Positions 1 to 64,000 of a DNA stretch of 64,000 bases are shown here, piece after piece. The stretch covers positions 74,149 to 138,148 of the forward strand of contig JAKMXF010000362.1 in assembly GCA_024704765.1 (NCBI GenBank), given 5' to 3'. The notes under the pieces were generated by a model that was given only the letters and a program-made list of their open reading frames with translations, was not told the DNA's origin and did no database searches. The first letter of the stretch is position 1. Each line of letters begins with the position of its first letter. Origin of the DNA: Oopsacas minuta (Eukaryota; Animalia; Porifera). The position numbers were made by a program, and so were the translations under genes.

Positions 1-2894
1 CCTACATAGTACAAGAATCTACTGCTACAGACTGCGGTACCGTTGCACCAGATAATACAGTATTGATATTAAACTCTCGTACATATCATACTCCAGGAAA
101 TCAAATACGACCTTTTGCTATTCCTGGTTGGGATATTATTGATAAAGATAATATTAGTTATGTGGTTATTGGCAATGTTATCCCATTTGGATGGGAATTG
201 CTTGATAATCCTGGGGATTGCAGTCCTCATTACAGTGCATGCCCAAAGGGTCCTATATCACCAGATCCTTTAGAAATGAACTGGTTAGTCACTAGGTATT
301 ACGTAACAGAAGCTTCTAACATCGTATTGAGAATACGCTGTACTTCTGTTATAGAACCTATCATAGATTGCCGTACTGCTATCACAGCTCATTACTATGA
401 GTCAAACCAGAACCTGACAAATGTCAGTTCTCTATTGGACCAATTTAAACCTACTCAGCTGTCTATCAATAATTTAACAAATGATGGTTACATGTACTTC
501 TCATTCTCTAAGACACAATCTGGATTCTTCATAGGATTCTTAAACAAAATTCCTTGTGTAAATGTAGAAAGTTTCTATTTCTATTATTTTGAGTGTCCAG
601 CTGTTACAACAGCAAAATACTCTATCAATGCTACTCTTGCGCCTAGCTTAACTAATCAGCCTCTAGTAATACCTCACACTCCCACTTCCACTTGTCCTGA
701 CAGATCCCAGCCTGTAGCAACACCTGTATCATTTCAATGCTATGCTAACGGGACCTGGATTTTACCTGAGGATCTGTGTGTATGTGTAGCAGGAGCAGAG
801 TATGTTAACATGTCATGTTCTTATTGTTCTCTCAATAGCTACAAGATAGAATCAGGTGATCATTTGTGTACTGACTGTCCATTGAATAGCAGTACTGGTG
901 GTAACACATCAGCTACTGAGTGTATCTGTGACGTAGGTTGGTATAGAGGTGTTGGCGAGGGTGTTATGCTATCCTGCGGTATGAGTCCCTCCGCTGTACG
1001 GAATCTACGGATTAATAGAACTGAGTCTGAACTTGTAGCTGAGTGGGATGTACCTACCAATTTTGGGAATAGAAAAAAAATTTCATACCGTATGGATTTA
1101 TATGAAACTATTACAGGTAATATCGTTATAACAGAATTCGTTTTTCCAGAGACTGAGTACGATCTTGTCAGTATGGTTAGTGGTAGCACTGAGTATAGGA
1201 TTATGGTGACGTCACAGAATTCTATTAGCGCTGTATCAAATGTATACAACAGTGTATCTCTAACTTTTCTATCTTCTTTCCCTACACAATCTACGCTAAC
1301 ATATTCAGATAACAATCTTACCTGGACATACACACTATATGCTGTATCCGAGTATCAGTTTAAGCTCAGCTATAACCAGATGGTAACAGGTAATATAGTT
1401 GTATTGAATGTTAACTCATCTACTTGTCAGGATATGGGAGACTCTGTCAGGATATGTCAGATTCTAATTTCTGATTTAAATATCTCTACTGAGGTTATGC
1501 TATCATTATTGAACTCATCAGGTCCAAATTCTGATATCATATCCCAATCATTTACGGTGGTATTACCTACATTACCTATACCAGCAGCATTCGATATAAT
1601 GGAGATCATATACTACTTCGTTATTCCTATTGCTGGGTGTCTCGTTATCACTCTATTGCTGTTGATATTAATATCTTGCTGTGTGATATGCTGCTGTAGA
1701 CGTAGTAGAAATTATTCAATTAAACCTAAAGACAATGAGATGATTCCTCTCCAGTCACAACTCTATCAAGATCCTAGTCTATACGAAGATCTCAATAAGG
1801 CTGTCAGGGCCCTGGCTAAGGAAATACACCCAGATGAAATAGAGAAGGAATCTATTATTGGGGTAGGAGAATTTGGTGATGTCTGGAAAGGTTATCTTAC
1901 TCGTAACAACCAGAAAATGCCTGTTGCTCTTAAGATCTTAAAACCTGCATCTACTGAGAAGAGTAAAGATGATTTCTTTAAAGAGGCATCAGTCATGGGA
2001 CAGTTCAGCCATCCTAACGTTATTTTCTTGTACGGAGTTACACTTAAGAAACCGATAATGATAGTAACTCCATTCATGGAGAATGGATCTCTTGACAATT
2101 ATTTGGTAACTAATATGAATAACATTCCATTCAAAGAGCTGGTTGCTATATGCTACGGGGTGTCACGGGGTATGGTTTATCTGTCTCTACTTGGCTATGT
2201 ACACAGAGATTTAGCTGCTAGGAATATTCTCGTAGACACGGATTTAACTCCTAAAATTACAGATTTCGGTTTGTCCCGAGAGACTGAGGAGAACTACTAT
2301 CGGGTACAGACAGGTGGTAAGATCCCGGTCCGTTGGACAGCTCCAGAAGCTATTCTCTACAGGAAGTTTAATACAACAAGTGATATGTGGAGCTTCGGGG
2401 TGCTCATGTGGGAGGTGATGTCATTTGGACAAGTCCCCTACGGAGATACAGAAAACTTAACTATCATGGAGGAGCTACAGAAAGGATACCGTCTGCCAGT
2501 TCCTGACCGCTGTCCTTCTGTCATATACAACTTAATGCTTAACTGCTGGAATGATAATCCTAATCATAGACCTAGCTTTACAAACATACAACAGTCTCTG
2601 CTTCAGATAATAGAGGCTAATAAAACTCGTCCTAATTCTGCTATAGTTAAACTTAATACACAGAATCCGCTTAATCATACCACGCTAGACTCATGGCTAA
2701 CTTCTCTAAAGCTAGAGAAATATGCTCTCAATTTCCGTGAGAATGGATACTCACAGATTTCCTCTGCCTGGCATATGTCTGATGCTGAGCTATTCAAGAT
2801 AGGCATTATCCCAGCTGGACACAGGAATAAGATAATGTCGAGCATTCACAGGGCTAATAGTCAGCTCTGCTTTACATATTCTGTTCCTCTATAG
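1..2894 (+). CDS. EPH: Eph receptor tyrosine kinase (ligand-binding domain, Cys-rich region, FN3, TM, kinase, SAM); 5'-partial
   Basis: The frame is open from base 3 (YIVQESTATDCGTV...), so the gene starts upstream of the window. Cys-rich CxxC sushi/EGF-like region, FN3 (PSAVRNLR...WDVP), TM (IIYYFVIPIAG...LLLIL), Eph juxtamembrane YQDPSLYED, kinase GxGEFG / VALK / HRDLAARN / DFG / KIPVRWTAPE, C-terminal SAM (LDSWLTSLKLEKY). Confidence 0.93.
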   Translation, partial: YIVQESTATDCGTVAPDNTVLILNSRTYHTPGNQIRPFAIPGWDIIDKDNISYVVIGNVIPFGWELLDNPGDCSPHYSACPKGPISPDPLEMNWLVTRYYVTEASNIVLRIRCTSVIEPIIDCRTAITAHYYESNQNLTNVSSLLDQFKPTQLSINNLTNDGYMYFSFSKTQSGFFIGFLNKIPCVNVESFYFYYFECPAVTTAKYSINATLAPSLTNQPLVIPHTPTSTCPDRSQPVATPVSFQCYANGTWILPEDLCVCVAGAEYVNMSCSYCSLNSYKIESGDHLCTDCPLNSSTGGNTSATECICDVGWYRGVGEGVMLSCGMSPSAVRNLRINRTESELVAEWDVPTNFGNRKKISYRMDLYETITGNIVITEFVFPETEYDLVSMVSGSTEYRIMVTSQNSISAVSNVYNSVSLTFLSSFPTQSTLTYSDNNLTWTYTLYAVSEYQFKLSYNQMVTGNIVVLNVNSSTCQDMGDSVRICQILISDLNISTEVMLSLLNSSGPNSDIISQSFTVVLPTLPIPAAFDIMEIIYYFVIPIAGCLVITLLLLILISCCVICCCRRSRNYSIKPKDNEMIPLQSQLYQDPSLYEDLNKAVRALAKEIHPDEIEKESIIGVGEFGDVWKGYLTRNNQKMPVALKILKPASTEKSKDDFFKEASVMGQFSHPNVIFLYGVTLKKPIMIVTPFMENGSLDNYLVTNMNNIPFKELVAICYGVSRGMVYLSLLGYVHRDLAARNILVDTDLTPKITDFGLSRETEENYYRVQTGGKIPVRWTAPEAILYRKFNTTSDMWSFGVLMWEVMSFGQVPYGDTENLTIMEELQKGYRLPVPDRCPSVIYNLMLNCWNDNPNHRPSFTNIQQSLLQIIEANKTRPNSAIVKLNTQNPLNHTTLDSWLTSLKLEKYALNFRENGYSQISSAWHMSDAELFKIGIIPAGHRNKIMSSIHRANSQLCFTYSVPL

Positions 2895-3445
2895 TTGTGT
2901 GTATTTGTTTTAGAAACTAAGTTAATATTGAACTTTTGAATATTTTTACTGTATATATTTGTTAATGCTGTTTTATCTTGTGAATACATAAACTGTTATG
3001 CTTCTTGCTTCTAATATGCTATCTAATCAATTTGCAGGGAATGATCCAGTGGATTGGATGTCTAACCAGTAACCACCCTATTTTAGGCCTAGCTATGGTA
3101 AAAATATGCTACTTGGAAAATTACTGGCGAAATGGGATCAGACCCATTACCAATAGAATGGAAATGCTATGTAACTACGTATATTTAGCTCATTCATAGC
3201 AAAGTAATATTGTTTAATGGGAAACAGAGTTTGACTTTTATTTGGATTAAATCAATTGAAACTTTACATCTGTCCCTCTCCATTTGAGTTTATTTTATAA
3301 TGAATCACAGAGGTTTGTTGAGTTTTTTGGTTTTTAGATAGCTGTAGCATGATTGATTGGCCAATATTCCAGACATGGAGTTTGTATTATGTGTAATAAA
3401 ATTCCCTAATTTTTATTACATAGTTGTGAAGTAATTGTACGTATA

Positions 3446-3608
3446 GGGGTCGTTCAAACGGTACAGAACGCAAGTTTCCATAAATTTTACCCCCTCCCCT
3501 CCTGCGTTCCGTTTTTGACCAATTTGTAACACAATAAGAATAGGGACGTCACACTTTGCATATCACCCTCCTCCCCTTGGTAGTGTTACGTAATGTTTGA
3601 ACAGCCCC
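3446..3608. mobile_element. MITE with imperfect GGGG..GTTCAAAC terminal inverted repeats (superfamily uncertain)
   Basis: Left end GGGGTCGTTCAAAC; right end GTTTGAACAGCCCC. Flanks are ATA and TTA. Confidence 0.5.
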
Positions 3609-3785
3609 TTACAGTAGAACATCATTATAACGAAGTCAGGTAACACGTAACTATGAATAATAAGCATTTAGTGTATATGATAACAATCTTATTATGCTCC
3701 AATATTATTCATATATAGTAAACAGGCACTGAGCTCCGAATAAGGAGTATGAATTTCTACGGTTTCGTATTTCTCTTTCCATGTA

Positions 3786-5865
3786 CAGTCAAACCTCCAA
3801 TAGTGAACACCTCTCATTAGTGAACACCTCCAAATAGTGAACACTATATTCTGGTCCCAAATATTTCCCTATCAAATAATATTTATAAGAACCTCTCTTT
3901 AATGAACACCTCTATACTGTGAATAGTGAACACCTTATTTGAACATTTCATAAGTAAGATCTCAATTAGAATGAACCTCCAATTAGTGAACATGGGTCAG
4001 GTTTCTGAATACAAAATAAACAGTGTTATATGAAAAGCGTGAAAAGATAATGTCACATATGCATATACTACTAATAAGTTATCAATTGCCAACGTATAAC
4101 GTACTAATACGTAGTTTAGAATTACTCTACCAACTCAGGTTATTTTAGCCATCTATCCGTGATGTCACTAAAAAGGAAAAATCTTACAATATCCGAAAAG
4201 CTCAATGTAATAGAATTTGCCTCAACGCACAGCCAGCGTGATGTAGCTGATCGATTTGGTATATCTGTGGGAGCCGTAAATAACATTCTTAAGAAGAAAC
4301 AGGAAATCCAAATGGCTTGCGAAGAAAACTGTAACCCACAAATGAAGCGAGTTAGATTGTCTAGTCATTGTGAAGTTAATGATCTTATTTGGCAGTGGTT
4401 TGTAACAGCTAGATCAAAGAATATACCAATTTCAGGACCTATCTTACAAGCAAAGGGCATAGATTTTGCCGAACAACTAGGTATACCATTCAAAGCCTCT
4501 AATGGCTGGTTGGAAAAGTTCAGGTCAAGGTACAATATAGCATTCAAGACACTATGCGGTGAAAGTGCCAGTGTTGATTCGGGGACTGTTGATACATGGA
4601 AGCAACAATTACATACGATAATAGGTGGTTACAGCCCTGAAGATATTTTCAATTGTGATGAAACAGGTCTCTACTATAAGGTTTTGCCAACTAAGTCTCT
4701 TGTAGAGAAAAACAAAATTTGCAACGGAACAAAGACGTCAAAGGATAGGTTGACAATTCTTTTGTGTGCGAATATGTCGGGTACGGAAAAATTGAAACTA
4801 TTGATGATAGGGAAAAGTCAGAATCCTAGGTGCTTCAAACACATGGACTTTAGTCAAATGCCGGTGCAATGGAAAGCAAACAAAAAGGCTTGGATGGATA
4901 GTAGTATATTTGGAGAATGGTTGAAGGATATCAACAATAAAATGAAGCGACAAAAGAGAAAGATTCTTGTATTCATTGATAATGCTACAAGTCATCCTCA
5001 TTCAGTATTTAGTAATATTGAGTTAAAGTTTTTTCCTGCAAATTGTACATCCCAATTACAGCCAATGGATCAAGGAATTATACAGTCTATGAAACTTTCT
5101 TATAGGAAGATCCTCTTAATGGATGTACTAAGCAGAGTTGAATCTTGTGATTCTGGGCAAGGACTAATTAAATCGATCACAGTTAAGCATGCGTTGTATT
5201 GGGCAGCCCAAGCTTGGGAAAATGTCAAATCTGAAACTATTCAGAAATGTTTCGCAGATGCTGGATTTGGTTTCTATGAACACGCAAATCTTGACCATGA
5301 AGAAAATATCCAAAATATGATTGATGATTTGTCTTCCAGTCTTGGAATCGAATGTTGTTCAGGAATTAACTTCATGAATATCGATGAAGAGGAACAATTA
5401 CTGCATGCATATACTGATGATGATTGGGAAACACAGCTAATAGAAAATTATTTATCACCAGCAGACAATGAAACATTAGAATTGGATGAAGAAAGCGACT
5501 CAGATATTCCAATCTCAAAAGCTCCAACAGTAAAAGAAGTACTGTATTCATTGGATGTAATAAAGACATTCAGCAATAACGACAGTAAGGTGTTTGGAGC
5601 TGTAATGAAAGCTGAATCAGCAATCAAAGAGCTAATATCAGAAGGAACATGTCAAAGGCAGTCAAAACTTACTGATTATTTGGAGAAAATTAATTAATAG
5701 CTAAAAACACATTAACATTGCATACTTAAATCATAATACATTTCATATAGCTTATTAAAATTTCATTGTTATACTATTTCAATGTAACCTCTCATTAATG
5801 AACACCTCGCTATAATGAACAAAAAAATCTGTCCCGAGGGTGTTCACTATGGAGAGGTTTGACTG
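3786..5865 (+). mobile_element. pogo/Tigger-family DNA transposon, full length
   Basis: Left TIR CAGTCAAACCTCCAATAGTGAACACC. The right end reverse-complements to CAGTCAAACCTCTCCATAGTGAACACC. TA target-site duplication at 3784-3785 and 5866-5867. Multiple subterminal (T)GAACACCTC repeats. Confidence 0.93.
4159..5697 (+). CDS. pogo/Tigger transposase (CENP-B-type HTH + DDE_1 domain)
   Basis: N-terminal HTH (LTISEKLNVI), ASNGWLEKFRSRY, DETG, KDRLTILLCAN, IDNA...QPMDQG giving DD29D spacing. The ORF is uninterrupted and lies between the TIRs. Confidence 0.93.
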   Translation: MMSLKRKNLTISEKLNVIEFASTHSQRDVADRFGISVGAVNNILKKKQEIQMACEENCNPQMKRVRLSSHCEVNDLIWQWFVTARSKNIPISGPILQAKGIDFAEQLGIPFKASNGWLEKFRSRYNIAFKTLCGESASVDSGTVDTWKQQLHTIIGGYSPEDIFNCDETGLYYKVLPTKSLVEKNKICNGTKTSKDRLTILLCANMSGTEKLKLLMIGKSQNPRCFKHMDFSQMPVQWKANKKAWMDSSIFGEWLKDINNKMKRQKRKILVFIDNATSHPHSVFSNIELKFFPANCTSQLQPMDQGIIQSMKLSYRKILLMDVLSRVESCDSGQGLIKSITVKHALYWAAQAWENVKSETIQKCFADAGFGFYEHANLDHEENIQNMIDDLSSSLGIECCSGINFMNIDEEEQLLHAYTDDDWETQLIENYLSPADNETLELDEESDSDIPISKAPTVKEVLYSLDVIKTFSNNDSKVFGAVMKAESAIKELISEGTCQRQSKLTDYLEKIN

Positions 5866-6925
5866 TATACGAAATCTTAGAATTATCCTACATCTTAATA
5901 TTGTAGAAATTACATGCAATTTCTATATTAAAGCTAAGCATATTTTAATCAGGATTAACCGGGTTATGTTGTAACACGATCAAATTTATATATTATCCGA
6001 ATTCATCCGAATTGCATTTAATATTCCTATATATCAATAACAGGTAGAACCAACAGGTTAATTGTAATCTGATGTACGTACTGTAATATATTTTAATTAT
6101 AATTCAATTGTATATCTGTAATTACCTTGACCGCTACACCCATTGAGAATAAGTTATATATTTCTGGGGCGTAACTAGAGATCCCAGAGCGAGGAGGCAA
6201 AGATGGTTTTCTTCAATATAATGGTGATTACAATAGGGAGATGAGGCAACGCCCTGAACTTCCTCTGCCTCAATGGTAGTTACGCCTTAGTATTTATTTA
6301 TGCATTCTTGTCAACCGTCCAGAATTTCCTATACAGTCCACCGATTTGCTAGTCTAGGGTTCCATGGATTCATCAAACTTGTCCAGGGATTTACAATGCA
6401 TTGATTAATAATTATTGAATGAGCTCTACGCTCTAGGTCCCAAATACACCAGAATTTTTGTGCGTTTAGGGAGTAGCAGGACTAGCAACTTTTCATCTAG
6501 AATATTATAAACGTATAGTATTATACTTTATTAATTTATTATAATTTTAATTTCGAAGCGATTTAAGCCAAACATTTTGATTCATAAGTAGCACAGTAAA
6601 TTGAGTTGACAAAGGTTAACAAGTATATTATGGTCAGTAATATATTTTCTACATACTACATACACAGTATATCATATCTGTACAGCGTGAATATCTGATT
6701 CAGCATATGCGAATTACAGTAGAATCCCGTTTTTATGAACACCAACGGACGTTCAAATTTTGTTCGGTTTATTCGATTTCATATTACCGACCGTGTACTG
6801 TATTTAATTTGATTTAATAGAATGTATTATCAGTCCCTAATGGTATTATTCATACAAATACTACTTTCCAAACAGGACAAGTCATGTGTCCTTTACTTTT
6901 GAATATAATTCTGAACATTTCTTGC

Positions 6926-8056
6926 CTACAAGAGTGATTCTCTTAGAGAATAACAGTATGCAGTACGTCTCTCTTCGATCTTTGTCTTGACAATGAGTGT
7001 AATTGTCATTATGATATAAGGCCCTGCAAACATTAATGTACCAGCTGTAATAAGAGTTTTCTCAATGATAGCAAATATCAGAAGGAAAATCTCAAAAGTG
7101 GGGAGTTGATCTTGTCTGAGCGGGGATTGATAATATACATTGTATAGATAGGGGAAGAGACACTGTCCGTAATAGAGGAATAGTCCTATTATGATTTCTA
7201 TAAACTCTATCACTTCTGCAAGGTAAAATAATAGAACTCCGATTGCAAGAGTAATTATTGAAAAGTTGAAATATTCGTTCTGTTTCTTATGTAACTTCAG
7301 TAATAGCAGCTCGTTGTTATGGTACAAATCCTGACTCCTCCATTTCAATACTCTACTGAAGAATTTCGCATGTTTACAAGTCTGTATGAATAGGGTAAGG
7401 AATATTATCAGTGCCAAGAGACGACCGAATACTATGAATTGTGGGATAACTCCTAATATGAATATTATAACCGAGAACACTACTGTGTATTTGATTGGAC
7501 GATATATCTTCTCGTATTTCCAAATCTTAGTGACGTATGTATTGGAAATGAATTTGAATAAACACACTACTACACCCAGTATTAGAATGCTATTAGTTCT
7601 AGCAAAACAAAGAAATATGAAAGTAGGTGGATATCTCAGTTCATGAACCCAGGCTCTCTTGCTGTAAACTATTGATATACAGGTGGAGTTATAAGGTAGA
7701 GATAAGTTTTTTAAGAAAGGAGAAATACTGGTCAACTCAGGGTAGAGAAATCCTAACCAGTAAGAAATGAATGAGATAAACTCTAGAGTAAGGAGAGTGA
7801 ATAGGAATTTTCCTTGTGTTATCCTATTCTCACATTCTATTAATTCTATTCTTGTATGCTGATCCTTCTGTTGTATATTCTTAATACGTCTCATTTTCTG
7901 GTAAGCTAACCTTATCTTCATTATAACATGGATACTCCATCCCACTTGTAATACAAGCCCGATACTCCCTGTAGTTATTAATAATGCCGCTTCTGTTATT
8001 GATACATACTCATTCAGCTGTTTAATAGCTTGTAAATACTTCAAGTTATCCTCCAT
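6926..8056 (-). CDS. Orphan multi-pass (about 7 TM) membrane protein
   Basis: 376-aa ORF with about seven hydrophobic segments and a loop carrying N-x-S/T sites and a Cys (NLSLPYNSTC). No family motif recognised. Confidence 0.7.
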   Translation of the reverse strand: MEDNLKYLQAIKQLNEYVSITEAALLITTGSIGLVLQVGWSIHVIMKIRLAYQKMRRIKNIQQKDQHTRIELIECENRITQGKFLFTLLTLEFISFISYWLGFLYPELTSISPFLKNLSLPYNSTCISIVYSKRAWVHELRYPPTFIFLCFARTNSILILGVVVCLFKFISNTYVTKIWKYEKIYRPIKYTVVFSVIIFILGVIPQFIVFGRLLALIIFLTLFIQTCKHAKFFSRVLKWRSQDLYHNNELLLLKLHKKQNEYFNFSIITLAIGVLLFYLAEVIEFIEIIIGLFLYYGQCLFPYLYNVYYQSPLRQDQLPTFEIFLLIFAIIEKTLITAGTLMFAGPYIIMTITLIVKTKIEERRTAYCYSLRESLL

Positions 8057-8768
8057 AAAATGGAAATTTCTGCATATTAATTATTAAATCTATTTTATAG
8101 TTGATTTCGTTGTTGGAATTCCAATTTATTGCTTATCTGATAAACTTTATCATACTTTCAATTTTATTTTACGAATTGATTTGTGATTTATTAGAAATAG
8201 AATGAAACCGCCGCCGTATACACAATAATAATATTATGTCATGTGTTATTCTAATATGATTTGTTTATAGGAAATTTATCGAGTAAGCTAGGTTGTTTGC
8301 TCTTTCAGTATTTACATTATATACTTAATTAAATGATGTATTCATATTCCTAAGAATTACTCGTTGTTTTGGTTATGTTACTTACTTCTTCGTGCTTTGA
8401 TTTACAATTAATTATTAAATATACAAATCAGGGATAAATACAAATAAAGGAATTTATAACTCCTTATTTGGTCATACTCGTGTATTTACCCTACCTGATT
8501 GTTTTCTACAGTTTTATTTATAAAGTAATTATGTTTTATAGATATACTCCTTCTAAATCAAATTTGGAAATATTTTCCTGATTTAGATCGGTCAAATGCA
8601 GTTTCAGGTTCGGGTCGCTACGGCTAGATTCCAACTCTTATCTAAATGAGATACTGAAGTAGCATTTGTGTGTGTGATGGTAGAATTTAGTAGGAAGATT
8701 ATACTAGCATTCTAAACGAATACTCGAATCTATTATATCATTTGTCGATAAGGTTTTTAGTGCAGCTC

Positions 8769-8845
8769 CTATAGAGATATGTCCTAATGGCATGGACGAC
8801 GGATCCGGACGTCCGTCCGCGCGGTCGTGCTAAATCTAACAGTCA
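8769..8845 (-). repeat. Dispersed repeat motif, reverse-oriented copy of the motif at 21781-21837 and about 23575-23650
   Basis: Its reverse complement (tagatttagcacgaccgcgcggacggacg...atctctatag) resembles gtagatttcgcatgaccgcgcccgcggacggacg...atctccctatag. Confidence 0.5.
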
Positions 8846-9775
8846 AATGAACATGAAAATTGGGATACATTTACATTTTGGGTCGGATATTTGCACCTCG
8901 GGTATAAATTTTTCTAAAGTGAATATTTCACACCTTTTTGGTGATTAATCATATTTTCACACCTTTCTATGTAAAATACGAAGCAAGCTAGGGATTAGGT
9001 TTCAACATGTTATCAGGAGTAATTGGGTGCATAGAGTCCGATTTTGACATTTTCAAATCTATATCTAAATGATCTATCATATGATTATCATATTTTCACA
9101 CCTTCTAAATCATGCTAGAGATCTCGTTTAACTGCTAGTAAGATAAAATATAATTCTAGTGAAATATGGTTAGTCAAATTAGAATCTACTTGCTCGATTG
9201 CCCCTTAGCTAGACGAAACTGATGCCTTATAATTATGTTTGAAGATCATTTAGAGGATCGATATGCTTGTAACTAGACTCAGTTCGTCTAGCGGTGTCGA
9301 ACAAGGGGTCGTTATTAGACTAAAAGATAATTATAATATATTAATGATCAGACAATGTTTATTGTGTAAAATAATGTTAAAAATAGTGAATATTTTATTG
9401 CATTTTTAGAGATATTCTGTATTATAATCATTTATAAATGTATCAACTTAAAACTGTGTTTGCATTTTTAAGCTCCTTAATAAGAGGTTCTATATTAGAC
9501 TCCACCAATTTCCTCTTTTGGATCACAGTGATGTTAGTTGTTAGATCGCCATTTCTAGTCTTGCAGCTGATAAATATTAATTAATTCAATTCTTCTCGAT
9601 CTGATATTATATTACGTCACTTCGTAATTGATTTTAATAAACCATATTTTGGTAATTTCATTGATTTAATCAGTAATTATGCGAAATCTAACAATAATCA
9701 AACAATTAATTCTGCCTTAGCCGCGCGTATAGTGATGGCCTGCTAGGCTGCTGTTACTCATATTCAGGATTATTA

Positions 9776-10351
9776 TTACATTATCCTGCAATGATTAATG
9801 TTAGCCTCCTTCTCCTTCTCTGCTAGGATGCAGTCCTTTCTAGCTGTGTGCAGATTAGATATGCATATGTTGTGTGGGTTCAGTACTTTGTCCATGTTAG
9901 TCCCTTCTTTCGCGCTTACCTCAATGAAATCTAGTCCCCTGTTTTTCGCGAAAGATTCCCCCTTACTTCTTGACACTTCTCGTCTTTCCTCCAGATCACA
10001 TTTTAAACCTATTATCAATTTCCTTTGTACATTAGAAACTTGCTTAAGCCAGAATTCCAATTCCAAGAAGCTCTTCATACTTGTAATATCATACAATAGA
10101 CATACAACATCAGCTGTAGAGGTGTATCCCTCATAAACATAGCGGAACTCTTGACTACACATCTTATCCCAAACCTGTATTTTAAAAGTTACTCCTTTCT
10201 CTTTTGTTACTTTCAGTCTGTAGTCCAGCCCGTATACCTTGCTAATGTATTCTGGAAATAGTCCCTCCGCGTATCTTCTTACAAAACTTGTCATCCCGAT
10301 ACCCCGCTCTCCGACAACAATAACTTTAAAATATTTGTTCTTCTCTGCCAT
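9776..10351 (-). CDS. Rab-like small GTPase with degenerate G motifs and a CaaX end
   Basis: FKVIVVGERGIGMTS (G1), IQVWDKMCSQE (G3), LYDIT..SF, IGLKCDLEERREV (G4), FIEVSAK (G5), C-terminal CRIM. Confidence 0.85.
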   Translation of the reverse strand: MAEKNKYFKVIVVGERGIGMTSFVRRYAEGLFPEYISKVYGLDYRLKVTKEKGVTFKIQVWDKMCSQEFRYVYEGYTSTADVVCLLYDITSMKSFLELEFWLKQVSNVQRKLIIGLKCDLEERREVSRSKGESFAKNRGLDFIEVSAKEGTNMDKVLNPHNICISNLHTARKDCILAEKEKEANINHCRIM

Positions 10352-13172
10352 TTGTAAACAAAATTTGCTTATCTATGCATCATGGCAATTATCGAATTAT
10401 AAGTTTGTTAACTCTTATGAACTCAACTCTACTTTATATATATCGAGGGAAACTAATTGTTCTTACGATGCTTCATTTATATTATTCGACAAATTTTAAC
10501 GTCTCTTCAATCAACTGATAGAGGTTTACAGAATTTTGAATGAAGTTGTGAAAAGGAAATGGTCGATATTGATACTATATTATTCATTTGATCTCAATTA
10601 GAGCTTATTTGTGGAGTTTTATCTTGATTTCTCGCGTTTAGATAAGTCTGTGGCGTAGTAACATATCCTGCCTGACATTTATATTGCCCTCCTATTGTAG
10701 TAATTCTTTTCATAGATTTCTTTCTTCAAAGTAAGAATATTCATACTGGAAATACACTACTAAATCAAGCTCCAATATCCTCTTACGAAAGTGATATCCT
10801 ACCATTTTCCAGTAATCCTCTTCTCTACAACTGATTTCTTACTTTTCATATACGTAATTCACATAATATATGTGTTTAGCTGATATAATCAATAATTATA
10901 ATTAATAGCTATTGTATATTAATAATTGATCTAATCAGTGTTATACTTATACAGAAGATTAATAGATACTAAAATTATTATATTTGTGGTGTGCGTAACT
11001 GTCATCTTTCCGTTTCAATATTCTTAGGTTTTAATATTATTTTCTATAAGCGAATATTTCAGAATTTAATTTTCAGTCTGACAATATTTGGCTCATATTT
11101 CTCTTTTGCTTTTTTGGCAATTTGATAGTTGCATTCTGGATAACCCAATTCTAACATTTTGTTCGTCCGCCTTTATACTTTTTATGATTTATCTTTTATT
11201 TTACATTAGAAATCGTTAGTTTGTCAATATGATTAAATTACCTAAAATGACAAAATAACTAGTTAGATAAACATACAGACAAAGCTAATACTTATAATAT
11301 TATACACCAATAGACTAATAACCTGAAGGCCGCATAACTTTGTTATTACTTAGGGAAAATATTTTTTCATTCTCTGCACTAAGACTAATTATTAGAGTGA
11401 GCTATCCTTTGTTGTAACGTAAAATTTATATGTTAGCAGCTTACGCTTAAGGTCTAATCTCTTTATTATGAACAAGATTATTATTCCATGATTGTCAGAA
11501 ACTACCCTTACTGAGATTTGTGTATATGTATCATATACAGGCAGCCCTCACCGTTCACAGGGGTTACGTTCCTGAGAATTGTCGCGAATGGCAAGACGTT
11601 AGTTCTATGAGATAGTGGGGCTACGTTACTAGATTACAAAGTGACAAACAATAAGTGATACTAAATATGATCGGAATGTGTAATTAAGCAATAATTATGA
11701 GTTTTAGAAAGCTAATTGTATTCACCGAGTTTAAATAGTACTTGTGTGAGTATAAAAGGGTAAAACTTGTATATTTTAGTAAGAGAACTTTCTGTTTTCA
11801 CCTGATTAAAATACCATAAAGCACTAGATATGTTGAATTAGATAAATTATTCAATGTAAGTGGGCTGTTTATCGAGAAAACATACATTTTCGCCAGTGTT
11901 GAGCTCTTGAATATGTATTTATTAGCGAATTTGGTATTATGGCTATAAGCGAAACTTCAGCATGTGATCATATACATGTATGCCTTCTATGCAATGATAT
12001 ATTTATTGTATGGAGCGAGAATCGACATTTTCTCATCTTATATTACATACCATTTCTAATATGTGGATAATATTCTGGATGTCATAATTATTTATATTCA
12101 TATATTTAATCTTAGTAAGGTTAATGCTATTGTAAATTCACAGAATTTTATTCTAACATGGAAATGAGAGTATTCAATTATTCAGAAATGATTTACATAT
12201 TTTGCTGCACATATTTTATTTAATTACTTGGGAAATTGGCAGAATTTCCTTTTAAGAAGTGATACTATGGATGCATTGGATGATAACATTTAGTTTTGTG
12301 ATTTCATCATATCTCTGACTCTCTGCGTGACGGGAGAATGCTAGGCACTTTGTGCCTAGCATTTGATCACCATATGTTTATGACAGTAGCCTCATTTCCT
12401 TTAAGATAAATTGTAATTTAGAATCAAATTTAATTATTTAATATATCATATGCTGTTGCGTACTTAACAGATGATTACTTACTTAATTAGTGTTTAATAT
12501 TACACTTGTTACTATGTTGTGATTGAGGAAGTAGATATCTACAATGATATTTATCCATCTACCTGCTCTTGCATTATCTTGCAGGATATTATTAACAATC
12601 TATAATACACCTGTAAAAACTTCTTTGGTTAAAATTTATTGTTTCATATTTGACAACTTAGAAAGCAATTACAATCACTATCTATCCAGTAGAGTGCAGT
12701 TATTGTAATAAAGTAATTTTGAGATCTGGTTTTTGTCATCTAGTTATTTAATTTTCGGATATTTATGTCCTTGAAAAACCAAATATATTGTAAAGACTGT
12801 AATTATATTTAAGGATTATTTGTATTTTGGATGGTTTTGTCTTCATTCCTAATTTCCATGTGTAAAGAAATGTATAAAAACGATTCATTCTCTACTTGTA
12901 ACAAAGTTTTGGACCCCCAAGCATGGACACGAATCCCGGGGGGACGGGGGAAACACATCCCTCAATTTTGAAGAATTTGGGATGATTTTTGGTAATTAAG
13001 CAATGATTTTCGTACCGAATAGCCAGAATTTAAGATTGGTATCCCCCACTTTTTCTGGAACTACGCCTCCCCCAGGCACCAGAATTGGCGCCTATGGCTC
13101 TCACTTCTGTTAGATATACTCTACTCTGCTGTATGGTAACTGTTTCCTACTAGTTATGTAGTATGATTTTAC

Positions 13173-14075
13173 ATGTTCCTTAACAAGTTGAGAATAGGAA
13201 TTATTCTATCATTTCAAAGAAGTCTTATCCACAACTCTAGCATGGCATTTGCATCTGAGAAGATGAACACTCTTTATCGCATGTTTGAAGACTCATCTCA
13301 TGCTGAGAACTACTCTATGTACAGACTAGGATATCCTGAAGAGCTGAAGCAGTCAATACTAACCTTCATGGCAGATAATGGCTGTAACCAGTCTGACACC
13401 AGGTTATTATTGGATATAGGATGTGGTACTGGTATATCAACACGGTTGTTCTCAGATAGCTGTACATCTTGCTGGGGGGTTGACATAAGTTATGAGCAAT
13501 TGAAGCAAGCTATTAGCAGGAAAGGAAGGAACGTATTCTATCTCATGTCTCTAGCCGAGAGTACTTGCTTTAAAGACAATACATTTGACCTTATTACTGT
13601 AGGACAAGCTTGGCATTGGTTTGATGCTGATAGATTCAATGAAGAGGTGAAACGGATATTAGCTCCTCACGGGTGTATTGCTGTATACGGTTATTCTTTC
13701 CCTACCATTCTCAATCATGATAAAGCACAGGAAATATTATACAAATTCTATACAGTGACTCTAGCTCCTTATTGGTCTGAGAGGAGGGAGCTAGTCAGAT
13801 CACATTACAGCAGTCTGGTACTTCCCTTTAAAACAAAGTTTCGTAACGACAACTTAAGTATTAATGTAAAGGTTACACTTAATGGCCTTCTAAATTATAT
13901 TGACACAACCTCTGCAGCTCATTTAATGAATAAAATAAATCCGGGTAATACAATAACGAAAGATTTCAAACAGGAGTTAGCTGTAGCAATCGGAGGTAGT
14001 GATGTTAGTAAAGATTTTAATCCTCTCCTGGATATTAGAGCTTCTGTATTTATGGAGATTGCTAAGAAAGATTGA
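13173..14075 (+). CDS. Class I SAM-dependent small-molecule methyltransferase (Methyltransf_11-like)
   Basis: Motif I LLDIGCGTG, post-I GVDIS, FDLITVGQAWHWFD, RILAPHG. The N-terminus is basic and hydrophobic and could be a transit peptide. Confidence 0.88.
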   Translation: MFLNKLRIGIILSFQRSLIHNSSMAFASEKMNTLYRMFEDSSHAENYSMYRLGYPEELKQSILTFMADNGCNQSDTRLLLDIGCGTGISTRLFSDSCTSCWGVDISYEQLKQAISRKGRNVFYLMSLAESTCFKDNTFDLITVGQAWHWFDADRFNEEVKRILAPHGCIAVYGYSFPTILNHDKAQEILYKFYTVTLAPYWSERRELVRSHYSSLVLPFKTKFRNDNLSINVKVTLNGLLNYIDTTSAAHLMNKINPGNTITKDFKQELAVAIGGSDVSKDFNPLLDIRASVFMEIAKKD

Positions 14076-15466
14076 ATTATTTCAATTTATCATTTGTATT
14101 TACTAATAGTTTAGTGTTTCTTATATCACTATTTTACCGATAAACACTTATACATTTGATAATAATTAAATACCAAAACATGTCTCATGATAACCTCTTC
14201 CCTGAATTAATGTTTGCTAATGAATGACAGATGTTTCGTCGCACGAAATTGTGATCAATAATAATAATTATTAATTTTGGTCAGTGAACTAAAATGTTCA
14301 TAGAAAATTGGTCCAACTTTGGAATTTTGATCCCCCTTGTTTTATGTTTATCTGGTTAGTAAATAAATCATTAGCATCAAATTGATGGAAGACGAGCTTT
14401 TGGAGAGTCAAGATCTGATACAAGAGGTATCCGTACCTAAAAATCTTGAGAATAAACTAATTAGAGCATCAACAACCAGAGTCATCTCTTAAACACCCAA
14501 ACAAACAATCAGCAGGTAGTCTGCATCCGGTCAACATCTCCAGGAAGCTTGGACGCTAATGTGAGAAAAATCCCTGTGCTATAATTCAAATGGGGTAATA
14601 CACCGAAATTTGATAGAATTTTGATCCTAGGACCTACACAACCTTAATAATGATATACATCTCATATATAATTTCGGGGACGAAACATCCGCGACGAATC
14701 ATTAATTTACCTTTGCAAATAATATCTTAATTAACAGTGGAACACATCATTTATTGCGAACACGAATCTACGGATAAAGCCAACAAATTTGGACCATTAG
14801 TAACGAAGTTTCGTAATACGTATATTCAAATACGTGTTTTGTCCGGATCGATTGAGTAATAGCCTAGACTACTTTAAAATATAAATAGGAAAGTAACAGA
14901 GCAACCAATAAACAAGAGAGGCCCGTTTATAAACCTCACAATAGTTAAATTTACCACCAAAGTTTGTGAATTGAACATATTTATGGCGAAAAAATGTAAG
15001 GAATCAGTTCATTGAGACAAATCTCAGGAACGGAATCATTTCCATTCAACTTAATACTAAATATTTTTTGTTAATCGTGACAAACTCTGTTAATAGAGTG
15101 AAAATTAGTAACTCAATCAGGACCAAATTTCTCCTTGATTTAGGAAATTCTAATAAGCTTGGTACATGTACAAAATTTGGATAAATATAGGCGAAATTTC
15201 GTATTAATATGACCAAATCAAATTCTAATTATTAGTGATTGCTATCAACATTAATTCACGGAAGGCACCAAACGATCAGAAAATTTCAAAGTATATCCCA
15301 TGTAACATTGTATGGGTAATACTCACCAATAGAGCGTTAACTTGCTTTGGGGAACTCTGCGACTGAAAAAATAGAAAATTGATGCTCTTTAGTATCATTA
15401 TTAGAAAATCTCCGGGTAAGAAACTAATCTGCTTAGGAAGGAGGAGTTCCTCGTAAATGTGCAAAT

Positions 15467-16273
15467 ATGAAAGTATGTGAACTGAAATACGCTCTCAAAG
15501 AGCAGTCTATGTTACATTTCGGTAAGCATGGTAAAGCTATCAATGAAATATATGATGCTAGAGGTATATCTATAGATGAACTCAATGAGCTCATATATGT
15601 AGTTGATAGGGGAAACAGACGTATTCAGGTGATAAATTTTGAGGGAATATTCATAACTAACTTTGGATAAGGGATACTTAGTGATCCATGGGGTATTGCA
15701 GTAACAAAATATTATATCTACGTTACTGACATAATTCCCAGCAATTTGTATCGGTTCAGCGATTACAAGCTATTGAGAGTAAAAGAAGAGGGAAAGCTAG
15801 CCAATCCACATGGACTCTGTGTAGATTATAACGGTGATGTGTATGTAGCTGATTGTCTCAATAATAGAGTCTGCATATTTTCAGAGTCCCTCCAATTCCT
15901 GAAATGCTTCGGTGCTGGTGAGCTATTTTATACTGGAGATGTAAAGGTTACTCCTGATTGTATTATAGTATTAGACCGAAGTACGAATTGTATCCACTTC
16001 TATTCGAGATGTGGAGACTTGATAAACTCGTGTGTTTCTACTGGGAAACATGGTATCGTTTTTGATACATGGTTCTTCTGTCTGGATCCATTAGGAAATA
16101 TCCTACTTACTGATAGTATCAATCACGCTGTGAAGATAATCTCTCCATCAGGACAACTAACACAAACCATAATGATGGATAAGTATGAAGATGCATGGGG
16201 TATTTGTATGTCAGAATTAGGAATTATATTCTTTATAGCTAGAAATGGACATTACTGTTTACACTCCTTTTAG
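15467..16273 (+). pseudogene. NHL-repeat beta-propeller gene interrupted by one in-frame TAA (15668-15670)
   Basis: ORFs 15467..15670 and 15746..16273 share a frame. Reading across gives FG*GILSDPWGIAVTK...YVTD, and NHL motifs (RGISID, YVVDRGNRRIQV, PHGLCVD, YVADCLNNRV) occur on both sides. Confidence 0.8.
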
Positions 16274-16557
16274 TTGCTTGTTTTCTTACATTTAATAACC
16301 TGCGGATTTAGTTAATCTTCTTTATGCTCGGATATAAACTCAAATATTTATTCAATTTGAACTTTAATTAAATAATTTGTGGCTGACAATTGCTACCTCT
16401 AGCAATTATCAGCCATTATGGTATATGTTCTCCTCTGACCCCCAAAATACTTATGGTTAATTGCAGGTCCATAAATTGAAAATATGTTCACCGCTGTTAC
16501 GTAAATTTGTTCTTACGCATTATTTCCTTTGTATACTAGTACTTCTAGCGGCTCTCA

Positions 16558-18543
16558 ATGGCTAAAGTTCATGTAACTATACAAGTAATATTATGGTTAT
16601 TATCAACTTCTTATCTCGCTGCATTTCTATCTCTCTTCTTCCAAGTACCAGGTCTATACGGTCCCAGAGGGATTACTCCTATTCACTCGTCTCTCCCTCT
16701 AAACTCACATTCCATCCTCTCTAACTGGTTATCAAGTCCTACACTCCTATGGCTCTCTAATACAGTAGGTATAGACCCGTCTACTGGCTTGCTAATAATC
16801 TGTCTATTAGGCTCTCTCCTGAGTTTCTGTACTATGATATATCCTCTCTGCAGATCTCCTCTGTATTACTTCATCCTATATCTACTGTACTTGTCTGCTT
16901 ATCAGGTAGGGGGTGTGTTCCTTTGGTTCCAATGGGATGCTCTATTGTTAGAATTTGGAGCTCTAGCAGTTTTCCTGGCTCCAATAGAACCTCTCTTTTT
17001 CATATCTTCATGTCCTCGTCCATGGGATACTCTCAAGCTATGGATAATCCGCTGGTTAGCCTTCAGACTAATGTTCAGTTCAGGTGTGGTTAAACTTAGC
17101 GCGGGGTGTCCCACCTGGTGGGGGTTATCTGCCCTTCAGGTACATTTTGAGTCCCAGTGTATCCCCACACAGCTAAGCTGGTACCTCCACCACATGCCAG
17201 TATGGACTCTCCGTCTCTCAGTTGTGATTACATTCTTTTCAGAGATAGCTGCTCCTCTCCTCTTTCTCCTTCCCTCCAGAACTCTCCGACTGATCGCCTT
17301 CTTCTCTCAGGTACATCTCCTGGTCGGTATCAACACAGCTGGTAACTATAACTTCTTCGGTATTCTATCACTAGCTGCTGCTATAGCTGTTCTTGATGAT
17401 GATTGGCTCAGCTCTAAGAAGAAATGTCTGTCTAGATTTCTCAATCGATTAGACCTCTGGTTGGTAACCCCTCTAGTACTAGCAGTCTATATCTACTATA
17501 CTGTATCTCTATTCAATCTCCAAATAATCACTGATCCAATAGAAATATCATCTTCTATAAACTTCTCTCAGAAAGAATGGGACGTATTTGTAGCCTGGAT
17601 AGTCCCATGGACGGTATGGTTAGGTGTAGCATGGCTATTGTATGAGATATTATCTGCACTGGTAAACTCTCTCATACAGCCTCGTAGCCTTGTTGGTAAA
17701 CTCATTAGTGTGTTAGCTACTTGTATATACTCGGTACTGGCATTACTCCTGTTCCTATACTCCCTACCCTCCTACACACACATTGCACCCTCTTATCGAT
17801 CCTCCCTACCCCCCGCCCTATTCAGATGGGAGAGTACCCTCTCCTCTTATAACTTAGCGTCACATTACGGACCTTTCAGACGTATGACAGGGGTAGGTGG
17901 GAGACCTGAGGTAATCATAGAGTGGAGCAATCAGCAGGAGGATGGCTGGCAAGAGTATAACTTTAATTACAAGCCCGGTAACCTCTCACAAGCTCCCTCC
18001 TTCATAGCCCCGCATCAACCACGTCTAGACTGGCAGTTATGGTTCGCTGCTCTCAGCAACTATCATCACACACCATGGATAATTCAACTCATCAATAGAC
18101 TACTTCAGAACGAAACCTCCGTGCTAGCTCTACTCAGTGAGACACCCCCTCAGCCCGTGTATGTACGTGCTTCACACTATCTGTACCACTTCAAATATGA
18201 AGGGGATGACTGGTGGTCACGTGACAACCTAGAGGAATATGTCCCGGCCCTCTCTATTGACCATAAGACTGTGTTGGATTTTCTTAAAGAGAAAGGTCTC
18301 TGGAGTGAAGCAAACCTTTCTAACACTTCTGTAGACAGACTAGTCCACACACTCTACTGGACAGCACACAAGACTGTATCACCGCATGTAGCTATATGGT
18401 TCGCATTCCTATTGGCATTTTGTGTTGCTATCCTGAACCACATAATTTATATGTATAGCTGGAATGTTCGTACAGTTGCCTCATGTGTAGCTATTTCAAC
18501 TGGACTTAGTCTATTCTATTTGATAGCTAATAAGAATATGTAA
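16558..18543 (+). CDS. LMF2: Lipase maturation factor 2 homologue
   Basis: FLWFQWDALLLE, RWLAFRLMFSSGVVKL...CPTWWGLSAL, GNYNFF, FRRMTGVGGRPEVIIE, PHQPRLDWQLWFAAL. Single exon. Confidence 0.92.
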   Translation: MAKVHVTIQVILWLLSTSYLAAFLSLFFQVPGLYGPRGITPIHSSLPLNSHSILSNWLSSPTLLWLSNTVGIDPSTGLLIICLLGSLLSFCTMIYPLCRSPLYYFILYLLYLSAYQVGGVFLWFQWDALLLEFGALAVFLAPIEPLFFISSCPRPWDTLKLWIIRWLAFRLMFSSGVVKLSAGCPTWWGLSALQVHFESQCIPTQLSWYLHHMPVWTLRLSVVITFFSEIAAPLLFLLPSRTLRLIAFFSQVHLLVGINTAGNYNFFGILSLAAAIAVLDDDWLSSKKKCLSRFLNRLDLWLVTPLVLAVYIYYTVSLFNLQIITDPIEISSSINFSQKEWDVFVAWIVPWTVWLGVAWLLYEILSALVNSLIQPRSLVGKLISVLATCIYSVLALLLFLYSLPSYTHIAPSYRSSLPPALFRWESTLSSYNLASHYGPFRRMTGVGGRPEVIIEWSNQQEDGWQEYNFNYKPGNLSQAPSFIAPHQPRLDWQLWFAALSNYHHTPWIIQLINRLLQNETSVLALLSETPPQPVYVRASHYLYHFKYEGDDWWSRDNLEEYVPALSIDHKTVLDFLKEKGLWSEANLSNTSVDRLVHTLYWTAHKTVSPHVAIWFAFLLAFCVAILNHIIYMYSWNVRTVASCVAISTGLSLFYLIANKNM

Positions 18544-18917
18544 TTCTTGCTGAATATATTATGTTTGAAATTGTTAGCAATTGTAATTCGCATTATTTAT
18601 TTCAATTAGGTTTTATTAATAACGAATGCAAATTATTTGTTCTGTTTTATAGAATATCTTTTGTACATGAAGTACACACGATCAGGCGCATAGTTACCAT
18701 AGAGTATAGGGGACTCGTGCCCCCTAAGGGTGGCATAGGGAGGGTAGAGTAGCTGGAGGCTGTAGGCTCACCGTTGCAGAATAAATTGGAAGAAAATAAT
18801 ATATCACTCGAATTGCCACCACCAGTCCACCACCCCAAATCAATTACCCATGCAGATATTTACTATTGCATTATTCATACATTGGCCATAAATCAGTCAT
18901 GGAAAGATCAGTACAGT

Positions 18918-19265
18918 TAGTGATGGACCGGGATAACACCCCGCTAGGATTTTCATGTTTTGTCGGGATTTTAAAAATACATAAACATAAGTAAAGTATT
19001 CATTCAATACATTGTGAGATATTGTTGGAGGAAATTAACCGAAATTCTGAGGTTAGAAATAGCTGATCGTTCTAGGCTGGAATTCAAACTTCTATTGCAA
19101 AGAAATATCTGAAAAGTAACGGTGAAGGGTAAAATTAAAACTTTTAACGATAATACGCTGTATGAGTTTGAATATTAATAGATTCGGAGTTTCATTATAT
19201 TAATGTGTGCTAGAATTTCCCAGTTCAACCCCGGGATTCTGGTCGATCCCACCGGCCCACCACCA
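18918..19265. mobile_element. Degraded hAT-like MITE
   Basis: Left end TAGTGATGGACCGG. Right end CCGGCCCACCACCA is an imperfect inverted copy. No TSD found. Confidence 0.3.
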
Positions 19266-19480
19266 TCTCAGTCATTCTTAGACCTCTTAAGATTAATTGT
19301 ATTGTACAAGTGGAAGTACGCATAGTCTAAGGATAAGGGATATAAGGTTTGTTAGTGGAAAAGGCCCGTACAGTCGAATATGTTTGGTAGTTTTAATTGT
19401 TGATATTTTCGGTTGAAAATGTGAATTTGAGAAATGAATTCTATCAAATCTATGACTTAAACAAAATTCATAATTTTCTA

Positions 19481-21247
19481 CTATTCAATACATCCTTCAG
19501 TTTCCATTAAATCTCTCAATACACTCAAAGTTGATACTATCTCTGTATACAATTGAAATGAAGTTTTGGGACTTCTAGATGTAATAGTAGTAATGAAAAT
19601 GTATATAGAGTCTGACTTAGGGTGTAATCCAACGAAATGTCCATTGAATAAAGGATAATTTGCACTGAGAGGAAGTGTGGAGTAGATAGAACTAATAGCT
19701 AGTTTAGGTTCAATGAACAATTCAAAATGAGAGTTATGAAACAAATCAACAGATAAATTCTCTTTCTCCGCTAAATATCTCAGAGCTTGTAGATGCTTAA
19801 CAAACACATGACCTCCACTAGTCTCAGATAACAATAGTTTGTATGTGTTGGTAGCTCTTAACATCAGCCTCCATCTCTCTCTATCAGACTGACTGCTTGT
19901 TGTCATAGATTCCACAAATGTCTTCATATCCTCACTGACTGTGATCGGATGCTCTAGACGTCCTTCTCTGAAGCTTCTCATAGAAACAGTTTGATAGCTA
20001 GCTGTCAGCTGATTGTACAGCTTATAGTAAGCTAGCTGGATAGCTAGCTGAATGAATCCATGGTAATATACTCCATAATTCTTAAACAGGTCTCTTCCAA
20101 ATTCAGTAAAATCTCCGTCGAAATAATCATAATCTTTATACCAAATATTTAGCTTAGATTTAGCTAACTTAATCTGTTTATGAGTTCTAGGCGAAATTTC
20201 CCATATCAGCTGTTTCACTTTTACTGCTGATTTGAATTGGAATAATTTGTCTGTAGTAGATGAATCGATTTTGGGAATAGTGCAATAGAAACCTGTTAGT
20301 ATTCCATCTATCATTGAATGTTCTGAGAAAAATACTTCTAAACCATCTTTTGTGAATATTGTCTGTAGACCCAATCCATGCCATCTATTGTAATTCTTAC
20401 AATCCAGACGAATATCTCCAAACGTAACTCTTTTAACACTGTCCCTATCATCTCCATTAGTACATTCATCTATGCATAGTCCGAATAGACTAGTTTCAAT
20501 CTCCCTCAAAGAGCTAGCATTGATAGAAGAATCCTGTATCAGCTGTTCTCTAGCTGATGACCAGCTGTCTCTGTCTAGAGCTGTCAACAGACTCACAGGT
20601 GCATGACTCTGTGTCTCCTCACTACTAGAACTCATCACCTGAGATAGTAACTGGTACATTTCCTCCACACTCAGAGACTTGTTTCCATCAGCCGGGTTGT
20701 ACACAGGCATTCTGTATATCCTACCAGCATACATCACTATAATGTGTTTGCTATGAGGGGAGAATACCTGAGTATCAATTTTAGGTTTAGGCACTCTGTA
20801 TCCACCAACCAACCGAATGTACTGACTCATGCTCTGTGGAACTCTACCTATCATTTCTTGAGGCAATCTCTCATCACGGATAGTCTCCATCAATCTCACC
20901 ATACTGAAGAGATGCTGGGATATAGCTAGCAGCATTTCTTTGTGAGTAGACCATTTCAGTCTAGTTTTAAGTGTAGTTTTACCGTTAGTAAAGAGGAGAG
21001 AGTCTCTGTTGGAGAGATATCTGGTGTCTACCCACACACGTGACGCCCAGTTGTCCGTCTCCTCTGCGAATGTTAACAATCTATTCTGGAGATACACACC
21101 CTCTCTCTTTGAAAAGGAGTTTGTAGACTTGATTAGTTGAGAATGCTGAGTCTGTGTGGTTAGCGGCTTCATAGCTGTCAGGAATCTGTCCAGAGTGTCA
21201 GACAGAGCAGGAACAGGTAGTTTGGGGAGAATCTTATAGCGAGACAT
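19481..21247 (-). CDS. Choline/carnitine O-acyltransferase family protein, copy 1
   Basis: LPKLPVPALSDTL, NRWHG, catalytic EHSMIDG, FIQLAIQLAYYKLY, SMRSFREGR. Single exon; ends ...TEGCIE. Confidence 0.9.
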   Translation of the reverse strand: MSRYKILPKLPVPALSDTLDRFLTAMKPLTTQTQHSQLIKSTNSFSKREGVYLQNRLLTFAEETDNWASRVWVDTRYLSNRDSLLFTNGKTTLKTRLKWSTHKEMLLAISQHLFSMVRLMETIRDERLPQEMIGRVPQSMSQYIRLVGGYRVPKPKIDTQVFSPHSKHIIVMYAGRIYRMPVYNPADGNKSLSVEEMYQLLSQVMSSSSEETQSHAPVSLLTALDRDSWSSAREQLIQDSSINASSLREIETSLFGLCIDECTNGDDRDSVKRVTFGDIRLDCKNYNRWHGLGLQTIFTKDGLEVFFSEHSMIDGILTGFYCTIPKIDSSTTDKLFQFKSAVKVKQLIWEISPRTHKQIKLAKSKLNIWYKDYDYFDGDFTEFGRDLFKNYGVYYHGFIQLAIQLAYYKLYNQLTASYQTVSMRSFREGRLEHPITVSEDMKTFVESMTTSSQSDRERWRLMLRATNTYKLLLSETSGGHVFVKHLQALRYLAEKENLSVDLFHNSHFELFIEPKLAISSIYSTLPLSANYPLFNGHFVGLHPKSDSIYIFITTITSRSPKTSFQLYTEIVSTLSVLRDLMETEGCIE

Positions 21248-21564
21248 TTATCCTTTCCTCTTCCAATTTGTATATTTATTTGTTTATTTGTGTATTTATC
21301 AATATCCTCTTTCTTGTAGACTCATTCTGACAGGTGAAAAGCGTTCTTATAATCTACTATCGTGATGATCGAGGTAGTTTGTATATAGTGGAATAGGAAC
21401 TGGGATCAGGGTACATGTTCGAATAATCGAGGTTAAATTGTACATATTTGTTGGTACATTTAGCATTTTGGATAAATTGTACAATCGATGAAAGCCAACA
21501 TGTGCAATGTGCCAATGTGTAATAGTATGTATTCGTCCGCATTAGATTTGAATACAATTAGTAG

Positions 21565-21837
21565 AGCTGAGTATCCTCACTATCTTGCGATCATGATCGT
21601 GGTATATTTTTGAGGATCGGAGATGATCGCCGATCTTTGTAAAAACAGTGTTCGAATGGAAGATCACTCTCATTTTCCCGAAAAAATCATATTTTCGCTT
21701 GTTTTAAGTAGACAGAAATTGAAATTTGAGAATGCTAGACATCAAAAAATTGTATTTACAACCTTTATGGTAATTAGACCTGTAGATTTCGCATGACCGC
21801 GCCCGCGGACGGACGCAGATGGAGTATCTCCCTATAG
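21565..21837. repeat. GATC-rich repeat related to the element at 23394-23788
   Basis: Shares cattttcccgaaaa, ttttaagta.acagaa, gtagatttcgcatg and atctccctata with 23480-23650. Confidence 0.55.
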
Positions 21838-22189
21838 CGCGATCTTTTTACTGTACTAGAATTAGAACTGAACTAACCATAAGACACCTGTATTACATAC
21901 GCTATATTGTGTAATAGTATAACATATAACTCTAACCAAGAAAATTCCAAAACTTGACAGTAGTTACCTTAGCAACAAGTGACGTACATTGGTATTCTCA
22001 AATTACACAAGTATAAAATAGAGTCTGTATAGCTAATTAATTTATATTTCTAATACATAAAAATAACTCTAATCAATAAAATAGCAACAAATGAGCCCAT
22101 AAATGCACCAGTTAACGACTTGACACAATTCAATTTTGTCGCTGCCTCCTATTTGAGCAGCTGATCGCAAGGAGGGACTCTCTTCTGGG

Positions 22190-22775
22190 AACCTCAGAGA
22201 AATAAAAGAAGTTTATTTATCAAAAGTGAGCATCCGTAAGGAAACAATGGAGGAACTGGCAAAAACTTAACATCCTTGGAGGAGCTAAGCTTCAAAGTTA
22301 ACGAGAACAAAGATCTCCATCAACACGTCACTGACCTCTATCAACAGCGTATCAAACAGCTGGAGACACCCACCGAAATTCCTGTAGCCCTGCATATCTC
22401 GTACCACATTATACAAACTAAAAACTAAAAACTCAGATATCTGAGTTGGGGGAAGAGAAAGAATGTCTGGACTACTCTCTGAATAAAGAACCTATCCTAG
22501 CTGTTGGGGATGTTGGAATGGTAACCATGAATTAGTTGCTGCAGGTCTATCTCTAGATGAATCAAATCAGTTAATTTACATAGCTGATTGTTATAACCAC
22601 CGTATTCAAATCGTATTATTTGAGGCAAGGTTCATAACTAGATTAGGACAAAGTATCTCATGAGACCACATGGCATAGTTGTGACAGATGATAACGTCTT
22701 CATTACGGACAGAGTTCTCCACGCTTTTTTGCAGTTTAACAAGCATGATTACAAGTTAGTGAAGAGGACTGGTAA
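22190..22775 (+). pseudogene. Decayed coiled-coil + NHL-repeat gene
   Basis: Manual translation across stops and frameshifts: LREIKEVYLSK...KVNENKDLHQHVTDLYQQRIKQLETPT; DYSLNKEPILAVG; GLSLDESNQLIYIADCYNHRIQIV; RPHGIVVTDDNVFITD. Confidence 0.75.
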
Positions 22776-23393
22776 CAAATGAGAATAACAGGGCCGGCGC
22801 CGCCTATAAAAGCTTGTAGATGTCCATGATAATGGATTCTGGGTGTCCGGACACGCAGAGCACGGTGGCTCCAGCCCTGAATATGTCTACGAATATGATT
22901 ACGAATACGAATACGAAATAAACAAAACGCACGAAACACTGGTTGATGTCCATCTTCCATGGTCTGTACCCTCACTTAGTCTGATCAACTATTTGAGCAA
23001 TTTGGGACTTGGGTGATGGATACTATACTAGTAACACCTTTAGTTATAGGGGGATAAGGTTGGTGGGTCTTTCAGTTTATAAGTGGGGGCTGGACCTGTT
23101 GGGTGGTCATGTATAAATATATATATATATACAATAAACAGAGCGAGCGCCTAGGTAACTGTAAAGGTGACAAGGGTAACGTTTGTTACAACAGCGTTTG
23201 GCTGAGTAAATTCTACAATGAACTGATTGAACTGATTTGTTGTAAATTGTTTGTTTATTACATATATGAATTATAATAATATGTGCTACATAGGCCCGAA
23301 AAGTAGAGCCTGTTACAATGAAAACCTTCTTGAGTAATCGCTCGCAACACTAGGGAAATACTCAAATAAATACAATAGATACATGCTAATGAG

Positions 23394-23788
23394 TAGGGCA
23401 TTAGTATCGTGCGATCTCGATCTGCTATTAACCATCGGAGGATGATCACCGATCATTTTATAAACAGTGATCGAGTGTAAGATCGGGATCATTTTCCCGA
23501 AAATTTTTGATCTTTTTAAGTAAACAGAATTGAAAATTGCGAATCTAGACCCAAAATGTATGTAATAATTTCATGGCAATCGGACTGGTAGATTTCGCAT
23601 GTCCGCCCGGGACACACGGACTCCCGCAGCTAATAGAGCATCTCCCTATATGAGGTGCTTATAAATTCCAGAAATGTGATCGGACAAATGATCGTGATTG
23701 TGATCGTGATCCTTTTTGGTGCAAGGATCAGAATCACGATTTCCGATCAGGATCTTGATAATTAATCTGGTGATCGACTAATGCCCTA
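23394..23788. mobile_element. hAT-type MITE
   Basis: Perfect 12-bp TIR TAGGGCATTAGT / ACTAATGCCCTA. The flanking 8-mers CTAATGAG and CTTATAAG match at 6 of 8 positions. Confidence 0.7.
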
Positions 23789-23853
23789 CTTATAAGTGAT
23801 TCATAATTATCCGCAAGTACAATATAATTATTCCGACTAACTGCTATTAACTA

Positions 23854-23936
23854 CAGTAGATTCTCGTTAATATGAACACGGTTAAGGAGTATGAATTTTG
23901 GCAGTCCCTGGTGTACGTGTTAACGAGAGTCTACAG
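23854..23936. mobile_element. 83-bp Tigger-type MITE
   Basis: CAGTAGATTCTCGTTAA ... TTAACGAGAGTCTACAG (2 mismatches), with TA on both sides. Confidence 0.6.
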
Positions 23937-24181
23937 TAAATGAAGTCCCGAGCATTATATAGGATGTCCAAACGTTATGTAACCAAGGGGGGGGGGGGCG
24001 CGGGTAATTGAATAACTGAACTAGACCGACATGACTATCAACTAAGACTTTACCACCGATTAATCAGGTCGAATTGTTTAGCCAAAGTGGGCCTATTAAG
24101 ACTGTAAACACATTTACGCACCTACGTAACAATACAGAAGTTATACTGGATAATTTAGTTATCGCAGTAATGTATATAAAA

Positions 24182-25963
24182 TCATAGTTTAGAATCTTCT
24201 AAAGCTGTATGAGCTTGAGAGGTTAAAATATCCTTCATTTCAAATAAACTAGATACTATTTCTCTACACAGCTGGGTTGAAGTCACACTAGTACGAGATA
24301 GTATAGTAGTGAGGGTAAGGATAATGTGGTTAGGAGTTGACGAGTATCCAATGAAATGTCCGTTGGTGAGGGGAATTGTTCCAAGAAAAGGGACTGATGT
24401 GAAAACAGAACTAATAGCTAGTTTAGGTTCAATGAACAATTCAAAATGAGAGTTATGAAACAAATCAACAGATAAATTCTCTTTCTCCGCTAAATATCTC
24501 AGAGCTTGTAGATGCTTAACAAACACATGACCTCCACTAGTCTCAGATAACAATAGTTTGTATGTGTTGGTAGCTCTTAACATCAGCCTCCATCTCTCTC
24601 TATCAGACTGACTGCTTGTTGTCATAGATTCCACAAATGTCTTCATATCCTCACTGACTGTGATCGGATGCTCTAGACGTCCTTCTCTGAAGCTTCTCAT
24701 AGAAACAGTTTGATAGCTAGCTGTCAGCTGATTGTACAGCTTATAGTAAGCTAGCTGGATAGCTAGCTGAATGAAACCATGGAAATATACTCCATAATTC
24801 TTAATCAGGTCTCTTCCAAAGCTTTTCACATCAACATTACACACATCATAATCACTATACCAATTTATCATTTGTTTCTCAGCATTTTCTAAATTGAGCA
24901 AACTCTTTTGAGAAAGTTCCCATTTGATTTGTTCTACATTCAAACTAGAATTTATACGTTTTGTATCATCGAAAGAAATTCCTGGTTCAGGAAGAGTATC
25001 AAAGAAGTACGGTACAACACCATCTAATAAGGCGTGATCAGATATCCAAGTTTTGTAACCATTTTGGGTAAATACAGTAAGTAAACCCAATCCAAACCAA
25101 CGATTGTAAAATTTGAAATTCTCTCGTATATCCCCGAATCTCTGCATTTTTGGTATCTCATTATCATCTCCATTAGTACATTCATCTATGCATAGTCCGA
25201 ATAGACTAGTTTCAATCTCCCTCAAAGAGCTAGCATTGATAGAAGAATCCTGTATCAGCTGTTCTCTAGCTGATGACCAGCTGTCTCTGTCTAGAGCTGT
25301 CAACAGACTCACAGGTGCATGACTCTGTGTCTCCTCACTACCAGAACTCATCACCTGAGATAGTAACTGGTACATTTCTTCCACACTCAGAGACTTGTTT
25401 CCATCAGCCGGGTTGTACACAGGCATTCTGTATATCCTACCAGCATACATCACTATAATGTGTTTGCTATGAGGGGAGAATACCTGAGTATCGATTTTAG
25501 GTTTAGGCACTCTGTATCCACCAACCAACCGAATGTACTGACTCATGCTCTGTGGAACTCTACCTATCATTTCTTGAGGCAATCTCTCATCACGGATAGT
25601 CTCCATCAATCTCACCATACTGAAGAGATGCTGGGATATAGCTAGCAGCATTTCTTTGTGAGTAGACCATTTCAGTCTAGTTTTAAGTGTAGTTTTACCG
25701 TTAGTAAAGAGGAGAGAGTCTCTGTTGGAGAGATATCTGGTGTCTACCCACACACGTGACGCCCAGTTGTCCGTCTCTTCTGCGAATGTTAACAATCTAT
25801 TCTGGAGATACACACCCTCTCTCTTTGAAAAGGAGTTTGTAGACTTGATTAGTTGAGAATGCTGAGTCTGTGTGGTTAGCGGCTTCATAGCTGTCAGGAA
25901 TCTGTCCAGAGTGTCAGACAGAGCAGGAACAGGTAGTTTGGGGAGAATCTTATAGCGAGACAT
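24182..25963 (-). CDS. Choline/carnitine O-acyltransferase family protein, copy 2, with C-terminal PTS1 (SKL)
   Basis: Same scaffold as copy 1; catalytic DHALLDG; ends ...LEDSKL*. Confidence 0.9.
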   Translation of the reverse strand: MSRYKILPKLPVPALSDTLDRFLTAMKPLTTQTQHSQLIKSTNSFSKREGVYLQNRLLTFAEETDNWASRVWVDTRYLSNRDSLLFTNGKTTLKTRLKWSTHKEMLLAISQHLFSMVRLMETIRDERLPQEMIGRVPQSMSQYIRLVGGYRVPKPKIDTQVFSPHSKHIIVMYAGRIYRMPVYNPADGNKSLSVEEMYQLLSQVMSSGSEETQSHAPVSLLTALDRDSWSSAREQLIQDSSINASSLREIETSLFGLCIDECTNGDDNEIPKMQRFGDIRENFKFYNRWFGLGLLTVFTQNGYKTWISDHALLDGVVPYFFDTLPEPGISFDDTKRINSSLNVEQIKWELSQKSLLNLENAEKQMINWYSDYDVCNVDVKSFGRDLIKNYGVYFHGFIQLAIQLAYYKLYNQLTASYQTVSMRSFREGRLEHPITVSEDMKTFVESMTTSSQSDRERWRLMLRATNTYKLLLSETSGGHVFVKHLQALRYLAEKENLSVDLFHNSHFELFIEPKLAISSVFTSVPFLGTIPLTNGHFIGYSSTPNHIILTLTTILSRTSVTSTQLCREIVSSLFEMKDILTSQAHTALEDSKL

Positions 25964-27793
25964 TTATCCTTTCCTCTTCCAATTTGTTATTACAAACAGT
26001 TATCTAAATTTTGAAAGAACTAATTTCAAACCAAAATGAAATGAATATCAATCATAGATAGTTGGAAATTGAAATGTAAGAGGGACGAATGGAGTTGGCA
26101 TAGACTTTGTTCTAGCTAGTACGTGTTGTTATTAGTGCAAATCTTGCTCACACTTCAGGGGATATATCGGAATATCGCTTTAGTAATTGAAATATTATTC
26201 CAATGCTCTTGACACAAGCAGTGGGCATACCAAGCACCTTTGGTACCCGGGACGGAATCTGAAGTTGGTACCCCGTTTTTCTGTATTTTATACAATATAT
26301 AGCTAAGTATATTGTACATATTCCAGGTGGCCAAAAATACGGGCCCCGTGCACTTTCAGGCCAACTTGAAACCATTCGTCAAACAAGGCAATAATAATAT
26401 ATTTATTTCCGTTTTTTTGGCCCGCCCTGTATGTGAGATGGTTATTTTCCAACATATGTTTTGAATGTTATATAATGTAGGCATGATGAGTTTATTTTGT
26501 TAGATAAACTTATTATAGTTTAGCGGGTATGTATAGGAACGCAGTAACTACATCTGGGATCTCAAAAATATAATAATATAATGTATCTCTCTCAGTCAAG
26601 GTTGGCACCCCCCTTGGTACGCCACTGGTCACAAGTTCATAGTCACTGCGAATATCAGTAGTGAAATATGAGCCACACTTAACGTAATTCGTGAATGAAC
26701 TGAACTTGCGTCAATTAGAGATGAACTGAATTGCATTCATTCAGTACGTTCGTAAACCTTTCATTCCCTGTGTCTTTCCTCATGTCTATTTCATATCACG
26801 CCTCAACCTGACGCTTTGAGTAATCAAATTCTGGGCTATTGAATACGTTACCACATGCGGATATCGCATGCGATAATGAAAATGAATATAGCCAAACATC
26901 CATTTTTTATAATCAATTTTTGTCCCGTATTTACAAATTTGTCATGTATATTCGTATAATTCATCTCTTAGCCGATGTAGATGGCTTTTTAAGTACTAGA
27001 TGTATGTGCCATTTGTACTGTATGACCCAGTGCAAAAATTCCAAAATACAATAATTAGAGCAATGTAATTAACTACGTGATTCGAAAAATATCAAACTCA
27101 TCAACGAGATGTCGCTTCAAAAGACCCTAGAAAGAACAAAGAGAAATATTACTTTAATCTAGCATTAAAACTTTGCTCAATAATAATAATAATAATGAGA
27201 CAAATTACATTTTACTTACCACCTGTAAATACTATCATTTTGTATATGGTTATTAAAACAGAGGAAGTGATGTAAATATTAATGAGCTGTGATATCATGT
27301 TGTACATATTCATACAACGAGAGCGATAAGAGTGAGCTGGTAAAAATTTATAGACTTTTTAGCTCTTATATATTGAAATTGTCTCATGTTATGCTCTTAT
27401 GGAGATGATAACCCAAGCTGTATTTGCCATGAAGAATTTAGACATTTTTGGAATGCTGGTTATAGTGTGACTTGCCTGGCCCGCTGGTTGGGCCAACTTA
27501 ATGCTGGTCACTTGGTGTCTATGGAATACCTTTTTCACTTGTGAACCTATTATTACCTAGTACGTTATACATGGAAATTAATCATTCAATGAACAGAATA
27601 TTAACATCACAATTGCTAGAATGAAATATCCTATGAAAATTTTGGAATTTAGCCCTGACCCTTTAAGATATTTTCTGGGATATCATTCCGTCCCATTCCT
27701 GAAATATACCCAGTACAGAATTGTCCCATTTCGTATTGGGTATATTATCATCTATTTCAATACGATATTAGTGTCAATCATTAGATTAGTATA

Positions 27794-29044
27794 ATGACAA
27801 ATGGTGAATATGAAATACACGATGAACTAGACGTACTATCTCCTGTTCCGATAGTCTCCTTCCTCCACTCTAACTCTCCTCTACCTCCTGACGTCATATC
27901 AGATCCTAACTCCTCTAGAATGCAATTCTCTATCACTCCTCCTACAGACTCATCTGATACAATATTCACTGCTACAACAAGCAATATGACGTATGAAGCT
28001 ACACCCCTTACTAACCAGATCACTAGCTACTATATAGCTGTTAGAGATAAGAACTCAGGTAATATTAGACTCCTCCCTACTCAAATATTCCAACTCTCTC
28101 CTAAGATTAAATCCAGACAGCTAACCTCATCACCTACTGAGGAGAAGGAAGAACGTACTTACAGACAGAAACAAGCTGAACTAGTACGTGCTTTCGGAAG
28201 TTCTAAAGATAAGAGAAAGCTAGCCTCTGCTGAGCGTAGTGCTAATGATCCAGAGCTATTAGCAGATACTATAGGACAAGCTCTTAGCTCTGTGAAGCAA
28301 TCAGAGAATGGAGTGATTGAGGATAACACGTCTGAGTCTCTGCTCCTTCCTATACACCATCCTGATACCGATCAACCAGCTGACATTTATCTGCTGGAAG
28401 AGTTGATACCTGAGACAGTACTAAACTCAGTGTCTAGCTACGCGCGGGAGATACGAACAGCTGATATCCAGCTGTTAAAGGAGTGGAGAAAGGAAGGGAA
28501 GTATCAGAGTTATGTATTGTCGTGGTTTAATGAAGAGCGATTGAATCAACTGAAGGAACACTCAAGATATCATTACAAACCTCTATTGAGAGGATTAGTA
28601 TGTCTACACTTCTTGCTAGCATTCTATCTCATTCCTATCCGTAAGAAATACAGCTCTAGTCAGCTGATAGAAGATGTGGATTTCTTTCCTGTAGAACTCA
28701 GGGATTTCTGTCTTGCTTCATTCGCTGATAAGAGCGCTGGCATAAGCGAGGGTAAAGCTTACTCTCTCAGTAAGAAACTCAAAGACAAGCTATTACTATT
28801 CATAATTACTATATCTGTAATATTAGAAGATTATAAGATGGATCCTAGTATCCTTATATCTAATCTTCAAATACAGCCAGATTCAGCAAGGAAATATTTT
28901 CTATCTGTTGGGTGTAAATTCGTCTCAAACTTCCCTAAGAAACGGAAAATAGAAGAAGGAGATTCTAGTGATGTCTCTCTCAAATTATTTCTACCAGCTC
29001 CACTCCAGTTACCAAAGAGATCTTTTTTTAGAAAAAAGTTTTGA
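27794..29044 (+). CDS. POLR1E: RNA polymerase I subunit RPA49/PAF53 homologue
   Basis: YYIAVRDKNSG..RL (A49 N-terminal), TYRQKQAELVRAFGSSKDKRKL, LPIHHPDTDQPADIYLLEELIP, LKDKLLLFII, basic C-terminal tail. Confidence 0.8.
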   Translation: MTNGEYEIHDELDVLSPVPIVSFLHSNSPLPPDVISDPNSSRMQFSITPPTDSSDTIFTATTSNMTYEATPLTNQITSYYIAVRDKNSGNIRLLPTQIFQLSPKIKSRQLTSSPTEEKEERTYRQKQAELVRAFGSSKDKRKLASAERSANDPELLADTIGQALSSVKQSENGVIEDNTSESLLLPIHHPDTDQPADIYLLEELIPETVLNSVSSYAREIRTADIQLLKEWRKEGKYQSYVLSWFNEERLNQLKEHSRYHYKPLLRGLVCLHFLLAFYLIPIRKKYSSSQLIEDVDFFPVELRDFCLASFADKSAGISEGKAYSLSKKLKDKLLLFIITISVILEDYKMDPSILISNLQIQPDSARKYFLSVGCKFVSNFPKKRKIEEGDSSDVSLKLFLPAPLQLPKRSFFRKKF

Positions 29045-30946
29045 TTAATTTAAGATAGTATTGAAAATATTAATTACTGTCTCTTTACCGCTTATCTTCA
29101 AATATTGGGTGAATTGCGGTTGTTATTACTAGGAGTTATACTCCCAGCTCCCGATCCATTTTCACCTCCAAATTGTGTATTTTACTCTCGATTTTTATTC
29201 TTACTTTACTATCAAATTACATAACCGCAAATAATGGAAGCATTTTCTAAGTTACGAGAATTTAATTCTTCTATGTCTCTTCAGAGGTATTAGTGATAAT
29301 AAAACATTATAAAAATACAGTCAAATGTGAATAGCCTCTCGTATCTCTTCATTTTGTATTAAAATGAATTGTAATACTTTTCCGTTTCTAATCAATTTGG
29401 TATTTAACACTTCTTAGTTTAATCAAACAAGCTAAATTGTGTAGATATCTTCTAAGTAGTAGATTCGCATCACTATTGCTTATATAATAGCTATGTATTG
29501 ATATTTCAATTTTAGTTACAAAACTTCATTGATTATATTAAAGAATACTTACAGCAGTTAACAACTTAACTGCTATCGAAAAGGTTTTAACCGCGGCCTT
29601 AATTCGTTTAACCAGCCCTAGCCCTGCCAACAGTTATGAGAGGCTGCTTCTTGAGAGAGTAGTCAGGCTCACATTATTTCAACCCTTACTTATGGGTAGC
29701 TTCAGTATTGTTTTTCATTTGTTGCCATTTATTTATCCTTTATGGAGTTGAGTTTTGTTACGAATAGTATTGAACTAATACGTACATGCCTATTTTAAGT
29801 TGTGTAACTTGAGAATACCAATTGACCTCAATGGTTGTTATCGTAATCACTGTTAATTAAGTTAATTTTATTGGGTATTTATAGTATAAATATATTTACA
29901 TATTAGCTAGATAGTATGTGAATAAGCTGCATATGTCATATCCATACGACATATAACCACTAATAGAAATTAGTTTATTCCTTCCCCAGCTGATAGGAAT
30001 AAGTATTTCTGTCTAATATCAGAATCCCCCGCTGAATGCAGCGTCCTCGTGTACACACAACTCCTGTTTCTTTACTCACATGTTAATCATCTCGTTCCGT
30101 ATTGGATTATATCATCTATCGCTCCTTTCATAGTAGTCCACTAAGTAGAAATAACAACAACAGGTATGGATTCAGTGTAGAATGGCTTCATTATTTCCTG
30201 TATTATAGTGTAATCCATCTGACCACTAACCTCAGTGGGACATTGTACACAAGCTTCAAACGAATCTTCACAGAAGAATATTATCAATGAATGATGTGTC
30301 TCTGTTGGTATGAGGAGGTTTGGTTTTATGGGTTTGAACTTTTTGAGCCAACTTCAACGCAGCTAGATTTTCAATGAATAAAAAATGTGTTACAATTTGG
30401 AAATGGTCGAATTATCGGACAGATTTGTATGAGATTCATGTAAGAGTTTCAAGAGAAAATGTCTTAGTTAATTAAAGTAACAAACAAACAAAAACACACA
30501 ATATTGTTTAAATTCATTTGAATAGGAAAATTGTAACAATTCAAGCTAATTAACAACTAACGATTACGCAGCTGAGAGCTAATCATTTCGCTAATTTTGC
30601 ACACAATTTTTGGTATAAAGAATGATAATCAAAATTGATGGAAAATTTTGATAACATTGAGATAGCATACATACTTTTTAAAATAACTTACTGGGGCGTA
30701 ACTAGAATCCTCAGCGCGAAGAGCTTGTAGACAAGGTTAAATATTGCCTACATTAGTATATTTACAGTTAATTATGCGTAATCCTGATATGCACCTAATC
30801 CTGATAATTTATAATGTCCCCGTTCAATTAGCTATGTTTTGTATGTTTGTCCATGCTCGAAATCTGGATGTGCATAATTCGGTGTAGCAGCCCAGAATAT
30901 ACCCAGTAGTATGATATGAGCTAGACAGAATATACTACATACCTTA

Positions 30947-31159
30947 ATTATGTCATGTGCAGAAGTGTGGGGCGTCTGGTGTCATCTAATTATTCATAAA
31001 GCCCACCATACACAATGCAATTTTTGAATGAAAACACAACATAACATTGTTGCACCGTGTATATTACTTTGTTGCATGCAACATATTTGCATCATACATG
31101 GTGGGCTTTTGAATAATTAGATGACACCAGACACCCCACACTTCTGCACATGACATAAT
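30947..31159. mobile_element. Fold-back MITE with about 60-bp inverted arms
   Basis: ATTATGTCATGTGCAGAAGTGTGGGGCGTCTGGTGTCATCTAATTATTCATAAAGCCCACCA is mirrored almost perfectly at about 31098-31159. Confidence 0.8.
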
Positions 31160-31769
31160 ACCGATAGTATAGTATGTCCTATCCCACTTCATACTCTGTA
31201 TATTCTGAGCTATCCCACTTCATACCCAGGGGTATAATCTGTCAAAGGACAGGACAAACCTGGGTATGATCTGGACTGATACACAGAAAAACCGGTTATG
31301 ATTTGGGATTATTCTATTTATGCCAAATTCGGACATACGTGCACGTGTATCATTTTCGACTAGTGTACATCGGACTTAGTCCTGTTCAACCTGACCACTA
31401 TTTTGGAGCTGTTAGTACTGCTGCTATGAATAGTTAGTTTCTAAACCAGACTACTAATGTACTTCTAAATCCTTGCTTAATGTCCAGTGACACATTAACA
31501 TATCGTTTAAGCCATTGAGGCACTAAATGCATTGTACTGCTCACGAAGGTACCTTGAGCACCTAATTTACAGGTATACCATCTACATTTCACAACCATAG
31601 ATGAGTATATAACAAATACTTATTTGCTAAGCCTAATATACACTTTAGATAAATTCTGATGGATTCGTGTCATCACTGGACGATTCATCAAATTCTCAAT
31701 GTATGACAATTCTGGTTACTTTACACACTAGATTGATAGTAGTGCGTTATTCCGAATGCTTAGTATAAT

Positions 31770-32148
31770 CAGAGCATTAAGTAGCGCGGTGCTCATATTT
31801 TGAAGAGCGGGACCTGGACCGCACTCCATTTATGATTCAGGAGTGGAATGGGGAGCAGCGCACACACTGGAGCGCGCTTCTATTTAATTGCAAACAATTT
31901 ACAAATTTCATTGTTATTCTGCATAAAATTTAGTATTCTTGCTATAAAAAGTGAATGCTGGGAGGCTTTGCATAATTCACAATTTATTGAAAAGGTTGAT
32001 GTTGCACATTTAGTAATTTCTCCGATGTATGATGGTTAAATTCAATCCTGATTACTTAAATACAAATCTAAAGTAAATCTGAAAGAATGAAAAGTGGGAG
32101 CACGGAGCGAGAGCCTGCTCCAAAAGATGAAGAGTGCTTAATGATCTG
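31770..32148. mobile_element. hAT-type MITE
   Basis: TIR CAGAGCATTAAG / CTTAATGATCTG (1 mismatch). 8-bp TSD AGTATAAT / AGCATAAT (7 of 8). Confidence 0.8.
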
Positions 32149-32219
32149 AGCATAATATGTATTTGTAAATTAGAATTTCGTGTGCAAAATGGCTCATAGA
32201 ATTTAAATAGGAGATAACC

Positions 32220-34078
32220 CATTTCTGTTACAAATAAAAGAGTGAGAACAGAGCTACAAGAAAACATAGCTCTCGCTCGTGATGTGCTGAATACGAGAGA
32301 ATCATTATTAATGTCAGAGCTGCATTATCTAGAGGCTAAATACAGGGGTAATAAAGTTGCTGAGTAAATTCTAGAATTGTCTCGAACGAAGGAACAAACT
32401 GTTTCTACTCTTAGAAACTGTTATAATAGATAATTCTTGGGAGTAGGTGTAGCTCAGCTAGATACTCGCGTTAGAGAGCTAGAAGCTAGTCTAGCAAAAA
32501 CTAGAGATAGCATGAGTAGTATAGAAGTGCAATGGGATGGAAATCTGGAGAGTATATTGAAAGAGACGGGGTCTCTTCAAGTTAAAAGAGCATCTGTGAT
32601 TACCAAAATTGTTAACCCTTCTCTACTGATATTACTTCATCCCTCAGTCCCTCCATTGCAAATTCGCCCTCCGTTGATTATTTTGTGAATAACCAAGAGC
32701 CTCATGTTGATATTAATCTCTAAACTGAAGCATCTAATAGTTTAATCTACCATAATTTTCCTATATTTGCTGAATATGAAACATTTCACAATGTATTAGA
32801 GGATAATCTCAATAATACAACTGATTTGGATTCTCTAATTGAAACTCTCCAATACACTATTGATGAGAATTCATCAACATATCCTGATCTTAATTCTGCT
32901 ATTGAAACTTTCCAATTTGCTATAGAGGATAATACATATGTACATCCTAATCTTCATTCTCTTATTGAGAATATTTGGAATAATATTTCCATATATGCTG
33001 ATTTCAATACTCAGTCTATTACTCATGATGATCTTGAAATGAATATTCAATATGAAAAACTACAACGTATGGAAGATAACACAACCATCCCACATTATTT
33101 TGACTATTTCAATCTCAAAGTATCGAGAATTCTATTGAAGAAGACGGGAGGCTCCATACTGTATTTGATTTGAAAGAACAGCTAATCTATAACAATAGAG
33201 GTCTCTGTTCGAATAAAACCTCGAATTCTAAAATTGAATTTCTTAAATCTCCAATTGAGGATAATGGATTAGGACATGATCCAACCCAATCACTTGATAA
33301 TCCCGAGGTTACTGTTGACACTATTTCTCGGAGTATAAACGTGGATCCTCTCTATAATGACCGACCGTATTATCCTCTAACAGATGTAAATGAATTCCGT
33401 GATACTCTAACTATAGAAACTACAAGAAATACTCTCATTGAATCTACTTTACACAACTTTATACTTCATTACTATCCACTCTTGATTATACGTTAGCTAC
33501 ACTAGCAGAGGAACCAAGGGAAGATCTGCCTATCTATATATCATCTGATGAGCCAGAGATTTATGTTGTGCAACCTGACCTATACACTCAGATTGAACTG
33601 AATGATAGGAAAGATTTTGAGCTTAATATTTCTATTTCTAATCTTGCCACGAGACCGAAACATGATCTAGATATTCTAAAATCATTGTCTGACGCGATTC
33701 CTAAATGTCAGCTTCCGAACAAAACAATAAAGCTCCGAAAGGATCCTATCATGCCATCGGCTTTGAACACAGAATTTGTTTTTCCCGATATCAGTTTCGG
33801 AGAACATTATCCTGTGAAGTCAGTAACCAGATCTGAGAGAGAAAAACAAGTTCATAAACCTGTGATACGTAAGAGAAAAAGGAAATATCGTTATTATGGT
33901 GCCAAAAACATCCAAAAAGAAAGGACACTTTTTCGTTAGAAATAAGCTCCAAAAGGATATGTTAAAGAATAACAAAAATATTTTGACTGCCAAATCACTC
34001 CATTGCGGAACTTCACAAGGAAATACGGGCAAGCATACTTCTGATAAAACTCAAATAAAACCCAACATTACTCAGTAA
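32220..34078 (+). pseudogene. Disrupted coding region: coiled-coil N-terminus, 21-aa tandem repeats, basic segment
   Basis: RVRTELQENIALARDVLNTRESLLMSEL...QWDGNLESILKETGSLQV with internal stops, similar in pattern to the N-termini of the NHL genes here. 63-bp period at 32823/32886/32949. A chain of frameshifted + strand ORFs continues to 34078. Confidence 0.55.
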
Positions 34079-34309
34079 GAAACAGAGGGATAGTCCTTAT
34101 ATAAAATTTCGTAACATATATATCCCTAAATCATATAGATACTTTACCGATGCATATAACTCTATGCGATATGTGTCACATAAATAGTACTTAAATTTGA
34201 AGAACATTTCAACACGCCTTATTTAAAGAAAATAAAGCTGCCAGAATCCCAGCCTGATGGGATTATTGTGATGAAAGATTAATGGAAGTAGCTCCTGTAC
34301 CTACTCACC

Positions 34310-36717
34310 AGCTCAGGGCTTAAGACTAATGAATATAGAAATCCTCTCTGAAGTATTCTCTAAACTCGCATGTCCTAGTTTAGTTCGTAAGAGGTTACAA
34401 CTATTTAAGTGTGCAAACAAGAGAGGACTACAAACAACATTTGTATTGTTCTGTTCTAGTTGCGGTCATATCGTGACGAGATTCTGCCCATCTACACATT
34501 TGCATAAATCCATCCAGCACAGTATAGGGCTTAATGTTAACGATCGAGAGGCTTCTGAAGTAAATGTACGTGCTTTGCTGGGGTATACACGACCAGTTTA
34601 ACTTGGAAAGGATTCAGAAAGTTTGGTAAAATTATGGACCTCCCTACTCCCCAAACTCAGATGTGGTAATCCGAGCAGGACAGGTTTGCAGATATAGTAT
34701 TAGCAGAGGTTGAAGATTCCATGAAGAAATGGAGTAGGATTATCGCAGAGCGTGAGGATTCCTTGCCATCCATCCGTCCGAATTGTGCTGAGATAGCAGT
34801 TAGTTTTGATGGGTTGTGGAAGCAGAGAGGCCATTATAGCAATGTTGGTTCGCAGCGGTGATAGAAAGTATATCCAAGAAGGTTGTAGACTATGAGTTAC
34901 TGAACAGAAACTGTACTTATTGTTCCAAATGGACAGCTAGCATGATAGAAATAGCCCAACCGAGCATGACGGATGGCTTGTAGCTTACAAGCCTCAGTGC
35001 AGTGCAAATTTCCACGGTACCAGCTTAGACATAGAAGCAGAAGCAGCTATGCGTCTATGGAACCGGCCTGAAGACCGTGGACTCGTCTACAAGGTATTCA
35101 TCGGGGATGGAGACGGTAGCGGGTATAAAAGCGCGGTAAGGAGCGGGGTGTATAACGGAGAGGTAGAAATACACAAAGAGGAGTGTGTAGGACATTTACA
35201 GAAGAGATTAAAGAACCATTTAATGAAAGCTAAAAAGAATACAAAAAAATAACAAGTATATACAACATGCCCTGGAGGAGCATAAAGCCGATAGAATAGG
35301 TCATCTATTCGCTATCGTGGTTGGACAACATAAAGGGAAGACTCCTGAGGAAATGGATAATGGTCTATGGAGACTGTTATCACATATAGTGAGGATCATA
35401 CGGATTGTCCTCCTGGTAAAAACTCATATTGCGTGTACTAAAAGGCATTATTTCGTCATCAAAATGACCCGAATCAACCCGCCCCTAAAACACGGAAATG
35501 CTATTTCAGTGACATAGACCTTGATAAGATAAAAGAAGAGTTTAAAGTATTTGCTAGTATTGATGTCTGTAGTCATCTAACCCTAGGTGCTAGTCAGAAT
35601 ATTAACGAGAGCCTACACGCCACTATCTGGGGGAATTGTCTCAAAATTAAATACACATCTCCCATATGTGTGTCTATATCCGTAGCATTGAGTGTGCTGT
35701 GTTTCAATGAAGGGCAATCTGCTCTTGCTGGTGTTCTGCTAGCTCTCGGGGTAAAACCGTATCTAAACTCAATCAAAGAGTTTGTCGCAGCTGATAGAGA
35801 AAGGTGTCGTGTGCGGGAAAGGTCAAGAACCGTGAAAAGTAAGGTTACCAGACGTCAGCGTAAACTGGACAGTAAGAATAGAGAAAAGGAGAGACGTAAG
35901 AAGGATAGAGATGCTACTCGTATCCCATACCAGTCTGATAGATTTGGTATTGAAGTTGAAGGAGGCGAAATTACTGAGAAAATGAATAAAACTCATACAA
36001 AACAGCAAACGAAATCTAATACTACAGCTACTGATGCTTGTCCTTGTTCTATTTCTACCATTACTACTACTGATGCTATCGTTGTTGAGAAAGAGAATAT
36101 TTCTCAAGAGGTTATCCCGAAGGATAGTGATGATACTAACTGTGTAAAACAAAAGAGAGTAAAATCTTATAAGAACAAAGAAAAGTAAGACCTTTGAAGA
36201 AGCCAAAATTTGTGAAGCGAGCTAGGATTGTGTCTAATGCTTATTCTGATGGGGAGCTAGTGTTATCTGAGAGAGGAGAGAATGAGTTATTGCCAAAAAA
36301 GTTAAATTCTGTCAGGAAAAAGCAAAAGCAAAAACATGAAGAAAATGAAATCTCAGAAGCGAGCTAGGAATCTGTCAGACTCTGAGAATTCTGATGGAGG
36401 TCCGATATTATCTGAGAGAGATAACTCTGAAAGGAGAGAGCATGAGTTATTATAGATAAAAGATAAATCCAGTAAAAATCGAGCTAGGAAGGTGTATTTT
36501 GAAGAATCTGGTGATGAGTCTGATAGTAACTCTTCGGGAACAGAGTGATGGGGCATATCAGAACTGTGACAGCAGGCTACCCACCAGACTGCTTGAAGGA
36601 GAGTGGCATTGGATTGGCTGCGAAATATGTGAGAATTGGTTCCATGATTCTTGTCTAGGCATTAATTTGAACGATTATGAACATAGAGACTTTATTTGTA
36701 ACACATGTACTTCTTAA
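34310..36717 (+). mobile_element. Decayed Mutator-like (MULE-type) transposase with a C-terminal PHD finger
   Basis: Across frameshifts: SGLRLMNIE..LACP; AVSFDGLWKQRGHYSNVG (D at 34808); KVVDYELLNRNCTYC; CSANFHGTS; VFIGDGDG; KEECVGHLQKRL (CxxH); SQNINESLHATIW (E at 35607); WIGCEICENWFHDSC...FICNTC. No TIRs found. Confidence 0.8.
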
Positions 36718-37771
36718 AATTTAGTTATATATTTTTACTACAGTTTGTATTATCCTATAATGTATAAGTTATTATAATAGAATACAATTTAAATATCTTC
36801 GTATTTAATATTGATTTCATAGACGTAGGTATATCTATATTATTAATTTTCAATTTGTGTCTGTCTGTCCACGCTCCCATATAGAAAACATAGGACCAGT
36901 TCATAAAGTCCAGAACCAAATATTACACAGCATAACAACAACAAAACAAAATTGTACTGAAGTAATCGAGTATGCTGATTCCGAATATGATATTGTGAAC
37001 AACATATAAATATCAGATTCTCAACAAAACAAGAAAGCCCCGAATTGAACATATTTATAGTAGAATTTGTAATGATAAATGCAATTCTTCATGATCAAAG
37101 AAATATAATCAATGGCCTAGAATTATTTTGGCAATTCTTTGCTTAGCTTGCCGTGCACATAATAGGGCATGAGTCAGTTCAATTGTCATAGTGTATCAGA
37201 ATACTAGGTGTGCTCTATAGCAAGGGTTCTGAAACTCTCATGGGCTATAGCAACACTTTTTAGAAATGTATATTATGACCACGCCCAGGTCGACGTGATT
37301 AGTCAAGTTTGGTCATAGCATTTGGTCAAATTGGTTATGGGGCTTTAACCTTCTTCAACTTGAGTTACTTGATCAAAAGTTCATAAAATATCTCTGTGAC
37401 CACAGGTTGAGAAAACTGCTCTATATGTAATTGAATAATATATGTTTCTCTTCTACTATTCTATCTATCTAATTTGATAGCTTCTGTACTTTAGGTAATT
37501 ACCTTCTCTATACTCATTTAATTAGTATTAAATACACAATCTGGAGTATGGATAGTGTAATGGAGGTATGTTATTACTGATTATTGTCAAAACAGCAATT
37601 ATGTTAATGTTTACAAATTTACTCGTTAACTAAATGGCGCTAATACTGTTGAATTTGTTTGGCCTAGACAGGTCTGTTGTGACCGCGGTCTGGTTCGGAC
37701 CGCCGCAACTCTATTCGTATCAAATTTACATTCACCAAATCTGCAATATTCTATCTTTTGATTCACTCTAG

Positions 37772-38101
37772 GTCTGTGATATTTTGAGGATTATTCTTAT
37801 AGTTTCTGCTTCAATCACTGGACTACTCCTAATCAGTTGCATTGTGTGTGCCTGTTCAGTATGTTGCTGTTTGGCAGTACTTGGATTTAGATCAGAAGGT
37901 GTGAAAGCGAATAGTTTTGCATCTTGTATTCAATCTCCTGACACTTCATCAGGTTCACCTTTTGCAATGTCTCAGAGTATGGGAGCTAAAGGTGAATGTA
38001 AAATTGTTGGATTAGTAATAGCCATTATGTTTAGTATAATAATCTTACTTGTTGTAATCGCTATTGTAGGTTGTATTATAAAATATTTTACTTCTTGTTA
38101 A
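37772..38101 (+). CDS. Probable terminal exon of a small Cys-rich protein with two TM helices
   Basis: A pyrimidine-rich acceptor (ttttgattcactctag, ending 37771) is directly followed by an open frame VCDILRIILIV...SCIVCACSVCCCLAVLG...IVGLVIAIMFSIIILLVVIAIVG. No upstream exon identified. Confidence 0.45.
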   Translation, partial: VCDILRIILIVSASITGLLLISCIVCACSVCCCLAVLGFRSEGVKANSFASCIQSPDTSSGSPFAMSQSMGAKGECKIVGLVIAIMFSIIILLVVIAIVGCIIKYFTSC

Positions 38102-38418
38102 GTATTTTGATTTTAACAATTTTGTGAATTGAATAGTTTTTCACTTTTTCATATCTCTTATTTTATTCTATTAAATTATTATATTTTGAAAATATATTAT
38201 CCTCTTGGAATATTCTTTATCTCAGTTTCTCAAGGCGTATGAAAATTGACTATACTGTCATTTAGTAATCCAAAATGTATACTCAATGCAGTGTTCGGAA
38301 AAAACCGCCCTTTTTCTGGTGTGACCTTTTCTGACAAACACTGACTCTATGCTAGTGGCTCCCAAATTTTCAACCGTGGATAGGGTGCACAGTAGACTCT
38401 CGTTAATATGACAAACGA

Positions 38419-38561
38419 TTAACTTGTGAAAGAATAAGATTTACGATATAGTTTATATTTTGATAGTTTGCTGCTAGCGTATCGAGCAAAAAGGTTACAA
38501 ATCTCCTCTCGTATAGTGCAATTTACTTAAAAATTAATTATATAATCAATAGCTTATACTT
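38419..38561 (+). repeat. Direct repeat, copy A (about 145 bp)
   Basis: ttaacttgtgaaaga...gatagtttgctgctagcgtatcgagcaaaa...agcttatacttt, repeated at 40831-40979. Confidence 0.85.
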
Positions 38562-38563
38562 TA

Positions 38564-38825
38564 CTATAGGAAATTAACGCGAATGCTCCAATTCGCGTTA
38601 ATTTCCTGCAATTTATACTATTTAGCAAATTTCTACAATGGATGGGCAAACTCCCAATTTACATGTTCTCCAATGCGTGACTGGTTTGAGAGGATACCAT
38701 GTCTATCAAGTGGACTGGATTATTTCTTTTTATGTTTAGAAAATTGAATAATTTCTTAATATTTATTCGCATAAAATAGTGTATATACAAATGTTCTCCC
38801 TATCAATCGCGTTAATTTCCTATAG
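38564..38825. mobile_element. TA-flanked MITE with perfect 19-bp TIRs
   Basis: CTATAGGAAATTAACGCGA ... TCGCGTTAATTTCCTATAG, with TA on both sides. An inverted copy of the TIR core lies next to the left end. Confidence 0.85.
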
Positions 38826-38834
38826 TAAGGTACT

Positions 38835-39149
38835 TTGATGTCTGAGACAATTGATAAAATTGTTAATTTCTGTATTCGCGATCAGAAACTTGGCTGTCTC
38901 GGTGGTTACAATCCTAGTCTCCTAACTCAAGAGCTCTCCCTTATAGAATCAGAAACATTATCCTGTACTGAATGGGAAGGCATATTACGAGATCCACAAC
39001 ACCTTGGCAACGGTTATAGGTGTAAGGAATGCATGATGGATGGTGAGAAAGGTAAACTTGACGAGACGAAAAGTAGACTAATCGGGAAATTATCAGCAAA
39101 ATGTCCGTTTAAAGAAGATGGCTGTGAATGGGAAGGAACCGTGGTCTAA
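38835..39149 (+). pseudogene. Fragment of a TRAF-type RING/zinc-finger gene
   Basis: GYNPSLLTQEL...LSCTEWEGILRDP...CKEC...KCPFKEDGCEWEG. The RING Cys pattern is incomplete and the ORF stops before the zinc-finger His. Confidence 0.55.
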
Positions 39150-39201
39150 TTAAGATAATGAATTTTACTGGCTAGATCTTATTAATATTTCTAGAAAATC
39201 A

Positions 39202-40483
39202 TTAATTCAAAATTAATAATATTTCACGAGTTCGTTGACTAAAAATGTGTAACCCAAAATTAGTACCTAAAGAACTACAAATAATCTTGTTACTGTTGGT
39301 TACTACTATTCCGTTAGGGACAATTCTCTTGTCATCATCTTGTGTATCTCCCAGTGTGTGAAGTAGATCTCCATCTAGAGAGAATACTTTGATATTTCTA
39401 TCTATTACGTCTCCGATCTGAATGTTCTGTTTCTCATCGAAACAGAATGTGTTTGGTCCTTCATCTTGTGCATTACCCTGCTCACTACATGTGATAAAAG
39501 AGCGTAGCTTCTCACCAGCTGGAGAGAACACGTGTAGACACGGGTTGTCAGTACTACTCAAGACATACAATGAACCCATCAAGTAGTTTAACATCTTGTG
39601 GCTCTGTCATGGTGTAATGTGTGATGTAATGTTGGTGTTTTAGGTAAACTTTCATCACTGCTATCCTGTGGTTATTTTTATCTGCTACGAACACAGATCC
39701 ATCAGTTGATACAGCGAGGCCATATGGATGATTAAACTCTCCTACACCATTTCCCTTCTTACCTACTTTAGTTACCAAATAGAAGTCTGGTAACTTAGAA
39801 TGATATATATATATGGAATCGGACAAGAAATCACTGACGTATACATCCTCCCCACTCATATCCATGTCTCCTGGAAACATAAACATTCCCTTACACACTG
39901 TTTTAATGAATTCTCCTGTAACAGAGAATACACTTATACTACATAGAATATAACCATGTAGTAGGTAGATGAGTTGTGTGTTCTCATCGAATACTACTCC
40001 AAAAGCATATTTAAGTTCTCCCTCATCTGTTCCTTCCTTCCCGACAGATATGCTAGGTTGTTGAAGAGCTGAGTAGTTTGGTGTCTGGATGATATCCCTC
40101 TCTATCAGCTGACCTAACACAGAGATATTCTTCTCTATCTGTTGTGCATCGTACTGAAACAGCACCTCTGTCTCCCTCACAGTAACCTGCAGCTCTCTCA
40201 TCTTATCGTCCATCTCCTCAATCATCCTCTCTCTCATGGAGTGGAGTATATTCTCTTCTATCTGGGATTGTAGATTTGCTTTCGATTCCTGGAGCTGACG
40301 AATAGTTTGTTCACGTCCACTTGTCGTAGCCCTTCTCCCTTCCCGTTTCTCTCGGAACTCTCTAATTAGCTCAACCCGTCTTGTGTTGAGACAGAGTACC
40401 AGCTGATCAAACAGTTGATTGATACGTGCCTCTGTCGGGTCCATGACTATGGGAGCTTCAATTTCTGGATAACGTTCAGCCAT
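39202..40483 (-). pseudogene. Coiled-coil + NHL-repeat protein with one frameshift near 39570-39580
   Basis: ORF 39554..40483 (coiled coil, then GKKGNGVGEFNHPYGLAV, FVADKNNHRI, EPQDVKL) continues in another frame as LYVLSSTDNPCLHVFS...PNGIVVTNSNKIIC. Confidence 0.8.
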
Positions 40484-40830
40484 AGTTGAGTAAATCTCTT
40501 GATATTAGTTTATAATTACTTAAACAGATAGAATATCATTACTTATAGGACAGGACAGCTTATAGCTAGTACAGTCTCTTGTGTAATAGCATTTGTGTCT
40601 ATTAAGCAGTTTCTAAGAAATATTATCTGTCTTTTGTAACAAAGTTCTCCCGCGAGATTCAAACTCGTGTTTGTTTGTTGTTAAGTTCATTCATAGAATT
40701 TAATATTATTTGTAATAGCTTACCAATTTGTGAATAATTTTAATTATTATTCCTTCCTCATTTACCTCCTGTCTACCTCGAGGTGTCTTTACATTAATTA
40801 ATTCGTTACGACAAATTAATTATGAGATAG

Positions 40831-40979
40831 TTAACTTGTGAAAGATTAAGAGTTTTCTTACGATATCGGTTATATTTTTGATAGTTTGCTGCTAGCGTAT
40901 CGAGCAAAAGGTTGCAAATCTCCTCTCATATAGTGCGATTTACTTAAAAATTAATTATATAATCGATAGCTTATACTTT
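40831..40979 (+). repeat. Direct repeat, copy B
   Basis: High identity to 38419-38561, with a few substitutions and small indels. Confidence 0.85.
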
Positions 40980-41393
40980 AATACGAACTCCAGATAAAGC
41001 GAACAAGTTTTGACCGTCCATTGCACTGTATGTATCTCTAGGTTTCCAATTTGTAAGCAGTGATAATTTTCCTGATTGTTGGAAGTTGTCACAAGGTTAT
41101 AGGGGATGGAAACCAAAATATTATTTCACTACAACTTCTTAGAATCATCAACTTTCTTAAATACTGTGACTATAGGCGTCGATCCTGATGTGGCCAAACT
41201 ATCATGGCCCCCTTTCAGGTTTTGGGCCATCAGACGGGGATTATGTTTGTGAGGGTCGGGGGCAATTATGTCATTCACTGAAATTGTTAATTAAATTTCA
41301 GCTAAGCTATAATCTTATTATTTATTTGCAATTATTGTCTGTCTGTTGATTCGTTGTCAAGGAATGTGGATTTGGAATGTTATTTCGAATGTA

Positions 41394-41528
41394 CAGTAGA
41401 ACTCGGATAAGACGTACCCCTCGGGAAACAGAAATTAGTACGTCTTATCCGAATATGTTTGCATTACAAATAATGATGACTTATATTTTGGGATGTAAGA
41501 AATAGTACGTCTTATCCGAGTTCTACTG
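41394..41528. mobile_element. 135-bp Tigger-type MITE
   Basis: Perfect 24-bp TIR CAGTAGAACTCGGATAAGACGTAC / GTACGTCTTATCCGAGTTCTACTG, TA TSD, and an internal inverted copy of the TIR core. Confidence 0.9.
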
Positions 41529-41780
41529 TATATCCAAAAGCAAGTGAACCCTTATTAAACTTCCACACAGAGCACTATTGCTTGTATAGGATCTCTACTT
41601 TAGGGGAGGAATTACAATATTTTGTAGATTTAACTGTGGAGAGTATTTAGGAGATTTAATAGCATTTCCTTTTGGAAACTATTTCACTGTCTTTAATAAT
41701 TAGATACGCCTGATATTTGATAATGCACTATTGCTTGTAAGTTTTGTGATTCAAAAGAAGGATAGCGCTTGTTGCAGAGA

Positions 41781-41863
41781 AAGCAGAAGCAGGATTCGAA
41801 CCTACGTGTAATAAATACTATTGTTCTTGAGACAATCACCTTAGACCACTTGGTTATTCTGAA
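41781..41863 (-). tRNA. tRNA-Leu(CAA)-like gene, possibly a pseudogene
   Basis: Minus strand: D-loop AAGTGGTCTAA, perfect anticodon stem ATTGT/ACAAT around CTCAAGA, long variable arm, T arm GTAGG-TTCGAAT-CCTGC. Only 5 of 7 acceptor-stem positions pair. Confidence 0.7.
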
Positions 41864-42038
41864 GTAGCAACAAGCTAAGCCTCCTTATTTGACTATTCTA
41901 CACAAAGATTATATATACTGCACTCGATATGCTCTTATAATATTATGGTTGCTTTTAATGTATTCAATTAATATACATTTTGGTTGAAAATTGATACATT
42001 GAATGCCGATTATAAGAACATCGTCGGGAACTGGACAT

Positions 42039-42111
42039 AATGTTCTCGTAACCGGTATGTTCTCATAACCGGTATGTTCTTATAACCGGTATGTTCTTAT
42101 AGCCGGTATGT
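42039..42111. repeat. 17-bp tandem repeat, about 4 copies
   Basis: (atgttctYataaccggt) repeated with few substitutions and no spacers. Confidence 0.75.
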
Positions 42112-43647
42112 AGTATATAGTAGATGTTGGTTATGAAAACACTTCATTTAAACACATTTGGGTGTAGAAACCATATTAAAGAAAAAGAAAAAATTCAATG
42201 GAGTAGAATACAAAAGATTCAGTAATTCAAGTTGTGGTTCTTATATCCAGCACCTACACTTGCATGAAATTGGTTATAATGACTAATTACAAGAGATTAG
42301 AATAGTAGGATTGGATTGACGAATTATAATTTGGATGCACCATTACTTGGCAAATGAATTCAATTATTTTGGCAAACAAAGCAATTAATTTGACAAATGG
42401 TTAAAATTATGCGCCCTATATATTGGTATCATTTCTACATTTCCCTTTGTAGAGTGTGGATTCATATACTCAGACACATCGGGTACTTCACTACATCCAC
42501 ATATCCGTCCTCAGGCGTTGCGCCTTCTCAGCTTTAATCCAGCTATAATTGAATTTTTAGTTCAGTTGCCAAAATAATTGAATTCAGTTGGCTAGATAAT
42601 ATTAGATTCATTATAATTTGCCTATATCCCTAGAGTAGAACTCGGACAAAAAACATACTATCTGTTCAGAGGTTATCTAGGAAATTCTTGCCTTTTCTTG
42701 CAGGGACTCAAATGGGCATATATTAAAAATCCTTATTCGACGCGTCGCTCTATTCTCTCTATATTAGTTGCTACCTGCCTGGATGTTGTTTTCGGGCATT
42801 TTGAGACGCTAGTCGCATGTTTGGAGGGGAGGATATCTAAACTACCTTAGAAATCCATATTCGACTGTAGAATAAGAGTTAGGCAACGCATCGCATAAGG
42901 TTTTTTAATGCCTCAAATAGGATGGCACAATTATGAAAGGGTAACATATTGATCCTATACTAATTGAGCCTCATGGTGCACTTTGTGTAATTCATAATCC
43001 TGGATGCTGAATTGGCACTTTTAGATGCTCGCCAAGCACATCGATAAACCCCTGACTCTGTTAATAAGTATTTATTCTTTCAAATCAAAAAATTAGTTCT
43101 CATTCATTTTATTAATATCTATCTGGACATGGCGGAAACATTGAAATTGCTAGGCAAGGCCTGATATTGCTGGGCAACTAGATGTACAAATAGACTGTAC
43201 AATGTATTCCAAGTAGATATTGAAATGAGCTTTTACCCAGGAATTTGGTAGTCTGTGCCTTATAATACCAGTCCTGCAGCAATCAGAGATAGACTGCGGG
43301 ACCATCGGACCTAATTAGGTACCAAGTCCGCGAACAGTGAATTTCGGCTGTAAAAGTACTCGGAGTCTGAGACAGCAAGATTAGAACAAAACAGTGCAGC
43401 CCAGAAATTCCTGGATAAGCCTATGTAATCAATATGTTATTATCTAACTTTTGTTTCCGATATTAATTATCTTATTCTGTGTATATAATATACGTTACAA
43501 CAGTAAATATAGGATTATGTCTTTCTTCTGTGTTCCTCTTCTTCTGGATATGAGTTCAATTAGTTGAATTGTTTCTCATAAATTGGAGAGGTAGCGGCTA
43601 ACAGTATTTTTCGGTATTACATTCCCCACAATCTCTAACATAATATA

Positions 43648-44092
43648 TCTATATTATTAAATCTTAACTGTTGTTTGTTTGTTTGTTTGTCCGTTGTCAA
43701 GGAAAGGATTACGGTATGCAATTTTGAAATTGTCGCATCACTATGTATTTATCGTGTTTATAAAGGAAGTAAATAGAATTCAATAAAACTTCACTAAATA
43801 TATCGAATATGATGAATCCGATTTTCACACTTTTGGATTAATCATATGTAAATGTATTGTTGTTTTTATGAATATAAAGTAAACAAATAAGCAAAATCTC
43901 TCAATTTACGTAGATACTTGCCCTATACGGCTACAAAGGGTGTTGATCTTACAAAATAACTCAATAACTTATATGTCATATATCTATTTTATAATACTCA
44001 AAGGGGGCCTTCAATTTGGAGAATAATGGATACATCGAGGCGTAATGCGCCGAGTTCATCGCGAAGCGACGAGCAAAAGGCTCGCATTCTGT
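43648..44092 (+). mobile_element. Non-autonomous Helitron-like repeat, copy 1
   Basis: Starts A|TCTATATTATTAAA, followed by a (GTTT)n tract, and ends with gcgaagc and hairpin CGAGC-aaaag-GCTCG. Homologous to 56611-57060. No clean CTAG end. Confidence 0.55.
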
Positions 44093-44855
44093 AAATCATA
44101 ATTTAATCTCCAGTTCTCTGTACTACGTGAGCCATGGGATCTACAAGTATACTGTTACACGCAATAGATACAACACTCATTAGAATAGTACTATTCTGTT
44201 ATTATATAGCCTTTGTAACTATTTCATATTGGATTTCATTGAAATTAGTGAATAACAAATTTGTGTTAATTATTCACACGTCATTACAATTCAGCCATTG
44301 AGGAATAAAATTTGTTATTCATACATGATTTCTTTTGTTAATCTAATTAAACGTAAAATGTATCCAAATTCCTTCTTATGAGGACAGATTGTAAATTACA
44401 CTAAATATTCAATTTACCAAATAGATACTCCAACCTTTAATATTTGTTAAATTATATTAACACCTTGTTATGCAATAATTGCCAGTTACCAACTGTTTGA
44501 AAATGTTTATATGTAAGACAGGATTGAAGAATATTTGCTAAAAAGCTTTGAGATCAGTTTTAAGTGGAACAAACAAGTTAGTGCTTCTCCTAATGTGGAT
44601 TATAATCAATAAACAAATTGAATTACTGATATTAATCTATCTAACAGTTGCTGAGTGACGTATGTACGTTACAGTATATATTTAACTAATTCAATTTATT
44701 ATTGATTATGTTGGAACTGAAACTCCTTTGAATTTTGTAGTAAATGCTCACAATTAATTTCTCAAAATTACGTTGTATCATTCCCTCCATCTATGAAAGA
44801 GATCATAAATTAGAAATTTATTAAGAATACAAATACTAAATAGAAATATACTACA

Positions 44856-45473
44856 ATGTGTGCTTACAACATGAAACAGGCGGGCAATATGATTGACCCT
44901 TTATCATTTCAGATAACTCCTCCCAATTATTATCCTCCGAACTACTATGACCAACTACCTCAGTTAAGCCCTTCCCCTAGCCATCCACCTTCAGTCTTGA
45001 TATCGCCTCAACCTATTCATACTTCCCCCAATGAGTTATACCTCAAATCATTCGGTATTGCCATTACACAACATGAAGCTGATACAATGTACCTTTTGAG
45101 TAAGTGTCTAGAATCGGAATTAATATTAAATCAAAATTGGAAAATACTCTTTCTTAAGCGCAGCTTCTTAAAATTTGTTGATAAAGACAAAGTTGCATAT
45201 GAAATTTCAGGGAAAGAATTAAATAGAATTTTATCATCCAGCTTCTTCACTGCTAGCGAACAGAAAACAATCAGAAAGATGCGCTACCAAGGCCGAAACA
45301 ATATGGCTGCAAAACGAATGCGTGATAAGAAAAAGGAGAGTGATGAAGAAGATAAATTAGATATTGTGAACATGCAAAGAGAGAAACTAAAGTTGGAAAA
45401 TGAGAAAGAACAGATGATTAAAGAAATAGAGCAATATAAACAGCTATTTAATAATCCACAAAATCAAAACTAA
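44856..45473 (+). CDS. bZIP transcription factor, CNC/Maf-like
   Basis: Pro-rich N-terminus; ISGKELNRIL...FTASEQKTIRKMRYQGRNNMAAKRMRDKK resembles the CNC basic region; a coiled-coil zipper follows. Confidence 0.75.
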   Translation: MCAYNMKQAGNMIDPLSFQITPPNYYPPNYYDQLPQLSPSPSHPPSVLISPQPIHTSPNELYLKSFGIAITQHEADTMYLLSKCLESELILNQNWKILFLKRSFLKFVDKDKVAYEISGKELNRILSSSFFTASEQKTIRKMRYQGRNNMAAKRMRDKKKESDEEDKLDIVNMQREKLKLENEKEQMIKEIEQYKQLFNNPQNQN

Positions 45474-45754
45474 TCTTAAAGTTAAGGAAATGACTTTTAA
45501 TGTCGATTTTTCCATTTTTATTTATTTTCAATTTAATATAATAAATTCAATACAGTGCTTTAATTTATAATTTGTTAATGTTTGTATAATTCAGTCCTTA
45601 AAATGAAACTTAGAAGTAGAATCTTTACAAACTTCAAATTATGTTACAACAAAATATAACTTTTCATTTGTTAAGAAAAAGTTTTACTTTAAGACCATTT
45701 AGCTTGAGTGAATTGTATCTTACTAAAACTTCAGCTATTACTTCTTGTTGAAAC

Positions 45755-46018
45755 ATGTCTGTTAAAGATCCAGCGAGACTAAATTGGGCAAATGATATAT
45801 CGTGTACAGACAAGAATGTTGTTATCGCTCTTGGTGGTAAACACAGAATTGTACTTCTGTCTAGGTCTGAGAAGTACTGTTGGTCTATTCACTATCATTT
45901 ATTATCTCATCCTCATGGATTGGTACTCCGATATCCCATTACTGGTCAACTGATGGTTTCCAACTGGAATAACCATCTTGTTATCACCTTTACTACGGTA
46001 AATACAACATTTCTATGA
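45755..46018 (+). pseudogene. Isolated NHL-like repeat fragment
   Basis: KHRIVLLS...HPHGLVL...GQLMVSNWNNHLV. Confidence 0.4.
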
Positions 46019-48465
46019 ATATGTTTATTTACCTTCAATAAAACACTTGTGAAATGATTACAATTGTGCATATCTAGCAGCATCAGCGTTTTTATATTAG
46101 TTCATGGTTCTAGAATAATGCATAATTTCATATTATTGCATAGAGTATGTCAAAACAGTCAAGAATGGCAAAATCGGCAATAAAGTGATGTTCCATAAGT
46201 CACGCTAGCTGGGCCACTTAAACTATTTATTGATTCTTTATCTTGGATATTACACTATACCGAGACTGCTAATCAAAGAGCTTGATTCGACAATCATAAT
46301 ATAATTTTCACATTAAGAGTGCATTCAGGTGCGTTGAGACGTCAGTAAGTCCACTCTAGTCATTGGATGGGTCATTCAACACCCGTAGACGGTAGTTAGA
46401 ACCTTGGAAATAGGACCTTTTCTTCGTCTAGCATGTTCTTATCTCAAATTTGATGGATTATTATTTGTTATGAATCAACTAAATTTGCTTCTGATACGTC
46501 ACAAAATTATAAGATGATGAGATGCCGCCGCGCCCGCATGATCAGATGGATCTCGTGCGGAGCTGAAACAAGTTTCTCATTAACAGTGGCCTTAGAAATA
46601 TTTATTAATTTGTAACTCATGCTTTTTCATTATCTGGAAACTACCCGATATATTTGTACATCTCTACGCTGATACTATGCTCTTCGGAAAGTATGACTCC
46701 TTCTTAGGAATTAATTTACAAGTATTGCGACCTTCTCAGTGAATATATGCATAAATAAACTTTTTTGATCTAACATATTTTAGATAATGTATTAATGACA
46801 CCACATAACTGACTGATTAGTCTACTATTTCCTTATCTATTTTTATCTTTGCTTGTTATGTATGTGCACAAAATCAATTTGGGTTTTCACTGTATTATGT
46901 AGTATACCATTAACCTTAATTTACTGGTGAATTGTACAATATTTGTCGTAATCCTTTTTTGCAACTGTCGATAGATATTTGGCGAATTTACTTGCAACTT
47001 CGTGCTTTTTGCATAAGAGCATTAATTCGTCAATATTAATTGCAGTCTTATTTCTTAGTTATTTCGTATTTTCCTCCGAAAATATTGTTCCTTATGGATT
47101 TTCTTACCATTTGCACTCCCACTTTACAATTAACCGTCCCCTATGATTCTAACTATACGGGAATTATGGTTATTGTTAGTGAATTACAGCATAGATTGAG
47201 GTTAGATTAGATAGATGTCATCAAATTTAGCCTTATTTTTTCATCAGCTGTATTTCTTTGATGATCATTATTCATACCCAAAATTGTGCAAAATGTCAAA
47301 ATCTGAATATATTTGAAATTAACTTATTTCGTTACAGTTTGCCAGTTTGGGGAGAATCCTCTGTAGTATTTATTAGTTAACTAAAACATAAATCCTGCAA
47401 ATATATTCTATTGCAATAATAATGAATGAATATTATCTGTAAAGAGCCAATTATCATGAAATGCAAGCATAAGAATGTGAATTGTATTTACAAATTTTGA
47501 TGAATAAGTTTAGGCTGAAGTTTGATGACTTATTTTGATGCATCATAAAGGTTAACAATATCTGTGATTACTGGTATGCTTATTTTGCGATTTATAATGG
47601 AATCTGCTTAACGGTGGCTTGCACATAACGGCCACATAAATATAGTCCTGTGGGACGATTTTGATTAGCAATCGGCCACTCTATAGCGGCACCCTGTACG
47701 GTACAGTATGTTAACTTTTGTTCAATCCCCATCAGTAATTGTTATAGGCAAGTTTGACAGTACAGTAGAAATCTGATTATTTCGATATCCCTCGCCTTGG
47801 CCAGTGCCTAATTACATTTAGCTTACAATTACGCATAAAAGGGTATTTGTTAAAATATATATTTCATTTAAACTCCTTGAATGACTGTGCTAGACTTAGA
47901 CGTATCGTATTATTACCCTTCAAATATTTTTCTTACAGATTACATAATTATGATTCTTGTTGTTATGCATCATATTTTGTTATCTGCCCTTGACACTACA
48001 GTTGTGTGTTTGACGTAAACTTTAAATGAATGATTAAATATGTGTCTGATAACATTATTTAATACATCTTGTGTATCTAAGAATTTTCCTTTGATGTTGT
48101 ACTTATGTCATTAAAATATAATTATTATAAATGAATAATTCCTGAACTTAATTACGTTAGGAATTCCATAACCATTTCTGGCTATTAGTTTCCCCCTACA
48201 CGACATATGCTCATCTTTAATCGAATCTGTCGAAACACTGAATATTCTAAGGCGATTAATATATCATACATCATATTATTAAAACACAGATATTTGTGTG
48301 TGGAATATTGCTCTACATAACGATCATAGACAATTAATAATTTTATAATTTTGCTTATGACATTCAAGTTTATTCTAGTAGAAGGCCTGGCGGGTTATAT
48401 TTCAGATTTACTTATAATTATTACTATTTTAATTAGGTAAATAGTTCAGAGTTGACAATACTGTT

Positions 48466-48540
48466 AATTACAGGCTGTACAATTACAGGCTGTACAATTA
48501 CAGGCTGTACAATTACAGGCTGTACAATTACAGGCTGTAC
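48466..48540. repeat. Perfect 15-bp minisatellite, 5 copies
   Basis: (AATTACAGGCTGTAC)5. Confidence 0.95.
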
Positions 48541-49397
48541 AAACTGATTTCATTCTCTATTTTTGAGTTTACAACCAACATACATTGTATCAAAATAGTA
48601 ATATCTGCTCAGCTGGTTTATAATGACTATTACGTATATTTACGCTGTATAGTGAATATGATTTATTTGTATTTAGCGTCTAAGTAGGAAAAAGTACGTA
48701 TAAATTGTGAAACTTGTTTGACACGATCAGAGTAGTTCTTTGATATTTTGACTAATTCAACTCACTAATCGAATTAATCAATGAAATAATTACGTTTAAT
48801 GGGTTACTAATAATACACTTTATTTATATGTAACAATTCTGCTTCATTTGAATAATGAATCTACACAGATTTTGCATTTTTTTCTGTTCTTAATATACGA
48901 ATTTGTCTTGATAGTAGAAAAATTTGCTTCTCAATGAGGTTGTATGGAGATAATCATAGTTTCAAGTTTTTTGCATATTATCTTCTCTGGTTAATAAACG
49001 CTAATTGAATTGTATATTTGTAAATCATACAGACAATACTTGTGATAATTTCAGAGCAGTTTTGTGAATTTACAATTATTCAATTCTGAGTTGCTGAGGT
49101 GCTTTTACGTTTTAGCACTGAGCATTTATTTTTGTGCGTGAACACATTATTGTATTTTCAAACTATTAATTTAATAATATTTGGTGATCAAATAAATTCT
49201 CTTAAATTTTCCTTGATACATGCGTATGAAATGCAAAGTGTTAATATGTTAATTCAATTAAAATAATATATTTTGTGGATGTGTTGACGCAAAATTATAA
49301 TTAATTCATTTTCCCCACGATTACACATTTTATCAATTCAATGTTCTCACGACGGAATATTACTTTGTATTTTGACTAACTGGGGTACATGGTAGTA

Positions 49398-52016
49398 TAC
49401 TACGTAACATAATTTTGTTTGGCTTCAATTTTTGATGTCCCCTTATGTTTTTTGGGTCGCTGAATTAAAAAATCGTGTTAGTTTTTCCATATCATCAATG
49501 CTTTTTGACGTATTTATACTTTTTGCTTTTTCCGACCAAGTTGTGTTGTTCATTATATGCAAATTTGCCTACAGCTCTTGCAATAGATTTAAACACGTAG
49601 TGATGTGTTGATAAGTTTATTTGAACATGAAAATCACTACCAAACAGTACATTGCTGTTTACAAGTCCTGAAGAAAACAGAACGCACTCATGTTAAAGCG
49701 TTAAAATACTTCAATAATGAACTGCTGAACGAGCTTTTCTTTTGTGACCAGAAATGTCTTCCCTTATCAAAAACCACATGTAATCGCCCATCATTGCACT
49801 GTCCCAGCGGCCCTGATACCGTCTTTCCATTGGCTGAATATCTTGGTGAAATCTCTCACCATGTTCCTCCCTGAAATCCCCCAAATTTTCTTGAAAGAAG
49901 TCAAGATGAGAGAATAGAAAATGAATTTTCAACGACATGCGACATCCCATCTTTTGGTAGCTTGTGATCAGAGTTTTCACTATCTCTTCATAATTAGGGT
50001 CTTTGTTATTTCCTAGAAAGCCATTAACTACACCTCGAAATGCCTGCCATGCTTTTCTTTCTGTTTCGATCATTTTATCCTCCAGGGTTCTTGACTTTAA
50101 CATGGTGGTTAGTTGGGGGCCAACTAATATTCCTCCCTTTAGTTTAGCATCTGATAATTTTGGAAACATTGCACGGATTTCTTGAAAAGCTTCTCCTTCA
50201 AATTCCAAAGCTTTAACAAATTGCTTCACTAAACCTAGTTTTATATGAAAAGGTGGTAGTAAAACTTTTTCCCGGCTTACAAGTGGCTCTTTGATGACAT
50301 TGTACTTTCCTGGCATTAATTCTTTTCTTGGCGGCCATTGAATCTTCTTGTAGTGCTCTCCATCAGCTCTGCTGTTCCACAAAGAAAGAAAGCATGAGTA
50401 TTTGGTGTAACCACCCTGCAGTCCCAACAAAACCCCAACATCTTAAAATCACCACAAACATGCCAGTTAAATTCAGCATATTTTATTTTAAGCAGTAGTT
50501 GCTTGACAATTTCATAGTCTTCTTTCATTTGTATTGAATAAGCAAGTAGAATTGACGGATATTTGTTCCCATTATGAGGTAAAACTCCTTTAAGACTTTT
50601 GGTCGAACTGTCAATAAAAAATCGCCACTGAGAAGGGTCATGTTCTATTCCAACAGCATCAAACAAACCATTCACATCTTTGTAATAGCACAGACCCTGT
50701 ATTACATCAAAGTAAACAGAATAGTCCAAGTGCCTCTTCCTGTAAGCAGTTATTTTGCAATCATCACGCAGCAAATTCCACTCGCTTAATCTTGACGTCA
50801 ATAGCTCTGCTGCAAATTTTGTTAGTTGCAGATCTCGTATTAAGTCATCTAATTCTCTCTTAGGAGGATAATGACGATTTGCACTTGTTGATTGGGGATA
50901 CTCCTCCTCAGCATCCGAAGTTTCACTTGATATCAAGTCTTCACATTCAGCATTAAACTCCAACTAAAATGACAAGAATAAAACATAAGATGCAGATTGT
51001 GGGTCACCCTTACAGCATATAAGCTAGCGTAGCCTAATATTACAAAACATAAAACTACTTACATTTGCTGGTGGTTTTGGAACTGGTAAAGTTTCACTGA
51101 GGAACAGGTGCAATGGATGAAGGTATACTTGGATAAGTCAGTGCTCTTCTTTCTTTAACCTTGCGGTACTTAGCAGTATTTATCATACAAAAGTAACAAT
51201 CATCATGATGGTTTTGTAGCTCTCTCCAAACTCTTGGAATAGCAAATGGCATAACTCTAGCGGAACCCCTCAACCAACCTTCAAGATTAGATCGACAGCT
51301 GCCACAAATTACATGTGGGGCCCAGGCCTTTTGCTGACCCCAATGGGCATCCCAAAATACAGTCTATACGCTTCCCAATACATAGCTTCTTTTGATATTT
51401 TATTTGAAACATGTTTGCCGCCAACCTAATATCCACAAACATAGCATAATGAGTCAGGTGAATTCTTGCATTGTCTACTTAGCCATTGCAATTTCTAAAT
51501 TTGAAAAACACTAACTTAACGTAAGAACAACCAGCAAGTTGTTTCTGCCTTCTCTGCTAAAGGCAGTTATACTGATGCTTATACTAGCTGCTGGTAGCTT
51601 ATACTATTGATGTAAGTAAATACTTTCCAAGTGAAGGTACTGGATAGCAAATAAACTATACACAAGAACGAAATCTCTAAGTTTTGCAATCCTACCCCAG
51701 CCTGAAAATCTGATGCTGTTTAAGCTGTGCATTCGCAGACACTTTAAGTGTGTCCCAGAGCTTAAAAAGACAAGAGACAGTGAAGGGAGTGGAAAATGTT
51801 TATCTTTATTGTTATAGCACAAAAGATTTTGATTGTGACGTAAATTTTGTTGAGTTGGCTAAGCGTGTAACCTGCTCATATAAATAGGCTTCCTGAAAGT
51901 TAACGATCGATGATAGAAAAAACTAATTGCATTTTCGGAATCAGCGCCTCAAAATTATCCATAAACAATCAAAATATCAAGCCAAACAAAAATTCATAAA
52001 AATTTGTTACGTAGTG
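49398..52016 (-). mobile_element. Chapaev3-like DNA transposon, decayed
   Basis: Termini (T)ACTACGTAACA...TGTTACGTAGTG with shared subterminal ttttgtttggctt. Flanks are GTA and TAA. Confidence 0.8.
49711..51486 (-). pseudogene. Chapaev3-type transposase, two exons (intron 50964-51062), disrupted
   Basis: Exon 1: CKNSPDSLCYVCG, WAPHVICGSC, VWRE..NHHDDCYFC. Phase-0 intron GTAAGT...TCTTGTCATTTTAG. Exon 2: FIDSS, HIKLGLVKQFVKAL, MSLKIHFLFSHLDFF, EEHGERFHQDI, RYQGRW. Several stops and frameshifts. Confidence 0.8.
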
Positions 52017-52675
52017 TAATATTTGACAGTAATTATGAACCTTTATCAACTATCATATGTGTTTAGGTACAACCATTTGGGTTCGCAAATGCAACAAGCG
52101 AAGGATCTTTTCGTTCTTCACCTCACATGATTGTATTGGGTATTTACACTTGACATTTGGTGGGAATTTTCGCTTCTTTTGTAATATTCAGCATGCTTTA
52201 TTGTGTTATTATGAATCTTATGTTAATCTCAACCAGTGACAGGTTTATGACCCTCAGGGCAAGCCTCTTATGATTGAAGGTACTTCCCATTAGAAGAATT
52301 TGTAATTCTTTAATTGTGTACATTCCCTCCTCCAACTATCGTATAGACACAAGTAATGTAGTTTATGCTACCGTAGGGTGTTAATATTGGTTGTATATGT
52401 GCTCATGTTTATTGATAATTATGTTTGACATGAAAACATCTAATTAGGTTAACTAATAGTATATCCATGTTCTATTGTATTGACTAAAGGGAAAACCAGT
52501 TAATATACTGGTATCGATTTAGTGAGAATTCTAATTAAGAAGACAATAGTTCTAGACAGCAACTAATTATGCAGAATTGAGTGTATAACACTGCGTGTAT
52601 GTATTTGTATTTATTTGAATTGTTTTAATAGCTTTACAGTTGTTATAAGAAGGCAGTTTGTAAACAATTTGAATT

Positions 52676-53614
52676 ATGAATCTTTTAACAAGAAACTGTT
52701 TTACATTACTTATTCGTAACAAATACATTCGTTTTATGACGAGTAACAACAGCTTCCAAGATTACTCAAAGGTCGCTAATTTATACGATAAACATAGAAA
52801 AGGTTTTGGCTACGAAATAATATTTGGAGCTTTATCAAAATATGCTTATGATAAACCATTGTTTTCTCTGAACATACTTGAGGCAGGATGTGGCACAGGT
52901 AACACTACAAGGGAGATATGTAATTATGTCGGTCACGTGACTGCTGTAGATTGTAGTGACGACATGATAGCCATTGCAGAGGATAAATTGAGTGATAAGA
53001 AGAATGTATCCTTCAAAAATTTGGATCTAAGAACAAGTCTTCCGTATGAATCGAATAAATTTGACGGCGTACTACTCATTCAGGTTGCACATCATCTAGA
53101 TGAAATTGGACCTGATGGAGTTGTTAAAACAGAAAATCTACAATCACTAATAACCGAATTCAACCGTGTTCTCAAACGAGAAGCACCACTGATTATGGCT
53201 GTATTCTCACCAAGACAAATTACAAGATGTATGTGGTACTATCATCTAGCTATGGAGAAGGGGTTCTGTGATGTTATGCTCTTGCATTCAAGGCGATTTC
53301 TTCCACTTGAAATATTTTCAAAGATATGTAAAGAAAAACATTTCGAAAATGAGAAAATTATCGTCCCAGTTTCGGAACTAGTTTTTGACCCTGAATATTA
53401 TTTTGATCCTAAAAGTATACTTTCTAAGGAGTTTCGTTCGGCTCAAAGTGGTTTGAGGGATTTTGAAAAATCTGATAAGTTTCCACTCCTAATGACAGCG
53501 TATCAGGAATCTATAGAAACTAATGAAGTGCAAGAGTATATCAGACAATCTGAATGTATACGAGCTAAAGAAGGTATGATCACTTTTCTCATTTATAACA
53601 AGGAATGTTATTAA
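52676..53614 (+). CDS. Class I SAM-dependent methyltransferase
   Basis: YSKVANLYD, motif I ILEAGCGTG, VTAVDCSDDM, LPYESNKFDGV, QVAHHL, EFNRVLK. Confidence 0.88.
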   Translation: MNLLTRNCFTLLIRNKYIRFMTSNNSFQDYSKVANLYDKHRKGFGYEIIFGALSKYAYDKPLFSLNILEAGCGTGNTTREICNYVGHVTAVDCSDDMIAIAEDKLSDKKNVSFKNLDLRTSLPYESNKFDGVLLIQVAHHLDEIGPDGVVKTENLQSLITEFNRVLKREAPLIMAVFSPRQITRCMWYYHLAMEKGFCDVMLLHSRRFLPLEIFSKICKEKHFENEKIIVPVSELVFDPEYYFDPKSILSKEFRSAQSGLRDFEKSDKFPLLMTAYQESIETNEVQEYIRQSECIRAKEGMITFLIYNKECY

Positions 53615-54173
53615 TTTCACTCTCTTATCACTTAGTGTTATATTTATTATTTATCATAACTTTTAAAATACTCACATACATCTAGTATTATATAAACCTG
53701 TAACATCTATATTATATATATTTTCATGGATTACATTAAAATGTGTCTACAAAAACTTGCAAGGCATAGTACGTTATTCCTCTAAAACAGACCTTTTTCA
53801 CCAGAGGTCGGCGGACTTCCCAATTTAAACCCCTGCTGTGAACCCCCATACACTATAATACAACTTTTGTGATCCTGTGCATCACCTCCTAACGTCCTTG
53901 GACCAACAAGGGATCCTTGGAACCCAATTTGAGACCGCTACTTCATTGATATTTAAAGTGGTCGTGTTGTGAAACTCAGTCTTATTATTCTTTCCATTAC
54001 CTACTTAGCCGGGAATAGCCAGGGTGGGGCACAAACCGCTCTTAAAATTGTGTGTTCACCAAAAATTGGCATTGAAAAGTACTGAAGTGCTACAGGCGCA
54101 GCAGCATTGCCTAAGCTTTCAGATACAGCGGGTAGAACTAAACACTAATACTGTTATCGGGTGAGTTATAAAT

Positions 54174-54700
54174 CTACGAAAAGTTAGTCAAGTTGGCTGA
54201 CTCAGAACTTTCTGAAGACGCAAATTGTTCTTGCAATTCTTGAGTCTCACACTGGTGAGGTACGAGATTACTCAATTTAGAAGTGAACTTGAGCGAGTTT
54301 CCGTCCAGGTTCCAAAACTTGAGCCCACGCACTTCATGCCTCAAAGTACGTTCATCTATTACTTCATCTGCTGTGGTACTCTCTTCAACGTCCAATTCTT
54401 CTAATATATCGTTTAAAGAACAAGAAGCATCAATATCTATGGGAATTCCCTTAGAGAAATGATACCTCTCACGTTTTTCTCTATATAGCATATAAAGAGT
54501 CTTTATTAGGAGATGACTCGCTGTCGTAGAAAACTTGAGTCGACTTTTTTTGATGTGGAGCGAGTTGCTTACTCATACTGAATGCTCTTTCGAGACTTTC
54601 AGTAGTGATCCACTTCCCAAATAACTCTAATATACAGTATTTGAATGATCCCCACTGATGTGCTGTCAGCTGTCTTAATAGGTAATCCTATGAAATGATT
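54174..54700 (-). pseudogene. Unassigned degenerate coding remnant
   Basis: An open frame DYLLRQLTAHQWGSFKYCILELFGKW... follows an AG and shifts into ORF 54174..54491. Family not recognised. Confidence 0.3.
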
Positions 54701-54932
54701 AGTAAACTTCTTCCGTTTTGAATATTTATCGATGTGGTGACAGTTGATAATCACACGTTTTTGCAGTTATTGCAGTGGAGTATGAATAATTACACAGTAA
54801 TGTATAAAAAAGAAGAGTTACTTAAGCACACGCACACGAATAGTAAAAAAGATAGCACACAACCGAGTACCAAAAATAGCTAATCAATACAGAAATTACA
54901 CACTAAATATATCTATAATCTAATACACCGCT

Positions 54933-56203
54933 TTACTTTTTGGTGAAGCATTTTGTGAGAACATCCTCCATGTCTTGTCTCTTCTTTTCCGTCATACTAG
55001 GCGAGGACACACCTTCTCTTACCATCTCATAAAGTTCCGTATAGACAAGGTTGTTTGTACCTTGATAGAATTCAACAGTGGAAGGAAGAAGATAGCGTAT
55101 CTGCGGAGGATTGAGGTCCTGGCCCATGACTACTGCTTCTCTGATTCGCGCACCTAAGAAAACGTTCATTCTTGTCAATAAATGTACCGATATATCATTC
55201 AAATGTTATTATCAGTATTACGTATATTAATGACTTATGTTTACCTCATGCAACAACCTTAATGAATTAACTCACTTGTAAAAAACTGAGCGAATTGTCC
55301 GATTACTTTCTTTTTCTCCTCACTGGCCTGTTCGAATCTGACTTTATTTATTACTATTGCATCTGTGAATACGAGGACTAACTTCTCTTTCCCTAAGGTT
55401 GGAGTCAAGGCGCCAAAAGCTTTAAGACTGCCATTTGAAGCATCTAATATCTTTCCAAGAATTTCCGAAAATCCATAAAAGTAAGCGATTTTGCCATTAA
55501 CAATAGCCTGGATAGTCTGGTCAGTGCTAAGTTGTTTCTTTGGAAATAGGGAGGAGAATTCCGTAAGTCTTTGGACGACTATTGGGTCAGGTTTCCCCTG
55601 AAGAACATCATCGATTCCTTGCTGCAAGCTCTGTCTTCCATGCACATCAATAAACGCGTCAAGGTATATGAATGGCAGGTACCAACCGTCTGAATCATCC
55701 AACTTTCCCCCCAGTAGTCGAGTATAATGAGATTTATTCGGTTCTACCATATACTTCTCCGCAACATAAGCACTATTTTTAAACTCATCATAATCTTTAT
55801 CACCCATGTCAATTGCCAATTCTCCACTCCGTTTTACTTCCATTATAAAGTTACCACAGCATAATGTGGGATAACCAATGTGTGCCCCTCCTTCCACCTT
55901 GACAGCTTCAACTGCAGGGGTGAGATACCTGAAAGGCTCTATTGCAACTTCTAACACTTTTGTGTGGAAGTCGTCCTTACGAGCCATATCAAATTCTAGG
56001 ATATCGAACCCATCCGCTCCTAGATATTCTGATAAATCGGGAGCATATGGATTGAACTTATCCCCAATCACTAAGTCTAGATCTGTATTAGGTGATACCT
56101 TCTTAAATTCTCTGCTTATCATTTGTATGTAAGAATCATATGTATCCTCAATATTTGCAAATGGAAACAAACCAACCTTTAGAATATCCGATTTATTCGC
56201 CAT
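54933..56203 (-). CDS. Thiaminase I (thiamine pyridinylase) homologue; two exons, 56203-55276 and 55153-54933; 382 aa
   Basis: LKVGLFPF, NPY, DILEFD, GYPTLCCGN, YLDAFID, FYGFSE, VFTDAIVIN and RYLLP...YTELYEMV are collinear with recalled Paenibacillus thiaminase I motifs. The 122-bp GTGAGT...TTTCTTAG intron is phase 1 (A|GT = Ser) and joins the two ORFs in frame. Confidence 0.85.
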
Positions 56204-56610
56204 TCTTTTGGAAAGGAATATTAATTATAAAGATAGTCTAATTTGGATAGTAATTGGGTAGGAATTGAATTCGCGAACTGATGTAAATAATTCGTAAATT
56301 TGTTGGATGATCTGACAAGTAATCTTTTAATCTTCCAGTAACCCAACAGGTTGCTAAATGGGAGATATCTCAGCAACCTGTTAAGGCCAAAATGTATTTT
56401 CAAGAAATATTTTACATTCTTTTCCTACGGTCAAGTATTATTGTAAATATTATTGTGTTTAGTAGCACTGTTTCTGTATTGTCCTGAATTCAAAGATGTA
56501 ACCTCACTATTCTCATTAAGCAATAGTATCGCAGTTCGTGAATTTGTCGGTTACTGCAATTTACAGTAACATAACCCCCCCGAACGGCGGAGTGTACATG
56601 CCACGATTAT

Positions 56611-57060
56611 TTTATATTATTAAAACTCAATTGTTGTTTGTCTGTTTGTTAAGGAAAGGATATTAGGCTTTGCTATGCTATTTTGAATTCAATTTCAAAC
56701 TTCTGAGATATATGACATAACTATGTGTTAGCGTGTTTATCATGAAAGTAATTAGAATTAATAAAATCTGACAAAATATACGAATGAGCTGAATCCGATT
56801 TTCACATATTTGAATTGTCCAAATCTCAAAATTTAAATACCGATACAGATTGTTCAAAACGACTACATAGGGCTAACACAGTACGCAGTATCCGAATTTC
56901 ACATTTTCAAGTTTCTCATATGCAAATATTTGTCATTTTTATCGTATGCGGACTTATGAATACCCAATTACTTCCCGAAAGGCCGTCAATTTGGAAAATA
57001 ATACCTCGAGGCACAAAGCGTCGAGTTCATCGCGAAGCAACGAGCCAAACGCTCGTATGT
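56611..57060 (+). mobile_element. Non-autonomous Helitron-like repeat, copy 2
   Basis: tttatattattaaa, GTTT/GTCT tract, aaggaaaggat, gaatccgattttcaca, gagttcatcgcgaagc and hairpin ACGAGC-caaac-GCTCGT are shared with 43648-44092. Confidence 0.55.
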
Positions 57061-58128
57061 ATTAAACTCCATAGTTAATAGTAGACTACCACTCCCTTGC
57101 GATTAAATGGAATCAATTGTCGAGCGATGGGCCCCAAGAACAAGCTTATTCCTAGGGCTCCTTAGATCCTCTCAGTGGTCTGGCTATTCTAGAAGACTGC
57201 TAATATTAATTATGTGAACCCTACCAAGAGGAGGAATTCCCATCTGAGGACAGCTCAATATGACAAGTATTATTTGCAAAGCAATCTTGTTTAAGACATT
57301 TATAGATGGCCTGTTCGGAGGAAAATGCTTACTGCAAAAATGCAACTAATCAAATCTAAAATATAATCAAGCAAGTGAATAACATAGTGCACACATGTAC
57401 AAAATATAATTCAATAAATGTATTGAGTAATAGAATGTGTAAGAAGTCTAAATTGCTTATTGTTGAAATATACCTGAAGGCAGGGGATAGCTAGCTCTAC
57501 AAACTGACCTACGTCAAGCAGTGGTGTCCTGTTGTGGGAGCGGGTGGGAGCGCCGCTCCCATACTTTTTTTATCAAATCAAATTGGGAAGTCACAATTAC
57601 TTCACAAGTTAGAGAATTTGTATACCTGATATCTACAGTAGCATACAATCAATATTTGAAATGAATTGAAATTTGTTCCAAATATAATTAAGTCGAGTTG
57701 AGAGAGCAAATGTTTAGTTTATAGTGCCGTGAATATATTGTACTTGTTTTGAAGAACAATGGGAAGTTTTACATCAACTATGTATTATTCTATCCGAATC
57801 TAGCGTTAATCGTAACAAATTGTCCTATCCCACAACGCTCTAAGAAAGAACATGGGTGATGTATCAGCAATGTGAGAGATGGTACCACTGGGCCTGTGTA
57901 GGGATTAGATCAAATAAAGGAGTACCAATTCAATTCTTTTTTGAATAGGGATACTTCTAGTATACGCTTTTATGTCTACATAAGCATTACACTTCAATAA
58001 TGTAATGCAATCTGGCATTAATGCTAATATGTGAATTGATGAATTAATTGAAAATGATTAGAATTACCATCTATTATATAATTGATAATATAACGTATTT
58101 GGTCTCAAAATATTACATTACACTATTT

Positions 58129-58504
58129 CAGTGCGGATTTACCATTAGGCTAAGTAGGCTAAGCCGGCTATAGCCTTCGGGTCACACCAGGTGGACGGGC
58201 CACTTATACAAAGGGTCGTTCTTAGAGACTAAAATTTCTAAATTAGAAATTTGATATGTCATAGATTAGTTTATTTCATTTTATACATTGTTTACTTTTG
58301 AAATATGTTATATTAACCATCATGCCACTTCAGCTCAGTCAATTATTCCCACCCAATATTGACAGAGACCCCTGCACTGTAAAATATGACACTTTCTAGC
58401 TTGTAAAATAATTGAAATTTGGGGGGCACCGACCAATGTCGACCATGTTTCGGGCTACTAGTATGGTCCAGCCTTCGGGTCACTCCAGGGTAAATCCGGC
58501 CCTG
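58129..58504. mobile_element. hAT-type MITE
   Basis: Ends CAGTGCGGATTTA and TAAATCCGGCCCTG. Perfect 8-bp TSD CACTATTT at 58121-58128 and 58505-58512. Confidence 0.88.
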
Positions 58505-58743
58505 CACTATTTACATGGGATGGGAATACAGAGGAGCCAGTCAAATCGTCCTTATAATACTTGGCATAGAATATTTGTTTACAGTAGTAGTGTTGCCAGG
58601 ATACATAATAAAAGCTAAAAATAACTTCTTTATCGTTTATATTGTTTTAGGTAAAGCTATAGCAAATTGTTATACACCCAAGTCGTAGAAATTACTTGTT
58701 TTCGATAGTATGCAGATATTCTTATTGATTGTATATGTATTCT

Positions 58744-59076
58744 CTATGGAAGTATCTTATAAAATGCATTGTACATAGAATTAGCATCATACTCATCAGA
58801 TGGGCATTGTGCGGAATATATCCACCTGTATTTTACCCAACTGACTCGTAGGTCATTGGCCTTGACTCTCTTCACTCTTGGACAGGGCAGCAAAGAAAGT
58901 CGCCTTTGTCGCCGCCTCGCTAAACGTTGTTGTCTCGCTAAGCGACGTGCGACCTCCTCGCGCTGTTTTTTCTCCCTGACCACCTCTTCGAGAATCTTCT
59001 CTAAGGCCTCCCGATTCCGGTTGTGCTTAGCGAGAGTAAGTAAATTTTGTAAGTCGTCTATTTGAGTTTGAGACAT
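58744..59076 (-). CDS. Small basic helical protein, unknown function (likely start MSQTQ at 59076)
   Basis: 110-aa frame with an amphipathic helical N-terminus and an Arg-rich middle. Locally higher GC than the flanks. Confidence 0.4.
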   Translation of the reverse strand: MSQTQIDDLQNLLTLAKHNRNREALEKILEEVVREKKQREEVARRLARQQRLARRRQRRLSLLPCPRVKRVKANDLRVSWVKYRWIYSAQCPSDEYDANSMYNAFYKILP

Positions 59077-60326
59077 TTCAAGTATTATGCTAATTCTAGA
59101 CATGCACGGTACAGGGGGGGGGCAATGAAACCTTAGTAAATAGGATTTATGCGTAAACAAGTATTTAAGCTTAATTTCGTTTGGAATTGAGTTTTCAATT
59201 CCCTTCATTAGAGAATATCTTGACTTGAGAAGAGCAAGCTACTTGACTCGATGTTTGTATTGAAGAATCTAACTCTACAGTAATTGTAGTAATGCTAGAA
59301 ACTTTAGTGTTTAGCTATATTTTCTTTTCTTCCTTCACTTCAGGAGTTATAACTTTTAGCAACTTATCTACATTAGTCAAACTCACACTTTTCAACTTTG
59401 GAAATATTCTCTCTTATCTTAGAATCTTTTATTAATTCTCCAATCCAGAGACTACCTGAACTCTGTTATTATTCTGATCAGCTATATAAGCTCTTAATTA
59501 GAATATGTAAATTTGGTATTTTATACTTTTAGAGAGAAATATTATTTATTTATAATATTTTAATGAAGTTATTAATAACAAAATATTTTATTATTTCTAT
59601 TAATCGAGCTATGTACCAACCATATGGTAATGTATTACGTAGTTTTAGGAAAGTATACATCACACAATTAGATGCCAATTCTCTCAAAATGTATACTTAC
59701 AGACGGTAGATATCTTGATTCTGTTGGGATACAGGGTAGGGTGTAAATGAATTGAAGTTCGGAACTCCCCCAGCAGTGGTTGTTTCCAATTATTATAATC
59801 GGATATAAATTCGTGTTAACATTCAATTCATTTATTTCTGTTAGTTTTCTTGAACACATCAAACTGAACAAACAGGAAATCTCCTTATTAGTAATATTCA
59901 AATTTTGCAGTAGAAAACTTGGATTATTCCCATTTACTAATAAGAAACATACACTTTTGAATGCGTAGGTTTTATCAATTTTGTTTGGGCCTTAACATTT
60001 TATTTTTGCGACGCTCTTTACAACTTTCTATGCTATCATATGTCATGTTTGATAAGCATTTTCTTCATCGCTCTGCCCCTCGAGGGATTCTCTATTTTCC
60101 CAATTGACACCTTCCAATCCATACCGATATTTATTACATTAATATAGCATAAATTGGTTAATTTCAATAAATCTTCCCACTGAGGAGATATCCTCCATCT
60201 GTCCAGTATTTCCCTTATACTTATATTATTTCTAATTATTCTGTATATTTTCAATACATTTGCTATTAGTTTAGATTTATTGCACAGAGGTATCAATACC
60301 AGAATTATTATATTAGTCTAGTCTGT

Positions 60327-61604
60327 ATGCAGGTAGATAGAAACCTGATATTAGTTGGGGGTATAGACAGTGGTAAGCAAAATCTACAAGATATTATAAT
60401 CGGACAAGTAGACTCAAGAATAGATTGCAATGGCAGAGAAGTGAGATTGTTAAATTCTTGTTTGAGAATCTTTGAAACTTCTTCACAAAATGGAGATTTT
60501 TCTTTGAATGTTTTAAGATCAGGAACAAGTACTTGTTTCATTGTTGTTATTGACATCACTAAAGGTATAGAGTTTATTAACGAGTTAGGTAGATTGAAAG
60601 AATTGTCTGAGTTTCTAGCTAAAAGCTCATATTCCTTGTTTGGGAATTGTTTAGTTGCGTTTACGCAAACTGATATGTTGGCTACTGGAGATGATAAACA
60701 GCAGCTGGTGGATAGAGAATTTGGAGAGATCTTATTCCTAGTTGATAGGAGGTTTATGTTCATTAATTCTACTCGTATGACACAGGAGAATAGAAATAGA
60801 GTGGTAGATGAATTCCTGCAACTTTCTAAACCTGTTTTGAGAGTGCTTTGTTATGGAAATAATAACATTGAGAGTGACAAGTTCCAGCTTGATGTATCTG
60901 AAGAAAATACTCGAAATATTCCTTATCATATTTCCATTCATCGCCCGCCAGACCTCAATCTCTTTAATGAAATCTCACAAACTGTCTCAACACCAGAACT
61001 TATCCGATTAATTGGACAGCCAGACCAGATCGGGACAGGAGTATCAGTATTCTTAATCCTGATTAGCTTGAATAGTGTTTTTAGTACACCAATGCTTGAT
61101 CTAATTACAGATATACCAAATCTACTTGGGTTGACAAATGAATGCAGTGAGTATTTTTGGAGCAGAGCTGTAATTGTATTCGATACGTGTGGACATCTTA
61201 ACCCTGAGGAAACGATAAGACTCTCTATTGAAGGTAATGATGGAATCAAAAATATAATTAGAAAAGCAGGAGGAAGGAAGATCTATCTTCCTCAATCCAA
61301 CACAGATTTATTAAATGCATTATTGATACAATTTCATAAGATAAAGGAAAAGAATCTTCACACAGAGTTTATTGGAGGAAGAGATGTTAATAGAAGAGCA
61401 ATAGACAATAGAAACGTAGGGAATAATGCTATAATTAGACTAATTAATGTAGCATCATATCTAAGTAAAAATATTTTTAGAAAACAAAAATTTAATTTCA
61501 TAGCTTTGATGATGACATGTGTTTTTGGACGACTGGGACTAATCAAATCCAGACAATACATAGTGGTGTCTCTTATGGCGGAATTTCACGCCAAGTTACT
61601 TTAA
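60327..61604 (+). CDS. AIG1/GIMAP-like protein with two tandem degenerate GTPase-like domains
   Basis: NLILVGGIDSGKQ, VAFTQTD and LVDRRFMFINS in domain 1. GVSVFLILI, FWSRAVIVF and IIRKAGGR in domain 2. Hydrophobic C-terminal segment. Confidence 0.65.
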   Translation: MQVDRNLILVGGIDSGKQNLQDIIIGQVDSRIDCNGREVRLLNSCLRIFETSSQNGDFSLNVLRSGTSTCFIVVIDITKGIEFINELGRLKELSEFLAKSSYSLFGNCLVAFTQTDMLATGDDKQQLVDREFGEILFLVDRRFMFINSTRMTQENRNRVVDEFLQLSKPVLRVLCYGNNNIESDKFQLDVSEENTRNIPYHISIHRPPDLNLFNEISQTVSTPELIRLIGQPDQIGTGVSVFLILISLNSVFSTPMLDLITDIPNLLGLTNECSEYFWSRAVIVFDTCGHLNPEETIRLSIEGNDGIKNIIRKAGGRKIYLPQSNTDLLNALLIQFHKIKEKNLHTEFIGGRDVNRRAIDNRNVGNNAIIRLINVASYLSKNIFRKQKFNFIALMMTCVFGRLGLIKSRQYIVVSLMAEFHAKLL

Positions 61605-62229
61605 ATGCCTATTTTATTGGTTACATGCCAAGTTAGTGATACCTGTTCGGCAGTTGTGTTATTTAATTAACTCTATACTATTACTTGTCAATTGTCATTT
61701 ATGTTGTGTGCCTTAGCTCTATTTTATAAATCCGTGTCTATCTATAAAATTGGAGTTATAAGAGCGCTGTAAGCTCTATGTAAGGTCCATGAGAAGAGAC
61801 CATTGACTACTGAACCGATTAGATGTGTTAATTTCTAGAATTTTTTATTTCCTTTGTTAGAGTAGTGCCTTGAATATTAAAAACTCGCATATGACTTGGT
61901 GCGTCACTCATATCCTAGTTCTACTATATCTGGTTTATCGTGAGAATACATTTGATAGATGCAATCTGGTGTCTCATCAAGTCGTGTGATTTCTTCCCAA
62001 AATGCGTGAGATTTGTCAATTCAGCATCAAATGTAAAGTGAAGAAACAAAATTTGGTTAAAATTCTACTTTTCTTTCAGTGAATAACCGTGAGACTCTCT
62101 GATAATCTGTAATAGTTGAATATTTAAATTGGATTCAAAATTAGCTGTAAATGTAATTTCCAGAATAAATCTGAGAGATTTCTCGTATACTTTTCTGCTT
62201 AATAATCCATTTTATATTTTGTATGTAGC

Positions 62230-62763
62230 ATGAATACCAGCAAATTCTTACTGATTGGGGATAACAACAGTGGGATGGCTGCTCTACAGACAATGTTAAG
62301 ACAGGGAGGAATATGGGTGGAATGTTTGGAAGGTATTGAGGTAAAGAATGCTACAAAGATATTGGCGAAGTTTCTCCAAAACAGATCTCAACACACGATA
62401 GTTCTTATTGTTGTTCCCATAACTTTGAGAGTGCCCGCGGTAAATTGGTTAAATTGGCTAAAGGATCAGGCCAACAGCCTTACCCTTTCATCTCTGAACT
62501 TTTTCCGTAATGCAATGATTGTATTCACTCATGCAGACGAAATCAGTCAAACTCTTGATGAAGGAATACTGAGACAAATATTGAGACAAAAATGTGAAGA
62601 ATTCGATTCATGAAAATTTCTACTCAACAGTGTCAATCATCGTTTTATCTGTGTAAACTCAACTCTACTAGAACAAACCTACATTAATAGAATTCTATAT
62701 GATATTTACCAAATCTCCAAACCATCTTACACAATATTGATTCTCGGGATAATGGGAATTTAG
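62230..62763 (+). pseudogene. Truncated paralogue of the AIG1/GIMAP-like gene
   Basis: KFLLIGDNNSG, NAMIVFTHAD, an in-frame TGA at 62611, then KFLLNSVNHRFICVNST...ISKPSYTILILG, which aligns to LFLVDRRFMFINST...LSKPVLRVLCYG of the upstream gene. Confidence 0.7.
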
Positions 62764-63843
62764 GTACAATCTGGAAAGCTTTCAATTATTCTCCCAAACA
62801 TGCAGAAAACTTTGACTACTATACTATACTATAGAATAATCTCATTATAGCATGTTCTTCTTATAAACGAACTAAAAGTTCCCTTATTAAGTTATTAGCA
62901 AGTCGTGTTTTTATGAGAAAACTTGCTTATATGCGAACTTGTAATAAGGGAACATAATTAATGCAATTTGGGCCATTGTGACCCAAAGAAAACTTGCTAA
63001 TATGAGAACTTGTTTATACATAAATACCTATACCTTTGCTCCGTGCACTGAAAAAACATGATAATAAGCGAATCTTGCTAATAAGGCAATTGCTAATAGA
63101 AAAACTCTACTGTACTTGTGGAACCAGACTTTTTTGTTCTAGTTATAGACGCGCATCCAGCAGTTGATCAGGGGAGTTTAGCCCCCTCAATCTTGAGTTG
63201 ATGTAAATTACTAGTTGAAATAGATGCGAGTTGACTGGCAATCGAATGCACTATAAAGAATATACACCACTGCTGCGGGCCGATAACCATTCGGCATTCT
63301 GAAATTTTCTAACGCATTGGACACCATGGACGGAAAAAATTGAAACTGATACAGTTTTTTTCTATGATAGTAGTTACGGAATGTATAATTTCAGCTAAAT
63401 CTGATTCAGTAGCCTGGACCCTTATGGGCAATTGTTTGAAGCTGTTGCGATTCGTTGAAACGTCATTATGACGTCATAATTCATACCCTTTTATTGGTCC
63501 CGAAAGATTATTGCGTTATATTTCATGATTTCAGTCTCTTATCACACATAACGAGCGCAATCCTACCACCTTGTTCATGTTATAAGAAGTTATTGTTTTG
63601 TATTCCTCAGCCTGGAATTTGATTTTTCCAGTTTCTCCTTAAAACTCTACTATGTTTTCATCTTGAGTTGTGCTTCAGTCTTTTCCATCTGTACGTTTGT
63701 TCTTTTTGGTTTTTGGGTTTTGATTTTTACTTTTATACTACAGCTATTCAACTTTTCTTTATAGTTTTCTGGAAATAGTTCTCATGTGCCCAAACATCCT
63801 CAGGGCAGTACTGTTTGTTATTGTACTTTATACTTTGCACTAA

Positions 63844-64000
<157 letters not shown>

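Follow-up and report, generated by a model that had tools for sequence, protein, structure and literature searches.

An apparently expressed two-exon gene of the thiaminase I family in the glass sponge Oopsacas minuta

Thiaminase I causes thiamine-deficiency syndromes in food webs, and its physiological role is still unsolved. The form of the enzyme with a periplasmic-binding-protein (PBP) fold has been described from bacteria and a single amoeba, Naegleria gruberi, and the sole characterised animal thiaminase I is a TenA-like protein of unrelated fold (PMC9839694). Does an animal nuclear genome nevertheless carry a PBP-fold thiaminase I with its catalytic residues in place? The question is raised by a locus on the reverse strand of Oopsacas minuta, at positions 54933 to 56203 of the window, by which we mean the whole 64-kb stretch of DNA that was analysed and to which all positions refer. 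A preliminary description, made from the sequence, had joined two open reading frames (ORFs) there into one protein of 382 amino acids and called it a thiaminase I homologue. Animal homologues of the PBP-fold enzyme are not unprecedented, given that BLAST matches in animals have been reported, in Rotifera only (PMC10499793). Our search of the accessible literature for sponge, cnidarian or bdelloid rotifer thiaminases turned up no paper, and the Oopsacas genome paper does not mention the present gene.

The gene is present as a single copy in the window. When left unspliced, the ORF of exon 1 (56203..55259, reverse strand) enters the intron and stops at 55259, and the frame of exon 2 is that of a second ORF (54933..55202, reverse strand) terminating in TAA. 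The two are joined by removal of a 122-nt GT-AG intron (55154..55275, reverse strand), which is in phase 1 and splits the codon of Ser310 (A|GT). Its donor, AA|GTGAGT at 55276/55275 with the GT at 55275-55274, fits the consensus, and its acceptor reads TTTTCTTAG (TTCTTAG|), with the AG ending at 55154. The coding part of exon 1 (55276..56203, reverse strand) extends from the ATG at 56203-56201 through residue 309 to the first base of codon 310, and contains the codons for Cys116 (TGT, 55858-55856), Glu247 (GAA, 55465-55463), Asp72 and Asp281. Exon 2 (54933..55153, reverse strand) supplies the last two bases of codon 310 and the sequence up to residue 382, followed by the TAA at 54935-54933; it encodes the RYLLP and Y-x-E-L motifs and the C-terminal helices, and its product aligns with the C-termini of the Hydractinia protein P0014 and of the bacterial thiaminase I structures 2THI and 4KYS. 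A scripted check of the spliced coding sequence gave 1149 nt, corresponding to 382 codons plus stop, with zero internal stops.

Four public runs cover the stretch, three from one sample (X2, X3 and X4) and one from another organism (X5). The contigs of X2 and X3 follow the genome without a break through the intron at about 55-66x and end in Nextera adaptors. Those of X4 end in TruSeq adaptors. In this run both exons are covered at about 1000-2800x, the intron bin 55178-55254 has no coverage at all, and from about 54900 downstream the depth falls to about 82x. Moreover, an X4 contig joins 55150 directly to 55273, skipping 122 letters (CT..AC, with the cut displaced by +3), which is equivalent to removal of the GT..AG intron 55154-55275 on the reverse strand. 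The library type of X4 is absent from the public record; because its depth is exon-shaped, its contig carries the intron joint and its adaptor sequences differ from those of X2 and X3, we infer that it is an RNA library. The splice proposed in the preliminary description, for which RNA reads had been suggested as the check, is thus found exactly in an RNA-like run, and the frame that it creates is open.

The transcribed exon 1 includes a 5' untranslated part (56204..56239, reverse strand), which extends to the end of the X4 contig match and contains an in-frame TAA at 56229-56227, eight codons 5' of the ATG. Since this stop lies within the transcribed exon, an upstream exon would not provide an N-terminal extension or a signal peptide. 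The 382-aa protein itself has no signal peptide, in agreement with the preliminary description, and strand 1 of the fold begins at residue 7; the protein is presumably cytosolic. A TAG acceptor (56240-56238) adjoins position 56239, where the RNA-like X4 contig departs from the genome and goes on upstream in gene orientation by 14 letters, …ATAAAAAAACTTAC. These letters occur nowhere in the 64-kb window; they come either from a 5'-UTR exon lying far off or from a leader added by trans-splicing, and one of about 37 nt has been reported in another glass sponge, Aphrocallistes vastus (PMC10282587). At the other end, the 3' untranslated region appears short (54870..54932, reverse strand), its end being approximate, as the high X4 depth ceases inside the bin 54870-54946 (1302, against 82 in 54793-54869). 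Further along this 3' flank, a stretch of about 52 nt (54705-54756) is the sole matching part of certain contigs in all three runs of the sample, which diverge on both sides into foreign sequences identical across X2, X3 and X4; it looks like a short dispersed repeat.

The 382-aa product is 100% identical to residues 1-382 of a public O. minuta protein (P0001), which is named 'Spherulin' and is 483 aa long. The public model shares the 122-nt intron and adds a third exon, using a donor (AA|GTAAAG) that splices out the TAA stop and appends an ORF at 54174..54491 on the reverse strand, which we judge to lie outside the main product. No such joint is found in X4, where the high depth ceases just 3' of the stop and contig 19 (depth 82) is colinear with the genome over 54285-54903. 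Additionally, the third exon is without a Pfam domain, and similarity to relatives stops at the TAA. We take the main product to be 382 aa, with a rare longer isoform possible on the contig data. The full 483-aa protein matches no Pfam family at E<=10, so that the name 'Spherulin' is without domain support. The Hydractinia model P0014 is likewise extended, after ...ILKPL, and read-through there reaches a stop three codons on. The thiaminase I family is already known, and the sponge gene adds a member whose public annotation is misnamed and over-extended; both the name and the 483-aa model call for correction in the public record.

The surroundings of the gene are those of the host. The window has a GC fraction of 0.35, and the published O. 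minuta genome has a GC content of 36% (PMC10280926). Flanking genes recognised by Pfam are eukaryotic, namely a bZIP gene (44856-45473) and a methyltransferase gene (52676-53614). The preliminary description had taken the gene for a resident of the host genome and had named a chimeric contig as the danger; with the X2 and X3 DNA contigs colinear with the assembly and the flanks eukaryotic, this view holds. The methyltransferase gene (Methyltransf_11/25, forward strand; region 52676-54314) is convergent with the thiaminase-like gene, and an X4 contig (1703 nt, depth 126) extends from it to 54314. Because of this contig, the low-level transcription over 54285-54903 may be a long 3' UTR of the methyltransferase gene.

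Family membership is invisible to the simplest searches. The 382-aa protein, searched singly against Pfam, NCBIfam and the PDB, matched no family and returned only sub-threshold acyl-carrier-protein noise, and an animal-only profile, built from 11 sequences, failed to reach the thiaminases in the PDB. There is no match to the Pfam model PF22141 (Thiaminase-1_dom); because the bacterial relatives also fall below its cutoff (17-20 bits, cutoff 27), this model does not cover the present branch of the family. SBP_bac_1 and SBP_bac_8, the Pfam models of solute-binding proteins, likewise gave no match at E<=10, and an export signal is absent. An exhaustive profile search yielded 244 representative relatives at E<=1e-3. 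A clade-only profile, built from 25 full-length members of the eukaryote-like clade described below and without recognisable bacterial sequence, matched C. botulinum 4KYS at E 7.8e-25, B. thiaminolyticus 2THI at 1.6e-24 and Naegleria 4HCW at 9.8e-17, whereas the best solute-binding protein followed at 2.2e-5, about 20 orders of magnitude behind thiaminase I. A mixed profile ranked them in the same way (1.8e-37 for thiaminase I versus 2.4e-12). Furthermore, hhalign, used to compare the animal-only alignment with a cyanobacterial/myxobacterial one, gave a probability of 99.9 (E 3e-32, 340 columns), and BLASTP found 23-27% identity to cyanobacterial and myxobacterial proteins over about 360-410 aa, including 27% over 360 aa (92 bits) to a Nostoc protein. 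Searching a word index with the 85-sequence alignment brought in hardly anything further, and ESM Atlas neighbours were mostly SBP_bac_1/8 clusters plus one 'thiamine pyridinylase' cluster. The HMM comparison by which the homology was to be judged therefore comes out on the side of the preliminary description, the best profile matches being catalytic thiaminase I structures, ahead of solute-binding proteins.

A first AlphaFold2 (AF2) model, for which 11 sequences were used, reached a pLDDT of just 57.6 and was discarded. With 85 sequences, the AF2 model reached a pLDDT of 95.3 and a pTM of 0.93; the part encoded by exon 2 has a pLDDT of 94-98, and the structural alignment extends to residue 381. 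Foldseek placed 3THI and 4KYS at the top (1.7e-17, versus 5e-15 for sugar-binding proteins). VIA-align gave Z scores of 31.9 and 30.9 for 3THI and 4KYS over 333-336 residues and 30.4 for a glycoside-binding protein, which amounts to a tie. The model and both comparisons show a type-II periplasmic-binding-protein fold that spans the whole protein. Since the fold ties with sugar-binding proteins, the assignment to thiaminase I rests on the profiles and on the residues.

Only three columns, P112, C116 and E247, are invariant in the 85 sequences, whose mean column identity is 18%. In the profile alignment with 2THI, Cys116 corresponds to Cys113 and Glu247 to Glu241, with the motif G-F-S-E around Glu247 aligned with G-Y-S-E. 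Asp72, Asp281 and Tyr53 correspond to Asp64, Asp272 and Tyr50, which, together with Tyr16, are further active-site residues of thiaminase I; the roles of these Asp and Tyr residues were reportedly described by Campobasso in 1998 and Sikowitz in 2013. At the position aligned with Cys116, 4KYS shows Ser in place of Cys143, and the deposited structure is reportedly the C143S mutant. The motifs that had led the preliminary description to consider the protein catalytically complete (Cys in PTLCCGN, Glu in GFSE, Asp in EFD and FTD, and the C-terminal YLLP...YTEL) do align with thiaminase I positions. An entirely intact active site is a different matter: the Cys/Glu pair, Asp72, Asp281 and Tyr53 are conserved, but the residue aligned with Tyr16 is Phe13 in Oopsacas, where almost all relatives have Tyr. 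In thiaminase I, the Cys owes its activation to the adjacent Glu; in the myxobacterial homologue CcThi1 the C148/E269 dyad is essential, a C148A/E269A double mutant being inactive (PMC10499793).

A careful maximum-likelihood tree of 61 sequences, unrooted and in agreement with a quick tree, splits at 100/100 into a bacterial group and a 31-member group that we call eukaryote-like, a label drawn only from sparse ORFs, Mb-scale contigs, retroelements and an SRCR fragment in the assemblies concerned. All 19 named bacterial sequences, obtained by a contig profile search with a 9-sequence bacterial alignment, fall in the bacterial group (Nostoc, Scytonema, Dolichospermum, Archangium, Cystobacter, Sorangium, Acidobacteriota, Gemmatimonadota and others). 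Within the eukaryote-like group, Oopsacas, its closest relatives and two paralogues of Hydractinia symbiolongicarpus form a clade of 10 members (100/100). H. symbiolongicarpus has at least two paralogues (LOC130636844 and LOC130647813; represented by locus L006 on CM055238.1 and by protein P0164), both with N-terminal signal peptides. Signal peptides are thus present in the Hydractinia proteins, as they are in the sister clade, and absent from the sponge proteins. Another clade contains a protein of the demosponge Ephydatia muelleri (KAL5516710.1; P0186, P0116 cluster) together with the P0094 cluster; its members are without signal peptides and appear uninterrupted at the site of the Oopsacas intron, and they include two JGI records named 'thiamine pyridinylase'.

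A phase-1 intron interrupts the identical codon in Oopsacas (A|GT), in Hydractinia locus L006 (A|GC, 78 nt), in locus L008 (G|GT, about 4.7 kb) and in locus L051, which has a donor identical to that of Oopsacas and encodes a protein 74% identical to the Oopsacas one. In locus L007, the ORF terminates at that intron point, and its exon 2 was not found within 5 kb; members of the sister clades have single ORFs across this point. Because intron codon and phase are common to Oopsacas and Hydractinia, the gene has long been resident in this animal lineage, and a thiaminase I-like gene has probably existed in animals since before the divergence of sponges and cnidarians. The preliminary description had proposed an old horizontal acquisition. 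The shared intron bears out the age; as to the transfer, the gene lies inside the eukaryote-like clade and not among the bacteria, and since the animal clade nests there, apart from the bacterial enzymes, a horizontal origin is no more than possible.

The run from another organism, X5, holds a copy that is about 96% identical over positions 54992-56400, retains the intron and is more diverged in the intron than in the exons. Of the exon-1 differences, at least 26 in number, those listed comprise 14 synonymous and 12 non-synonymous changes, with the active-site residues untouched, counts that may be read as a rough sign of purifying selection. The same copy has Phe in place of Leu114, as in Hydractinia.

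Our main reading, which we consider probable, is that the locus is a resident, expressed, two-exon nuclear gene of O. minuta whose product belongs to the thiaminase I branch (thiamine pyridinylase, EC 2.5.1.2) and has a type-II periplasmic-binding-protein fold. By its sequence, the 382-aa protein would be expected to cleave thiamine as the bacterial enzymes do. Glu247 would deprotonate Cys116, and the Cys116 thiolate would add to C6 of the thiamine pyrimidine, so that the thiazole could be expelled from the methylene bridge. A co-nucleophile (an amine, thiol or pyridine) would then attack the methylene, replacing the thiazole and freeing Cys116, while Asp281 and Asp72 would hold the aminopyrimidine in place. 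To our knowledge, animals are without the enzymes to rebuild thiamine from its halves, and thiamine salvage for the sponge itself is therefore unlikely. We also know of no obvious use that an animal unable to make thiamine would have for a cytosolic enzyme that destroys it, which counts against the main reading.

The most serious rival keeps the fold and the Cys/Glu chemistry and changes the substrate: the protein might be a detoxifying or base-exchange enzyme acting not on thiamine itself but on an antivitamin, an analogue or another pyrimidinyl-methyl quaternary compound. Distance from the characterised enzymes speaks for it (18-19% identity to 2THI and 4KYS in structural alignments, 23-27% to the cyanobacterial and myxobacterial proteins), as do the replacement of Tyr16 by Phe13 and an intracellular location, the bacterial enzymes being secreted or lipoproteins (PMC10499793). 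However, all mappable pyrimidine-binding and catalytic residues are retained, and no other substrate class is known for the thiaminase I family; we regard this alternative as rather unlikely. It is less likely still, and indeed improbable, that the protein merely binds a ligand, its ancestor being a solute-binding protein or a thiaminase that had lost its activity. The fold is common to hundreds of sugar-binding proteins at nearly equal Z, and the ESM Atlas neighbourhood of SBP_bac_1/8 clusters would fit such an origin, but the Cys/Glu dyad has stayed invariant in 85 sequences despite their 18% mean column identity and the profile E-values prefer thiaminase I by about 20 orders of magnitude. 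A Pfam solute-binding match and a signal peptide are both lacking, and animals are not known to have a partner ABC importer of the solute-binding type.

A third possibility concerns the origin of the DNA and not its product. That the sponge lineage recently took the gene up from a bacterium or symbiont, or that the contig is chimeric or contaminated by bacterial DNA, would be in keeping with a family that is mostly bacterial and with a genome that was assembled from a low-complexity metagenome (PMC10280926). Against this stand the spliced intron, the eukaryotic flanks and the host-like GC, the intron shared with Hydractinia, and the position of the animal clade (100/100) within the eukaryote-like clade (100/100), apart from all 19 named bacteria. 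We give this possibility hardly any weight.

The syncytium of O. minuta houses an abundant archaeal symbiont (PMC10280926), and it can be speculated that the enzyme controls vitamin B1 or antivitamins there. In a wider conjecture, which we hold only tentatively, a PBP-fold thiaminase I with its phase-1 intron would already have existed in the last ancestor shared by sponges and cnidarians, most animals having lost it later; in the glass sponge, it would be intracellular and abundant, perhaps acting on symbionts. If so, the thiamine-cleaving enzyme of early animals was no relative of the TenA-like enzyme that fish and mussels have, and the glass-sponge enzyme might adjust the levels of B1 or antivitamins to the benefit or detriment of intracellular microbes, for example the archaeal symbiont. 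Hydractinia, which shares the intron, and Ephydatia, which represents the second clade, offer tractable systems for studying what the enzyme is for.

The best-known members of the family, the thiaminases I of Bacillus/Paenibacillus thiaminolyticus (2THI, 3THI and 4THI) and Clostridium botulinum (4KYS), share with the sponge protein the fold over its whole length (Z 31-32, 333-336 residues), aligned Cys and Glu residues as well as two aligned Asp and a Tyr, and the C-terminal YLLP motif. In contrast to them, the sponge protein comes from a spliced animal gene, has no signal peptide and carries Phe for Tyr16, and at 18-19% identity the relationship escapes single-sequence search. Its closest named bacterial relatives are the myxobacterial and cyanobacterial thiaminases I of the CcThi1 type, which differ from it in being lipoproteins or secreted proteins and in forming a separate clade at 100/100. 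Activity has been reported for Archangium and Cystobacter homologues (PMC10499793), although the loci compared here are not necessarily the assayed genes. The enzyme of Naegleria gruberi (4HCW) is eukaryotic and of the same family, but the Firmicutes enzymes are closer to the sponge protein than it is (structural Z 27.7), and it belongs to a protist, not an animal. Family-1 ABC solute-binding proteins (SBP_bac_1/SBP_bac_8) have the same fold at nearly the same Z; what sets the sponge protein apart from them is the catalytic dyad, together with the lack of a signal peptide and of a Pfam match.

Among animals, the point of comparison is the TenA-like thiaminase I of fish and mussels (zebrafish NP_001314821; PMC9839694), which is likewise encoded by an animal gene with introns and for which thiamine cleavage with a co-nucleophile has been proposed or demonstrated. 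That enzyme is an unrelated TenA/PqqC-like helical bundle without similarity to microbial thiaminase I (PMC9839694), and is thus a functional analogue of the sponge protein and not a homologue. Set beside it, the spliced and apparently well-expressed glass-sponge gene represents a second, independent kind of candidate animal thiaminase.
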